Of a stretch of 64,000 nucleotides of DNA, positions 1 to 64,000 are shown one piece after another. The stretch is from assembly GCA_965213925.1 (NCBI GenBank), contig OZ243927.1:3488001-3552000 (forward strand), read 5' to 3'. Origin of the DNA: Trueperaceae bacterium (lineage in GTDB: Bacteria > Deinococcota > Deinococci > Deinococcales > Trueperaceae). The position numbers and the translations under genes are program-made. A model generated the notes under the pieces. That model was not told the origin of the DNA and ran no database searches. It saw only the letters and a program-made list of their open reading frames with translations. How positions within the stretch are numbered: position 1 is the stretch's first letter; each line of letters opens with the position of its first letter.

Positions 1-312
1 GAAGTCCTCCTCCGTCATCTCGCTGAGCGGCTTGAGTACCGCTAACCCTGCGTTGACAAAGAGGATATCGACCTTTCCGAAGGCTTCTCGGGTCTGTTCG
101 AAGAGACGGTCTAAATCGCTGAGCTTAGTAACATCCGCTCTTACTGCTATGGCGTCGCCACCTATCTCGTGCGCCGCCTTCTCTAGTGCTCCTTCGTCCC
201 GCCCCGAGATGACAACCTTCGTACCTAGGCGTACAAGTTCAGCCGCCGTCGCTCGCCCGATGCCGCTATTACCGCCCGTGATGACAGCGACTTTGTCGGT
301 TAAGTCAGGCAT
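1..312 (-). CDS. SDR family oxidoreductase (N-terminal part; runs off window)
   Basis: Manual translation from ATG at 312: MPDLTDKVAVITGGNSGIG...KVDILFVNAG (TGxxxGIG Rossmann motif). Start overlaps the upstream stop (TGATG). Confidence 0.9.
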   Translation of the reverse strand, partial: MPDLTDKVAVITGGNSGIGRATAAELVRLGTKVVISGRDEGALEKAAHEIGGDAIAVRADVTKLSDLDRLFEQTREAFGKVDILFVNAGLAVLKPLSEMTEEDF

Positions 313-1250
313 CACTCGCCTCCTAGGAACTCGAGCAATCGCTCTGTGAATACCTCAGGTACTTCTTCAGGCACCCAGTGCCCCGAGCCTTCAATCATAC
401 CACCTTGTACGTTCTCGGCATAGGCTTTTACCTGTTGAGGGACGAAGCCACCCAAGCTACCCTCAGCTCCCAGGGCGAGTACTAGCATAGTCAGCGGGGT
501 CTGCGCATAAACCTCGTTCTGCGCTACGTCCTCTGGGAAGGCACGGAAGTAGTCGAAGCTCGCTTTTAGCTTGCCAGGCTGCGCGTAGGTGCGGGCGTAT
601 TCGGCAAAGTCGGCGTCGGTAAAGCCCTCTTGATTGACCGTTAAGGCGCGAACGAATTGCTCCAGGAAGTATTGCTCTTGCCCGGCAATGATTGTTTCGG
701 GCATCTCAGGGAAGCTGAAGAATCCGAAGTTCCACGCGCCAAAGCCCGTCTCGGTGATGGCAGGAAAGGTGTAAATGCTGGCGTCGGGAATAGGCGCTTC
801 GACCAGCGCAAGGCGGCGCACCTCTTCCGGATAAGCGGCGGCGTAGGCGTAGGCAACCATCAGCCCGATATCATGCCCTACCAAGTTGATTTCACCGTCG
901 CCGTACCCAAGGTCTTGAACCAGAGCGCGGATGCGTTCGGCGGTCGTCGCTTTGTCGAAGCCGCCCTCTGGTACCTCCGAGTCTCCGAGTCCTGGCAAGT
1001 CAGGGGCAATGACGGTGTAACGCTCGGCTAAGGCGGGCATCACCTTGCGCCACATATACCAGGTCGAGCCCCAGCCGTGTAGTAAGACTAAAGGTTCTCC
1101 TTCACCGCCGATGACATAGTGGAGTTCGCCCGCGTCCAGCTCAGCAACCTCACTGCTGAAGCCTTCCGGTAGGAGTGAAGGGTCGGGCTGAGCGAACGCG
1201 GTCGCCGCGAGAAGCACTAGCAGTAGAAAAGAACACCTGATGACTTTCAT
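312..1250 (-). CDS. Alpha/beta hydrolase (epoxide hydrolase-like) with signal peptide
   Basis: HGWG, GHDIG nucleophile and GHW motifs. Likely start MKVIRC at 1250 after GAGG SD, followed by a hydrophobic signal peptide ending AFA. Confidence 0.85.
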   Translation of the reverse strand: MKVIRCSFLLLVLLAATAFAQPDPSLLPEGFSSEVAELDAGELHYVIGGEGEPLVLLHGWGSTWYMWRKVMPALAERYTVIAPDLPGLGDSEVPEGGFDKATTAERIRALVQDLGYGDGEINLVGHDIGLMVAYAYAAAYPEEVRRLALVEAPIPDASIYTFPAITETGFGAWNFGFFSFPEMPETIIAGQEQYFLEQFVRALTVNQEGFTDADFAEYARTYAQPGKLKASFDYFRAFPEDVAQNEVYAQTPLTMLVLALGAEGSLGGFVPQQVKAYAENVQGGMIEGSGHWVPEEVPEVFTERLLEFLGGE

Positions 1251-1375
1251 GGTAAACCTCCTTGAGCTTGAGTCTCGAGTCTTTCTCGAAACCTGTTTCA
1301 AGGCTCGCCTATCTGGATTAGTCCGTGTGTACAGACCTGTACACGCCCTCTCGGTGAACTGTGACACCATGAGTC

Positions 1376-2131
1376 ATGTCTAAAGAACCTAATCATGTCA
1401 AAGCACGAACGTCTTCTCCCGCCTTGCGGGGTGGGGTATGGGTCGCACCTGACAGCGGAGCGCTTAGCGATGACCCTACGCTCGATCTGGACTTCTTCGA
1501 TGGACGTTATCTCACCCGAGCCTTCGACCGGGGCGACTTCGTGTTCCGGGCTGGCGACTCGGCAGACGGCTTTTACATGGCGCTGGCAGGGCGCATCAAG
1601 CTCGTCTTGCCTGACCCTGTACGAGGGGAGCGCGTCGTTGCCGTGTGCGGCGAGGGCGACCTGTTCGGCGCGGCGGCTTGTGGGGGTGCGCCGGTGCACC
1701 GCGCGGAAGCGGTGAGTTTGCAGGAGGGAACCCTCGTTGTGAGCCTCTCCTGCGCCGAGCTGCAGGAGGCGACCAAGGGTACGCCTGCCGTGGCGCTCTT
1801 GCTCACCCGAGCCTTAGCCGCGAGGGTGCAGACCCTCGAAGAGGAGGCGGAGTTCGCCAGTTTGCCAGTGCAGGCGCGACTCGCCCGAACGTTGCTTGAC
1901 CTCGCTAAGCGCTTAGGTCAAGAAGTCGAGCCTGGGGTGTATGACCTCGAGCTTGCCCTGAGGCAAAACGAGATCGCCTCGCTCGCAGGGGCGACCAGGG
2001 TCAGCGCGACGCAGGCGCTTTCTGCCTGGCGAGATATCGGTGTCGTGACGGGTACACGCGGCTCCTACCGAGTGGACGTAGCGCGACTGGAGTCACTTCT
2101 GGACTTGCTCGAGGATGCGGCGGTGCGCTGA
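1376..2131 (+). CDS. Crp/Fnr family transcriptional regulator
   Basis: cNMP-binding barrel (GDFVFRAGD, GDLFG) plus C-terminal HTH (LRQNEIASLAGATRVSATQAL). Divergent from the hydrolase. Confidence 0.9.
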   Translation: MSKEPNHVKARTSSPALRGGVWVAPDSGALSDDPTLDLDFFDGRYLTRAFDRGDFVFRAGDSADGFYMALAGRIKLVLPDPVRGERVVAVCGEGDLFGAAACGGAPVHRAEAVSLQEGTLVVSLSCAELQEATKGTPAVALLLTRALAARVQTLEEEAEFASLPVQARLARTLLDLAKRLGQEVEPGVYDLELALRQNEIASLAGATRVSATQALSAWRDIGVVTGTRGSYRVDVARLESLLDLLEDAAVR

Positions 2132-2281
2132 AAACGTCTTAATTTACATGGGTAACGTGATCTCACAACTTCTTTATGCTGTGGGCGCTGTGCGTGAGTA
2201 GCGCGCGTTCGCCGCACAATGGCTCATCCAGTTAATTCGACTCAGGACTAAGCTGAGGACCTCACTTTAAGGAGGTCGGTG

Positions 2282-2777
2282 ATGCGTCCTTGCGCCCGTG
2301 TTCGTCAGCTAACCGAGGAAGAGTATAGGAACTCAAGCGTTGGGAACGCTCACGGACGATGGGGCTAGTTCACGGCGGGCACGCACCGTGCTGCAGTCGA
2401 ACCTAGGGTTGTCGGTACATGAGGTGGGCGAGAAGCTCGAGCTACACCACCAGACGGTGCGCAAGTGGGTGAACCGCTTCACGAAGCTGGGTATTCCTGG
2501 TTTAGAAGAAAGCCCGCGTCACGGGCGACCTCACATCTACAAAAGCGAGCATGTCGGCACTGTTATTCAAACGGCTTTAACGAAACCTGATGAGCTAGGT
2601 TTACCTTTTGGCGCTTGGACCCTCGACAGGCTGGTCGTCTACCTCAGTGAAGAGAAGGGCATCATGATGGGGCGCAGTCGCATGAGCGAAATCTTCAGGA
2701 ACGAGGGGCTCAGGACAGGTGATCGCGTAAAGCGAAGTCGCGTGGTCCCGCTCCCGCTAGCCCCAACGGGCCGCTAG
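2282..2777 (+). pseudogene. IS630-family transposase, N-terminal HTH remnant, frameshifted and truncated
   Basis: AAGGAGG SD then ATG at 2282 (MRPCARVRQLTEEEY), frameshifts, then TVRKWVNRF...GLEESPRHGRP...WTLDRL. No DDE part. Confidence 0.8.
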
Positions 2778-2826
2778 CGGGAACGCGCCACGCGTGACGC
2801 TTTGCCCGTTCTAGAGAGGATTTCGG

Positions 2827-3704
2827 CTAGGTTGAGATGCGGTGAATAGGTGGGTAGAAGAGGGTGAGCCCACGCCGCTCCCAGCTAGGGCGACGTTCCT
2901 GTATAGCTTTAGCGGTATGTATCTTGGCGTTATCCAGGACGATCACAGTTCCTCTGCTGAGCTTCAGAGAAAGACGTTCAAGCCGCTCGGCTAGAAATTC
3001 GACCGTGTAGGGACGCTGACCTCGAAAAGCGAGGCGCTGTTCCGGCGAATCAGTCCGAGACAGTTGAGTCCCGGACCTCGACTTGTAGGCGTCCACACGT
3101 CCTCACCCTTGAACTGCCGAGCATAGGGGACGACGGGGTCGAGCGAGACGCGGCACTCGTCAGCGTAGTAGAGGTCGAGCAGGTTAGACGCACTCATCTG
3201 TTCGAGTAGCGCTAATCCTTCGACTTCGAGGCTGCAGAACTCCGGGCACGGCTCTTCGAGGGGACGCTCTCGGATTCGTTTACCTGTGCCCCGAACAGGG
3301 TATATCGGCGGTTTTTTGACAAAGCGTTTCAAGGTCTCCTCGCTAAAGGACTTGCCTAGCATCTGCTCGGGCTCTTCTCTAGCAACCGAGAGTTCCTGAC
3401 GGTGTTCAGCTACAACCTCTCTTACCTTAGCCAAGTCAGCCTCTTCGAGGATCGGCTCGCGCCCCCTACCCCAGAGGGTTCTTGGTCCCTCAATACCTCC
3501 TTGTCTAGAGCGCTCTAGCTAGATGTCGACTGTGACCTGGTCGCAACCCACCTGCTTCGCTACCTCTGCCGAGGTGCGCCGCTCGCGCTTGAGTAACACC
3601 CCTTTACACCGCTGACGATAACTGTGAGTTTTGCCTGTTCGGTACTCGCGCTCGAGTGCTCGGCGTTCGTCTTCACCTAACTCGACATATCTGATCTGCC
3701 CCAT
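2827..3704 (-). mobile_element. Decayed IS630-family element (transposase split over three or more frames)
   Basis: Fragments: HTH (YRQRCKGVLL...EVAKQVG), ETLKRFVKK with an A6 run, YADE (first D), VIVLDNAKIH (second D), and a frameshifted YSPHLN-like end. Confidence 0.85.
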
Positions 3705-3762
3705 ACCGACATTTTAGCTTATCTCTGTGTGGGTACTAAGTTTAGTAACGCCACATCTCAAT

Positions 3763-3985
3763 TTAGCACGCCTTTGTCAAACATCCTGCCTCATCCAAAG
3801 AGATTTCCTTAAACTTCTGTGCCTGCTCCTCCGATGCCTTCTCAACCGGCAACCGCTCCATGCCACTCGTCCCACAAAAGCCGTTCACATGTTTGCATGT
3901 CTCGAGGATGTATTCAGCGTCGTCAGACATCACAACCGGCCCGCCGTGGCAGAGGACGATCAGGTTGTTGCGCCGCGCGGCGCAG
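3763..3985 (-). pseudogene. C-terminal fragment of a PEP-hydrolase-like / TIM-barrel signal transduction protein
   Basis: Start-less frame reads NLIVLCHGGPVVMSDDAEYILETCKHVNGFCGTSGMERLPVEKASEEQAQKFKEI, matching the family C-terminal motifs LCHGGP and GF.G.S.MERLP. Confidence 0.7.
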
Positions 3986-3987
3986 CC

Positions 3988-4926
3988 TTACGAAACGTTT
4001 TTCAACCTCGGGTCGAGCACGTCGCGAATGGCGTCGCCCAAGAGGTTAAAGCCGACGACCGAAAAGAAGATAGCGACGCCTGGAAAGATCGACATCCAGG
4101 GCGCACGCAAAAACTGCGAGAAGCCGTCGCGGATCATGAGTCCCCACTCCGGGTCGGGCGGCTGCGCGCCGAGCCCTAAAAAGCCGAGCGCGGCAACGTC
4201 CAGAATCGCCACGCCGATCGAGAGCGTGATCTGTACAATCAGGGGCGAGAGGCTGTTCGGCAAGATGTGACCGAACACGATGCGGAAAGGGTTCGAGCCT
4301 ATCGCCCGCGCCGCCTGCACGTACTCGGACTCGCGCACGCTCAAGACGACCGAGCGCGTGATGCGCGTGTAGATAGGCACTTGCGTAATGCTGATCGCGA
4401 TGAGCGCGTTTGTCAAACTAGGACCGAGCGTCGCGACAATCGCAATAGCCAGGAGGATACCCGGAAACGCCAACAGGATATCGACAAGCCACACCACCCC
4501 CGTATCCGTCCAGCCGCCGACGTAACCTGCCAAAAGCCCCAACAGAATACCGATTGTCGCCGCAATCGCCACTGCCCGTAAGCCGACGCTCAGCGAGATG
4601 CGCCCGCCGTGCCAGACACGCACAGCCAGGTTGCGCCCTAGCTCGTCCGCACCAAAAGGCAGTGACCAGGCGTTGAGGTCGCGGCGCTCTAGCTCTTGGG
4701 CGCTCATTGTCCAACTTGGCGGCGCGAGGCGCAGACGTAAGTTACGGTCCGTCGCCGAATTGTAAGGTCGCAAAATGGGTGCGGAGAGCGACAAGAGGAT
4801 AAAGAAGCCCATAATGGCTAAGCCGACGATGCCCGTGGGGTTACGAAGAAAGCGCCGCAGGTTATCGCGCCACTGGGCTTCACTCTTGTCGCGCTTCGCG
4901 GAGGTAGATGCAGTGCTTACAGCCAT
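3988..4926 (-). CDS. dppC: Peptide ABC transporter permease (DppC/OppC)
   Basis: PFGADELGR and EYVQAARAIG EAA motif. Likely start MAVST at 4926 after GAGGA. Confidence 0.9.
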   Translation of the reverse strand: MAVSTASTSAKRDKSEAQWRDNLRRFLRNPTGIVGLAIMGFFILLSLSAPILRPYNSATDRNLRLRLAPPSWTMSAQELERRDLNAWSLPFGADELGRNLAVRVWHGGRISLSVGLRAVAIAATIGILLGLLAGYVGGWTDTGVVWLVDILLAFPGILLAIAIVATLGPSLTNALIAISITQVPIYTRITRSVVLSVRESEYVQAARAIGSNPFRIVFGHILPNSLSPLIVQITLSIGVAILDVAALGFLGLGAQPPDPEWGLMIRDGFSQFLRAPWMSIFPGVAIFFSVVGFNLLGDAIRDVLDPRLKNVS

Positions 4927-5110
4927 AAGGTCCTCGGAGTAACGAGCGATGAGCAAAAAGCAGCAATCCCCTTTCGGGGTGTACGCAAGTTCTTGCCCCC
5001 TTTCGGGGATGAACGACGGAGCAAACGAACGGTGAGTTCCGAGCAATGAGCAACGAGTGAAAAGCCTTTGCCTTTTACTTTCAACTCATTGCTCATTGCT
5101 TTCAACTGCT

Positions 5111-6202
5111 TCATGAGTACTGAATCCGCGGATCGATAAGCGCGTAGGAGAGGTCGACGAGCAGGTTTACGATCACGAACACAAACGCCACAAAGAGCAC
5201 GCCGCCCTGAATGATGGGATAGTCACGGGAGCTGATCGCGTCGTAGACCCAGCGCCCGATGCCCGGCCACGAAAAGACCGTCTCGGTCAAAATCGCCCCT
5301 GAGAGGAGCGTGCCGAAGGAAAGCCCGACCACAGTGACGACGGGCAAGAGTGCGTTGCGCAAGGCATGTTTATTGACCACGACGCGCTCGACGAGCCCCT
5401 TCGAGCGAGCGGTGCGCACGTAGTCTTGGCTCAAGACCTCCAGCATCGAACTCCGCGTCATCCGCACAACAATCGCCAAGGGAATCGTGCCGAGCGCGAC
5501 GCCAGGTAAGATAAGGTGCTTAAACGCATTCCAACTCGCCGCTAAGTTGCCGCGCAGCAACCCGTCTATGACGTAGAGCCCGGTGATAGGCTGCAGATCG
5601 ATCCCGGTGCTGAGCCTGAACGACGAGGGCAGCCAGCCGAGCGTGATGGCGAAGATGTAAATCAGGATAATCGCGAGCCAAAAGACCGGGAAGGAAATCC
5701 CTGAAAGGGCGAACATCATGACCAGTGTGTCGGCGAGCTTGCCCCTATTCAAAGCCGCCCATACGCCCGCCGGGATGCCTATAACTAACGCGAAAATCAT
5801 CGCCACTAACGTCAACTCAAAGGTGGCAGGAAAGCGCGAAATCAAACTGTCCCGCACCGGAATGCGCGAGAAGATCGAGCGCCCCAAGTCGCCACGCACG
5901 AGGTCGCCCATGTAGTCGAAATACTGAGAGTCGAAAAGCGCGCCCACGCGCCCCGTCTCTGCTAAAGCTGCCGTATTGAGAAAGAGCGGCTCGTTAAGCC
6001 CCATGTCATTGCGCAGCCGCTCGCGCTGCTCCGGCGTGCTGCGGTTGCCGAGCATCGCGACAGCGGGGTCGCCGGGGATAATGCGCGTCAGCGTGAAAAT
6101 AAGGAGCGTGACCCCGATAAGAACCGGGATAAGCCCGAGGATGCGGCGGATAGCGTAGGCGGTCAAGGGATGAACCTGCGCGAGCATCCACAAACGTTGC
6201 AC
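5111..6202 (-). CDS. dppB: Peptide ABC transporter permease (DppB/OppB)
   Basis: IPGDPA, QDYVRTARSKG, ETVFSWPGIG and DPRI motifs. Confidence 0.92.
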   Translation of the reverse strand: MQRLWMLAQVHPLTAYAIRRILGLIPVLIGVTLLIFTLTRIIPGDPAVAMLGNRSTPEQRERLRNDMGLNEPLFLNTAALAETGRVGALFDSQYFDYMGDLVRGDLGRSIFSRIPVRDSLISRFPATFELTLVAMIFALVIGIPAGVWAALNRGKLADTLVMMFALSGISFPVFWLAIILIYIFAITLGWLPSSFRLSTGIDLQPITGLYVIDGLLRGNLAASWNAFKHLILPGVALGTIPLAIVVRMTRSSMLEVLSQDYVRTARSKGLVERVVVNKHALRNALLPVVTVVGLSFGTLLSGAILTETVFSWPGIGRWVYDAISSRDYPIIQGGVLFVAFVFVIVNLLVDLSYALIDPRIQYS

Positions 6203-6277
6203 GAACCAAGCTTAAATAAAATATTACTAAATAACGGCTTCGCGCCTCTGTCTTTCAAGCTATCCTCCTCTTGAAAT

Positions 6278-6306
6278 AAAAAGAGAGGGACACCTCAAGG
6301 TGTCCC
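6278..6306 (-). terminator. Intrinsic terminator/attenuating hairpin between dppA and dppB
   Basis: GGGACACC-4nt-GGTGTCCC followed by a U-rich tail on the minus strand. Confidence 0.65.
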
Positions 6307-6323
6307 AAGTCAATGCTAGCGTT

Positions 6324-7889
6324 TTACTCTACGGTCACGTCTTTCAAGCTGACCGAGCTGTACCCTAAGGGGCTCGCGTTCCAGCCACTGACGTTTGAGC
6401 GAACCGCGTTCAGCGTCACGTTATGCGCCACCGGAATCGCCGGGATTTGCTCGTGCACGCGGGTCAAAATTTCCGCGTACAGGTCGGCGCGTTCGGGCTG
6501 CTCGGAGGCTTCGCGGGCTTGCTCCAAGAGGTTGACCGTCTCCTCGTCGTCCCAACCGAACGCATTCGTGGCGGAGGGTCCGAAGAAGGTGTATAAGAAG
6601 TTGTCGGGGTCGGCGTAGTCACCGTTCCAACCGAGCATGTACATGGGGTACTTGCCCGTATCGTAGTTGTCCAAGTAGGTCGTCCAGTCTTCGGTTTGCA
6701 GCTCAGCGTTGATGCCCACGTCCGCGAGGTAGCTCGCGATCGTTTCGGCGATGGGCTGCGGCGCAGGGTAGTAAGGACGAGAGACCGGCATGTACCAGAA
6801 CTCGGTGTCGAAACCGTCAGGGTAGCCCGCTTCGGCTAAGAGCTGACGGGAGCGCTCGGGGTCGTACTCGTACTGCGAGAAGTCGGCGTGACCGAAGAGC
6901 GTCGGCGGGATGAAGTCTACGGCGGGCGTGCCGAGACCTTCGTAGAACGCAGCAACAATAGCCTCGTAGTCGATCGCGTGGGCAACCGCTTCGCGCACCT
7001 GCGGGTTGCCGAAGGGCTCGTTCGCCTGGTGCAGCCCGATGTAGCCGACGTTGAGTTCGCTCTCGGGCACCGCGACCTCTAAGTTGGGGTCGTTCTCAAC
7101 TGTGGTGAGGTCGTCCGAGGAGAGCAAGGCGGCGACGTCCAACTCGCCCGCTTGTAGCGCGGCGAGACGTGCGGTCGGCTCTTCGATACCGCGAATGACG
7201 ACCTCTTCGACGTTGGCTGCGCCGTCCCAGTAGTCATCAAAGCGGGTCAGGCGGACCTGCTCGCCTTCGCGCCACTCGGCGAATTCGAAGGGACCCGTGC
7301 CGACCGAGCCGACGCCCGGCGTGCCGTAGTCCGCGCCCGCCTCTTGCACGGCGGTCGGGCTGTCGATTTGGAAGTAAATTGCGGCGATCATGTTCGGGAA
7401 CAAGCCGAGCGGCTTCGTAAGAACGAACTCGGCGGTGTACTCGTCCACGACATTGACCGCCTCGAGCACGCTGCCGTCACCCAACGGACCGCCCCAGACC
7501 CAGCCCCAGGGCACGTAGTTCTTGCCCTCGTCGCGGTAGCTGTGGGGGTGCTCGGGGTCGTTCCAGCGGTCGAAGTTGAACTTGACCGCTTCGGCGTTGA
7601 AGGGCGTGCCGTCTTGGAAGGTGACGCCTTCGCGGAGCGTGACCGTCCACACGGAGCCGTCCTCGTTGGGTGTCCACTCGGTCGCCAAGCGCGGCACGAG
7701 GTTTGTCGTTCCCGGCTCGAAGAAGACGAGCGTTTCGGTAATCTGGTTCGACACGGCGAGCGAGTTGCCGTCTTGCGAATCGACGGAGTCTAAGCTCGAG
7801 GGAAAGCCCGAGAGCCCGTAGACGAGCGTCTGCGCATTCGCTAAACCGAACGCCAGCAGGAGACTTAGTAGGATGACGAGTCTTTTCAT
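6324..7889 (-). CDS. dppA: Peptide ABC transporter substrate-binding protein (family 5)
   Basis: Signal peptide, LREGVTFQDGTPFNAEAVKFNFDR and GTGPF motifs. GGAGG SD. Confidence 0.92.
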   Translation of the reverse strand: MKRLVILLSLLLAFGLANAQTLVYGLSGFPSSLDSVDSQDGNSLAVSNQITETLVFFEPGTTNLVPRLATEWTPNEDGSVWTVTLREGVTFQDGTPFNAEAVKFNFDRWNDPEHPHSYRDEGKNYVPWGWVWGGPLGDGSVLEAVNVVDEYTAEFVLTKPLGLFPNMIAAIYFQIDSPTAVQEAGADYGTPGVGSVGTGPFEFAEWREGEQVRLTRFDDYWDGAANVEEVVIRGIEEPTARLAALQAGELDVAALLSSDDLTTVENDPNLEVAVPESELNVGYIGLHQANEPFGNPQVREAVAHAIDYEAIVAAFYEGLGTPAVDFIPPTLFGHADFSQYEYDPERSRQLLAEAGYPDGFDTEFWYMPVSRPYYPAPQPIAETIASYLADVGINAELQTEDWTTYLDNYDTGKYPMYMLGWNGDYADPDNFLYTFFGPSATNAFGWDDEETVNLLEQAREASEQPERADLYAEILTRVHEQIPAIPVAHNVTLNAVRSNVSGWNASPLGYSSVSLKDVTVE

Positions 7890-8175
7890 AGCACCTCCAG
7901 GGGGTACACCTGAGCTATACCTAACGAGTTAATGGCGTTTTTCGTTAGCGAAGTCTATAATGCGCAGGCTGCCCAATGCTAATACGAATATTATCACAGT
8001 GAGCATCGTGAGGCGCAAGAGGGTGGGGTTAATGAAGAAGTCAGTGACCAAAATTCAGTAGTCAGTAGGCTGCCATGCTGAATTCTGACTACTGGCTACT
8101 CGTGAATGCTGGCTACTCGAAATAAGCAGCTCGAGCCCAAAATCCCCTTCTGCAAATGCTACGATAGAGACAGCC

Positions 8176-9690
8176 ATGTCCGCCATCTACCAACGCGCCC
8201 GCCCCATCACCTTCGCCCAAGTCGTCGGTCAAGACCACGTCAAAAGCGTGCTCAAAGCGGCTCTTGAGCGCGGGCGCATCGGTCACGCCTACCTCTTTTC
8301 GGGACCGCGCGGCGTCGGCAAAACGACGACGGCGCGGCTCTTGGCGATGGCGGTCAACTGTGAGAATGAGGACGTTGCTCAGCGTCCTTGTGGCGAGTGC
8401 GAATCGTGCCTGTTGGTGCGCAGAGGTAATCATCCGGACGTGACCGAGTTGGACGCGGCGTCGAACAATTCGGTTGAAGATATTCGAGATTTAAGAGAAA
8501 AGGTGCGGCTCGCCTCGCTAAGAGGGGGCAAGCGCGTGTGGGTCTTGGATGAGGCGCACATGCTGAGCAAGTCGGCGTCGAACGCGCTTCTCAAGACGCT
8601 CGAGGAGCCCCCGCCCAACCTCGTCTTCATCCTAGCCACCACCGAGCCCGAAAAGCTGCCGCCGACGATTCTCTCGCGCACCCAGCACTTCCGCTTTCGC
8701 CGACTTTCTGAGGGTGAGATTGCAGGCAAGCTCGAGCGGTTATGCCAAGAGGCTGACGTTCCCGCTGAAAAGGACGCCCTCACCTTAGTCGCGAAAGCTG
8801 CCGACGGTGCGATGCGGGACGCGGAGTCGCTTTTAGAACGTCTTCTAACTTCGGGTGAAGCCATCACCCAAGAGGACGCCGAAGCCGCGTTGGGATTGCC
8901 GCCGCAGTCGAGGTTGCAAAATTTGGCGAAGCACCTCATCAACCGCGACTTGAACGCACTTTTTAGCGAAGCGAGCGGTCTCTACACGGACGGTTTTGCG
9001 CCCCGCAGCTTAGCCGAGCGCCTCAAGCTGACCTTGCGCGAAGCGCTTTACACGTCAGTCGGTTTGACGGATGACTTCCGCTTAGACGCCGACCAAGACA
9101 ACCTCTTGCGCGTCATCCACGCCCTCGACGACGAGGCGGAGCGCTTTGTCCGCTATGACGACCTCTTCTCATTGGAAGTCTCCCTCATCAAAGCGATGAA
9201 CGCGCTGTCACACAACGCGCCGAGCGACGCGGTGGCTGACCTCTCTGAGCGTCCACCCGCGCCGAGTCGGGACGGAGCCGCAGCGCAGCCGCCGCCTACA
9301 CGCCCTAGCCTCCCCGACTTCGACCCCGTCGGACGCACGCCGCCTCAACCTCTTTCGAACGGGATTTCGAACAGTGCGGCGGAACGGGCGAGGGAACGTG
9401 CACCTCAGAGAGATGAGCCTCGAGCCGAATCCGCACCACCTCCCCGAAAGGTCAACTGGCACAGCGTCCAGAGCAAAGCCAGCGCCCAACTCAAAGCCTT
9501 TCTGATGCCCGCTAAAACCGACATCGAGGGTCAGGATATCTACTTGCGCTTCGCCGACACGCACAAGTTTCACTTTTCCCAGCTCAAAAGCCGCCAGGGT
9601 GAACTCACCTCTCTGGTGGGCGACGTGTTGGGCGGCGGCTACACGCTGCACATCGAAGGACCAGGGGAGTCGCTTGTAAAAAAGTTGTAG
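8176..9690 (+). CDS. dnaX: DNA polymerase III clamp loader subunit, short (gamma-like) form, 504 aa
   Basis: GPRGVGKTT Walker A, Zn Cys motif, DEAHML, LLKTLEEPP and SRTQ. Confidence 0.97.
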   Translation: MSAIYQRARPITFAQVVGQDHVKSVLKAALERGRIGHAYLFSGPRGVGKTTTARLLAMAVNCENEDVAQRPCGECESCLLVRRGNHPDVTELDAASNNSVEDIRDLREKVRLASLRGGKRVWVLDEAHMLSKSASNALLKTLEEPPPNLVFILATTEPEKLPPTILSRTQHFRFRRLSEGEIAGKLERLCQEADVPAEKDALTLVAKAADGAMRDAESLLERLLTSGEAITQEDAEAALGLPPQSRLQNLAKHLINRDLNALFSEASGLYTDGFAPRSLAERLKLTLREALYTSVGLTDDFRLDADQDNLLRVIHALDDEAERFVRYDDLFSLEVSLIKAMNALSHNAPSDAVADLSERPPAPSRDGAAAQPPPTRPSLPDFDPVGRTPPQPLSNGISNSAAERARERAPQRDEPRAESAPPPRKVNWHSVQSKASAQLKAFLMPAKTDIEGQDIYLRFADTHKFHFSQLKSRQGELTSLVGDVLGGGYTLHIEGPGESLVKKL

Positions 9691-9717
9691 CGGAGCGTGC
9701 CGACGAGGGCGCTCCGC
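9663..9717 (+). promoter_or_regulatory. Programmed -1 ribosomal frameshift signal
   Basis: SD-like AGGGGAG at 9663-9669, in-phase slippery A AAA AAG at 9678-9684, and an 8-bp stem GCGGAGCG(9690-97)/CGCTCCGC(9710-17). Confidence 0.85.
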
Positions 9718-10442
9718 CCAAGTCAGTAGAATCCAAGCCAGTCGAACCCAGGCGAGCAGAACCCATCCGGGCTAAGCGTCAGCAGAGCGAGCCTCAACAG
9801 AACGGGGTTCAGCAACGCGGAGTTCAACAGAGTGCGGCGCAACAACCTGAACCTCGAGCCCCCTCTCAGCAGGTATCCAATCAATCAGAAGTTCAGCCCA
9901 CGGTGAATGAGGTTGAAGCCTCGAGTCCTCCAAAACCACAACCGGAACAACGCCGCGCACCCCCAGGGCGCACGCCCGACACGCCGCCGCCCCGCGTCAA
10001 TCCCGAAGAAACCGCACCCGAACCCAAAGCGACCCCTAGCTCAGGAGAGGAGCCCGTCCCCCCTGCTGAAGACGCGGAGCCCGAGCGCACCGCGTCTGAG
10101 AGTCTTTACGGTGAAGATTTACCGCCCGACTTTTGGGACAGTGACCCTATTGCCGACATTGATGTTAAAGCCGCTACGCAAAGCGAACCCAGACCGGATG
10201 AAGTTGACTTTGAGCCGAGCCGTTCTTCACCTCAACCTTCACGACCTAGAGCGCAACCTAGACAAGAGGTGGTGGGGAAGCTTACTGACGACCCCCGCTT
10301 TGAGGTCATGCAGTCGCTCTTTCCAGGTCAGATCGTCGAATGGCAAGACAGCGAAGAGGTTGCAGACGAAGAGATGAACGAAGAAAGCGCGGATGACCTC
10401 TCGAATGACCCTAACGAGGGCGCTGACGGGTTAGACTTATAG
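9678..10442 (+). CDS. dnaX: -1 frame extension of DnaX (tau-like C-terminus); fusion 8176..10442, ~755 aa
   Basis: The -1 frame is open from the A AAA AAG site (KKVVAERADEG...) into the 9903..10442 ORF, checked codon by codon. It ends in a DDPRFEVMQSLFPGQIV motif and an acidic tail. Confidence 0.82.
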   Translation, partial: KKVVAERADEGAPPKSVESKPVEPRRAEPIRAKRQQSEPQQNGVQQRGVQQSAAQQPEPRAPSQQVSNQSEVQPTVNEVEASSPPKPQPEQRRAPPGRTPDTPPPRVNPEETAPEPKATPSSGEEPVPPAEDAEPERTASESLYGEDLPPDFWDSDPIADIDVKAATQSEPRPDEVDFEPSRSSPQPSRPRAQPRQEVVGKLTDDPRFEVMQSLFPGQIVEWQDSEEVADEEMNEESADDLSNDPNEGADGLDL

Positions 10443-10591
10443 CAGGTATCATCTGGTCAGAGTGAACGAAGTTATGCGAAGCAACGCTCTCAGTCAACGA
10501 AGCACTACACAACACGCAGGCTAAGGGATGATGCTTGCGGGCATTCATCTCAGCAAAGCGATCAAACATCGGATTTTTAGAGGAGTAACTC

Positions 10592-10903
10592 ATGAACATG
10601 CAAAAGCTGATGAAAGAGGCGCAAAAGGCGCAGAAGAAGATGGCGGAAGCGCAAGAGCGCTTGGCGAACATCTCCGTCGAGGGCAGTGCGGGCGGCGGTT
10701 TGGTCACGGCAACCGCGAGCGGCGACGGCAACATCACGGGCATCAAAATCGACCCGAGCACCGTTGACCCCGAAGACGTCGAGCTGTTAGAAGACCTCGT
10801 CGCGGCCGCCGTCAACGAAGCCCAGCGCAAAGCCAAAGAGGTCCAAGAGGCCGAGATGGGCTCCGCGATGGGCGGTATGGGCGGACTCGGGGGGATGTTT
10901 TAA
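10592..10903 (+). CDS. ybaB: YbaB/EbfC nucleoid-associated protein
   Basis: MQKLMKEAQ, GSAGGGLV and EDLVAAAVNEA motifs. dnaX-ybaB-recR synteny. Confidence 0.96.
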   Translation: MNMQKLMKEAQKAQKKMAEAQERLANISVEGSAGGGLVTATASGDGNITGIKIDPSTVDPEDVELLEDLVAAAVNEAQRKAKEVQEAEMGSAMGGMGGLGGMF

Positions 10904-10924
10904 GGGAGGTGCGCGAAAGCGTCT

Positions 10925-10977
10925 CAGCACTTCAGCTAGTCAGCATTTCAGGTTTTCCTGACTAGCTGAAGTGCTGA
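10925..10977. repeat. Intergenic inverted repeat (~20-bp arms)
   Basis: TCAGCACTTCAGCTAGTCAG ... CTGACTAGCTGAAGTGCTGA. A second AGCATCTCAG...CTGAGATGCT hairpin follows to ~11032. Confidence 0.85.
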
Positions 10978-11081
10978 CATAGGCGAGCATCTCAGATGCT
11001 GAGGCTTTCAGCCTTGACCTATGCTGAGATGCTTCCTTCGCTCAAGTTCAAACATATGCTTCCTTTTGACAGGTATCCATC

Positions 11082-11672
11082 TTGAAATATCCACCTGCTT
11101 TAATCCAACTCATTCGCGAACTCGGGCGGCTCCCCGGCGTCGGTCCTAAGAGCGCCCAGCGTCTTGCCTTTCACCTCTTTAACCAGCCCGAAGAGGATGT
11201 GAAGGGGCTCGCACAAGCCCTCTTAAACGCGAAGGGCTCACTTAAACAGTGCGAGGTCTGCTTTAACATCACCGACCAAGAGGTCTGCTCGATCTGCCAG
11301 GACGCGCAGCGCGAGCGCGGGCTCATCTGCGTGGTGGAGGAACCCGCCGACCTTTTAGCGATTGAGCGTAGCGGCGAGTACGGCGGGCTCTACCACGTCC
11401 TGCACGGCGCACTCTCGCCCATGAACGGCGTCGGACCCGACCAACTCACGATTCAACCTCTCTTAACGCGGCTCAATGATATCGACGAGGTCATCTTAGC
11501 GACTGCGACGACGGTTGAAGGCGAAGCAACGGCGATGTATTTAGGACGATTACTCAAGGAAATCGGCGTGGGAACGTCGCGTATCGGTTATGGGCTGCCC
11601 GTAGGCGGTGACTTGGAGTACGCCGACGAAGTTACGCTGGGACGCGCCATTACCAACCGCCGAATGTTGTAG
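11082..11672 (+). CDS. recR: Recombination mediator RecR
   Basis: LPGVGPKSAQRLA HhH, C4 zinc finger, toprim and EYADEVTL motifs. Confidence 0.97.
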   Translation: MKYPPALIQLIRELGRLPGVGPKSAQRLAFHLFNQPEEDVKGLAQALLNAKGSLKQCEVCFNITDQEVCSICQDAQRERGLICVVEEPADLLAIERSGEYGGLYHVLHGALSPMNGVGPDQLTIQPLLTRLNDIDEVILATATTVEGEATAMYLGRLLKEIGVGTSRIGYGLPVGGDLEYADEVTLGRAITNRRML

Positions 11673-11854
11673 ATTCGCGATCTTATATAGCAAGTATCAT
11701 TTGGTTTGAGCCAATCTTAGAGGAGAGAGCACGGCTTAGCGCGCACTTTAAGGAATGATACTTGCGTGATTCAAACTCAGTATTTACGTTAATTGCTTTA
11801 GTTCAATTGCCAGTGGAGCGAAGTAGATGTCTCGCTCCATTTCTATTGGAAGGT

Positions 11855-12613
11855 TTATCTCGAGGTATACCCCCCATCAACAGGCAACGCTACGCCGGTG
11901 ATAAAGCGGGCTTCATCGCTCGCCAGGAAGAGGGCGGCGTTGGCAACGTCCACAGGTTCAGGTGCGCCGGGAATCGGGTTCATCGTCGTGAACTGCTTGC
12001 GTTGCGCTTCGGGGTTCTCGCTGTTTTCAATAAAGTGCTCGACCAGCGGTGTCATGATGCCCGTCGGACAGATGGCGCAGCAGCGGATATGCTTATCAGC
12101 GTATTCCATCGCGGCGGCTTTGGTAAGTTGAATGACGCCACCCTTTGAAGCGGAGTAGGGAGGAATACCAGGAAAGCCAACGAGCCCCGCCGTCGAACCC
12201 ATGTTGATGACGACGCCCCCGTCACCATGCCCTAACATCGCGCTCACCCCATACTTCAACCCGTAGAAGACACCGTCCATATTGATGCTCATGACCTTGC
12301 GCCAGTTCTCCAGGCTCGAGGCAGCCGTAGGCGCTTGCTCACCATCGATGCCTGCGTTGTTGACCAAAACGTCCAAGCGTCCGAAGTGGTCCGTAGTCTC
12401 TTTGACCATTCTCTCAACAGAGCTAGCGTCGGTAACGTCAACCTGTACGAACAACCCTTCATGAAGCGATGACGCAACCTCTTGCCCCTTCTCTTCATTG
12501 AGGTCAGCGACGACGACGCGAGCGCCCTCTTCGCTGAAGCGTCGGGCGATGGCTGCGCCTAAACCGGAGGCGCCACCCGTGATGAGGGCGATTTTGGACT
12601 CGAGTCTACTCAT
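11855..12613 (-). CDS. SDR family oxidoreductase
   Basis: TGGASGLG, NNAG, YSASK and VDGG motifs. Confidence 0.93.
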   Translation of the reverse strand: MSRLESKIALITGGASGLGAAIARRFSEEGARVVVADLNEEKGQEVASSLHEGLFVQVDVTDASSVERMVKETTDHFGRLDVLVNNAGIDGEQAPTAASSLENWRKVMSINMDGVFYGLKYGVSAMLGHGDGGVVINMGSTAGLVGFPGIPPYSASKGGVIQLTKAAAMEYADKHIRCCAICPTGIMTPLVEHFIENSENPEAQRKQFTTMNPIPGAPEPVDVANAALFLASDEARFITGVALPVDGGYTSR

Positions 12614-12965
12614 ATCAGTTCCCTTCTTGCTCGAAGATGTGGCGGACGAAGTCTATTGAGTTGCTAAACGTGAAACTCACCTTAAAGGAATCCTCTGCGG
12701 AAGACTCCTGTGTACTCGACTTTGCTCTCTCAAATTATCGACGGGACAAGCTGTAGAGATGACGCAACCTAGCATTTTAAAGTGTGTTTTAGCTTAGGGA
12801 ACAACTGTTTAGCTCGAGTTAGTGACCTCGAGTGGCACAGCAGCCTCTTTTCGAACACAGCGCCAGTCTTTGTAGAGAGTAATCCATCTCACATAATAGC
12901 GTTTGAAACGCTCCATGAGAAGTTCTCCACTCACGTGAAGTTCGTCACGTTCGTATGATAGGGCG

Positions 12966-12993
12966 TTGACAAATCGTGTGGGCTCTTTATAAT
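12966..12993 (+). promoter_or_regulatory. Housekeeping sigma promoter of topA
   Basis: TTGACA-16nt-TATAAT. GGAGG SD before the ATG at 13014. Confidence 0.75.
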
Positions 12994-13013
12994 AACGTCG
13001 CAATTGGAGGAGA

Positions 13014-15941
<2,928 letters not shown>

Positions 15942-16066
15942 GATTTTGAAAGGGGCTTACGCAGTTTTGGCTTCGTCAAGGGAATCACCCCTGCACGTGG
16001 GAGCTACATGATGTTTTGCCTACTGAGAGCGTTCATGAACAGTTCCGAGCGTGAGCGAGCCCGACT

Positions 16067-16348
16067 TTGATACCGGCTGAACCCCTGAACCTCATTAGCC
16101 TCGCCAAGTCGGGCGCGGGTGAAGTTCAAGAGGTTCCACAGACTGACTTTAGAGTGCAGGTGCTTACCGAGCCGCAACCTCTTGTTTTAGAGGATGATGT
16201 GTGGCTTTTGGTGCTCGGGGGCGACCTCATCATCGACTTGCCCCACGGCGACTTTAGAACGCTCAAAAAAGGGGACAGTTTGCGGTTAAGGGCTCCCTTA
16301 GAAATGACGCTGACGCCGCTCGAGGAAACGGTTATTTTGCAGCGATGA
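16067..16348 (+). CDS. Small cupin-like hypothetical protein
   Basis: Beta-rich pattern LVLGGDLIIDLPHGDFRTLKKGDSL. Confidence 0.6.
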   Translation: MIPAEPLNLISLAKSGAGEVQEVPQTDFRVQVLTEPQPLVLEDDVWLLVLGGDLIIDLPHGDFRTLKKGDSLRLRAPLEMTLTPLEETVILQR

Positions 16349-16628
16349 GGTTAGCAGCAGAGGCGGCGGCAAGGACCTTCCTCCATCGGCACTTCCCCGA
16401 CTGCCTCTTATAGGCTGACAGTTCTAGGCTGACAGCGTCGCCTCGAGTTCGCGTTTCAAGAGGTCCTCGAGGCTCTGGGGAGACACGACTTGGACGCTCT
16501 TACAGCTCGCGCACAATTGCCAAAAGCCTAGCCGTGCGGTCTGTGCCTGCCAATCCTTGATGGAGGTCGTCGCGTGCCCTCGAAGAGAGTCAGCGGTTCA
16601 GCTAAACAGGGGGCAAACGGAGTGATGT

Positions 16629-16657
16629 AAAAAGCTCGGCTTTTGCCGAGCTTTTTT
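16629..16657. terminator. Intrinsic terminator downstream of tRNA-Ile
   Basis: AAAAAGCTCGGC-TTTT-GCCGAGCTTTTT, bidirectional. Confidence 0.85.
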
Positions 16658-16659
16658 AA

Positions 16660-16733
16660 TGAGCGATGGTGGATTTGAACCACCGACCTCGTCGTTATCA
16701 GCGACGCGCTCTAACCAACTGAGCTAATCGCTC
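16660..16733 (-). tRNA. tRNA-Ile (GAT)
   Basis: Reverse complement GAGCGATTAGCTCAGTTGGTTAGAGCGCGTCGCTGATAACGACGAGGTCGGTGGTTCAAATCCACCATCGCTCA folds as a cloverleaf with anticodon GAT. CCA is not encoded. Confidence 0.96.
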
Positions 16734-16747
16734 CCAAACAGAAAAAG

Positions 16748-16777
16748 AGTCTAGCACAGGGCTCCTCGCGGGGTCAA
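16748..16777 (-). promoter_or_regulatory. Promoter of tRNA-Ile
   Basis: TTGACC-18nt-TAGACT with an extended TG. Confidence 0.6.
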
Positions 16778-16907
16778 GCCCAAAAGCGGCAGCTTGAGCG
16801 AGCTTCACCGCAAGCCCGCCCCAAAAATAGCGCGTCCACTCTTGCTATACTCTGAGGCGTTATGCAGCAAACAACGACATATCAGGTTACTCGGAAGGGG
16901 TACTCAC

Positions 16908-18104
16908 GTGGCGAAACTTAAAAGGATTCTGAGCGAGTTCTTGCTCGGCTTGGAGAAGGACTTTCACACCTTCCGCCGCCAGTTCAACCGCTTCCGGCGT
17001 GACCGCCCCTTTGACATCGTGCCGTACCTCTCCTACGGCTCGGCTTCGCGCGTCTACCTCAAGGGGCGCGTGACGGAGGACAAGAGCCTCGCCGTCGTCA
17101 CGCCCGACACCCCACGCTGGCGCAACTTCGTCAATACCTACAAGCGCTTCGTCAACGACAAGGTGCCTAACGCCCGCTTGGAAATCGACTTCGCAGGGCT
17201 CAAGCACGAGGTCACCACGGACGTTAAAGGCTACTACGAAACCTGGCTCGAGCCCCCTCCCGACTTCACCCCGCAGGACTGGCAAGAGGTCACCCTCACC
17301 CTTTTGGAGCCGCGCCGTGAGGGGATGGAACCGGCAGTCGCGACGGGCTCCGTCCTCTTCCCCTCGCAGAGTGCGCAGTTCGGCGTGATCAGCGACATGG
17401 ACGATACCGTCATCCAGACCGACGTGACCAAGTGGCTGCGCGTAGTTGGTACGGTTCTGTTCGGCAACGCCTACACGCGCTTGCCGTTTAAGGGCGTGGC
17501 GGCCTTTTACACCGCGCTGCAACAGGGCACGCGGGGCGGACATAACCCGCTCTTTTACGTCTCCAGTAGTCCTTGGAACCTCTACGACCTCATCTTGCGC
17601 CTCCTCAGAATCGAGGGCATCCCTTTGGGTCCCATTATGCTCCGCAACTGGCGCGGCGGCGGCGGCGAACTCTTCCCGAGTGAGCACGGCTCGTTCAAAA
17701 AGGGCGAGGTGCAGCGCATCTTAGAAACCTATAGCGACTTGGCCTTTATCTTGATCGGCGACTCCGGCGAGCAGGACCCCGAGATTTATAGCGACATCGT
17801 CGCGAGCTATCCGGGGCGCATCTTGGCGGTTTACATCCGCAACGTCAGCGAGAATGAGACGAGGGCAACGTCAATTCGTACGCTCGCGGAGAACGTGCAG
17901 ACGCACGGCAGCAAACTCGTGCTTGCCGACGACACCCTAGCCGCCGCCAAACACGCCGCCACCGAGGGCTGGATTTTAGAGAGCGCCCTGCCAAAGATTC
18001 GCGACCAGAAAACGAAACACGACGCGCTCTTCGAAGAGCACGAAGAGACGGTCGCGACCGTTTACGATACCTCATCCGACGTTCAACCCCTCGAGACCCG
18101 TTGA
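16908..18104 (+). CDS. App1-like phosphatidate phosphatase (DUF2183), copy 1
   Basis: ISDMDDT, YVSSSPWNLY and LIGDSGEQDPEIY motifs. Likely GTG start at 16908. Confidence 0.85.
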   Translation: MAKLKRILSEFLLGLEKDFHTFRRQFNRFRRDRPFDIVPYLSYGSASRVYLKGRVTEDKSLAVVTPDTPRWRNFVNTYKRFVNDKVPNARLEIDFAGLKHEVTTDVKGYYETWLEPPPDFTPQDWQEVTLTLLEPRREGMEPAVATGSVLFPSQSAQFGVISDMDDTVIQTDVTKWLRVVGTVLFGNAYTRLPFKGVAAFYTALQQGTRGGHNPLFYVSSSPWNLYDLILRLLRIEGIPLGPIMLRNWRGGGGELFPSEHGSFKKGEVQRILETYSDLAFILIGDSGEQDPEIYSDIVASYPGRILAVYIRNVSENETRATSIRTLAENVQTHGSKLVLADDTLAAAKHAATEGWILESALPKIRDQKTKHDALFEEHEETVATVYDTSSDVQPLETR

Positions 18105-18590
18105 GGTGCGCTTTCGAGAACGTCTCTAGTGACTTAGAGGACTTTGGGGCAACGGCTCTACGGAACGACGCTGGTGTCAAAGCGAGGGGTTTCAACCCCT
18201 TGCTCATCGCGTGGAGACAGCGGAAGGAGAATACGGCAGCATCGGGCGTAGAACCACTACCGGAATCCGTATCAGAGGGGTGAACGCGGCTCCTCCATTC
18301 AAGAGGGGCAATAGTAAGACACATCTCAATTGCCTTAAAACGAAGCGTTGATAGCAGTTCCAAAAATACTGAGACAGATGAGCGCAGATCTCAGTTCGAA
18401 GAACTAGCGTTACGGGCAAGCCGCCCTGCCGTTGCGGGATTTCATCTCAGAATGTGCGTGCTAAACGATGCTCTTTATAGTAAGAGCGTCTCAGATCAGG
18501 TGATACCTGCTATGATACTATGACGTTCCTCACGAATAATAGATATAACATCGTAATAAAAATAGCGACACGAACGACATGGAGGGTAGC

Positions 18591-19706
18591 ATGGCAAGCT
18601 GGAAAAGAGCGATTCACAACCTCGAGGTCCGCGTAGACCGCTTCCGCAACGAGCTTAAAAACCGCTACAGCGACGACCCCGTAACCGTCCAGCCCTATAT
18701 CGGCTACGGCACGAAGGAGCGCCTTTACGTGCGCGGTCGCGTGTTGGAGGAAAAGGCGCTCTCCCAAGCAGACGCCGACGCCTCCGCCTGGGAGAACTTC
18801 GGCAGCGCCTGGAAGCGCTTCCGGAGCGAAGAGGTGCCCAAAGCCCGCGTGAAACTCCGCCTGAGCGGGCGCGAGCACGAAACGACGACCGACGACGAAG
18901 GGTTTTTCTCGCTCTGGCTCGAAGCGCCTACGCCACTGCCGCCGAGCGACGAAGGGTTTTACCACGTGGAGGCGGAACTCTTAGAACCGCTGCGCGGCTC
19001 CACGCCGCCCGAACTCGCGCGCGTCCCCGTCGCCGTGCCCGAAGAAAACGCGCAGTTCGGCATCATCAGCGACATGGACGACACCGTGTTGCAAACCGGC
19101 GCGACCAACGTCATCGGCATGGCGAAAAAGGTGCTCTTCGGCAACGCGAAGACGCGCGTCCCCTTCGAGGGCGTGTCCGCCTTTTACGACGCGCTCCAAC
19201 ACGAACAGAACCCAATTTTTTACGTGTCCAGTAGCCCCTGGAACCTCTACGACTTGCTCGTCGAATTTTTAGAGACCAACGACATCCCGGTCGGTCCTAT
19301 CATGCTCCGCGACTGGGGCATCTCCCCTACCGAACTCCTACCGACCTCGCACAGCGGTCACAAGCGTGAGGCGCTCGACCAGATTTTAGAGACCTACCCC
19401 GACCTGCCCTTCATCTTGATCGGCGACAGCGGGCAAGAGGACCCCGAAATCTACCAGAGCGTCGTCCACGACTATCCGGGGCGCATCTTAGGCGTCTATA
19501 TCCGCAGCGTCCACGAGGAGGAGGAGCGCAGTGAAAAGATTCAGACGCTCGCCCAAGAGGTTGAGAAAGCGGGCAGCCACCTCGTCTTGGCGAAAGACAC
19601 CCTGCAAGCGGCGGAGCACGCGGCGGCGCAGGGCTGGATCAGCATGGAGAGCATCGCGGAGGTAGGGCGCAGGAAGACGCGGGACGAACAAGAGGTATCG
19701 CTCTAG
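18591..19706 (+). CDS. App1-like phosphatidate phosphatase (DUF2183), copy 2
   Basis: Same motifs (ISDMDDT, IGDSGQEDPEIY). GGAGG SD before the ATG at 18591. Confidence 0.87.
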   Translation: MASWKRAIHNLEVRVDRFRNELKNRYSDDPVTVQPYIGYGTKERLYVRGRVLEEKALSQADADASAWENFGSAWKRFRSEEVPKARVKLRLSGREHETTTDDEGFFSLWLEAPTPLPPSDEGFYHVEAELLEPLRGSTPPELARVPVAVPEENAQFGIISDMDDTVLQTGATNVIGMAKKVLFGNAKTRVPFEGVSAFYDALQHEQNPIFYVSSSPWNLYDLLVEFLETNDIPVGPIMLRDWGISPTELLPTSHSGHKREALDQILETYPDLPFILIGDSGQEDPEIYQSVVHDYPGRILGVYIRSVHEEEERSEKIQTLAQEVEKAGSHLVLAKDTLQAAEHAAAQGWISMESIAEVGRRKTRDEQEVSL

Positions 19707-19731
19707 CACGCCCAGCGGTTAAAATCGGCTC

Positions 19732-20490
19732 ATGCAAAGCGCTCCGGCAGAATTTACCGCCACCGAGTCGTACGTAAACCAGCGGCGCAGGGTGGCACGC
19801 CTGACGGTCTTCTCCATCACCGTTCTATGCGCCCTCCTCTGCGCTGTGTCGCTCGTCACCTCAGTTTTGGCGCTTCGAAGCGGCGACCTCGTGCCCGGCG
19901 CGATTTTTCTAGGTTTGTTCGCGCTCGCGCTCTTCCCCATCGTCTCGAGCCAAAACCTCTACAACCGCCTAGTCGGGCAACTCGGGCAACGCCGCGTCAC
20001 CCTAGAGCGCAAGAGGCTCGTAGACGCTACTGTTCAGAAGACCAGAAGCGTCGCGCTTAAAGACGTCAAGCGGCTCGAGGTCTTGAGGAGCCGCCAAGGC
20101 GAGCTGCTCGCGTTTAACGTGCAGACAGAAACGAGCACGCTGAGCTTCGCGGGCTTAGAGGATATGGACGCGCTGCGGGAGGCGCTCTCGGGTTTGAGTC
20201 ACGTGGACGTGACGGAAGAGACCAAGTGGCTCCCCTTCAGACATACCGAACCTCAATTCGCCTTTTATATCGGCGCGGGCGCACTTCTTTTGGCGCTCAG
20301 TGAGCTGCTCGCGCCGACGATGCGCCCGTCGCTCTTCACGATTGCGATTACATGCTGGTTTATCGCTTACGGCGTGCTCGAGCTGGTTCGGAGCACGAAC
20401 GCCGACACGCAGTACCTCCGCGAGAGGCGGCGGGGCAGCTTTACGTTTATTATTTTAGGGGCGCTGTTGTTGGCGCTCGAGTGGGTCTAG
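19732..20490 (+). CDS. Hypothetical membrane protein (2 TM + soluble domain + 3 TM)
   Basis: Hydrophobic segments and a leaderless-type TAAAAT 6 nt upstream. Confidence 0.7.
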   Translation: MQSAPAEFTATESYVNQRRRVARLTVFSITVLCALLCAVSLVTSVLALRSGDLVPGAIFLGLFALALFPIVSSQNLYNRLVGQLGQRRVTLERKRLVDATVQKTRSVALKDVKRLEVLRSRQGELLAFNVQTETSTLSFAGLEDMDALREALSGLSHVDVTEETKWLPFRHTEPQFAFYIGAGALLLALSELLAPTMRPSLFTIAITCWFIAYGVLELVRSTNADTQYLRERRRGSFTFIILGALLLALEWV

Positions 20491-20623
20491 CCGTCTTTGC
20501 AGATCGGCATCTGTAGGAACTAAACATCTCGCTGAGCCAATTTTCCTACATCTTCATTCGCTACAGGAACAGCGTGATAGTTTTAGTCGATTTAGCGTCT
20601 CTCACCGCTAAACTAAGCACACT

Positions 20624-21430
20624 GTGTTCAGTAGTGGTGAGACTCGAGAATTTCGCATATCGCAAGAGCACATAGATCAGCGCCTAAAGTTGATGAGGAT
20701 TCTAACGACGACCTATGGTTTAGGCGCGCTCTTTCTGACAGGCATGTCGATTTACTACGCGATCGACATGGTGATGTTTAACTTGCGAGTCGGCTACGGC
20801 TTCACCTGGTCTGACCTCCCCTTCTTCCTCATTCTCGCAGCGCTGCCCATCTCTGTGTTCACGATGTTTATATTTGCACACAGATTCAACGCATGGATGC
20901 TCAGTAAGCTCGAGGGGCAGCGTATCAGATTTACGGAAAGCGGCGTCCAGCGGCAAAACCGTAAGCAGCAAGAGGCTATCCTCTACAGCGATATTAAAGA
21001 GGTTTACGTCAAGAGAGATCACCGAGGCGACCTTGCGCGGCTTAACTTGAGAACAGAGACGCAAGACCACACCTTTGATGGGCTTGAAGACTTTGAGGTG
21101 TTTCTGCAAAGCTTACAGGACAAGCTCTTCAAAGCGAGTGTTCATGAGCATAGGTCGTGGTGGCACGGTCTCGACAGGATTACGAACGAAAACTTCCGGC
21201 TCTATATAACAGTATGTATTGCATTAGGACTTGTCACTATCTTTCTCCAAAGCGCGTTTCCTCCTCTAATTTTCAACCTTCTTCAGGCACTTTTCACCGT
21301 GACTATCGCAATTTTCGCGCTTCTTAAACGCCCTATCTTTAACGGAATCGCTAGTGCGAATGCGCAAAGAAGATACAACGCCATTCTTCTTTTACTCGGC
21401 GCTGCCATGCTCGCCATCATCTTTTTCTAA
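20624..21430 (+). CDS. Hypothetical membrane protein, paralogue of preceding gene
   Basis: Same topology and a shared F(A/D)GLED motif. Confidence 0.7.
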   Translation: MFSSGETREFRISQEHIDQRLKLMRILTTTYGLGALFLTGMSIYYAIDMVMFNLRVGYGFTWSDLPFFLILAALPISVFTMFIFAHRFNAWMLSKLEGQRIRFTESGVQRQNRKQQEAILYSDIKEVYVKRDHRGDLARLNLRTETQDHTFDGLEDFEVFLQSLQDKLFKASVHEHRSWWHGLDRITNENFRLYITVCIALGLVTIFLQSAFPPLIFNLLQALFTVTIAIFALLKRPIFNGIASANAQRRYNAILLLLGAAMLAIIFF

Positions 21431-21467
21431 AGACGAGTCAAATGCGCCTTTCTCGGTATAGTAAAGC

Positions 21468-22481
21468 ATGATTGAACGACTTTATCTCGCCAAACCCAGG
21501 GGCTTTTGTGCCGGGGTGGTCATGGCGATCCAGGCAGTGGAAGAGGCGGCGGACGAACTAAAAGAGAAGGAAGAGGGCTTGGCGGTCTACCACGCGATTG
21601 TTCACAACAACACGGTAGTGAATCGGCTGGAAGAGGGGCGCGGCGTGCAGTTCGTGGAGGATTTGCGCGAGTTAGAGGGTGTGAAAGCTAAAGCCGAAGC
21701 CGAGGGGCGCACCCTCGCGGATACGGTCGTCTTCAGTGCGCACGGCATCAGCCCGAAAGTGCGCGAGGAAGCGGCGGCGCTGGGGCTCGCGACGATCGAC
21801 GCGACGTGCCCTTTAGTCACGAAAGTGCACTCGGAGTCGAAGAAGTACGCCCGCGAGGGCTATCACATCCTCTTAATCGGCGACTCGACCCAGCACCAAG
21901 AGGTCATCGGCACGAAAGGCGAAGCGCCCCACGTCACGACGGTGGTGAGCGTCGTCGGCAACCGCAAGAGCGACCCGGACCTCGCCGACCCGCACACCGT
22001 CAGCGTGCCCGACCCAGACAAAGTTGTGGTGCTCACGCAAACAACGCTCTCTGTCGATGACGTAGGTAAAACCATCGACATCTTGAAAGAACGCTTCCCC
22101 GCGCTCGTCATCCCGCCCTCCGATGACCTCTGCTACGCCACGAAAAACCGCCAAGACGCGGTCAAGAATATCGCGCCGCACGTCGACCTCTTCCTCGTCG
22201 TGACGAGTGACTATTCCTCTAATGGGATGCGGCTTTTGGACCTCGCGCAAGACCTCTGTGGCAACGCCAAGCGCATCGAGAGCGTGGCGGATATTGAGGA
22301 GTCGTGGTTGGAGGGCGTGCGCTCAGTCGGCATCACCTCGGCGGCGTCCACACCTGACGATTTGGTGCAGGACATCGTGACGTTCTTTCGGGCGCGGAAT
22401 AAGGACCTAAAGCTTGTCGAAGAGGGCGAGTGGGAGAACATCACCTTTCGCAAGCCGAAGCGCGTGCCTGCACCCGCATGA
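21468..22481 (+). CDS. ispH: 4-hydroxy-3-methylbut-2-enyl diphosphate reductase
   Basis: [26 protein letters not shown] and SSN motifs. Confidence 0.97.
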
Positions 22482-22594
22482 GGACGATGCGAGTAGCGTC
22501 TGGCTGCCAGATCACCTCGAGCGTAGCCCCTTCCTCTGCCGTGACCACCTCGAGCCCGACCCGCTAGCCCTCGCGTAGCGCATTGACGAGACCC

Positions 22595-23428
22595 TCAAGG
22601 TAAGCGGCTGACCTGCAAGACAGCTTGTGCGCCCGTGACCGTCAGTAGCCCCTGCCAGCGCCCGCTTTCAGCCTCGAGGGTGACCTCTGCTTGCCTGGCG
22701 GCCGTTAGCGGTACGGGGTTGCCCTCTTCGTCGGTAAGGGCAACTTCCGGCTCGACCTCTTCAGTTTGTTCCTTTTCAGCGACGCGCCAGCCCTGCGCTT
22801 TAAGCTGCTCAGCAAAGTGACCGAAAAGCTCTGCCGCGCTCAGCCTCGTACCGAAACTGGCGTTCGCCTGGAAAGAGGTACCGCTCTGGCTCAACCCGCC
22901 GCCGTAGGAAAGGACGCCTGCAGGAAAGGTCAGGCTCGGCAGCGGCAGAGAGATACCTTCAGCGTCATTACAGTAAGGATTGACATTGACGAGGACGAGC
23001 AGCGCGCCTTCGGCGAGCGTGTCCGTTTCAAAATAAACTTCAGACGACCTATCCGGGCTACAGAAGTCGGTGAGCGGCTCGCGCTCGTTCCCCGAAGCTT
23101 GAAAAACTTTTGGACCGGCGAAGGGGTCATACCCCCGCCACCCTGCGGCGAGAAAGGCGTCTTCGAACCTTTGTAGACTCGCTTCCCGATTTCCCTGAAC
23201 TTCCAGCGCGGCTACTGCGCGGTCTTCGCCGATGGTGGCGCTGCCGAGCACTCGAGCCTCAGCGGGAAGCGGCAAGTTCAGACTGTCCGGCAGTTGCTCA
23301 GGTAAAAAGGTGACCGCTTCGCCCTCGCCAAGTAGGAGTTCGGCGAGGCGTTCTACGCTCACCGGCGTCTCTTGAGCGAACACCCAAGCGAGCGAACAGA
23401 GTAAAGTGAAAAGCAAGCGGCGCTTCAT
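22595..23428 (-). CDS. Hypothetical secreted protein
   Basis: GGAGG SD and MKRRLLFTLLCSLAWVFA signal peptide. Internal repeated pattern (F...L...GW). Confidence 0.7.
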   Translation of the reverse strand: MKRRLLFTLLCSLAWVFAQETPVSVERLAELLLGEGEAVTFLPEQLPDSLNLPLPAEARVLGSATIGEDRAVAALEVQGNREASLQRFEDAFLAAGWRGYDPFAGPKVFQASGNEREPLTDFCSPDRSSEVYFETDTLAEGALLVLVNVNPYCNDAEGISLPLPSLTFPAGVLSYGGGLSQSGTSFQANASFGTRLSAAELFGHFAEQLKAQGWRVAEKEQTEEVEPEVALTDEEGNPVPLTAARQAEVTLEAESGRWQGLLTVTGAQAVLQVSRLP

Positions 23429-23496
23429 ACGTCCTCCGAGTTTTTGGCGCTGGAATGAGTGAGGATTTGCAGAAAGACGCTGCTGTCTACAACCAC
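23425..23496 (-). pseudogene. Truncated VapC (PIN) toxin N-terminus
   Basis: GAGGT SD, then GTG-VVDSSVFLQIL...stop, directly after the vapB-like gene. Confidence 0.6.
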
Positions 23497-23509
23497 TTAA
23501 CCTCACTCA

Positions 23510-23737
23510 TCAAAAACCGAGCAGTTCTTCTTGTTCTTCTTCAGAGGGAGCGTGACCATGTTCGGCTTCGCTCAGGTTCGGCCAGACGACTGCTTGTAAC
23601 CACTCGAGCGTGCGCACGCTTCTAGCTTCTGCCTTTAACGCTTGCAAACGCGCCTCGACTTTGGTTTCGCCCGTCTGCTTGGTGGTGTCCTCGAGGAGCG
23701 CAGCTAGGTGGTCACTCTTTAGATTGACCTGCTTCAC
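23510..23737 (-). CDS. VapB-like antitoxin (Rv0623-type)
   Basis: VNLKS...TGETKVEA..AL and C-terminal EEQEELLGF pattern. Confidence 0.7.
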   Translation of the reverse strand: MKQVNLKSDHLAALLEDTTKQTGETKVEARLQALKAEARSVRTLEWLQAVVWPNLSEAEHGHAPSEEEQEELLGF

Positions 23738-23805
23738 GGCAACATAGTAGCAGATTTTCTACCATGCGCATTGGTAGTGAGCGTTCTGTAAAGTAAGATA
23801 AAAGC

Positions 23806-24012
23806 ATGAAGAGTCTAATCACCATCGTTGAAGCGTTGCCGCCGGAATTGCAGACGAGGGTATATGAGTATGCGCTGTCACTTCAAAAGATATCTCTGCC
23901 CCAGGATCAACCGCTTATTCTCGATATGCATAAAGGCGCACTGAAGACCGCGGAAGATTTTGACGAACCTTTGCCCGACTCTTTCTGGCTTGGCGAAGCA
24001 TTTCAACTTTGA
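23806..24012 (+). CDS. DUF2281-like putative antitoxin
   Basis: LPPELQ..V.EY and C-terminal EDFDEPLPDSFW motif. Confidence 0.7.
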   Translation: MKSLITIVEALPPELQTRVYEYALSLQKISLPQDQPLILDMHKGALKTAEDFDEPLPDSFWLGEAFQL

Positions 24013-24158
24013 TCAAAAGCGGTTTTGTACGAGTACTTAGAATTTGTAGCTCAATACAGAGCCTGTTTGTAAAAAACTTCACATCTATGTATTAATTTGT
24101 GTCTTTACAGTTGTTACCGGTTCTCTAATTTGCAACTTAGCTGATATGTTTATATGTA

Positions 24159-25391
24159 ATGAGTGCACAAGATTTATTCGGACTTGCCAGAGAACAAAAG
24201 TTGCTCGCTGCAGGAGTAAGAAAAGTTTTTACACCTCACGAGCCCATACGGAGTCAAAGTCTGTTCTTTGGTAGACAACGTGAAGTTCAAAGTCTTATTG
24301 AGCAATTGAATACTCCTGGACAACATGCTCTTCTCTTTGGAGATAGAGGTGTAGGTAAAAGTTCCCTTGCCAATGTAGCTGCGGACCTAATTTTAGGAGC
24401 CCTGAGCGGCAAAGTGATCAAAAAAAGATGCGATAGCACTGACTCTTTCAAGTCAGTTGTTCAAAAGGCATTACATGAAGTAGGGGTAAATATCTATACC
24501 GCGAATACTGAAACTGCGAAAAGAGAAGGAGGTAGTGCGGGACTCAATCTTGGAATTGCGAGAGAAAACCTAAATGCCGAAACGACTCAAAGAGTTTCTG
24601 AAGTGGGACTAGAAGCGAGAGCCGGTTCTCCCAGTTGGGTTGCATCTCAGATCAAGGGCATTGAAGGATTGTTCTTAATAGATGAGGTCGACGTTCTTAG
24701 AAGTAGAGAAGATAAATACAAAATTGCCGAGTTAGTTAAACAACTAAGCGATGAAGGTTCCTCCCTCAAGTTACTTTTGGTCGGCATAGCTGAAACTGCA
24801 GTTGAGTTGACTGCAGGACATAATTCTGTACAAAGATGTTTGAAAGAAACTAAATTAGGTCGGATGCGTAAAGAAGAGCTTGAGGCGATTATTGAAGGCG
24901 GACAAAGACAAGTAGACCTTCAATTTAGCCGAAACGCGATTTCAAAAATTACGGCAGTCAGTTCTGGCTATCCACATTTCACTCATCTACTAGCTCTCAA
25001 AGCAGCGGAAGATGCTATTGCAGAAGATAGATCATATATACATGCTTCCCATGTTGTAGATGCAACAAATAGAGCTGTTGATGATGCAGAAGGTACGCTG
25101 AAAAGCGCATATCAGAACGCAATCAGGTCAAGCTCAGACGAATATAGGAAAATACTTTTAGCTGCTGCACAACATACCGATGAGGAAATAACTGCAACAG
25201 GACTACGTGAAAAATATTCAGTAATTTGGAAAGAAAACATTTCGCAGAATGCCCTTAATAACTACTTCCAGAGACTTGTTTCAAACGACGAAAGCGCTAT
25301 TTTGAGAAGATTAGCACAGGGCGTATACAAATTTACCGATCCAAGAATGCCTAGTTTCATTCGAATAGCAAACCTACCAGAAACTGAATAA
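24159..25391 (+). CDS. AAA/STAND-like P-loop ATPase with C-terminal winged helix (AT-rich, probably horizontally acquired)
   Basis: FFGRQRE, GDRGVGKSS Walker A, FLIDEVD Walker B and GYP motif. Visibly lower GC than its neighbours. Confidence 0.85.
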   Translation: MSAQDLFGLAREQKLLAAGVRKVFTPHEPIRSQSLFFGRQREVQSLIEQLNTPGQHALLFGDRGVGKSSLANVAADLILGALSGKVIKKRCDSTDSFKSVVQKALHEVGVNIYTANTETAKREGGSAGLNLGIARENLNAETTQRVSEVGLEARAGSPSWVASQIKGIEGLFLIDEVDVLRSREDKYKIAELVKQLSDEGSSLKLLLVGIAETAVELTAGHNSVQRCLKETKLGRMRKEELEAIIEGGQRQVDLQFSRNAISKITAVSSGYPHFTHLLALKAAEDAIAEDRSYIHASHVVDATNRAVDDAEGTLKSAYQNAIRSSSDEYRKILLAAAQHTDEEITATGLREKYSVIWKENISQNALNNYFQRLVSNDESAILRRLAQGVYKFTDPRMPSFIRIANLPETE

Positions 25392-25502
25392 GTCTTTAGT
25401 GAGCAGACACAATCTAAACTCCATCAACTCCCAAAACTTCACCCCACCTCCCTTTCCAACCTCCTCCCAAAACGCTATGCTCAACCAAAAGGGAGGATAA
25501 CC

Positions 25503-27152
25503 ATGAACCCAACCGACTATGCAGGTAAACGCGCCCCAGCCGAACTCCTCACCAACATCCCCCGCCTCGTCTCCGCCTACTATACCCGCCACCCCGACCC
25601 GAGCAGCGACGGCGAGCGAATCTCCTTCGGCACTTCGGGGCACCGGGGCACGTCTTTGGAGAACTCGTTTAATGAGGAGCACATCTTGGCGGTCTGCCAG
25701 GCGCTCTGCGAGCACCGGCAGGCGCAGGGCATCACGGGACCTCTTTATGTCGGCATGGACACGCACGCACTCTCCGAGGCGGCGCTCTCGACGGCGCTGG
25801 AGGTCTTCGCCGCGAACAAGGTGGAGACGATGATTCAAGCCGGGCTCGGCTACACGCCCACGCCGGCTATCTCCCACGCGATTTTGACCTATAACAAGGA
25901 CCGAACGGACGGTCTCGCGGACGGCGTCGTGATCACGCCTTCGCACAACCCGCCAACGGACGGCGGCTTCAAGTACAACCCGCCCTCGGGCGGACCTGCG
26001 GGAACGGACATCACTAGCAGCATCGAGTCACGGGCGAACGGCATTTTGCAAGGCGGTCTGAAAGAGGGCTTGCGCGTCCCGTACCAGAAGGCGCTGCGGG
26101 CAGAGACGACGCACGAGTACGACTACATCACGCCTTATGTGAACGACCTAGAGAACGTCGTGGATATGCAAGCGATTAGAGACGCCGGGCTCAAGATCGG
26201 CGTAGACCCGATGGGCGGAGCGGGCGTCGCGTACTGGGAGCCCATCGCGGAGCGCTACGGGCTTGACTTAGAGGTCGTCAACCGGCACGTTGACCCGACC
26301 TTTTCCTTTATGACGGTGGACAAAGACGGCAAAATTCGCATGGACTGCTCCTCGCCTTACGCGATGGCAAGTTTAATTGACCTCAAGGACAAATTCGATA
26401 TTGCGTTTGGGAATGACCCCGACTTCGATAGGCACGGCATCGTCACTCGCGCGGGGCTGATGAATCCGAATCACTTCTTAGCGGTTTCAGTGTGGTACCT
26501 CTTTCAGAACCGACCGGAGTGGCAAGAGGACGCGGCAGTGGGCAAGACGCTGGTCTCGAGTTCGATGATCGACCGCGTCGCGTCGCACTTAGGGCGTCCG
26601 CTAGCGGAGGTTCCGGTCGGCTTCAAGTGGTTTGTGGACGGTTTAGTCGATGGCTCTTACGGTTTCGGCGGCGAAGAGAGCGCGGGCGCGTCCTTCTTGC
26701 GCAAGGACGGGACGGTCTGGACGACGGACAAAGACGGCATCATCATGGACCTCTTGGCGGCGGAAATCACCGCGAAAACAGGGCGGGACCCGGCGGAGCA
26801 CTACGAAGACTTAAAAGAGCAGTTCGGCTCACCTGTCTATGAGCGCATCGACGCGCCCGCTACGGACGAGCAAAAGGCGGTTCTCAAGGACCTCTCGCCC
26901 GAACAGATCGAGGCGAACGAGCTTGCGGGCGAAGAGATTACAGACAAGCTCACCAAAGCGCCGGGGAACGGCGCGGCGATTGGCGGGCTCAAAGTAGTCA
27001 CAGAGAACGGCTGGTTCGCGGCGCGCCCTTCGGGGACGGAGGATATCTATAAGATTTATGCGGAGAGCTTTAAGGGCGAAGACCATCTCAAGAAGCTGCA
27101 AGACGAGGCGCAGGACATCGTCAAAGCGGCGTTTCAAGCGGCGGGCGTGTAA
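25503..27152 (+). CDS. pgm: Phosphoglucomutase
   Basis: [24 protein letters not shown] and RPSGTE motifs. Confidence 0.97.
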
Positions 27153-27292
27153 AGACTCGGTACGTTAGGAACAAGAGAGAAAAGACATACGATATTATGC
27201 GAACTCGAGACACCATAAAGCCTCCCTCGCTGAGCCTAGTGAACCGATGTCAGCAGACGTTCACGTGCCTCTAAGCACGTTAAGTTAGAGGG

Positions 27293-28447
27293 GTGTCTCT
27301 CCCTACAATTGCGCTGAATGCGAAGCTCGAGCCCGCCCTCTTGTCCGGTCACCCCTGGGTCTACCGCAACCACCTCCCTAGGCATTCTCTCGCTACGGGA
27401 GACTGGGTGCGCGTGGAGGCAGGTAACGCACACGCCATTGGGCTCTACGACGACGAAAGCGCCATCGCGTTACGGCTCTTTAGCGGTGCGCAGGTGCCGG
27501 ATAGAGCGTTTGTCGAGGCGAGGGTCGAAGATGCGCTCGCCTTACGCGGGGCGTTCATCGACCAAGAGGTCACGAACGCTTGCCGCCTCCTCTTCGGCGA
27601 AGGGGACTTTTTGCCAGGCGTCACAGTTGACCTCTACGAGCGCTACGCGGTGCTGCAAACTTACGCAAAGAGCGTAGAGGTCATCGTGCCGGATGTCGTC
27701 AAAGCGCTCAGCAAGCACCTCAAGTTGAGAGGTATCGTTCAGAAAACGCCGCACGGCTTAGACGTACTTTATGGCAGACTCCCGCCACCCGAGCTGACCG
27801 TCAAAGAGAACGGTTTAGACCTCATCGCCAACCTTTTCGAAGGGCAGAAGACCGGACTTTTTTTAGACCACCGCGACAATAGGTCCGCCTTGGAGCACGT
27901 CTGCAAAGATAGGAGTGTCCTCAACCTCTTCTCGTACACGGGCGCGTTTTCGCTCTACGCGGCGCGGGGCGGCGCGGCGCAGGTAACGAGTGTGGACGTG
28001 GCGGACGCGGCAAACAAGGACGCGGCGCGCAACTTCGCGATGAACGGTTTCGATCCTGATCAGCACGACTTCGTGACGGCGGATTGCTTCGAGTTGCTCG
28101 AGACCTACGCTAAAGAGAAGCGCCGGTTCGACGTAGTTGTACTGGACCCGCCCTCGCTAGCCCGCAACAAAAAGAGCAAGTTCGCCGCCCTTCGCGCCTA
28201 TAAAAAGCTCAACACTTCCGCGCTCAGATGCGTGAAACCGGGGGGGCTTCTGGCGAGCGCGAGCTGCACCTCGCAGGTGTCGCCGGAGGATTTCAAAGGG
28301 GTCTTGGGGGACGCCGCTGGTGACGCAAATATCCGGTTGCAAATCGTCCACGAAGCCGGGCACGCGCCCGACCATCCCGTTCCCGCGACCTTCCCCGAGG
28401 GGCGCTACCTCAAGTTTGTGATGGGGCGCTCCCTACGGGCGGCGTGA
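27293..28447 (+). CDS. Class I SAM-dependent rRNA methyltransferase (RlmI-like)
   Basis: GHPWVY, GQKTGLFLDHR, LNLFSYTG, LDPP and PEGRYLK motifs. Confidence 0.9.
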   Translation: MSLPTIALNAKLEPALLSGHPWVYRNHLPRHSLATGDWVRVEAGNAHAIGLYDDESAIALRLFSGAQVPDRAFVEARVEDALALRGAFIDQEVTNACRLLFGEGDFLPGVTVDLYERYAVLQTYAKSVEVIVPDVVKALSKHLKLRGIVQKTPHGLDVLYGRLPPPELTVKENGLDLIANLFEGQKTGLFLDHRDNRSALEHVCKDRSVLNLFSYTGAFSLYAARGGAAQVTSVDVADAANKDAARNFAMNGFDPDQHDFVTADCFELLETYAKEKRRFDVVVLDPPSLARNKKSKFAALRAYKKLNTSALRCVKPGGLLASASCTSQVSPEDFKGVLGDAAGDANIRLQIVHEAGHAPDHPVPATFPEGRYLKFVMGRSLRAA

Positions 28448-29321
28448 CCTTTTGGTCAAACCTGGTCATCTGGCGCTCTAGCCACTCGAGCGTGTCCTCC
28501 AAGGGTCCCTTCTCCGGCTCGTTGAAAAGCTCGTGATAAAAGCCGGGATAGAGCTTTAGGGTTTTATCCTCCGAGAGCGCCGTGTCGTAGAGCATTTGGC
28601 TGCCCACAGCGTCGGCGATTTGGTCCGCGTCACCGTGCATAATGAGTAAAGGCAGGTAGTTGATGTGCTCAGCTCTAGCGAGTACGTAGGGTCCAGCGTT
28701 CAGAAGCTCCGCGCCCATACGCGCCTTCACCTTACCGTGGTAGACGAGCGGGTCACTTTCGTATGCCTGCACGACGCCCTCGTCACGCGACAGCGCCGAC
28801 GTGTCCAGCTCCTGCACGGGCAGGCTAGGACAGTACCGGCTCACGAGGCGCGACGCTCTAAGGAGCAGCGGATGGATTTCAGCGGCGTTTTGGATATACG
28901 CCGCGCTCAAGATGAGCCCGTCCACCTTTTCGGGATGTTCTAGGGCGAGCTGGAGCGCCACCATCCCGCCCATGCTGTGCCCTAGAAGAAAGCGGGGCAC
29001 ATTAGGGTGTGTTTGACGCACGTGCTCGGTGAAGTGCCCTAAATCCATGACAAACTCGCGGAAGACGGCGACGTTAGCGCGCTCCCCTTCACTCTTGCCG
29101 TGACCTCTATGATCATAGGCGTAGACAGCGTAGCCGTTTTCCGTAAGCCGCTCAGCGACGCGCGCGTAGCGCGAGGAATGCTCGGCGTAACCGTGCGCGA
29201 GCACGACGCACGCACGCACGTCAGCGTCGGCTGGATGCGCCGCCTCGGTGGAGGGCAGCCAATGTTGGGTGTAGAGCGTCAGCCCGTCGCTCGTCCTGAA
29301 CGAGCCCGTGGTGTGCTGCAT
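28410..29321 (-). CDS. Lysophospholipase/monoacylglycerol lipase-like hydrolase
   Basis: HGYAEH, DHRGHGKS, GHSMGG and HELFNE motifs. GGAGG SD before MQHTT. Confidence 0.9.
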   Translation of the reverse strand: MQHTTGSFRTSDGLTLYTQHWLPSTEAAHPADADVRACVVLAHGYAEHSSRYARVAERLTENGYAVYAYDHRGHGKSEGERANVAVFREFVMDLGHFTEHVRQTHPNVPRFLLGHSMGGMVALQLALEHPEKVDGLILSAAYIQNAAEIHPLLLRASRLVSRYCPSLPVQELDTSALSRDEGVVQAYESDPLVYHGKVKARMGAELLNAGPYVLARAEHINYLPLLIMHGDADQIADAVGSQMLYDTALSEDKTLKLYPGFYHELFNEPEKGPLEDTLEWLERQMTRFDQKVTPPVGSAPSQT

Positions 29322-29693
29322 AAGCCCTCCTTGTTGTTGCAGGTAGCATCTTTGCTGCAGGTAGCATCTGGTTAGAAGCGCGCTCGCTGGGTAGAACATG
29401 GCTGAGCCCGAACGTTTATAGATGAGACCTACGGCGCTTTCGTCTCACTGCACTGCGGGTAAACTAGACCTTTGCACATTCAGTTTACCGCACATGAGTA
29501 GGTGATGGGTGAACTCGAGGAGCGTTCTCGGTAAGGAGATATGAAGCCACTTTAGGTCTTGCCGACCGATTATAGACCGTAAAAACGAGCCCAAACGCAT
29601 TCGCACCACGTATATGAACTCTTAATGATGTCGCTTCCAGGACAGATGTACTAAGCTAGAGTCATTCAACGTATCTTATTTAAGGAGGTCTTT

Positions 29694-31148
29694 ATCAAAC
29701 ACATCGTCTTTCTTCTCGGTCTCATGCTCCTGCTCAGCGCCTGCGATGCGGGCGTGGGCGGCGGTTCACCTTCGCCCGGCGCACCAGGCGACGTCGGCGC
29801 GACCCCCGGCGGCGTGCAGGACATGGGCTTCGCCCGCGAACTCGTCGCCAACGGTCAGGTCCCGCCTCCCGAAGCGCTCGTGGTCGAGGGGATGTTCTCC
29901 GAGCACGACTTGCCTTTAGAGGGCGCGGCGTGCGAGCGGCTCCTCTGCTTGCGCGGCGCGTTGGGCTCCGCCCCGACGTTAGCGGGTGACGCTTCGGGCT
30001 GGTTGCAGGTAGGGCTCTCGTCGAACCTCAACCTGGAGACCTACACCCGCCCGCCCCTCAGCCTAGTCTTTACCGTGGACGTGTCCGGCTCGATGAACTG
30101 GGAATATAGCACGGCGTATAACGAATACCAGACGCCGCTTAAAGTTGCCAAAGCGCAGATGGGAAAGCTCGTGCCGAACTTGAACGCTGAGGATGAAGTC
30201 GCTATCGTCATCTACGGCAGTGAGTCCCGCACCGTGCTGGACTTCACCGCTGGCACCGAGCAAGAGGTCATTTTAGACGCGATCAACGCCTTGGAGAGCG
30301 AAGGCTCAACGAACATGGAGGCGGGGCTTATTACCGCGTACCGCTTGATGCAGGAGGCGAAGGCGGAGAACAGTCAGCGCATAATGGTCTTCACCGACGT
30401 ACAACCGAACGTCGGCGCGACCACCGCCACTGAGTTCGAGACGCTGGTACAGGAGGGAGCCTCCGCGGATGTCGGGCTCACCGTCTTCGGCGTCGGCATC
30501 GGCTTAGGACCGGACGTCATGACGGCGATGAGCAATGTGCGCGGCGGCAACGCCTTTACGCTCTTCGGCAGCCGCGACGTGAACAGGACCTTAGAGGAGG
30601 ACTGGCCCTGGTTGGCGAACCCTATCGCGTATGACCTCACCCTAGAGGTCAACCCCGATGACGCCTTCGAGGTCGCCGAAGGCTACGGCTTCCCCACCGC
30701 CGACAAAGAGGCGAAACTCCAAACGAGCACGGTCTTTCTCTCGAAACGTAAAGGCGCGCTCTTAGTGCGTTTGGAACCTACGGACGAGATGACGGATTTG
30801 GCGGTCTCGGGCTCGCTCAGCTACGAGACGCTGGAGGGTGAAGAGGTCACGGACACGCTCCAAGCCGCGCTGAACGACTCGGATGATTTTACCTTCGCGC
30901 AGCCGAGCGTCGGTAAGACCGTCGCGCTCGCGCTACTGGTCGCAAACGTGAAGGACGCCGCCGAGCTTTACGCTACCGAGCAAGCGTCCGCTGTGACCCT
31001 TATGCGAGCCGCCACCGAACGCTTTAAGGCGGACATAGAGCGCTTGGGGGCGGACGCAGGCACGCTGCAAGACGAAGTGGAGTTTGCAGAGGCGCTACTC
31101 GCCCTGATGGAAGAGGGCGCGGAGCAGGGCACGCTTTACGGTCAGTAA
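29694..31148 (+). CDS. VWA-domain lipoprotein (probable ATC start)
   Basis: Lipobox LSAC, MIDAS DVSGS, STN and FTD motifs. AAGGAGG lies 5 nt before an in-frame ATC at 29694. Confidence 0.85.
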
Positions 31149-31199
31149 AAGTTGAACAGTCGAAGCGCCGATGCACCTCTCGTTTCCCAGCATCCTTCT

Positions 31200-31242
31200 A
31201 AAAAGAGCCTCGAGCACGAAACGTCGTGCTCGAGGCTCTTTT
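31200..31242. terminator. Bidirectional intrinsic terminator
   Basis: AAAAGAGCCTCGAGCACGA...TCGTGCTCGAGGCTCTTTT. Confidence 0.85.
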
Positions 31243-31410
31243 ACAGGTTCTATCAGCAATTCCGCGGTACACTGAGACGCTCAAGAGCAGACACCATCCT
31301 ATAAAGTGCGTATCATTGATGAAGTTTTTGCCAGGCGAATCGGTGTTTTGTCAAGTAATTTCTGGCTAGATGATATCTGATGTATCATCAAGACTGACGC
31401 TCTCTCAGGC

Positions 31411-32592
31411 TTACGTCGTCAGCGCGGCGACGCCGGGTAGCGTCTGTCCCTCTAAAAACTCCAGCGACGCGCCGCCCCCTGTCGAGATATGGCTGATCTG
31501 GTCCGCCAACCCCAAAGCGTTGAGCGCCGCCACCGAGTCACCCCCGCCCACGATGGAGTACGCGCCCGAAGACGCGACGCTCTGCGCGATCTCTTTCGTG
31601 CCGCGCTCGAAAGGTGGCGTCTCGAAGACGCCCAAAGGTCCGTTCCAGAAGATGGTCTTCGCGTCCTCTAACACCTCTTGATACGTCGAAACTGCCTCCG
31701 GTCCCGCGTCTAGCCCCATATACCCGTCAGGTATCTCGTCCGACGGGTAGACCTCGGTCTGGACGCCCTCTTCGATCTCCTGTGCGCAGCGGGAGTCCTG
31801 CGGCAAGTGGATCGTCACGCCCTTTTGCTCGGCGCGTTCTAGCACGTCTTTGGCGGTATCTAACTTGTCCTCCTCCACGAGCGACTTGCCGACCTCGCCG
31901 CCTTGCGCTTTGAAGAACGTATACGCCATCGCCCCGCCGATGAGGATGTCGTCGGCTAAATCCAGGAGGTTTTCGATAACGCCGATTTTGTCCGAGACCT
32001 TCGCGCCGCCTAGAATGACCTTGAAGGGATTTTCGGGGTTGTCTAAGAGGTTGGATAAAACCTCGACCTCTTGCGCCAAGAGCAGCCCCGCCGCGCTCGG
32101 CAGGAGGTGCGCGACGCCTTCGGTGGAGGCGTGCGCGCGGTGGGCTGCGCCAAAGGCGTCGTTGACGTAGACCTCGCCGTATGCGGCGAGTTCGCCCGCG
32201 AAGTCGGCGTCGTTTTTGGTCTCGCGCGAGTCGAAGCGGAGGTTTTCCAGCAGCGTCACGCTGCCTTCAGGCGCGTCGTGGACGAACTGCGCGGTTTTGG
32301 AGGTCGCCGGTCCCTGGGCGGCTTCGTAGCGCACCTCTCGGCCGAGCAACTCCGAAAGTCGCGCGGCAACAGGTCCCAAGCGGTACTTGTCCTCTGCGCC
32401 TTTAGGCCGTCCCAAGTGGCTCATCAAAATAAGCGTGGCGTTTTGCTCGAGCAGTCTCTTTATCGTCGGCAGCGTCGCTTGGATGCGGCTATCGTCGGTC
32501 ACTTCGCCGTTTTTAAGCGGCACGTTGAAGTCCGCCCGCATCAACACGCGCTTGTCGCTTACGTCCAGGTCGTCTAACGTTCTAAGTGCCAT
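31411..32592 (-). CDS. pgk: Phosphoglycerate kinase
   Basis: RADFNVP, SHLGRP, NDAFG, GGAKV and STGGGASL motifs. Confidence 0.98.
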   Translation of the reverse strand: MALRTLDDLDVSDKRVLMRADFNVPLKNGEVTDDSRIQATLPTIKRLLEQNATLILMSHLGRPKGAEDKYRLGPVAARLSELLGREVRYEAAQGPATSKTAQFVHDAPEGSVTLLENLRFDSRETKNDADFAGELAAYGEVYVNDAFGAAHRAHASTEGVAHLLPSAAGLLLAQEVEVLSNLLDNPENPFKVILGGAKVSDKIGVIENLLDLADDILIGGAMAYTFFKAQGGEVGKSLVEEDKLDTAKDVLERAEQKGVTIHLPQDSRCAQEIEEGVQTEVYPSDEIPDGYMGLDAGPEAVSTYQEVLEDAKTIFWNGPLGVFETPPFERGTKEIAQSVASSGAYSIVGGGDSVAALNALGLADQISHISTGGGASLEFLEGQTLPGVAALTT

Positions 32593-32629
32593 GAAACTCC
32601 TTTATTCGTAAAGTATAGGTGAGCACAGT

Positions 32630-32778
32630 GTCAACGAAGTTTTGCACTACTGTTGTCACCCTGAGCGAATGCGTGAGGGTCTCGCCTTTCGTTCTCTGGC
32701 AGAGGAGTCAGCAAGGTCAGAGATTCTTTCACTCCACTTCGTTTCGTTCAGAATGACATCACTCATTTTCTACTTAAC
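32630..32778. mobile_element. MITE/REP-like element, copy 1
   Basis: Degenerate GTCAAC..AG terminal IRs and inner TGTCACCCTGAGCGAATGCG...TTCAGAATGACA. Homologous to the copies at 36671 and 57567. Confidence 0.75.
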
Positions 32779-32813
32779 AGAGTACTTAAACTCGTTTACC
32801 GTGAACCCACGCT

Positions 32814-32845
32814 AAAAAAGCGCCGCGCCCAACTGTGCGCGGCGG
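32814..32845 (-). terminator. Terminator-like hairpin after gap
   Basis: CGCCGCGC/GCGCGGCG stem with a U-tail on the minus strand. Confidence 0.6.
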
Positions 32846-32863
32846 CTCGGTCTAACCCACTCT

Positions 32864-33979
<1,116 letters not shown>

Positions 33980-34037
33980 CTAGGCAACGAAATAACCGAA
34001 GTGAACTCCTACAACCTGCAGCGGTGCGGGGCGAGCC

Positions 34038-34979
34038 CTAGCGCAGCGGCACGCTAAAACCGAACTCGTTTCCCTTCTCCAGCGCTTTGCCCCACGCCTG
34101 CCCACCCCAGCGCTGCGCAATCGAGCGGACGATGTAGAGCCCTAAGCCGGTGCCTCTGGCTTTCGCGGAGCCCCTCGAGTGCGGCTCAAAGAGCGTCTCG
34201 GTGGTTTCGGGTGCGAGCGGCGTGCCCTCGTCGCGCACGCTCACGCGCACGGCGTCGTCCCGCTGCGCCGCGCTCAAATAGATGACCGCGTCGTCGGGAC
34301 CGTGAATAGCCGCGTTCTCCAAGAGGTTAATCAGCACCTGCAAAAGTTTATCCGAATCCGCCAAAACGGTGAACGCGGGCACCTCAAGCTCGACCTTCAC
34401 GCGGTGCTCCTTAAAGGTGTCGCGCAGCAGAGAAAGCGCCTTGATGGTGACCTCGTAGAGGTTCAAGGAGCGCAGTTTGGGCGGCTTGACGTCCACGGTG
34501 AGGTCGTTGAGGAGCCGCACCAGCCGCTCGGTCTCGCCCTCGGCGCGTTCTAAAAAGCGCGTGCGCTGCGCGCCCTCCATCTCGAAGTGGAGCGCCTCTA
34601 AAGTCGAGCGGATCGTGGTGACGGGCGTGCGCAGCTCGTGAGACAAAACGGCCAGGAGTTCGCGGGCATTCTCCTGGGCGCGGCGCATCTTAGAGAGGTC
34701 GTGAAGGGTCAACACGCCAGGGGTTGCCTTAGCGTGCAGCACGCGCCCGCGCGTCGTGAGTTCTAACTCGCCCTGCTCCAAAAAGACGCGCTCGAGCCGG
34801 TGGTCTCTCACCACGCCGATGAGAGGCAAGCCCAGCGCGTAGTCCGGTGTGACCTCCAAAAACGTTGTCGCCGCTCGGTTGAGGTGGCGCACTCGCCCCG
34901 CTTCGATGAATAAAACCCCTTCGGCGAGGCTGTCGAGCCAGTCTGTCCGAAGGGACGTAGCAGAAGGGACCGGGCTCAG
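34038..34979 (-). CDS. phoR: Sensor histidine kinase, PhoR-like, no TM segments
   Basis: SHELRTP, NLLENA and GTGLGL motifs. The frame is open upstream of 34892 through a CTG at 34979 that overlaps the phoB stop. Confidence 0.8.
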   Translation of the reverse strand: MSPVPSATSLRTDWLDSLAEGVLFIEAGRVRHLNRAATTFLEVTPDYALGLPLIGVVRDHRLERVFLEQGELELTTRGRVLHAKATPGVLTLHDLSKMRRAQENARELLAVLSHELRTPVTTIRSTLEALHFEMEGAQRTRFLERAEGETERLVRLLNDLTVDVKPPKLRSLNLYEVTIKALSLLRDTFKEHRVKVELEVPAFTVLADSDKLLQVLINLLENAAIHGPDDAVIYLSAAQRDDAVRVSVRDEGTPLAPETTETLFEPHSRGSAKARGTGLGLYIVRSIAQRWGGQAWGKALEKGNEFGFSVPLR

Positions 34980-35641
34980 GACGACCCCGCCAAGCGGTAG
35001 CCGCGCCCGCGCACCGTCTCGATGAGGTCCGCGCCGACGAGCGAGCGGAGCTGCGCGACGTGCTGGTCGACGGTGCGCTCGGTGCCCAGAAAATCTTCAC
35101 CCCAGACGCGGTCCAAAAGTTCGGTGCGCGAGAAGACCCGCCCCGGATGCGCGCTCAAAAAGGCGATGAGTTCAAATTCGCGCCGCGTCAGCTCCAAGCG
35201 CTCACCGCCGTAGTGGACGGTGCCTTGGCGCTCGTCCACCTCCAAGCTGCCGACCTGGTGCTTGCGGTTGGGCTCGGTGCGGCGCAAGAGTGCCCGCAGC
35301 CGCGCCACGAGTTCGGCCGCCGAGAAGGGCTTGGCGAGGTAGTCGTCCGCGCCCGCGTTCAGCCCCGCGACCTTGTCCGCTTCGCTCGCTCTAGCGGTCA
35401 ACATCAGGACGGGGAGATGTTTGCCCTGGGCGCTCGAGCGCAGCCGCTGCAACCAGGTCACACCGGCTTCGTCGGGCAACATCCAGTCGAGCACCACCAA
35501 GTCGGCTCGACCAAGCTGCTCCCACGCCGCCCCCGCCGTCGCCGCCTCGGAGACCTTGAAGCCCGCCTGCGCGAGATGAAAAGCGAGCAGCTCACGCACC
35601 GCGTCCTCGTCCTCGACTAAGAGAATTTGAGCGCCCGTCAC
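34976..35641 (-). CDS. phoB: OmpR/PhoB-family response regulator
   Basis: VEDE, LDWMLP, GADDY.AKPF and RTVDQHV motifs. Divergent from phoU. Confidence 0.85.
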   Translation of the reverse strand: MTGAQILLVEDEDAVRELLAFHLAQAGFKVSEAATAGAAWEQLGRADLVVLDWMLPDEAGVTWLQRLRSSAQGKHLPVLMLTARASEADKVAGLNAGADDYLAKPFSAAELVARLRALLRRTEPNRKHQVGSLEVDERQGTVHYGGERLELTRREFELIAFLSAHPGRVFSRTELLDRVWGEDFLGTERTVDQHVAQLRSLVGADLIETVRGRGYRLAGSS

Positions 35642-35934
35642 CTTGTCACACGCCTCGACCGCAACATAAGGTTTATTCTAACGTCAGCCGCGCCACCCTT
35701 AGGTCAGGAGAGCGTCAGGTCGAGGGAACGGCTCGTGGCCGCGTTCTATTTTGCCGGTAGCTACCGCCGACGTTGACGGACGACCATTCTTGGTGGAATT
35801 CTTCCGATCATCCTAGTGGCGTCGGAGGCGGAGACTATCGCGCCCTCGACACCTCTACGCTCTCGCCCTACGCTTTTCTGTCAATCGCAACTCGGTTCGT
35901 ATAGAGAGAATAGCCCCCTTCGGAACGGGCGTCT

Positions 35935-35961
35935 TGACACGAGTATGACACCGCGCTGACA
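35935..35961 (+). promoter_or_regulatory. Putative Pho box (three TGACA repeats, 11-bp period)
   Basis: TGACA at 35935, 35946 and 35957, upstream of the phoU -10 CATACT. Confidence 0.7.
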
Positions 35962-35977
35962 TAGCGGCGTCATACTC

Positions 35978-36640
<663 letters not shown>

Positions 36641-36670
36641 CGCTAGCGAGTAAGTTCAACTAAGCACACC

Positions 36671-36816
36671 GTCAACTAAGTTTTGTGACATAAATGTCAC
36701 CCTGAGCGAATGCGAAGGGTCTCTCTTGAGACATGCTGCGGGCTGGAATAGCGAGAACGAGATTCTTCACTCCACTTCGTTCCGTTCAGAATGACATAAC
36801 TCATTTTTTAGTTGAC
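36671..36816. mobile_element. MITE/REP-like element, copy 2
   Basis: Perfect terminal IR GTCAACTAA/TTAGTTGAC, with inner hairpins as in copy 1. Confidence 0.78.
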
Positions 36817-36972
36817 GCTATACTAAGTGGGTCTTTGGAGTGAAGTAGGACTGAGGTCAAAGGACTGAGGACTGAGTAAGTCAGCTTATACTCAGTCCTT
36901 TTCTCTTTTCCCTCGCCTCTCTGTCGTCCCCTTAGCCCTCAACCTGTAGTGGAGCCGCTACCATAAGCTCTT

Positions 36973-38319
36973 ATGGCGCTTCCCCCTCTCAACGATACGA
37001 TCTCCGCGATTGCCACCGCGCCAGGCGTCGGCGCAGTCGGCATCGTGCGGCTTTCGGGACCGGACAGCTACCGGATCGCGGCTGACCTCTTCCGACCCAA
37101 AGGGAATAAGCGTGTCTGCGATTTGGAGGCAGGGCGTGTAGTTTACGGGCAAGTGCGAGACGAGGGTGAGCTAGTAGACGAATCGCTCCTCTTGACCTTT
37201 CGTGCGCCGCACTCGTATACAGGACAAGACGTTATAGAACTGCAGACCCACGGCGGACCCGCCGTCTTACGCGCCGTTTTGGACCTCTGCGCGGCGCGCG
37301 GCGCACGCCTCGCTCAGCCGGGCGAATTCACCTTGCGCGCCTATTTGAACGGACGGCTCGACCTCGTGCAAGCCGAGGCGGTCTTAGACCTCGTCAACGC
37401 ACAATCTGACAGTGCGAGGCGCAGCGCGGCGCTAGGGCTCAGCAAGGCGCTCAGCGAACAGTTGGGGCTCATCCAGAGCGACATCACGCAGGTGTACGGC
37501 AACATTCAGGCAGTTTTTGACTACCCCGAAGAGGGCGTGCCGGAGTCGGCGTTTGCGGAGCCTCTTGAACGGGCCGTCACACGCATCGACAAACTTCTAG
37601 CCACGGCAAAAGCAGGAGCGATTTCGCAGCGCGGCGCGAAGCTCGCGCTTATCGGCAGACCGAACGCGGGCAAGTCGAGCCTCTTGAATGCACTTTTGGG
37701 CTATCAGCGTTCCATCGTCAGCGATATGCCGGGGACGACGCGGGACTACCTCGAGGCTCCTTTAACCATCGGCGGCGTACCCGTCACCGCCATCGACACC
37801 GCCGGAATTCGCCGCACGGACGACCTCATCGAAGCGTCGGGCGTGGAGGCGGCCAAGGACATTGCTCTAAACGCCGATCTCAGCTTGCTCCTACTCGACT
37901 CGAGTGAACCGCTGACAGCTGAGGATAGAGAATTGGTGGCGGAGTTGGAACCCGCGCGCACGCTTATCGTCTCGAGTAAAACTGACTTGCCTCGCGCTTG
38001 GAATGAGGCGAGTTTAGGCGCGTCTCACTTTCTAGTGTCCGCCATGACGGGCGAAGGCTTGGAGGCGCTTAAAGAAGCCGTCCAGGACGCGCTCATCGGC
38101 GACGCCGGGAGCAGCGAACTGTGGCTCACGAGCGAGCGGCACGCGCAAGCTTTATCGGAGACGAAAGACCTCTTGGAACGCGCCAAGGCTGCGCCGGACG
38201 ACCTCGCCTCGCTCGACTTGGAGGACGCCTTGCGCACGCTCGCGGCGATTACCGGACGCGGCGAGATTGCCGAGGAGACCTTAGAGCATATTTTTAGGAA
38301 TTTTTGTGTGGGGAAGTGA
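36973..38319 (+). CDS. mnmE: tRNA modification GTPase MnmE
   Basis: DTISAIAT, GRPNAGKSS, GTTRD, DTAG and FCVGK motifs. Confidence 0.98.
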   Translation: MALPPLNDTISAIATAPGVGAVGIVRLSGPDSYRIAADLFRPKGNKRVCDLEAGRVVYGQVRDEGELVDESLLLTFRAPHSYTGQDVIELQTHGGPAVLRAVLDLCAARGARLAQPGEFTLRAYLNGRLDLVQAEAVLDLVNAQSDSARRSAALGLSKALSEQLGLIQSDITQVYGNIQAVFDYPEEGVPESAFAEPLERAVTRIDKLLATAKAGAISQRGAKLALIGRPNAGKSSLLNALLGYQRSIVSDMPGTTRDYLEAPLTIGGVPVTAIDTAGIRRTDDLIEASGVEAAKDIALNADLSLLLLDSSEPLTAEDRELVAELEPARTLIVSSKTDLPRAWNEASLGASHFLVSAMTGEGLEALKEAVQDALIGDAGSSELWLTSERHAQALSETKDLLERAKAAPDDLASLDLEDALRTLAAITGRGEIAEETLEHIFRNFCVGK

Positions 38320-38356
38320 AAGATGAGCAATGAGTCAAAAGTCAAAATTTTCTGGG

Positions 38357-39334
38357 CTAAGTCGGCGCTTTCTCTAACTCGAGGCGAAGGTGCTGCATGA
38401 CCTCTCGCAAGCTCTCCATACCGACGACATCGTGCTCTAAGAGCGGTAATCTAACTTGAGTTAAGTCGCCCAAGCTCTCCTCGATTTCGGCTAGGTAGAC
38501 CTCTTCTTGGGTTTTTCTCGAGCGCCAAAAGGGATGCTCGGACAATTCGGTGGGCAACACGCGGTTCACGATCAAGCCGCCGACTGGAATCTCGTGGCGG
38601 CGGAGCGTCTTTACCGCCTTCTGCGTCTCTAAAATGGGCAGCTTCTCCGCCGTTAGGACGAATATGAACGCGGTGCGCCCCGGCTCCAAGAGCACGCGGC
38701 GCATCCGTATGAACTTGCGGCGGCGTTCCTCCAAAACCTGCTCGATCGGGTCACGCTCCTCGTCGGGCGTACCCCCCGCGACGTTGCGCCACATCCGCGA
38801 CATCTGGTTGACCTGTTTACGCCGCAGAATCATCCCGTCGATCCAGGCTTCCATCAGCTCGGGGAGGCTTAAAAGGCGCAGGGTATGACCCGTCGGCGCG
38901 GTATCGAAGACGATGAGATCGTACTGGCTGCGGAGGTCTTGCATCAGGGCGGCGATGCGGTCAAAGAGGGCGGCTTCCTCTGCGCCAGGCGAGACCCGCG
39001 CCATCTCGACTTGCCGCTCGACCTCTTCTCTCAAGGAGGGTTTCACGACCCGCCGCAAGTGGTCACGCACGCCTGAGATGTACGCCTCGGCTTCCTCTTC
39101 AGCGTCAATCTCTAACGCCCACAAAAACTCGCTAAGCCGCTGCGGTTGACTATCCAACTGCCGCTGCAAGATATCCGAGGTCGAGTGCGCCGGGTCGGTC
39201 GAGACCATGAGGGTGCGCTTGCCCATCTCAGACGCTAAGAGGGCAAAGGCAGTGGCGCAGGTAGTTTTGCCGACGCCGCCCTTGCCGCCGAAGAAGAGGA
39301 CGTCACGCTCTAGCCAGGAACGAGAGTCCGTCAT
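38357..39334 (-). CDS. ArsA/GET3-family ATPase
   Basis: GKGGVGKTT, STDPAH and DTAPTGHT motifs. Own ATG at 39334, but in frame with the upstream domain. Confidence 0.93.
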   Translation of the reverse strand: MTDSRSWLERDVLFFGGKGGVGKTTCATAFALLASEMGKRTLMVSTDPAHSTSDILQRQLDSQPQRLSEFLWALEIDAEEEAEAYISGVRDHLRRVVKPSLREEVERQVEMARVSPGAEEAALFDRIAALMQDLRSQYDLIVFDTAPTGHTLRLLSLPELMEAWIDGMILRRKQVNQMSRMWRNVAGGTPDEERDPIEQVLEERRRKFIRMRRVLLEPGRTAFIFVLTAEKLPILETQKAVKTLRRHEIPVGGLIVNRVLPTELSEHPFWRSRKTQEEVYLAEIEESLGDLTQVRLPLLEHDVVGMESLREVMQHLRLELEKAPT

Positions 39335-39715
39335 CAAAGGAGTTTCTTCCCTGTATCCAGGAGCTTTAGCGAGAAGCAAGTTATAGATTTTCGTGACTTC
39401 AGCGTGTGCGACAATACGATTACCTTCTTGAATTGAGATGACTTTGCCGACCCATAAGCATTCAGGATAGTGTTCTGGCGAGATGAATTTGACGTTAGCT
39501 CGAGCAGAACCGCCCGGAGAGACGCTTTCGCAGTCTATGTATTCGTGAACGCCTGTAGTTAAAAGATTTTCTTCAACTAAATGGTGAGGTCGGTAGCCGG
39601 AGAGTACGGGCTTCGTTCGACTCCCTCGTTCAGTCGGTAAGAACGTTACGAGCGCTTCAATATCAGATGAGTTCGCCGTAAAATCCAATCTACCTACTTT
39701 CCGTAGCCTATCCAA
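39335..39715 (-). CDS. EF-Tu C-terminal-like small domain, in frame with arsA
   Basis: FLPTERGSRTKPVLSGYRPH...VSPG...IQEGNRIVAHAEV resembles EF-Tu domain III. AT-richer than arsA. Confidence 0.65.
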
Positions 39716-39724
39716 ACCGCAGCG

Positions 39725-40033
39725 CTACTGATCCCTAAAGCGATTCTCTATATCTCGCCGCCCGTCCAGTACGCTTTCAATAAGCACTACATTTTCAGGT
39801 TCACTGTAACTGTACAAGATGACGTACTGGTCATGCACTAAAGCGCGTAGACCTGGTTGCCACGCCTCTCGAGATACACCCATTAGCGGAAACAGCCTGA
39901 GGTGCTCAACCGCCTCGCGTAACTTTGTTAAAAGGCGGCGAGCGTAGGTCGGATTCTCGCGTTCAAACGCGAAGTAGAAGTGCAGCGCGTCGAGGTCAGT
40001 TATTGCCGCTTCGCTATACTGAATCTCGGTCAC
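39725..40033 (-). CDS. ParE/RelE-family toxin
   Basis: YSEAAITDL...FPLMG...GLR...YVILY...VLDGRRD pattern. Confidence 0.88.
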   Translation of the reverse strand: MTEIQYSEAAITDLDALHFYFAFERENPTYARRLLTKLREAVEHLRLFPLMGVSREAWQPGLRALVHDQYVILYSYSEPENVVLIESVLDGRRDIENRFRDQ

Positions 40034-40332
40034 TAAGCCGTTTTATCTTGTTTAGCCTTGTAGCGCTCCTCGCTGCGCCGCATGACCTCTTCATACAGCT
40101 TGTGATGGTTCTCTGGCGTGACCGTGCGAATACGCCCTTCCTCTTTTGCCGCCTGAGACCGCGCTAACGCTACTTTCACACGTTTGACGAAGGCTTCATC
40201 CTCAAAGATGTCTTGCTCAGTGAGCGTGCGGCTGAGCGAGTACTGAATCAAGTGATCGGCTGAATCAAAGTTTCCGCTGGCTAGCGCTCTCTCGAGCATG
40301 TCCTTCGTTTCTTTACTCAGTTCTATGGTCAT
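40033..40332 (-). CDS. ParD-like antitoxin
   Basis: MTIELS...LASGNFDSA RHH-like pattern. Overlaps the toxin start. Confidence 0.75.
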   Translation of the reverse strand: MTIELSKETKDMLERALASGNFDSADHLIQYSLSRTLTEQDIFEDEAFVKRVKVALARSQAAKEEGRIRTVTPENHHKLYEEVMRRSEERYKAKQDKTA

Positions 40333-40382
40333 GCTCTAAGGATAGTCCTCCTATGTTCTCCAGGTCAACGAATCCACACAAA

Positions 40383-40461
40383 CTAACAGCACTTAAACTC
40401 GTCCAGCAGCGATGCCGTCGAAGAGGACGTCGCGCTCTAGCCAAGAAGTAGGTCGCGTCAT
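40383..40461 (-). repeat. Duplicated junction fragments: arsA 5' end and CC* gene 3' end
   Basis: 40420-40461 encodes MTRPTSWLERDVLF (cf. arsA MTDSRSWLERDVLF). 40383-40412 encodes SLLDEFKCC* (cf. SPLDGFKCC*). Confidence 0.85.
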
Positions 40462-41376
40462 TTAGAGCGCTAAGGCGTAGCCGAGTTCGTGTTCGTCGAG
40501 CGTAAATCCCAAGCTTTCGTAAGCTGCGAGCGCCGTGTCTAACTCACCCCACGACTCCAGCACCACCCGCCGCCGATCTCTTCCGTAGAGCCAACCTAGA
40601 GCCTCGAGCAAGAGATTTCGGTGGTTGACTTCGCTGCGGTACTCCGGCGCGATGCCTGGCGCGTCAACTTCACCTGTGAGCGTATCGTCGCCGCTGACTT
40701 TGGGTTCGTTGGCTTTACAAATACCGACGACCTCTTCACCTGAAAATAGGAGGAAGATACCCTCCGGCGGGTACATATCTAACGCCGCAGCCGTTGTTTC
40801 CTCCGTAGGGGTTGTGTGTCCCCACAAGTCACTCCATCCCTTGCGACTCGCCTCGGTATAGACGCGAGGTTGATTCACTTGCGCGTAGGTCAGAACGTTC
40901 AACGCTGTCCATTCTGGCTGCTCGGGTGTCTCTACAAGGTTTACGCTCATTTTGCGATAACCGCTGACAGAAACGAAACCGTTTTTCGCAAAGAACGCTC
41001 GAGCTTTGTCATCGTCGGGTCGCGCGTAAGCTAAAAATGACGTAGCGCCGAGACTTTTTGCTCCCTGCCGAGCACGCAATAAAAGCTGCTCGCCTACGCC
41101 TTGCCCTCGCCATTCAGGGTGAACACCTAGGGTCAGCGGAGCGTGAAACGTCGCCGGTATCTTCCAGGTGTCCGCGAAGCCGACGACACTACCTTCCGCC
41201 TCGGCGACGAAACGTTTTAGAGTGATGCCCGCCCCTTGTAGCATCTCAGCCTGTTCTCGCTGTAATGCTTCTGTGAATTCTTGGGGTTCTCCTCTACTCG
41301 CGGCAATGTTATTTAAGCAAGCTACATAAGAGGTCAAGTCCTGCTCGAAATCGAAAGGGCGAAAGGTTAGCGCCAT
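40462..41376 (-). CDS. Tandem-domain GNAT acetyltransferase
   Basis: VHPEWRGQGVG and a second GIAPEYR...YESLGF motif. Confidence 0.88.
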   Translation of the reverse strand: MALTFRPFDFEQDLTSYVACLNNIAASRGEPQEFTEALQREQAEMLQGAGITLKRFVAEAEGSVVGFADTWKIPATFHAPLTLGVHPEWRGQGVGEQLLLRARQGAKSLGATSFLAYARPDDDKARAFFAKNGFVSVSGYRKMSVNLVETPEQPEWTALNVLTYAQVNQPRVYTEASRKGWSDLWGHTTPTEETTAAALDMYPPEGIFLLFSGEEVVGICKANEPKVSGDDTLTGEVDAPGIAPEYRSEVNHRNLLLEALGWLYGRDRRRVVLESWGELDTALAAYESLGFTLDEHELGYALAL

Positions 41377-41397
41377 AGAAGCTACTTTAGCGTGCCA

Positions 41398-41676
41398 CTA
41401 ACAGCACTTGAACCCGTCCAGCGGCGAGTGTTCCATTCCCTGGCGCAAGTGCCACTCGTGAAAGTTCTCCAACATGTGCGGCAACAGCTCCAGCGTGTAG
41501 TAGTTCACCGGGTTGGGAATCCCCAACATGTCCGAGCAGCAGAGCAGCAAGAAGAGGTCCTCTTGGTCGCGGGCGTCTTTCGCCATGCTGCGGCGATACG
41601 GCGCGAAGAAGAGTTCGTCGTAGAAGTCGCTGAAAGACTTCCAGTGCTCGAGTAACTTGTTCGGCTTGTCGTCCAT
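41398..41676 (-). CDS. Small Cys-Cys-terminated protein (cory-CC-star type)
   Basis: EDLFLL...LGIPNPV.YYTLELLP...FHEWH...CC-stop. Lies downstream of cstA. Confidence 0.8.
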   Translation of the reverse strand: MDDKPNKLLEHWKSFSDFYDELFFAPYRRSMAKDARDQEDLFLLLCCSDMLGIPNPVNYYTLELLPHMLENFHEWHLRQGMEHSPLDGFKCC

Positions 41677-41753
41677 CTATACTCCTCTGAAAGAAGCGGT
41701 TGGGTATTAGCAGTTAGCGTTTAGCATTTTCAGCTAACCGCTAACAGCTTCCT

Positions 41754-43466
41754 CTAATCTCCCGAGGTCGTCTGCTCGCTCGGCGTCACGCCTATAGTCG
41801 TAAGCGCCGAGAACGCCTCGAACGCCATCCACACCGCCGCGACGAGCACCATCGAGCCGAGCACGCCTAGGAGGTAGTTCGGCTCGCCCGTGAGCCCGAA
41901 CCAACCGCCCAAGCTAATCAGCATCGCGACGATCGTAACCGTAAGGATGAAGACCATCGGGATGAGCGTGGGGAGCGCGTTACGTCCCAGCTTGCGCAGA
42001 AAAATCGAGACGACGACGAGCGAGAGTGCGGCTAAGAGTTGATTGGTCGTGCCGAAGAGAGGCCATAGGACGAGTCCGCCCGTGCCGACGCCGCCGCTCG
42101 GACCTTGTGCGCCGAAGGCGAGGAGTAAGCAGCACACGACCGCGACCACCGTGGCAACGACGGGACGCTTTAACGCGCCAACGCCGTACATCTCACCGAT
42201 TTCGGAGAGCACGTAGCGTTGCAGGCGTAAACCTGTATCCATCGTGGTCGCGGCGAAGCTGATGACGACCACGGAGGCGAAGACCTCCGCTGCAGCGACG
42301 GGGATACCCAGGTTGCCAGCGAATACGCCTAGTCCTTGGACGAAGTAACTCGTGGCGTTGCCGCTAGCAGTGCTCCAATCCGTATAGAACGCGCCCGCCC
42401 ATTCGCCCTGCGTGGCGGCGATACCCGCCGTGACGCAGAGCACCGCGCCGAGCGCCAACGCGCCCTCGCCCACCGAGCCGAAGTAACCCACAAAGCGCGC
42501 GTCGGTCTCCTTTTTAAGCTGCTTCGAGGAGGTGCCCGAGGCGACGAGCCCGTGAAAGCCGGAAATCGCGCCGCAAGCGATCGTCACGAATAAAAAGGGA
42601 ATAATCCAGGGTGCGCCCGAAGGGTCAGGGTTGATTGCAGGTGCGACGACTTTAGGGTTGCCGATGAGCACGCCGAGATATAGGATAGTGAGCCCGACGA
42701 AGAGCTGGTGCGAGTTGACGTAGTCTCTAGGTTGTAAGAGGAGCCAGACCGGGAGCAGCGAGGCGACGCCCGCGTAGACGAAAAGAATGAGCACCCACGC
42801 ACCCTCGGGGGGCAAGCTTAGGGTGCTCGCGGGCAGCGAGAGCGGCACATACTGACCAAACCAGATGAGGATGTAGAGCGCGATGAGCGCCCCGATGGAG
42901 GGCCAGAAGAGCTTGCCGCCGCGCCTATAGATGATGTAGCCGACGCTCATGGCGATAGGAATCTGCAACCAAATCGGCATGACGCTGCCGGGAAAGTCTA
43001 CGAACAAACCCGCGATGACGATGGCGAAGACTGCATTGAGCATTAGGAGCAGCAAGAAGATGATGAGCATAAAGAGCGTGCGTGAACGCGGACCGATGAT
43101 CTGCTCGGTAAGTGCGCCGATCGAGCGCCCTTTATGCCGGTTCGAAATCCAGAGCGTGCCGAAGTCGTGAACGCCCGCGAAAAAGACGGTTCCAAAAATA
43201 ATCCACAGAAACGCAGGCAACCAGCCCCAGTAAACGGCAATCGCAGGACCGACGATGGGCGCAGCCCCCGCCACCGAGGTGAAGTGGTGTCCCCACAAAA
43301 CGTGTTTATTGGTCGGTACGTAGTCTACGCCGTCTTCTAACTCGTTAGCGGGCGTCTCGAAGTCCGGGTCGAGCTGATAGATGTATTTGGCGATGAAACG
43401 CGAGTAAAACTGATAAGCTAAATAAAACGCGACCAGACCGACCAGCGCCAGCACGATTGCCCTCAT
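41754..43466 (-). CDS. cstA: Carbon starvation protein A family transporter
   Basis: DGVDYVPT, GHHFTSVAGAAPIVGP, LLQPRDY, IACGAISGFH and WPLFGTTNQLLA motifs. Confidence 0.93.
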   Translation of the reverse strand: MRAIVLALVGLVAFYLAYQFYSRFIAKYIYQLDPDFETPANELEDGVDYVPTNKHVLWGHHFTSVAGAAPIVGPAIAVYWGWLPAFLWIIFGTVFFAGVHDFGTLWISNRHKGRSIGALTEQIIGPRSRTLFMLIIFLLLLMLNAVFAIVIAGLFVDFPGSVMPIWLQIPIAMSVGYIIYRRGGKLFWPSIGALIALYILIWFGQYVPLSLPASTLSLPPEGAWVLILFVYAGVASLLPVWLLLQPRDYVNSHQLFVGLTILYLGVLIGNPKVVAPAINPDPSGAPWIIPFLFVTIACGAISGFHGLVASGTSSKQLKKETDARFVGYFGSVGEGALALGAVLCVTAGIAATQGEWAGAFYTDWSTASGNATSYFVQGLGVFAGNLGIPVAAAEVFASVVVISFAATTMDTGLRLQRYVLSEIGEMYGVGALKRPVVATVVAVVCCLLLAFGAQGPSGGVGTGGLVLWPLFGTTNQLLAALSLVVVSIFLRKLGRNALPTLIPMVFILTVTIVAMLISLGGWFGLTGEPNYLLGVLGSMVLVAAVWMAFEAFSALTTIGVTPSEQTTSGD

Positions 43467-43721
43467 ACGTTTTCCCCTCTCCACCTCGTGATGCTCTTTA
43501 GCCTCGAGCCCAACCCTCAGTAACCGGGTGAGGCAACAGCAAAAACCCACGCTTCAATCTACAAATTTTCGACCCACGCCGAGATTGTATCAGAGCTTGA
43601 GATGAAGTGTGTCTATAAAGAGGTCGCCGGGGACAACGCTTAGTTTAGTCTGCGGAAATTCACTGACATTTTACTTAGCTTTTATTCGGGCTCACTCATG
43701 TGGGGCAGGGCGCAGAGTCAG

Positions 43722-44141
43722 TCAGGTAGCGGGTTTCGTGGCCAAGACTTGGGCGAACCGCAAGAGGTAGCCGTCCGGGTCCATCACCAAAAACTGCTTT
43801 TGACCGTTCAGCACGTCGCCTTGCCGGTACCAGCGCTCTTCTAAGGGAAACTTGAGAGGGTAGCTCGCTACCTCTAACCTCTCCAACAACGCTTCTACGT
43901 CAGCAACGCCAATCTCTAAGTTGATGCCGCGCCCGAGCGGATAGTTCATCTCACCCGTCTGCCAGCTCTCGCCCGCGATAAATTGATCAAGCATAAGTTG
44001 TGCTTTGCCGAGCTGCACATACGCGAAGCGCTCTTCAGGGCGCGAGAAGGCGACCTCGAAACCGAGCACGTCGGTATAGAACGTTAGGCTCTTCTCAAAA
44101 TCCATTACGTAAAGTTCGGGAACGAGCGCCGCCCACTCCAT
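43722..44141 (-). CDS. VOC/bleomycin-resistance family protein
   Basis: LVPEL.V, YPLGRGIN and DPDGYLLRF motifs. Confidence 0.9.
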   Translation of the reverse strand: MEWAALVPELYVMDFEKSLTFYTDVLGFEVAFSRPEERFAYVQLGKAQLMLDQFIAGESWQTGEMNYPLGRGINLEIGVADVEALLERLEVASYPLKFPLEERWYRQGDVLNGQKQFLVMDPDGYLLRFAQVLATKPAT

Positions 44142-44150
44142 AGGTGAGGC

Positions 44151-44675
44151 TTAGCGAACGCGGCTGTACGCCGCTTCGGTCTCGGCGGCGGCCTCTTGCA
44201 CCGCCTTAGGAAATTCGGCGGCGATACCCTCCAAGACGCGCTGCGCGGTGAAGTGAATCATCTTCATGAGCGCCTGTCCGCCCCACTTCTCGGGCTGCGG
44301 CAAATCCAGGTGGATCGTAATGTCGAAGTTGTATTCGACGTGGCTGCCGTTCGGTAGGGGACGTACGTGAGCCTCACCGGCGACTTCCGCCCAGCCCATT
44401 TTAGGCTCGGCAGGGGAACGGGGCTCGAGCCGCGCTCCTCTCGCGTTCGGAAGGAGCACGCTCTCAAAGCTGAGGTCGTGCTGCCCGAAAAGCGCCGCGT
44501 TGATAGGGATGCTCGCGCTGACCTCTTGCGTGCCCTGTGGACCTGGCACAACCGTCAAGTCGCGGATGAACTGTGCTTTGCTTAAACTTTGCTGCGCGTC
44601 CTGCACGAACGCCACCGCCTCACGCTGGGCGAGCGAGAGGTCAAACGCGAAGTGGACGGTGTGGGTGAGCTTCAT
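44151..44675 (-). CDS. DUF3809-like protein (SRPBCC-like)
   Basis: EKWGGQAL.KM motif. Adjacent to the DUF3248-like gene. Confidence 0.65.
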   Translation of the reverse strand: MKLTHTVHFAFDLSLAQREAVAFVQDAQQSLSKAQFIRDLTVVPGPQGTQEVSASIPINAALFGQHDLSFESVLLPNARGARLEPRSPAEPKMGWAEVAGEAHVRPLPNGSHVEYNFDITIHLDLPQPEKWGGQALMKMIHFTAQRVLEGIAAEFPKAVQEAAAETEAAYSRVR

Positions 44676-44760
44676 GTGATTCCCTTCACGTATAAGTATA
44701 CGTCAAAAGAGCGGCGAAAGGAGCGGTCGGCGCCACGAACCTCAGTGAGGACGCTGGGCT

Positions 44761-45033
44761 TCATGAGGAGCGTTGCCCCACCCACTCGACGCACACATCG
44801 CCCTCTTTAGCCGCCTCCTCTAACTCTTGGTCGGTCGCATTTCTGAGCTTCGGCAAGTCGCTAAACAGCCCCGCGCTCATGGCAAAGCCGACGCGCACCA
44901 CCACCGGACCGTCGTCGCTCGTACGCCCGATGCGCCAGACGAGTTGCGAGGCGAGCGCGTTCAAGGTTTTGGCGTCGAGGTCGCCCCGGCTGAGCGCGTC
45001 GCCTACGAGTTGGTTTAGGTCGGCTTCAGACAC
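44761..45033 (-). CDS. DUF3248-like protein
   Basis: LVWRIGR...VVRVG...LP.LRN...VEWV pattern. Confidence 0.7.
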   Translation of the reverse strand: MSEADLNQLVGDALSRGDLDAKTLNALASQLVWRIGRTSDDGPVVVRVGFAMSAGLFSDLPKLRNATDQELEEAAKEGDVCVEWVGQRSS

Positions 45034-45310
45034 GAGCGGTTTCCTTACACACGTTTTTTCCTCCCCTTAATCCTCTAGAGCCTAGCATGAAGGTCGTGCG
45101 CAATGTGGAGGTACTCTGCGCACACAAATGGTAGCTTGCTACATAGCGTAGCGGTGTGCGGGCGTTCGCCTCCGTTGTTCTCGTTGTTCTAAGGATGCTC
45201 CGGACACCCATTCAGATATCTAGGTCGCGTAGCCACAACGATTTAGCGGCTCGAGGATGCTCGGGGCCGAATAAGGCTAACTAAGCCAACAGAAAACAAG
45301 GACGTAACCC

Positions 45311-46240
45311 ATGACCCAACCCTCAAAACCGCAAACCCGAACCGGTGTCACTACCGCTCGCTCCCCCAGAGACTACGGCGTGCTGCTCCTCAAAGGCTTT
45401 GCGATGGGCTGCTTCGACATCGTGCCGGGCGTGTCCGGCGGGACGATGGCGCTCATTCTAGGCATCTATAGAGAGCTTATCGAGAGCATCCGGGCACTCG
45501 GACAGCCGCCCTTTCTAGGTGCCGTGTTCCGCTTGGAGTTCGCTAAAGCAGTCACGTTCGTCAATTGGCGCTTTCTCGTGGCGCTAGGCGCGGGCATCGC
45601 TCTGGCGGTCTTTACGCTCGCGAACGTTTTAGAGCACCTCTTGAGCACGCAGGCTACCTTCGTGTGGAGCTTCTTTTTCGGACTCATCGCCGCCTCGGTC
45701 ATCACGGTGAGCGCGCGGGTGGAGCGTTGGCGCGTTCACATCATCGCGGCGTTCGCGTTCGGCGCGGTGTTCGCGTTCTTTCTGGTCGGTTTGACGCCCG
45801 CGCAGACGCCGGAGTCCACCCTCTTTTTGATGCTCTCGGGCGCGCTCGCGGTCTGCGCGCTAATTCTGCCCGGTATTTCGGGCGCGTTTATCCTCGTGCT
45901 GTTAGGGAAATACACCTACGTATTGGGGGCGCTCAGCAGTTTGAACATCCCCGTCATCCTCGCGGTCGGCTTCGGCGCGGTGATTGGGCTCGTCTCCTTT
46001 TCGCAGGTGCTGGGCTGGCTCTTTCGGCGTTACCCGGACCTGACGATTGCCCTTTTGTGCGGCTTTATGCTCGGGTCGCTGCGCAAGGTGTGGCCCTTCA
46101 AGGACGGGACCGCGCTCGAACTCGCTGAGGGTCTCGGCGTCAACACCCTGCCCCCGATGGGCGTCGAATTCGTCCTCGCGCTCCTGCTAGCAGCGCTAGG
46201 TTTCGGGCTCGTCTACCTCTTGGATCAACCTACACGCTAG
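45311..46240 (+). CDS. DUF368 family membrane protein (putative undecaprenyl-phosphate translocase)
   Basis: DIVPGVSGGTMALILGIY and ILPGISG motifs. Confidence 0.9.
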   Translation: MTQPSKPQTRTGVTTARSPRDYGVLLLKGFAMGCFDIVPGVSGGTMALILGIYRELIESIRALGQPPFLGAVFRLEFAKAVTFVNWRFLVALGAGIALAVFTLANVLEHLLSTQATFVWSFFFGLIAASVITVSARVERWRVHIIAAFAFGAVFAFFLVGLTPAQTPESTLFLMLSGALAVCALILPGISGAFILVLLGKYTYVLGALSSLNIPVILAVGFGAVIGLVSFSQVLGWLFRRYPDLTIALLCGFMLGSLRKVWPFKDGTALELAEGLGVNTLPPMGVEFVLALLLAALGFGLVYLLDQPTR

Positions 46241-47186
46241 GCGCGGTCCGCTTCGCAACTTTGGACGCGCCCGTCACGCGCCTCGCGTCCTCGGTACCGA
46301 GTACGTCCTCTTCGCCTTGAAAGATGGCTCGCAAAACCTCCGCCCCGCGCACCACACGCGGCCCGGGGCGGCTGAAGTAGCTGTTCGCGTCGCACGCCCA
46401 AACCTGCTGCGATTGGATGGCAGGTAAACCGCGAATTTCAGAACGGGCGTAAAGGGCTTCGGCAAATTTGATGTTCTTTGCTAAGTCATAACCACACGCC
46501 ATCACCACAATGACGTCGGGCGCGCCTTCGGCGATGTCTGCCCAGGTGGTGCGCTTGGACTCGCTTCCGGGCGTGCCTAAGATGTCCTCACCGCCCGCCA
46601 CATGGACCATCTCGGGGACCCAGTGACCGCCGTAAAAGGGCGGGGTGCTCCACTCGAGCATCAGCACTCGAGGCTTGTGTCCTAATTTCAAAGAGGTCGC
46701 GCTGAGCGCGTTCCACCTCTCCCTCAAGGAGGTGATGAGCGCTTCCGCTTCCCTCTCCCTCCTCGTCGCTAACGCGAGCGTCTCGATATCGCGCAAGATG
46801 CCCTCGAAATTCATCCCGCTAAATGAAAGCGTTTGGGCTTCTTCGGGCAAGCACTCAGGCAAGAACTTCAGGGTCGCTTCCACCGCTCCCAAGCCGACCG
46901 CGCAGACGTCGCAAACGCCTTGCGTCACGATGAGGTCGGGCGCGAGCTGCGCGAGCATGTCTCCGTCGATCTGGTAGAGCGCTCTGCCCGCTTGCACCGC
47001 CTCGTTGACCGCCGTGTCAATACCTTGCGGGTCCAAACCTCCCGGCAAGATGCTGCTCGTAATTCGTGGCAACCGCTCGACACCCTTAGGATAGTCACAC
47101 TCGTGACTGACGGCGACGAGGTTGCCTTCAAGTCCTAGTGCGCAGACGATTTCCGTGGCGCTAGGAAGCAAGCTGACAATCTTCAT
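46230..47186 (-). CDS. Cobalamin-binding/BtuF-like protein (no signal peptide)
   Basis: MKIVSLLPSATEI, SHECDYP, TQ..CDVCAV and FSRPGPR motifs. Confidence 0.85.
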   Translation of the reverse strand: MKIVSLLPSATEIVCALGLEGNLVAVSHECDYPKGVERLPRITSSILPGGLDPQGIDTAVNEAVQAGRALYQIDGDMLAQLAPDLIVTQGVCDVCAVGLGAVEATLKFLPECLPEEAQTLSFSGMNFEGILRDIETLALATRREREAEALITSLRERWNALSATSLKLGHKPRVLMLEWSTPPFYGGHWVPEMVHVAGGEDILGTPGSESKRTTWADIAEGAPDVIVVMACGYDLAKNIKFAEALYARSEIRGLPAIQSQQVWACDANSYFSRPGPRVVRGAEVLRAIFQGEEDVLGTEDARRVTGASKVAKRTAPSV

Positions 47187-47481
47187 GAGGCTCCTTTCTT
47201 CTCGAGAACGAGTAGGGAATTATACGGCTTCGGACTCGTTATTGCACAAATTCCGCTATGAAAATTCGCTTTCCTAGTTCGCTTCAGCACCTCCGAACGA
47301 GCAACTCGCTAAGCGCGCGATGAGAAGAGTGGGATAGAAAATTGAGCCATAAAAATCTCACAGTTTGGCGTACTCAGAGGCTTTATAGAGAGGTGTGAAA
47401 AACGTTAAATATGCGTGGGTGAGGAAATATCGAGGCGTAAATGACCCGCTCGAACCTGCTTTAGAACTCTAAACTAGAGAG

Positions 47482-48486
47482 GTGAACAGGCTCAGCATTC
47501 AGCGGTACGTCAAAGACATCACCCGCGCTCTACCCGCCGAAGAGCGAGACGAACGCCAAAGAGAACTTAGGCGCGAGCTTAGTCTGTTGGCGGATGCTTA
47601 CTTGGAGCGCGGCAAAACTTCAGCCGAAGCCGAGCGAGCGGTCATCGCGCACTACGACCCAACTTACGCGAGCATGGCGGGAACCAAGGTGCGGCAAGAG
47701 GTCGCGCTTTCGCTCGTTATGGTTGCTGCGCTAAGCCTTTTAGCCGTAGCCGCGCCGCAGGTGCTCAGACTCATCAACCAGCCGTTTCAACTCGCCTCGA
47801 GCGCTTCACCTGACGGGACAGCCCATATCTACATGGTGCAAGACGCCATTTCAGCAGGGGTAGGAACGTTCCAAACGGCTGAGTTGACCTTACCAGAGCA
47901 AACGAGGTCGTACGCGCTCTTTCTAATGCAAGGCGATACCCTCATCTCCGCCGCCTCGGGAACACTTCTATCAGAAAGAGATAAAGACGCGCTAACCGTC
48001 GTCTTTGGACCGACGTACGCGACGAACTACCGCTGCGGGTCAGAGGCGCGAAGTCTATATACAGCAGTTTTACGTAGCAGTATGCGTCCCGCTGTGAGCT
48101 TTATGTGCTATAGCGACGTAGGTGCGCCCAGGGATGCACCCTCAGACGCTGTTCCCTACCTCGCGCTGTACGATTCTCTCTTCACAGAGCCGCCCCGCCG
48201 ACTCACACCAGGGGGAGAAGCGGACGCCGCATTCGAAATATGGACGCCGCTCATGGCTTACTTTGAAAGACCTTATGGCTGGCGTGACGAAACGCCTGAA
48301 AGCTTCCACTTCGAGAGCGCTCCTGTCGAGAGGTGGTACGTGCTTTATTTCATGCCCCTCGCGGGTATGGTGGATGTGACGACGCTCGAGCCCCCCTCTT
48401 TGCAGGCGACCTTGGCGTCAGAAGACAACCTCTTGTCCCGCTGGAGCGAGATCAAAAAAGGCTTGAAGTCCGCGCCACAACCCTGA
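47482..48486 (+). CDS. Hypothetical protein with permease-prefix/HAAS-like N-terminus and one TM
   Basis: YV..I.RALP..ER...EL...L......ERG.T..EAE..AV pattern followed by a TM helix. Confidence 0.6.
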   Translation: MNRLSIQRYVKDITRALPAEERDERQRELRRELSLLADAYLERGKTSAEAERAVIAHYDPTYASMAGTKVRQEVALSLVMVAALSLLAVAAPQVLRLINQPFQLASSASPDGTAHIYMVQDAISAGVGTFQTAELTLPEQTRSYALFLMQGDTLISAASGTLLSERDKDALTVVFGPTYATNYRCGSEARSLYTAVLRSSMRPAVSFMCYSDVGAPRDAPSDAVPYLALYDSLFTEPPRRLTPGGEADAAFEIWTPLMAYFERPYGWRDETPESFHFESAPVERWYVLYFMPLAGMVDVTTLEPPSLQATLASEDNLLSRWSEIKKGLKSAPQP

Positions 48487-48498
48487 AAACACGACCCT

Positions 48499-48529
48499 AA
48501 AAAAGAGGCTCCTTCGCGGAGCCTCTTTT
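48499..48529. terminator. Bidirectional intrinsic terminator
   Basis: AAAAGAGGCTCC-TTCGC-GGAGCCTCTTTT between convergent genes. Confidence 0.88.
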
Positions 48530-48545
48530 CATTTGCTTGATTGTC

Positions 48546-50936
<2,391 letters not shown>

Positions 50937-51052
50937 GAAAGTATTAGACCGCACACGCACCCGTTTCACCGTAAGGTGGCTAACGCCAGGGCGAGGGGAA
51001 ATCTAACAGTGAGGAGGTCAATAGTCAGCAAACAGTAGTCAGAATCAGCATT

Positions 51053-51589
51053 CTACTGTCTACTGACGACCTCTAACCTCTTCACCGCCTCCTCAACCGT
51101 CTCGGCTGTGCGGACGAGGTCCGCCTCTACGCCTAACTCGTCCCCTAGAAAACGGACGACCCGCGCCCACCTCTCCCCCACCACGACGAGCGGTTTTGCC
51201 TCTACCTCGGCAAACGGCGCGACGTACGCGAGGTTCCACGCCACCATGATTTCGGTGAGCGTGCCGAGCGAGCCGGGCAGCGCGACGGCGGCGACGCTCA
51301 TCTCGGTCAAGAGGTGGATGCGCTCTAAGAGGTGCGGCGCTTCGACCTCTTCGGTGACGTAACCGTTGGCACCAGAACGAGACTTGAACACATCTGGCGC
51401 GGTCACGCCAATGACCTCTCCGCCCGCTTCACCTGCACCTTTGCTCACGGCTTCCATGCTGCCGCCGTAGCCGCCCGTCGCGACGGTATACCCCCGCTCG
51501 GCGAGGCGTCTGCCGAGGGTTTCCGCCTCGAGCCACTCGCCCGAGCCGGGCTGGGTGCTCGAGCTGCCGAACACGCTGACGACCTTCAT
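51053..51589 (-). CDS. LOG family protein
   Basis: VFGSS, TGGYGGSM and PGSLGTLTE motifs. Confidence 0.88.
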   Translation of the reverse strand: MKVVSVFGSSSTQPGSGEWLEAETLGRRLAERGYTVATGGYGGSMEAVSKGAGEAGGEVIGVTAPDVFKSRSGANGYVTEEVEAPHLLERIHLLTEMSVAAVALPGSLGTLTEIMVAWNLAYVAPFAEVEAKPLVVVGERWARVVRFLGDELGVEADLVRTAETVEEAVKRLEVVSRQ

Positions 51590-52524
51590 GACTTTAGCCT
51601 TTGCCTCAGCCCTTGCAGCCGCGCGACCTCTGCGCGCATCCCCGCGTCCTGAACCTCTCGGCTGACGGCTTCGACCTCTTGCGAATCTGAGACAAGTTCT
51701 AACCGCGCCACCTTCGCCCTTAGCGCTAGGGGACGGTGCGGCGCGTTCTCCGCTTCGTGCTCGCTCTGCTGAAGTAATGTAACCTCTTCTTTCGCCAGTC
51801 CTAGAGAGAGAAGCGCCCGCGCTTTGCCTACCGAGTCATCCGCCGCATGAGCGCGGCGAAGCGCCTTCTCGCCTACCTCGACCGCCTTCTTAGGATAGTC
51901 CCACGCGACGTGCGCCTGTGAAAGTCCGGCTAAAGGGGCGACGGAGAGGGATTCAAAGCTCGAGAGTTCGGTCAGCCCCAGCCCCTTGCCGAACAGCTCG
52001 ATGGCCGCTTGCGCTTCGCCTTCGTCCAACGCCAACTCGCCCTGCGCACAGAGCGCGGCAATCGCCAGTGCCCCGTCGCGCTCCGTCTTCGCCTTGTGGA
52101 ACGCCCGCGTGAGGTGCCCCGCCGCCTCTTCGAATTCGCCCAGGTAGCGCAGCGCGTTGCCGAGTTGCAGCGCGGTGTAGCCGTTGTCGGCAAGTTCTAG
52201 CGCGTCATAGAGCTTATTGACAGCACCTTGCAGATTTCCCAAGCGGATGTGCGCCGCGCCTATGCGGGTGAGGAGCATAGGGATTTTGCTCTTGTCGGAG
52301 GACTCGAGCCTCTTCGCCGCGCCTTCTAAGAGGTCACCCCCCTCCTCCAAACGTCCAGCTCGCCACAAGCCGAGCGCGACCTTGGGGGCGTGCTGGACCT
52401 CTTCTTTAGCGATGGCTACGGCTTGCTCGAGCTTGGCGTTCGCCTCACCCAGACGGTTTTGCGAGCGCAACGTTTCGGCGTCGGCGAGGAGGGTCTCGAG
52501 GGGTTCGTCCACGCTACCCATCAT
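51586..52524 (-). CDS. Tetratricopeptide-repeat protein
   Basis: Repeated helical A/G/L TPR patterns. Confidence 0.75.
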   Translation of the reverse strand: MMGSVDEPLETLLADAETLRSQNRLGEANAKLEQAVAIAKEEVQHAPKVALGLWRAGRLEEGGDLLEGAAKRLESSDKSKIPMLLTRIGAAHIRLGNLQGAVNKLYDALELADNGYTALQLGNALRYLGEFEEAAGHLTRAFHKAKTERDGALAIAALCAQGELALDEGEAQAAIELFGKGLGLTELSSFESLSVAPLAGLSQAHVAWDYPKKAVEVGEKALRRAHAADDSVGKARALLSLGLAKEEVTLLQQSEHEAENAPHRPLALRAKVARLELVSDSQEVEAVSREVQDAGMRAEVARLQGLRQRLKS

Positions 52525-52567
52525 ACCGTGAGAAGAGCGCTGCGCCGCGCGCCCTTCGGCAGCCGGG

Positions 52568-53641
52568 TCAGGCTCTCTCCAGGAGCGCCTCCGCCTCCGC
52601 CCGGCTGAACCCGACCTCTTCCCCCGCCGCCAAAATACCGTCCCACGCTCTGTCCGCTAGTGGAATCCCTTCACGCTGCCGCGTCTCTTTTGCGCGCCGT
52701 TCGGGGTCGCCGGGGGACAGGACAGGGTTGTCGGGGTCAGCAGGCGGTGACGCCTTGAAATACTCTATCGTCGCGTCGATTTCGGCGCGCATCCAGGGGA
52801 TATCGACGAGTTTCGCGGGGTCAAGCACGAAGGTAAGCATGTTGTTCACGATGCTGCCTTGCCGCTCGTGACCCGGCTGAATCGTGCCGCCGCCCGATAA
52901 AACGCCGCCCAAAAGCTCACAGAAGAGCGCTAAGCCGTAGCCCTTGTGGTCACCGAGAGGTAAGAGCGCGCCGTAAGGCTCGCTGAACATCACGTTGGGG
53001 TCGTTCGTCGGCTTGCCTTGCCCGTCCAAGAGCCTGCCGTCATCGACTTGGACGCCTTTGTTCATCGCCACGCGCGTTTTTCCCAGTGCGATTTTGCTCG
53101 TCGCCATGTCTAAAAGCAGCGGCTCGCTCTCGTCGCCGCCGGGCATAGCGATGCAAATTGGGTTCGTGCCGAAGCGAGCGTCCGTGCCGCCGAAAGGTGC
53201 CACGAGCGGGCGGTGGTCCGTGACGTTGACGAAGTGGAGCGAGACCAAACCCGCGTCAATGCTCCGCTCGCCGTACGTGCCGATACGCCCGATATGGTGC
53301 GCGTTGCGCAGGCTCATGAGCACTAAGCCCGTTTCCTTGCAGCGTTCGGTCGCGGCGTCCATCGCCTCCAACGCCACTCTTTGCCCATAGCCCCTACGTC
53401 CATCGAATACGAGGATGGACCCCTCATCCTTGACCTTTTCCACTTTCGTATTTGGTTTGAGCAGCCCCGCTTTAAGGTGCTTGACGTAGGTCGGAATCAT
53501 CCCGACGCCGTGCGAGTCGTGCCCGGCGAGGTTCGCTCTCACCAAGTGGTCTGTCACAAGCTCGGCTTCGTGCTCGTCGCTGCCGCCCGCCATGATGATG
53601 TGGCGGACAACGTCGCGGAGGTGCGGTTCGGCAATTTGCAT
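52568..53641 (-). CDS. Malate/lactate/ureidoglycolate dehydrogenase family (Ldh_2, YbiC-like)
   Basis: GHDSHG, HHIGRIG, GTNP, LDMATS and HKGYGL motifs. Confidence 0.92.
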   Translation of the reverse strand: MQIAEPHLRDVVRHIIMAGGSDEHEAELVTDHLVRANLAGHDSHGVGMIPTYVKHLKAGLLKPNTKVEKVKDEGSILVFDGRRGYGQRVALEAMDAATERCKETGLVLMSLRNAHHIGRIGTYGERSIDAGLVSLHFVNVTDHRPLVAPFGGTDARFGTNPICIAMPGGDESEPLLLDMATSKIALGKTRVAMNKGVQVDDGRLLDGQGKPTNDPNVMFSEPYGALLPLGDHKGYGLALFCELLGGVLSGGGTIQPGHERQGSIVNNMLTFVLDPAKLVDIPWMRAEIDATIEYFKASPPADPDNPVLSPGDPERRAKETRQREGIPLADRAWDGILAAGEEVGFSRAEAEALLERA

Positions 53642-53901
53642 GGAAGCTCCTTTTGAGGTCTCGCTCGGTTGACTTGACGTAGGAGCAGAATAACGCAAAA
53701 GTCAGGCGCGTTGCCCGTAAGTTCATACCGGTGTCACACCTTTCAGCAGAACCTCCGTGAAATTTCCCATCTACTTCTCGAGACGTAGAGTTTCTTACTC
53801 GCTCTGCGGCGCGTGTGACGGTATAACAAACGAGTGCTAAAGCCTTCACAATACGTTCATCATTTAGCACCTTGGGTCTTGAGAGAGGGTAGCTAACGAC
53901 G

Positions 53902-56562
53902 ATGACGACAGAGCCACAGAAGAACGCGATTTTACGCAAAATCAAGGAGATTCGTAGCCAGCTCGCCGAACTCGAGTCCGGCGGCGACCTGCCCAACCTC
54001 TTCCGCCGAACGCTCGACGCAACCGATAACGTCATCTCGATCACCGACCCGAGCTTGCACGACAATCCGCTTATCTACGTCAATAAGCAGTTTGAGGAAC
54101 TCACGGGCTACACCTATGATGAGGTCGTCGGGCAGAACTGCCGCTTTCTGCAGGGCGATGACTTTGATCAGCCCGAGCTAGAGCGGCTGCGCGAGGCGAT
54201 TAAAAAAGGGGAGAACATCCGCGTCGAGTTGCGCAACTACCGCAAAGACGGCGAGATGTTCTGGAATGAACTCTATCTTACCGCCGTCCACGATGACAAG
54301 GGGCAGCTCAAGTACTTCTTCGGCGTGCAAAACGACATCACTGGACTTAAAAGCCTCTTCGAGAGCGAGCGCGACTTGCGCCAGGTGATGGGCAGCTTCA
54401 TGGCGTTTGCGGGGATGCTCTCTTTGGAGGGTGAAGTCTTGCGCGTGGACCAGAGCACGCTTAAAACTGCTGGACTTGATCTCGAGAATGTGCTCTACGA
54501 GCCTTTGGAGGAGACCGTCTGGTGGTCGCACTCTGAGGAGGTCAAAGGTCAGCTTAGGGAGGCGATTCAGTCTGGGAAGGACGGCAAGACCTGCCGCTCT
54601 GACCTCAAGATGCGTGTGGTAGGTGACGAGGGTGAGGAGAAGTTCATCACAGTGGACTTCTGCATCACGCCCCGCTTCGATTCGCAAGGTAAGCTCGCGC
54701 AGCTCATCGCCACGGGTATGGACGTCACCGAGCGCAAAGAGGCTGAAGAGGGCTTGCGCCGCCGCACCCGCGAGTTCGTGACGTTAGTCGAGAATACGCC
54801 CGACATCATCGCCCGCTTCAACAAGGACCTGTGCTACGTCTACGTCAACTCGGCGGTAGTCAAGGCAACCGGGCTGAGCGCGAACAAGATTATCGGACAA
54901 AGGCTCGAGGACTTCGACGAAACGGGCACGCACACGCTCTGGAACGGCGTACTGGAAGAGGTCTTTTGGAGCGGTAAGGAGACGGAGTTAGAGGTCCGCT
55001 ACCCTTCCTCTCACGGCGAACAGATTTACAACTGTCACTTCGTGCCCGAATGGAACGCGGCTGAGTCTCAAGAGGATAAAAACGAAAGTGCCGCCGCAGA
55101 ACCCAAAGAGGTCGATACCGTCTTGGTCATCAGCCGCAACGTCACCGCGCAAAAGCAGACCGAGGCGGCGCTCAAAGAGACGCAGAGTGAGCTTTTGAAG
55201 CAAATCAACGCGCTACGCGCGACGGAAGCCGAGCTGCAACGCGCCAACGAGCGGCTCTACCACGACGCTTTTCACGATTCGCTGACTGGGCTGCCCAACC
55301 GAGCCCTGTTCATGGACCGCCTCACGCAGATCATCAAGCACCAACGGCGCGAGCCTGAGCGAACTGCCGCCGTGCTCTTTCTGGACTTCGACCGCTTCAA
55401 AATCGTCAACGATTCGCTCGGACACGCCGCTGGAGACGCGCTCTTAGTCAGCGTCGGCGAGCGCCTCAAGACGTGCGTGCGCCCCGCCGACACCGTCGCC
55501 CGCTTGGGCGGCGACGAGTTCGCCATCCTCTTAGAGGACATCGAAAAGGCGCAAGCCGTTCAGGTGGCGCAGCGCATCATGGACGCTTTTACAGACCCCG
55601 TGAACGTCGAGGAACATAGCCTCCATACGAGCGCGAGCATCGGTGTGGTGACGAGCACCGGAGCGCATAGGAGCGCGAATGACGCGATGCGCGACGCCGA
55701 CATCGCCATGTACCGCGCCAAAGGGGAGAGCCGGGGCACCTACCGCGTCTTTAACGAGACCATGCACCGCCAAGTCGTCGCGACGATGTCTTTAGAAAAA
55801 GAACTCCACAGAGCGCTGGAGCACGAGGAGTTCAAAGTCGTGTATCAGCCGATCGTGGCAACCCGTAGCGGCGCGCTAAGGGGCTTCGAAGCGCTCCTCA
55901 GGTGGTCGCATCCGCAGCGCGGCGAGGTGCCGCCCGCCGACTTTTTACCCCTAGCCGAAGAGATGGGGCTCATGGTCAAGTTGGACCGCTACGTGTGGCG
56001 CACGGCCTGTCAGCAGGTAAAGGTGTGGCAAGAGCACCTCATCGCCCCCTTGGGGCTCTCCCTCAACCTCTCATCACAGCACGCGCTCTACCCGGACCTC
56101 ACGGGGGAACTCAACAGCATTTTATGCAGCACCGGCTTTAGCGCGTCGCAGCTCACCCTGGAGATCACCGAGGGCGCGCTGATCGACGCTTCACAAAGCG
56201 TCCGCAACACCTTCAAGGCGCTCAAGACGTTGGGCGTCAAGCTTCACCTGGATGACTTTGGCACAGGTTATTCGTCCCTATCCTACTTGCAGCGCTTTCC
56301 CGTAGACGCGCTCAAGATCGACCGCAGCTTTATCGACAACATGCAGCACCTAGAGGAGAGCGCCGAGCTGGTGCGCACCATCATCAACATGGCGCAGAAC
56401 TTGGGGCTAGAGGTCATCGCCGAAGGCGTGGAAAATGAGCTGCAACTGGAGCAGCTGAGGCGCTTAGGCTGCACCTATAGTCAGGGCTTCTTCTTCTCCA
56501 GACCGCTTTCTGAGGCGAGGGTGCTGCCTTTTATTGACCACATGCGGCAGGCGCTCTCGTAG
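53902..56562 (+). CDS. LOV-PAS-PAS-GGDEF-EAL c-di-GMP enzyme
   Basis: GQNCRFLQG (LOV), two PAS domains, GGDEF, EAL and DDFGTGYSS motifs. Confidence 0.95.
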   Translation: MTTEPQKNAILRKIKEIRSQLAELESGGDLPNLFRRTLDATDNVISITDPSLHDNPLIYVNKQFEELTGYTYDEVVGQNCRFLQGDDFDQPELERLREAIKKGENIRVELRNYRKDGEMFWNELYLTAVHDDKGQLKYFFGVQNDITGLKSLFESERDLRQVMGSFMAFAGMLSLEGEVLRVDQSTLKTAGLDLENVLYEPLEETVWWSHSEEVKGQLREAIQSGKDGKTCRSDLKMRVVGDEGEEKFITVDFCITPRFDSQGKLAQLIATGMDVTERKEAEEGLRRRTREFVTLVENTPDIIARFNKDLCYVYVNSAVVKATGLSANKIIGQRLEDFDETGTHTLWNGVLEEVFWSGKETELEVRYPSSHGEQIYNCHFVPEWNAAESQEDKNESAAAEPKEVDTVLVISRNVTAQKQTEAALKETQSELLKQINALRATEAELQRANERLYHDAFHDSLTGLPNRALFMDRLTQIIKHQRREPERTAAVLFLDFDRFKIVNDSLGHAAGDALLVSVGERLKTCVRPADTVARLGGDEFAILLEDIEKAQAVQVAQRIMDAFTDPVNVEEHSLHTSASIGVVTSTGAHRSANDAMRDADIAMYRAKGESRGTYRVFNETMHRQVVATMSLEKELHRALEHEEFKVVYQPIVATRSGALRGFEALLRWSHPQRGEVPPADFLPLAEEMGLMVKLDRYVWRTACQQVKVWQEHLIAPLGLSLNLSSQHALYPDLTGELNSILCSTGFSASQLTLEITEGALIDASQSVRNTFKALKTLGVKLHLDDFGTGYSSLSYLQRFPVDALKIDRSFIDNMQHLEESAELVRTIINMAQNLGLEVIAEGVENELQLEQLRRLGCTYSQGFFFSRPLSEARVLPFIDHMRQALS

Positions 56563-56657
56563 GGGAGTTCGCTCGAGAAATGATTTTATATTGCCCCACC
56601 ACTTTGAAGAGGTCGCAAAACGTCATATCATCTTAATGCGTAGAGGGAGTGTGCGGC

Positions 56658-56685
56658 GTAGGGGCGATTCATGAATCGCCCCTAC
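56658..56685. repeat. GTAG-type REP palindrome
   Basis: Perfect 28-bp palindrome GTAGGGGCGATTCATGAATCGCCCCTAC. Confidence 0.85.
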
Positions 56686-56728
56686 TGCATTCGCCTCCTT
56701 ACTGTGACTGATCGCTCTGGAAAAAGGT

Positions 56729-57496
56729 TTACTCTCCCCGGATAAGCTCCAAAACCTCCGGTAGTAACGTTTGCGACGTGCTCAGCGCCTCATTTCCGTA
56801 AATCGTCCCGTTCCCTGCCCAGTCGCCGAAGTACCCGCCCGCCTCGCGTAAGAGCGCGGGAAAGGGTCCGCAGTCCCAGGCGTTCATGACGGGGTCGAGC
56901 ATCAGCTCGACGCGCCCCGTCGCCACGAGCATGTGCCCGTAAGCGTCCGACCAGCCGACGCGGTACGCCGCCGTGTGGTAGATGCGCTGCCACGACGCGC
57001 CGCGCCCATAGCGCTCGAAGTTGCCCATGTCGGTAAACGAGACGGTGCTCTCTGCTAACGTCTCCGTCTGCATGACCTGCACGCGCCGCCCGTTGAGATA
57101 ACATCCCTCGCCCGTCGCTGCGTACGCCATCTCCCCCAAAGCTGGAAAATACGCGACGCCCACCTCGACTTTGCCCTCGATCTCCAAACCCATCAGCACG
57201 CCGTAGAGCGGCACGCCGCGCACGAACGACTTGGTCCCGTCGATGGGGTCGAGCAGCCAGCGGTGGCTTTCGCCCTCCTTCTCCTCAAACTCTTCGCCTA
57301 AAATGCCGTGCTCCGGGTACGCTTTTTCGATGCGGCGGCGCATGAGTTCTTCGGCTTGGCGGTCGGCGACCGTGACGGGCGTCTCGTCCTCTTTTATTTC
57401 AGGCTGGACGCCCCGGTCAAAGTAGCCGAGCGTGAGCTGACCGGCTTGGTAGGCAGTTTCAACAGCGAAGTCTAAAAAGTGTCGCAGTGGTGCCAT
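56729..57496 (-). CDS. Inositol monophosphatase family, HisN-like histidinol phosphatase
   Basis: PVTVAD, GEE, DPIDGTKSF and WD motifs. Confidence 0.88.
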   Translation of the reverse strand: MAPLRHFLDFAVETAYQAGQLTLGYFDRGVQPEIKEDETPVTVADRQAEELMRRRIEKAYPEHGILGEEFEEKEGESHRWLLDPIDGTKSFVRGVPLYGVLMGLEIEGKVEVGVAYFPALGEMAYAATGEGCYLNGRRVQVMQTETLAESTVSFTDMGNFERYGRGASWQRIYHTAAYRVGWSDAYGHMLVATGRVELMLDPVMNAWDCGPFPALLREAGGYFGDWAGNGTIYGNEALSTSQTLLPEVLELIRGE

Positions 57497-57566
57497 GCGT
57501 CTCTCCCTTGAATGCAGCTCTAAAGGGTGAGTATACCTCCCTTTGTGAAATTTAGGGCTCAGCACT

Positions 57567-57812
57567 GTCAGCTAAGAAATGAGTGATGTCATTCTGAACC
57601 CTACAGCGAGCTATAGGATAGACTCCACGAAGTGGAGCCCTTTACAGGATGGGCTTCGCCTGATGAAAGAATCTCTGACCTTGCTGACTCCTCTCGCAGA
57701 GATTGGAAAACGAGACCCTTACGCCTTCGCCGAAGCTTCGTGTCACTGCGTTCCCACTGGCTACTTCGTGAACAGGGTGACATCAGTAAGAAGGTACCAA
57801 TACTTAGTTGAT
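57567..57812. mobile_element. MITE/REP-like element, copy 3 (inverted, expanded)
   Basis: The reverse complement shares GAGGAGTCAGCAAGGTCAGAGATTCTTTCA with copy 1. Same terminal IRs, with extra insertions in both inner loops. Confidence 0.78.
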
Positions 57813-57938
57813 GGTGTATTCAGAAACGTAAGCCGACTTCTAACTGCAGAGGAGCGTTTCGGCTAATACTTTCCTTATGACACTAAAGACGCGCTCGAGC
57901 CCTAACCCGCCAAGAGGTCGAATCACAGGGACACATCT

Positions 57939-60900
57939 ATGATTAACTTAGTCGCCTTCTTCGTCCGGCGCTTCGTGCTCGCCATCAGCGTCTTTTTGTT
58001 CTCGCGATCTTCCTCTTCGGGCTCATCGGCTTTTTGAGCACGGGCATCAGCCTCTTGCCGGAGGTGGACATTCCCGTCGTGAGTGTGTCTACCGCGTATC
58101 CGGGCGCGAGCCCGACGGAGGTCGTGGAGCAAGTCAGCGAGCCGCTCGAGAGTGCGCTGACCTCCCTAGAAGGTCTCGACTCCATCTCGTCGACCTCGTC
58201 AGAGGGCTTTAGCTTGGTCATCATCAACTTCACCTCCGGCACCGACCCCGACCAAGCCGCCACGGATGTCAATCAGCAGGTCAGCGCGGTTGTCAATACG
58301 CTGCCCGACGACGCGGAGACCCCTTCGGTCGACACCTTCGACCCGAACGAGCAGCCGATCTTAGACGTGGCGGTTGCGGCAGAAGGCGAGTCCATCTCGG
58401 CGGTACAAACCTACGTCGAGGACGAGGTCGAGCTTGCCTTGCAGCGCACGGAGGGCGTCGCGGACGTTTCCATTATCAGCCCCGTCACGCAGCAGATCGA
58501 GGTGCTTTTAGACCCCGCCGCGCTGAGCGGCTTTAACCTGAGCCCGCAGGTGGTGGCGAGTGCGATTCGCTCATCCGCCGTGACCGTGCCCGCAGGCGAC
58601 TTGCGCGTGGACGACGAGCGCATCTTGCTGATTGGACGCAACACGCCCGCGAGCTTGGCGCAGGTCGAAGAGATTCCGGTGGACTTAGCGAGAGGTCTGC
58701 GCGTGCGCGACGTCGCCGTGGTGCGCGACGAGACGACCGACCAGGAGAGTTTCACCCGTTTGGACGGCACGCCCGTCGTCGTATTGGAGATTCGCAAGCG
58801 CTCGGGCGCGAACTCCGTGGCGACCGCAGACAGGGTGCGCGAGACGCTCGACGGGCTGAGCCTACCCGAGAACTACAGCGCAGAAATCGTCGGCGACGAA
58901 ACGGAGTTCATCGCCAACACGGTCTCGGCGACCTCATCGCAGATTTTCCTCGTCATCTTCATCGTGGCGTTCGTGGTGCTCATCTTCGTGGGCAACTTGG
59001 GCGCGGTCTTCTCGGTGATGCTGGCTGTTCCCATCTCGCTCGCGGGCGCACTTATCTTTTTCGACCTCTTGGGGTTCACCTTTAATATCATCACGCTTCT
59101 AGCCATAACGGTCGCCATCGGCATCGTCGTGGACGACTCGATTGTGATTGCGGAGAATATCACCCGTTTACGCGAACAAGGTCTGCGAGGACGCGAGGCA
59201 GTGATTCAAGGTGCGGGCGAGGTTTCGGCGGCGGTTCTAGCCTCGACGCTCTCGCTCCTAGCGGTCTTCTTGCCTATCTCTTTCTTACCGGGGCAAATCG
59301 GCGAGTTCTTCTCGCAGTTCGGACTCACGCTGGCGATTACGATCACGTTTTCGTATCTCGAGGCGCTCTTCTTCCTGACCGTGCGCATGGCGTATCTGCC
59401 GAACCCGCTGCCGCCGAGCTGGTCGCAGTTAGGCGGCGCGGCAGGTCGCATCGGGTCGGACGCGAAGGCGATTTTAGACACCTTGACGACGGTCTGGTTC
59501 TGGGTGCTCTTTGTGGTGGTCGGTGTCGCGCTCTACTTTGCGGGGTCGCGCCTTCCACTCCCGCTGCCCGATTGGGCGTATCCGCTGGGCACACTCCTCT
59601 TGCCGCTCCTGCTCTTTCTAGGGCTCTACTTGGGGCGTCTCATTCTCTTCTTTATAGGTGCGATTGCCCGCACTTTTTACGAGGCGGGCGATTGGCTCAT
59701 CACCAGGTTGCGCTCGGGCTACGGCTCGCTCCTTAACGTGTTGCTCGGCAACGCGGTGTTCGTGATGATCGGGGCGGTGGCGCTCTTTGCGAGCCTCTTT
59801 TTCGTCGCGCCGCGCTTAGGCTTTAACTTCACGCCGCCCATCGACTCGGGGCAGCTCAGCGTGTCGCTCGAGCTGCCCACCGGCACCAGCCTCACCGAAA
59901 CAAACCGCGTCACCAGCAACGTCGAGGGGGCACTTTTTGACGACCCGCTCGTGACGCGGGTGCTCTCGACTGTCGGCGCGCAGGGCAGCAGCCAGGGTCA
60001 AGCGACGGGCAACGCCAACGCGGAACGCGCAGAGCTTTTAGTCGAACTCGTCGGCAAAGACGAACGCCAGAAACAGACCGCAGAACTCGCCGTCGATTTC
60101 GAGTCCCGTTTAGAAGAGGTTTTAGCAGACGAGACGGGCGTGGACGTGAGCGTTTCCGCCGCGCAGCAAGCCGGACCGCCGGGCACAGCGGAATACCAGC
60201 TCGACTTAGGCTCGTCCGATCTGGAGTTGCTCCGCGAACGCACGAACGATGCCCTCACTATCCTCCGCGACACGCCCGGACTGCGCAACCCCGAGTCCAG
60301 CCTGAGCGAGACGGTGAGCGAACAGGTCTTCGTTGTGAACACCTCCGAACTCATCAGCGCGGGGCTTAGCGCGGAAGAGGTCTACGGCGCGCTGCGCGCC
60401 TACAACGTCGGGCTGGACGCCGCGCAGGTGCGCCGCGAGGGGGAGGAGTTTCCTATCCTCGTCCGGGCGGACCCGCTCGTCTTGGCGGATCAGCAGGCGC
60501 TCTTGTCGCTACCTGTCTTTCCACCCGCACAGAGCGCATCTCAGACGCAAGGGGGTCAAGGCGGCAGCGTACAACTCGGCACCTTGGGGCGCTTCGAGCA
60601 GCGCGAGGCTCCCTCCGCGATCGGTCGCACCAACCAGACCTTTTCCTCTACGATCACCGCGAGCACCGCGCCCGGCGGACCGCCTTTGAGCGAGATTCGC
60701 AGGGAGGTCGAGGAGACCTTGCAGCGCGAAGGCGTCGTAGACGAGCGTGTCACGCTCCTCTCGGGCACCGGACCCAACCTTACGGGCGATTTGCAGCGCG
60801 TCGCGCCCATCGCCTTCGGTCTGGCGCTCCTGCTCAACTATCTCGTCATCGCGAGCCAGTTCAACACCTTTCGCTACCCCTTGTACATCCTCCTCAGCGT

Positions 60901-61351
60901 GCCCTTGGCGCTCGTCGGGGCGATGTGGCTCTTCTATCTCACAGGCACCGCGCTTGACATCAACAGCGTGTTGGGCTTCGTCATCCTCATCGGCTTAGTC
61001 ACCAAAACGGCGATTCTCCTCCTTGACGTGGTGCAGTCGCGCCAGCAAGAGGGGGTGGACCTGCGCGAGGCGCTCGTCGAGGCGGGCAAGCTCCGCTTTC
61101 GCCCCATCCTGATGACGACATTGACCGTCATCGTCATCGGCTTGCCGCTCCTTTTAGGCGGCGGCGAGGGCAGCGAGTTCAGGCGACCTTTGGGGCTCGT
61201 CATTCTAGGCGGCGTGGTGAGTTCGTCCTTGCTCACGCTCTTCGTCGTGCCGGCGGCGTTTTACCTCTTCGAGCGCGGGCGCTTCGGGAAAACGCAAGAA
61301 GAGGAGCGGTCCGAACCTCGAGGTGAGTTGCGCGGGGTGAGCACGGATTAG
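57939..61351 (+). CDS. RND efflux permease (AcrB family) with a frameshift near the 5' end
   Basis: GIVVDDSIV and RFRPILMT motifs. The ATG at 57939 (MINLVAFFVRR) is out of frame with the main ORF, with the break near the T5 run at 57993. Confidence 0.88.
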
Positions 61352-61447
61352 CTCGAGCTTCGACCTCTTATCATTTGATAAGGCGTCGTGGCGCAAAGAG
61401 GTCTAAGCTGTCAGCAGGCTCCGGCCCATCACGAGAAGGGATTCAAT

Positions 61448-62305
61448 ATGAACGTAGGGTTTATCGGACTAGGCATTATGGGCAGCCGCATGGCGACGAA
61501 CCTCATGAAAGAGGGACACAACCTCACCGTCCACAACCGTACGAAGGAAAAAGCAGACGACCTCTTGACGAAGGGCGCAACCTGGGCGGACTCGCCCGCC
61601 GCCGTGGTGAAAGAAGTGGACGTCCTCATCACCATGCTCGCGCATCCTGAAGCGGTCGAAGAGACGGCGCTAGGCGACGGAGGCTTTTTGGACGCGGTGG
61701 AAGAGGGGCAACTGTGGGTAGACTCGAGCACCCTCAATCCCGCTTTCTCGAGGCGCATGGCGAAAGAGGCGACATCAAGAGGTCTCCGCTTCTTGGACGC
61801 GCCCGTCTTAGGTACGAAAGCCCCCGCCGCGAGTGGCGATTTGATATTTTTCGTCGGCGGAGATGAAGCGGACATTGAGCAAGTCCAACCGCTCTTCGAT
61901 GCAATGGGCAAAGGGACCAAGCACGTCGGCGACCACGGCATGGGCACTTCACTCAAGGTCGTCGTGAACCACATGCTCGCCACCTCGATGGCGGCGTTCG
62001 CCGAAGGGATGACGCTAGGGGAAGGACTCGGCGTGTCGCAAGAGGTCCTTTTCGACACGCTCATCGGCGGACCCGTCGTGCCTGCTTTTTTAGGGATGAA
62101 GCGAGCGGGGCTCGAGAAGGGTAACTACACCCCCGACTTTCCCCTCAAATGGATGCAAAAGGACATGCAGATGGTTTCGACTGCCGCGTACGATACGGGC
62201 GTGCCGATGCCCCTGGCGAACCTCACCAAAGAGCTTTACCAAGCTGCTGTCAAACGTGGACACGGCGACGAGGACTTCTCTGCGATCTACAAAGTTAAAG
62301 GCTAG
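61448..62305 (+). CDS. 3-hydroxyisobutyrate dehydrogenase/beta-hydroxyacid dehydrogenase family
   Basis: GFIGLGIMG, DAPVLG, K..VN and F.LKWMQKD motifs. Confidence 0.92.
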   Translation: MNVGFIGLGIMGSRMATNLMKEGHNLTVHNRTKEKADDLLTKGATWADSPAAVVKEVDVLITMLAHPEAVEETALGDGGFLDAVEEGQLWVDSSTLNPAFSRRMAKEATSRGLRFLDAPVLGTKAPAASGDLIFFVGGDEADIEQVQPLFDAMGKGTKHVGDHGMGTSLKVVVNHMLATSMAAFAEGMTLGEGLGVSQEVLFDTLIGGPVVPAFLGMKRAGLEKGNYTPDFPLKWMQKDMQMVSTAAYDTGVPMPLANLTKELYQAAVKRGHGDEDFSAIYKVKG

Positions 62306-62314
62306 CTTACAGTC

Positions 62315-62917
62315 ATGATGCAAACTAACCTTTTCGACCACATGAAGTTTGCTATGAAGGATTGGGTGGCGCTCACTGAGCGTCAGTGGCGCACGTTCGC
62401 GGCGATGTTTGAGGTGAAGACGCTCGAGGCTCCTGAGCATTTACACTACCCAGGCGACAAAGAGCACAAGCTCATCTTCGTAAGCAGCGGTCTCTTGCGT
62501 TTTTATTATCCCGGCGAGGACGGAAAAGAGTCTAATAAGGCGTTCTTAACCGAGGGTACGTTCGGCGGCGCATTGGCGGCGGCAGGGTTAGGACTACCTC
62601 TTATCTACGGCGTCGAGGCGTTAGAAGAGACCTCTTTGTTAGCGGCTGACCTCTCTGACCTCTTAGCGCTCTATGACGAACACCCCGTCTTCGACCGCTT
62701 CGGGCGTAAACTCGCCGAGCACATCTTGATGCGTAAAGAGGTGCGGATGCGTGCACTTCTTCAACAAACCGCGAAAGAACGTTACGCAGCCCTGCGGCAA
62801 ACAGAGCCCGAGCTAGTCAGGCGCGTGCCGCAGTATCACCTGGCGTCTTATTTGGGCGTGACGGAGGCGTCGCTCTCGAGGCTCAAACGCGAGCTTGCGG
62901 ACGCGCACTATGCGTAG
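62315..62917 (+). CDS. Crp/Fnr family regulator
   Basis: GLLRFYY...G.E and VPQYHLASYLGVTEASLSR motifs. Confidence 0.9.
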   Translation: MMQTNLFDHMKFAMKDWVALTERQWRTFAAMFEVKTLEAPEHLHYPGDKEHKLIFVSSGLLRFYYPGEDGKESNKAFLTEGTFGGALAAAGLGLPLIYGVEALEETSLLAADLSDLLALYDEHPVFDRFGRKLAEHILMRKEVRMRALLQQTAKERYAALRQTEPELVRRVPQYHLASYLGVTEASLSRLKRELADAHYA

Positions 62918-62950
62918 CATCTACCAACGAGCCCTTCTCATTACGCCGTC

Positions 62951-62989
62951 GTAGGGGCACAGGTAAATTACTGTATGAATCGCCCCTAC
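62951..62989. repeat. GTAG-type REP, variant copy
   Basis: GTAGGGGC...ATGAATCGCCCCTAC. Confidence 0.75.
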
Positions 62990-63034
62990 ACCGCGCTGCC
63001 TACCCATGTAGACGAGATTGCCCCGCTTCGTTCT

Positions 63035-63997
63035 TCACGAATTCGCGTAGGTCAGCCAATCGGTAAACTCAGGAATCTCACCCCGCGTCGCCTTGAGGTA
63101 GGTCTCGCGCATCTTAAGCGAGTACTCACCCGCTTTACCCGTCCCGATAGGACGGCGGTCAATACTCGCTATCGGCGTGACCTCGGCGGCGGTTCCCACC
63201 ATAAAGATTTCGTCCGCAATATAGAGTTCGTCTCTGGTCGCCATCGTCGCCTCGACGGGTGTGCCCATCCACTTGGCAAGTTTAACCACGGAATCACGGG
63301 TGATGCCGCGCAAGTTGACCGAATGCGCAATCGGGAAGAGCGTCCCGTTTTTGAGAAAGAAGATGTTCTCGCCTGAACCCTCCGCCACAAAGCCCTCTTT
63401 GTCGAGTAGCAGCGCCTCGTCAAAGCCGCCCTGCCGCGCCTCCTGGTTCGCCAAAACCGAATTGATATAGTTGCCGCCCGCTTTGGACTTGGTCGGCATC
63501 ACGTCGCCGGGGCTCCTGCGCCACGAACTCGTCATGAGTCGCGCGCCGTTTTTGATGGCTTCTTCGCCTAAGTAGACGCCCCAGGGCATCGTCGCCACCA
63601 TGAAGTGCACCTTGTTCTTGCCGGGGTTGACGCCCAGAGACTCCGCGCCGTACCAGAGCAGCGGGCGGATGTAGCAAGACTTGCGCTCGTTTCGGCGGAT
63701 GGTCTCTAAAATCGCCTCGTTGATCTCCTCAACTGAATAAGGCGAGTCCATGCCGATGATTTTGGCGGAGTCGATGAGCCTTTGCGAATGCTCCTGCAAG
63801 CGGAAGACCGCCGCGCCCTTTTCAGTTTCATACGCGCGGATGCCTTCGAAGACGCTCGTGCCGTAGTGCATGGCGTGGGTCAATACTGAAACTTTGGCTT
63901 CAGACTCGGGCATCAGTTCGCCGTCGAACCAGATTAAGCCTGCATCTAATGCTGAGGTGCTGGCGGGGGCGTTTTTTTCGGTCATGGGGACTGTCAT
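63035..63997 (-). CDS. ilvE: Branched-chain amino acid aminotransferase
   Basis: HYGTSVFEG, KAGGNY, EGSGENIF, GITR and GTAAEV motifs. Confidence 0.96.
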   Translation of the reverse strand: MTVPMTEKNAPASTSALDAGLIWFDGELMPESEAKVSVLTHAMHYGTSVFEGIRAYETEKGAAVFRLQEHSQRLIDSAKIIGMDSPYSVEEINEAILETIRRNERKSCYIRPLLWYGAESLGVNPGKNKVHFMVATMPWGVYLGEEAIKNGARLMTSSWRRSPGDVMPTKSKAGGNYINSVLANQEARQGGFDEALLLDKEGFVAEGSGENIFFLKNGTLFPIAHSVNLRGITRDSVVKLAKWMGTPVEATMATRDELYIADEIFMVGTAAEVTPIASIDRRPIGTGKAGEYSLKMRETYLKATRGEIPEFTDWLTYANS

Positions 63998-64000
63998 AAA

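Follow-up and report, generated by a model that had tools for sequence, protein, structure and literature searches.

The dnaX gene of an uncultured Trueperaceae bacterium very probably undergoes programmed -1 ribosomal frameshifting of reversed polarity. Judged from the sequence and from its conservation in the family, a gamma-like protein of 504 amino acids would be made by default and a tau-like protein of 755 amino acids would be made by the shift. Tau, normally an indispensable protein, joins the polymerase to the clamp loader. In the proposed mechanism, ribosomes that keep the frame would stop at the TAG at 9688 and release the gamma-like clamp-loader subunit. The hairpin at 9690-9717, probably with help from the SD-like sequence AGGGGAG, would stall a fraction of the ribosomes, and on the stalled ribosomes two tRNA-Lys would slip back one base at the heptamer A_AAA_AAG. 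Translation after the slip would continue for 252 more codons to give the tau-like protein (503 + 252 amino acids), and the added part is predicted to be a disordered linker that bears two short conserved motifs. The features of the locus are collected in Table 1; the window referred to below is the whole stretch of DNA that was analysed, 64,000 nucleotides in length.

Table 1. Features of the dnaX locus and its neighbours, in positions of the window.
Feature	Position	Strand	Basis
dnaX 0-frame ORF, gamma-like short product, 504 aa	8176..9690	+	ORF list, Pfam
SD-like AGGGGAG, candidate upstream stimulator	9663..9669	+	sequence, family enrichment
Slippery heptamer A_AAA_AAG, X_XXY_YYZ phase	9678..9684	+	sequence, family comparison
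-1 frame extension, putative tau-specific C-terminal part, 252 codons + stop	9684..10442	+	ORF reading
0-frame stop TAG, its G being the first stem base	9688..9690	+	sequence
Stem-loop, 9 bp + 2-bp extension, candidate downstream stimulator	9690..9717	+	fold, covariation
Conserved motif YGEDLPPDFWDSDPIA within the extension	10107..10154	+	pattern counts
Conserved tau tail motif DDPRFEVMQSLFPGQIV	10287..10337	+	pattern counts, alignment
ybaB/ebfC, gene after dnaX	10592..10903	+	PF02575, 6.4e-35
recR	11082..11672	+	RecR HhH, zinc-finger, Toprim and C-terminal domains

The 0-frame ORF is a bona fide DnaX, and its stop adjoins a slippery site. Its product has domains I-III of the clamp-loader ATPase, a linker and a globular DnaX_C domain; Pfam returns DNA_pol3_delta2 at 6.4e-48 and DNAX_ATPase_lid at 1.8e-10, and DnaX_C scores 26.5 bits when residues 420-504 are scanned alone. 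The 0-frame codons across the slip site are GTA AAA AAG TTG TAG, with one sense codon between the heptamer and the stop at 9688-9690, which is the second codon past A_AAA_AAG. An earlier note on this DNA had described this stop as well as the SD-like AGGGGAG, the in-phase heptamer 8 nt after it (9670-9677 being the spacer) and the stem that begins 5 nt after the heptamer, and the description holds base for base. The window also contains the usual dnaX-ybaB-recR gene cluster.

The arrangement was followed through the family in a survey of 128 Trueperaceae genomes, of which 123 had a match and yielded 118 dnaX loci that were read, 104 of them complete and the other 14 cut by contig ends. The complete loci divide into 81 with the reversed arrangement (27 genera), 19 with a single ORF and 4 others. 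Each of the 81 reversed loci has its slippery heptamer in phase, a stop and a covarying hairpin after it, and a -1 frame that stays open. The position and direction of the shift are retained across the 27 genera, the direction being -1 throughout; in genus g43, to which public Truepera sp. records belong, 5 of 5 loci read have the reversed arrangement. The heptamers are A_AAA_AAG in 32 loci, A_AAA_AAA in 43, C_CCA_AAA in 5 and G_GGA_AAA in 1; since in-phase X_XXY_YYZ was the rule by which they were selected, their phase carries no independent weight. In 74 of the 81 loci the stop is placed exactly 3 nt past the heptamer (TGA 45, TAA 15, TAG 14), and the six loci with C_CCA_AAA or G_GGA_AAA each continue with the same stop and hairpin. 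Retention of heptamer, stop and hairpin by orthologues was a check set in advance in the earlier note; it was borne out, as were the note's other predictions at the level of sequence, and the recurrence of the arrangement in 81 of 104 complete family loci indicates that it is more than chance. Outside Trueperaceae, the states given here rest on 16 outgroup loci and the matches listed in an order-wide census; the non-Trueperaceae rows among the matches listed all have open dnaX frames of at least 686 amino acids.

The survey also bears on whether the frame break is real. The loss of one A would look the same, and the 6 contigs of this genome are a metagenome-type assembly, but a one-base homopolymer assembly error is scarcely credible given that 81 genomes from 27 genera, each assembled independently, share the break. 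The heptamers differ between these genomes, yet the stop is conserved and the stem covaries, and an independently assembled contig from a related strain spans the slip site without an indel; among the contigs listed, none of the identical strain covered 9592-9751. A decaying gene, which would belong to the same barely credible class, is contradicted by the coding constraint on the -1 frame.

Folded alone (9685-9722), the hairpin has an energy of -20.5 kcal/mol (z = -2.98), and 2 of 200 shuffles were as stable; a wider 86-nt fold around it did not differ from shuffles (z = -1.05). Comparison among 74 loci revealed 22 distinct 7-nt 5' arms. Each arm was matched by its own complement at 7/7 positions in 49 loci and at 6/7 in 18, with 5/7 or fewer in the remaining 7 by this ungapped test, as against 7/7 complementarity in 16% of cross-locus pairings. 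For hairpins of equal length, RNAalifold detected compensatory changes at 4 of 7 pairs in a subset of 23 sequences and at 5 of 8 pairs in one of 14; it returned no structure for 66 hairpins of unequal loop length, the loops of which MAFFT had left ungapped. The mean hairpin energy is -21.5 kcal/mol in the reversed loci versus -10.6 kcal/mol in single-ORF relatives with A8-9 runs. At the place of the upstream element, 81% of the 81 reversed loci can pair with the anti-SD at -6 kcal/mol or lower, versus 10.6% of 2804 control windows from the same gene, an enrichment that is confounded by coding constraint because the motif overlaps conserved Gly-Pro-Gly-Glu codons. Rfam includes a curated family for the dnaX frameshift element. 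A cmscan of 9550-9850 at E <= 10 returned no frameshift element and one chance match to SNORD10, and in this respect the RNA of the window is unlike that of E. coli dnaX.

The same 755-residue protein would result if RNA polymerase slipped on the A run, added one A and so produced an edited mRNA. In Thermus thermophilus the A9 run of dnaX is a site of transcriptional slippage (Larsen et al. 2000, cited in the available parts of PMC3711429 and PMC5009743), and the same mechanism would operate here with its polarity reversed. The Trueperaceae site is in the same phylum and at the same position in the protein, directly after the last DnaX_C strand, and corresponds in position to the A8-9 run that Thermaceae-type relatives carry; in the sister families f3, f4 and f5 the site is such a Thermus-type A8-9 run, lying within a single ORF. 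Antonov et al. (2013) describe a GeneTack dnaX cluster of 17 genes from 12 genera, and the available text of that paper proposes polymerase slippage for the 12 of the 17 two-ORF genes that have A7-A10 runs (PMC3711429). A7 or A8 is present in 43 of the 81 reversed loci, and polymerase slippage could contribute there. As the explanation of the shift it is nevertheless improbable, as the run in the window has only six A's and six of the reversed loci have only four, a run unable to support a slipping polymerase. The C_CCA_AAA and G_GGA_AAA heptamers of those six loci thus argue for ribosomal slippage over slippage of RNA polymerase. Further, the covarying hairpin stands at a fixed distance downstream; a polymerase still on the A run would not yet have transcribed it, and it is absent from the A8-9 single-ORF relatives, in which the runs occur in phases 0, 1 and 2 and no strong hairpin follows. 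A Thermus-type homopolymer of about 8 or more A's is absent from the window and occurs only in single-ORF relatives. In Thermus, tau is read in the 0 frame across a run of 8-9 A's of variable phase with no conserved downstream hairpin, whereas in Trueperaceae a short A run is followed by a conserved hairpin and tau would be out of frame. Slippage by the ribosome and slippage by the polymerase lead to an identical protein, and the two cannot be separated by protein data.

The -1 frame shows the evolution of a coding sequence: substitutions relative to a sister species number 41, 32 and 83 at codon positions 1, 2 and 3 and are biased toward the third. Reading of the frame bore out the earlier description of 252 open codons with a linker, DDPRFEVMQSLFPGQIV and an acidic tail: the extension has a linker rich in Pro, Gln and Glu, bears two short motifs that are conserved and is acidic at its end; it contains the peptides VVAER, ADEGAPPK and DDPRFEVMQSLFPGQIV, and it closes with the stop TAG at 10440-10442. 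The first motif, expressed as [LIV]P[PAG]x[FL]W, is found in the -1 frame of 43 of the 81 reversed loci, in the 0 frame of none and in the +1 frame of one. The tail pattern LFPGx[IVLF][IVLT] is present in the -1 frame of 56 of the 81 and in the 0 frame of none; the strict pattern is missing from the other 25, and loci L103, L119 and L127 have a motif farther downstream in a different frame. Of the 21 other complete Trueperaceae loci, 19 carry the tail pattern in frame. The motif aligns with Thermaceae-type tails, LQxLFPGxVV being in frame at the end of tau in single-ORF relatives, and an equivalent tail is included in the crystallised Taq tau-c construct 4iqj_M. From these alignments LQxLFPGxVV appears to be a conserved tau C-terminus throughout the order, and it is the second frame that holds the tau-specific C-terminus carried in frame by relatives; the tail presumably tethers the polymerase. 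Pfam gave no match for the extension or for its last 68 amino acids, and a PDB search with the tail gave none at E <= 10. A search of a protein database found no protein of at least 442 amino acids with the extension, which is weak evidence.

Gene callers were expected, in the earlier note, to split such a locus, and public metagenomes do list the extension as separate unnamed proteins of 162-208 amino acids. These calls, together with a 179-residue ORF that starts at GTG 9903 and spans 9903..10442, are what would favour separate translation of the downstream ORF, from that GTG or by termination and reinitiation, with dnaX giving only the 504-residue form. Such an account is very unlikely. In 81 of 81 loci the -1 frame is already open at the heptamer, there is no conserved start codon after the stop, and 34 of the -1 ORFs lack an ATG altogether. 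Moreover, DnaX and the tail share one continuous reading frame in 19 Trueperaceae loci and in 16 of 16 outgroup loci, and a free tail would be unable to link the polymerase with the clamp loader. The homology of the tail and the orthologous loci instead support, at the sequence level, the earlier proposal that gamma is the default product and that a tau-like form of about 755 amino acids requires recoding. In most of the family the tau form is most likely made only by a backward slip of the ribosome by one base.

The signal resembles that of E. coli dnaX in its A_AAA_AAG heptamer, its stem-loop 5-6 nt downstream and the two clamp-loader proteins with a common N-terminus that are predicted here; the SD-like element upstream is a candidate counterpart of the E. 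coli stimulator. The polarity is reversed, since the shift in E. coli makes the short gamma whereas the shift in Trueperaceae would make tau. The Trueperaceae genome also differs from E. coli in tRNA content, encoding tRNA-Lys(CUU) along with tRNA-Lys(UUU); in E. coli, the CUU isoacceptor of tRNA-Lys lowers slippage on AAG. The efficiency of the proposed ribosomal shift may therefore be modest, yet tau is normally essential, a point that tells against frameshifting as its source. The split point in Trueperaceae falls after a DnaX_C-type domain, unlike domain V of E. coli tau; the C-terminal domains of Taq and E. coli tau have no homology (PMC4703070).

Whether the arrangement was already known had been left open in the earlier note. 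In kind it was, as the available parts of two papers describe reversed, two-ORF dnaX genes in other phyla (PMC3711429; PMC5009743), and a search of the literature apart from the 12-genus list of PMC3711429 found no mention of it in relatives of Truepera. As in the published two-ORF genes, the 0-frame stop that closes the short form comes immediately after the slippery site, the long tau would need a -1 shift and the two parts are not annotated as one gene. Within the text available from those papers, an E. coli-like signal in a two-ORF dnaX is attributed only to Chlorobium phaeobacteroides, as unpublished work (PMC3711429; PMC5009743). Trueperaceae differ from the 2013 set in belonging to Deinococcota, in having the heptamers A6G, A7, C_CCA_AAA or G_GGA_AAA, and in having a covarying hairpin and a candidate SD-like element documented family-wide. 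Trueperaceae are a new, well-supported lineage of the published layout; the general idea is not new.

In Deinococcota, the boundary between gamma and tau in dnaX could be a recoding hotspot of ancient origin at which both polarity and mechanism have changed, a scenario to which, taken whole, we give an even chance. The ancestor of the order would have had a Thermus-type A8-9 run in one ORF and made gamma by polymerase slippage, and the ancestor of Trueperaceae would then have lost one base at the A run. Essential tau would from that point have depended on a ribosomal -1 frameshift newly reinforced by the hairpin and the stop. The heptamers not composed of A's would have come later, and at least five lineages within Trueperaceae would subsequently have restored a single ORF. 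If this is true, the family is a natural series on how the efficiency of a frameshift behind an essential replisome subunit is set and tolerated, in a host with both tRNA-Lys isoacceptors.

For Trueperaceae themselves, an essential replisome subunit would exist only by way of recoding, and the ratio of tau to gamma would be written in an RNA signal. Annotation is likely to show their dnaX as a truncated gene next to a hypothetical protein, and the public metagenome calls agree with this. The 81 natural variants of one cassette, with four heptamers and many stems, and the single-ORF revertants would provide material for a study of frameshift efficiency.

In the dnaX gene of the window, the 0 frame encodes a short gamma-like DnaX and a tau-like long form requires a -1 shift, an arrangement referred to here as the reversed layout. 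The SD-like sequence, slippery heptamer, stop codon, stem and open -1 frame described in the earlier note match the window sequence exactly, and its interpretation that the long form arises through a -1 shift is supported by conservation in the family, covariation of the stem and the presence of a tau tail in the -1 frame. The evidence supports a programmed -1 frameshift of reversed polarity. The 0-frame codons place the heptamer in X_XXY_YYZ phase, and a shift there would yield a protein of 503 + 252 = 755 aa. Pfam recognizes the ATPase domains, the lid and the DnaX_C domain in the 0-frame part, a Pfam scan of the -1 part gave no match, and ybaB and recR lie downstream in the usual dnaX neighbourhood. 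Folded alone, the hairpin has an energy of -20.5 kcal/mol (z = -2.98; 2 of 200 shuffles equally good), and a wider fold of 86 nt around the site is no different from shuffles (z = -1.05).

Features of the dnaX frameshift locus in the window
Feature	Position	Strand	Remarks
dnaX 0-frame ORF	8176..9690	+	504 aa
SD-like AGGGGAG	9663-9669	+	from sequence; 8-nt spacer to heptamer
Slippery heptamer A AAA AAG	9678-9684	+	0-frame codons GTA AAA AAG TTG TAG
0-frame stop TAG	9688-9690	+	from sequence
Stem	9690-9698 paired with 9709-9717	+	plus 2-bp extension inside
-1 frame	from 9684 to TAG 10440-10442	+	252 codons
Second motif YGEDLPPDFWDSDPIA	10107-10154	+	-1 extension
Tail motif DDPRFEVMQSLFPGQIVEWQ	10287-10337	+	-1 frame

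A dnaX match was found in 123 of the 128 Trueperaceae genomes searched, and 118 loci were read, leaving out G110, which is unpublished, and four genomes with matches running up to the end of a contig (G052, G096, G128 and G135). The reversed layout occurs in 81 of these loci, from 27 genera; 19 have a single long ORF of at least 600 aa (genera g6, g9, g12, g13, g35 and g40), 14 are cut by contig ends and four are of other kinds (L009, L062, L068 and L069). L009 has the signal but breaks off 11 codons past it. The reversed heptamers are A_AAA_AAA (43 of 81, six within an A8 run), A_AAA_AAG (32), C_CCA_AAA (five) and G_GGA_AAA (one), and in 74 of the 81 loci a stop lies exactly one codon past the heptamer (TGA 45, TAA 15, TAG 14). 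The recurrence of heptamer, stop and hairpin across the 81 loci bears out the claim on the orthologue comparison that the earlier note had proposed as a check. An assembly error in the window was rejected, given that the layout recurs in 81 loci of 27 genera. Among public contigs from two runs of one sample, a related-strain contig spans the window site, differing by 18 substitutions and without a gap; the matches listed included neither an identical-strain contig across 9592-9751 nor an RNA run.

Individual loci depart from these patterns. L006 (G019) has TTA in place of the stop, so that the 0 frame runs nine codons further through the hairpin to a TAG, and it retains heptamer and stem. In L062 (G060), codon 61 is an in-frame TGA at the position where the window and its relatives encode a Cys of the zinc-module motif (VNC/ENE); a sequencing error, a pseudogene and recoding of the codon are all possible explanations. 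L068 (G111) has A7 where its own genus has A8, placing the tail two frames away, probably through an assembly indel in the low-complexity linker.

The stem shows solid covariation in the reversed dnaX genes. The 74 loci with a stop at +3 have 22 different 7-nt 5' arms, and the ungapped complement of the arm within its own locus is perfect in 49, 6 of 7 in 18 and at most 5 of 7 in seven; of 4656 pairings between an arm and the downstream region of another locus, only 16% match at 7 of 7. RNAalifold, run on equal-length hairpin subsets, recovered the stem: in a set of 23 sequences 4 of its 7 pairs show compensatory double changes, as do 5 of 8 pairs in a set of 14 sequences. The 48 nt 3' of the heptamer fold at a mean of -21.5 kcal/mol, compared with -14.9 kcal/mol for windows elsewhere in these genes. 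Upstream, 81% of reversed loci can form an anti-SD duplex at least as stable as -6 kcal/mol at 4-20 nt, versus 10.6% of 2804 control windows, an enrichment that is only suggestive of an upstream stimulator because the stretch also encodes a conserved Gly-Pro-Gly-Glu.

The shift is very probably ribosomal. RNA polymerase may instead insert one A, giving a protein identical to that from a ribosomal -1 shift, and it could contribute wherever the run is A7-A8 (43 loci), but the heptamers of six loci have only four A's and that of the window has six, and a downstream hairpin can affect a ribosome, whereas a polymerase at the heptamer would not yet have transcribed it. In single-ORF relatives, A8-9 runs at the equivalent place occur in phases 0, 1 and 2, and the hairpin after them is weak or absent (mean -10.6 kcal/mol). 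This spread is used only as a contrast, since the selection rule itself required X_XXY_YYZ phase of the reversed heptamers. The ribosome is thus favoured by the four- and six-A heptamers, the phase contrast and the covarying downstream hairpin. Both tRNA-Lys(UUU) and tRNA-Lys(CUU) are encoded in the genome, which counts against a high efficiency of shifting.

The single-ORF DnaX proteins of Trueperaceae and sister families, including Thermus and Meiothermus records, finish in a linker and a short tail that is conserved (for example ...LQQLFPGRVIEF..., ...DDPRFKKLQGLFKARLRQVW... and ...LVELFGGRLRRF...). Of the 81 reversed loci, 56 carry the strict motif LFPGx[IVLF][IVLT] in the -1 frame, one carries it in the +1 frame and none does in the 0 frame; among the 21 other complete Trueperaceae loci, 19 have it in frame. 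Judged from sequence, the -1 frame is read as encoding the real end of tau. LP[PAG]x[FL]W behaves similarly (-1 frame 43/81, 0 frame 0/81, +1 frame 1/81), and its core LP[PA]xFW, shared by six of the 21 other Trueperaceae loci and none of the 16 outgroup loci, resembles a linear motif for binding a partner. In L103, L119 and L127 the tail or LPPxFW motif lies in yet another frame further downstream, probably through extra assembly indels in low-complexity linkers. Between the window and its sister species, differences at codon positions 1/2/3 number 41/32/83 in the -1 extension and 37/11/118 in the N-terminal part; the extension thus shows a coding pattern, though one evolving faster than the N-terminal part. 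No ATG occurs in 34 of the 81 -1 ORFs. In public metagenome gene calls the extension turns up only in the form of unnamed proteins 162-208 aa long; that none of at least 442 aa bears it there is weak evidence.

The Thermus aquaticus tau-c crystal construct (4iqj_M, 177 aa) covers the DnaX_C domain, Pro-rich linker and tail, and the tail is a putative polymerase tether. The C-terminal domains of E. coli and Taq tau are not homologous (PMC4703070). Outside the window, DnaE of the same genome (G000:C1:3739730-3744853, locus L247) is 1708 aa long and is interrupted at about residues 865-1279 by an intein that includes a LAGLIDADG homing endonuclease (Pfam Intein_splicing, LAGLIDADG_3); open frames of close relatives G002 and G005 are ~1270 aa.

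Lys-Lys codons directly follow the last DnaX_C strand in both layouts. All 16 outgroup loci read are single ORFs, with A8-9 at the site in 4/4 loci of each of the outgroup families f5 and f4, 3/4 of f3 and 0/4 of f2. In a FastTree phylogeny of the N-terminal 375 aa (116 rows, leaving out cut loci, L062, L068, L069 and L078), Trueperaceae are monophyletic (support 99). All deep branches of the family have the reversed state, and single-ORF forms are nested among them at five or six points or more; the layouts require a minimum of 9 state changes on this tree, versus 31.9 with shuffled labels. A change from reversed to single ORF within the family would be only a parsimony reading, because the gene tree is rooted on the outgroup. 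The single-ORF genes L013 (G014) and L100 (G121), nested among reversed relatives, have runs of A9 and A8, respectively, at the site or close to it, as would be expected if a longer A run had restored the frame and with it a Thermus-type site.

The earlier note had allowed that the layout might already be known, and reversed dnaX as a kind has indeed been described. The relevant passages of Antonov et al. (2013; PMC3711429) report 17 two-ORF dnaX genes from 12 genera, 12 of them with A7-A10 runs, and propose polymerase slippage for them. Those of Atkins et al. (2016; PMC5009743) place tau from frameshifting, with the gamma stop directly past the site, in 'many fewer bacteria', and mention unpublished work on E. 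coli-like signals in Chlorobium phaeobacteroides dnaX. A search for literature since 2013 on programmed frameshifting in two-ORF dnaX found nothing further on the reversed layout, and one for Truepera and dnaX turned up only a paper on a sequence discrepancy in Deinococcus radiodurans. The dnaX slip site of Trueperaceae lies at the place equivalent to the Thermus-type site, an A8-9 run within one ORF. What is new here is Trueperaceae as a lineage of reversed dnaX, with 81 loci in 27 genera, together with the covariation evidence for the stem, the non-A heptamers that argue for a ribosomal route and the link to the Thermus-type site.
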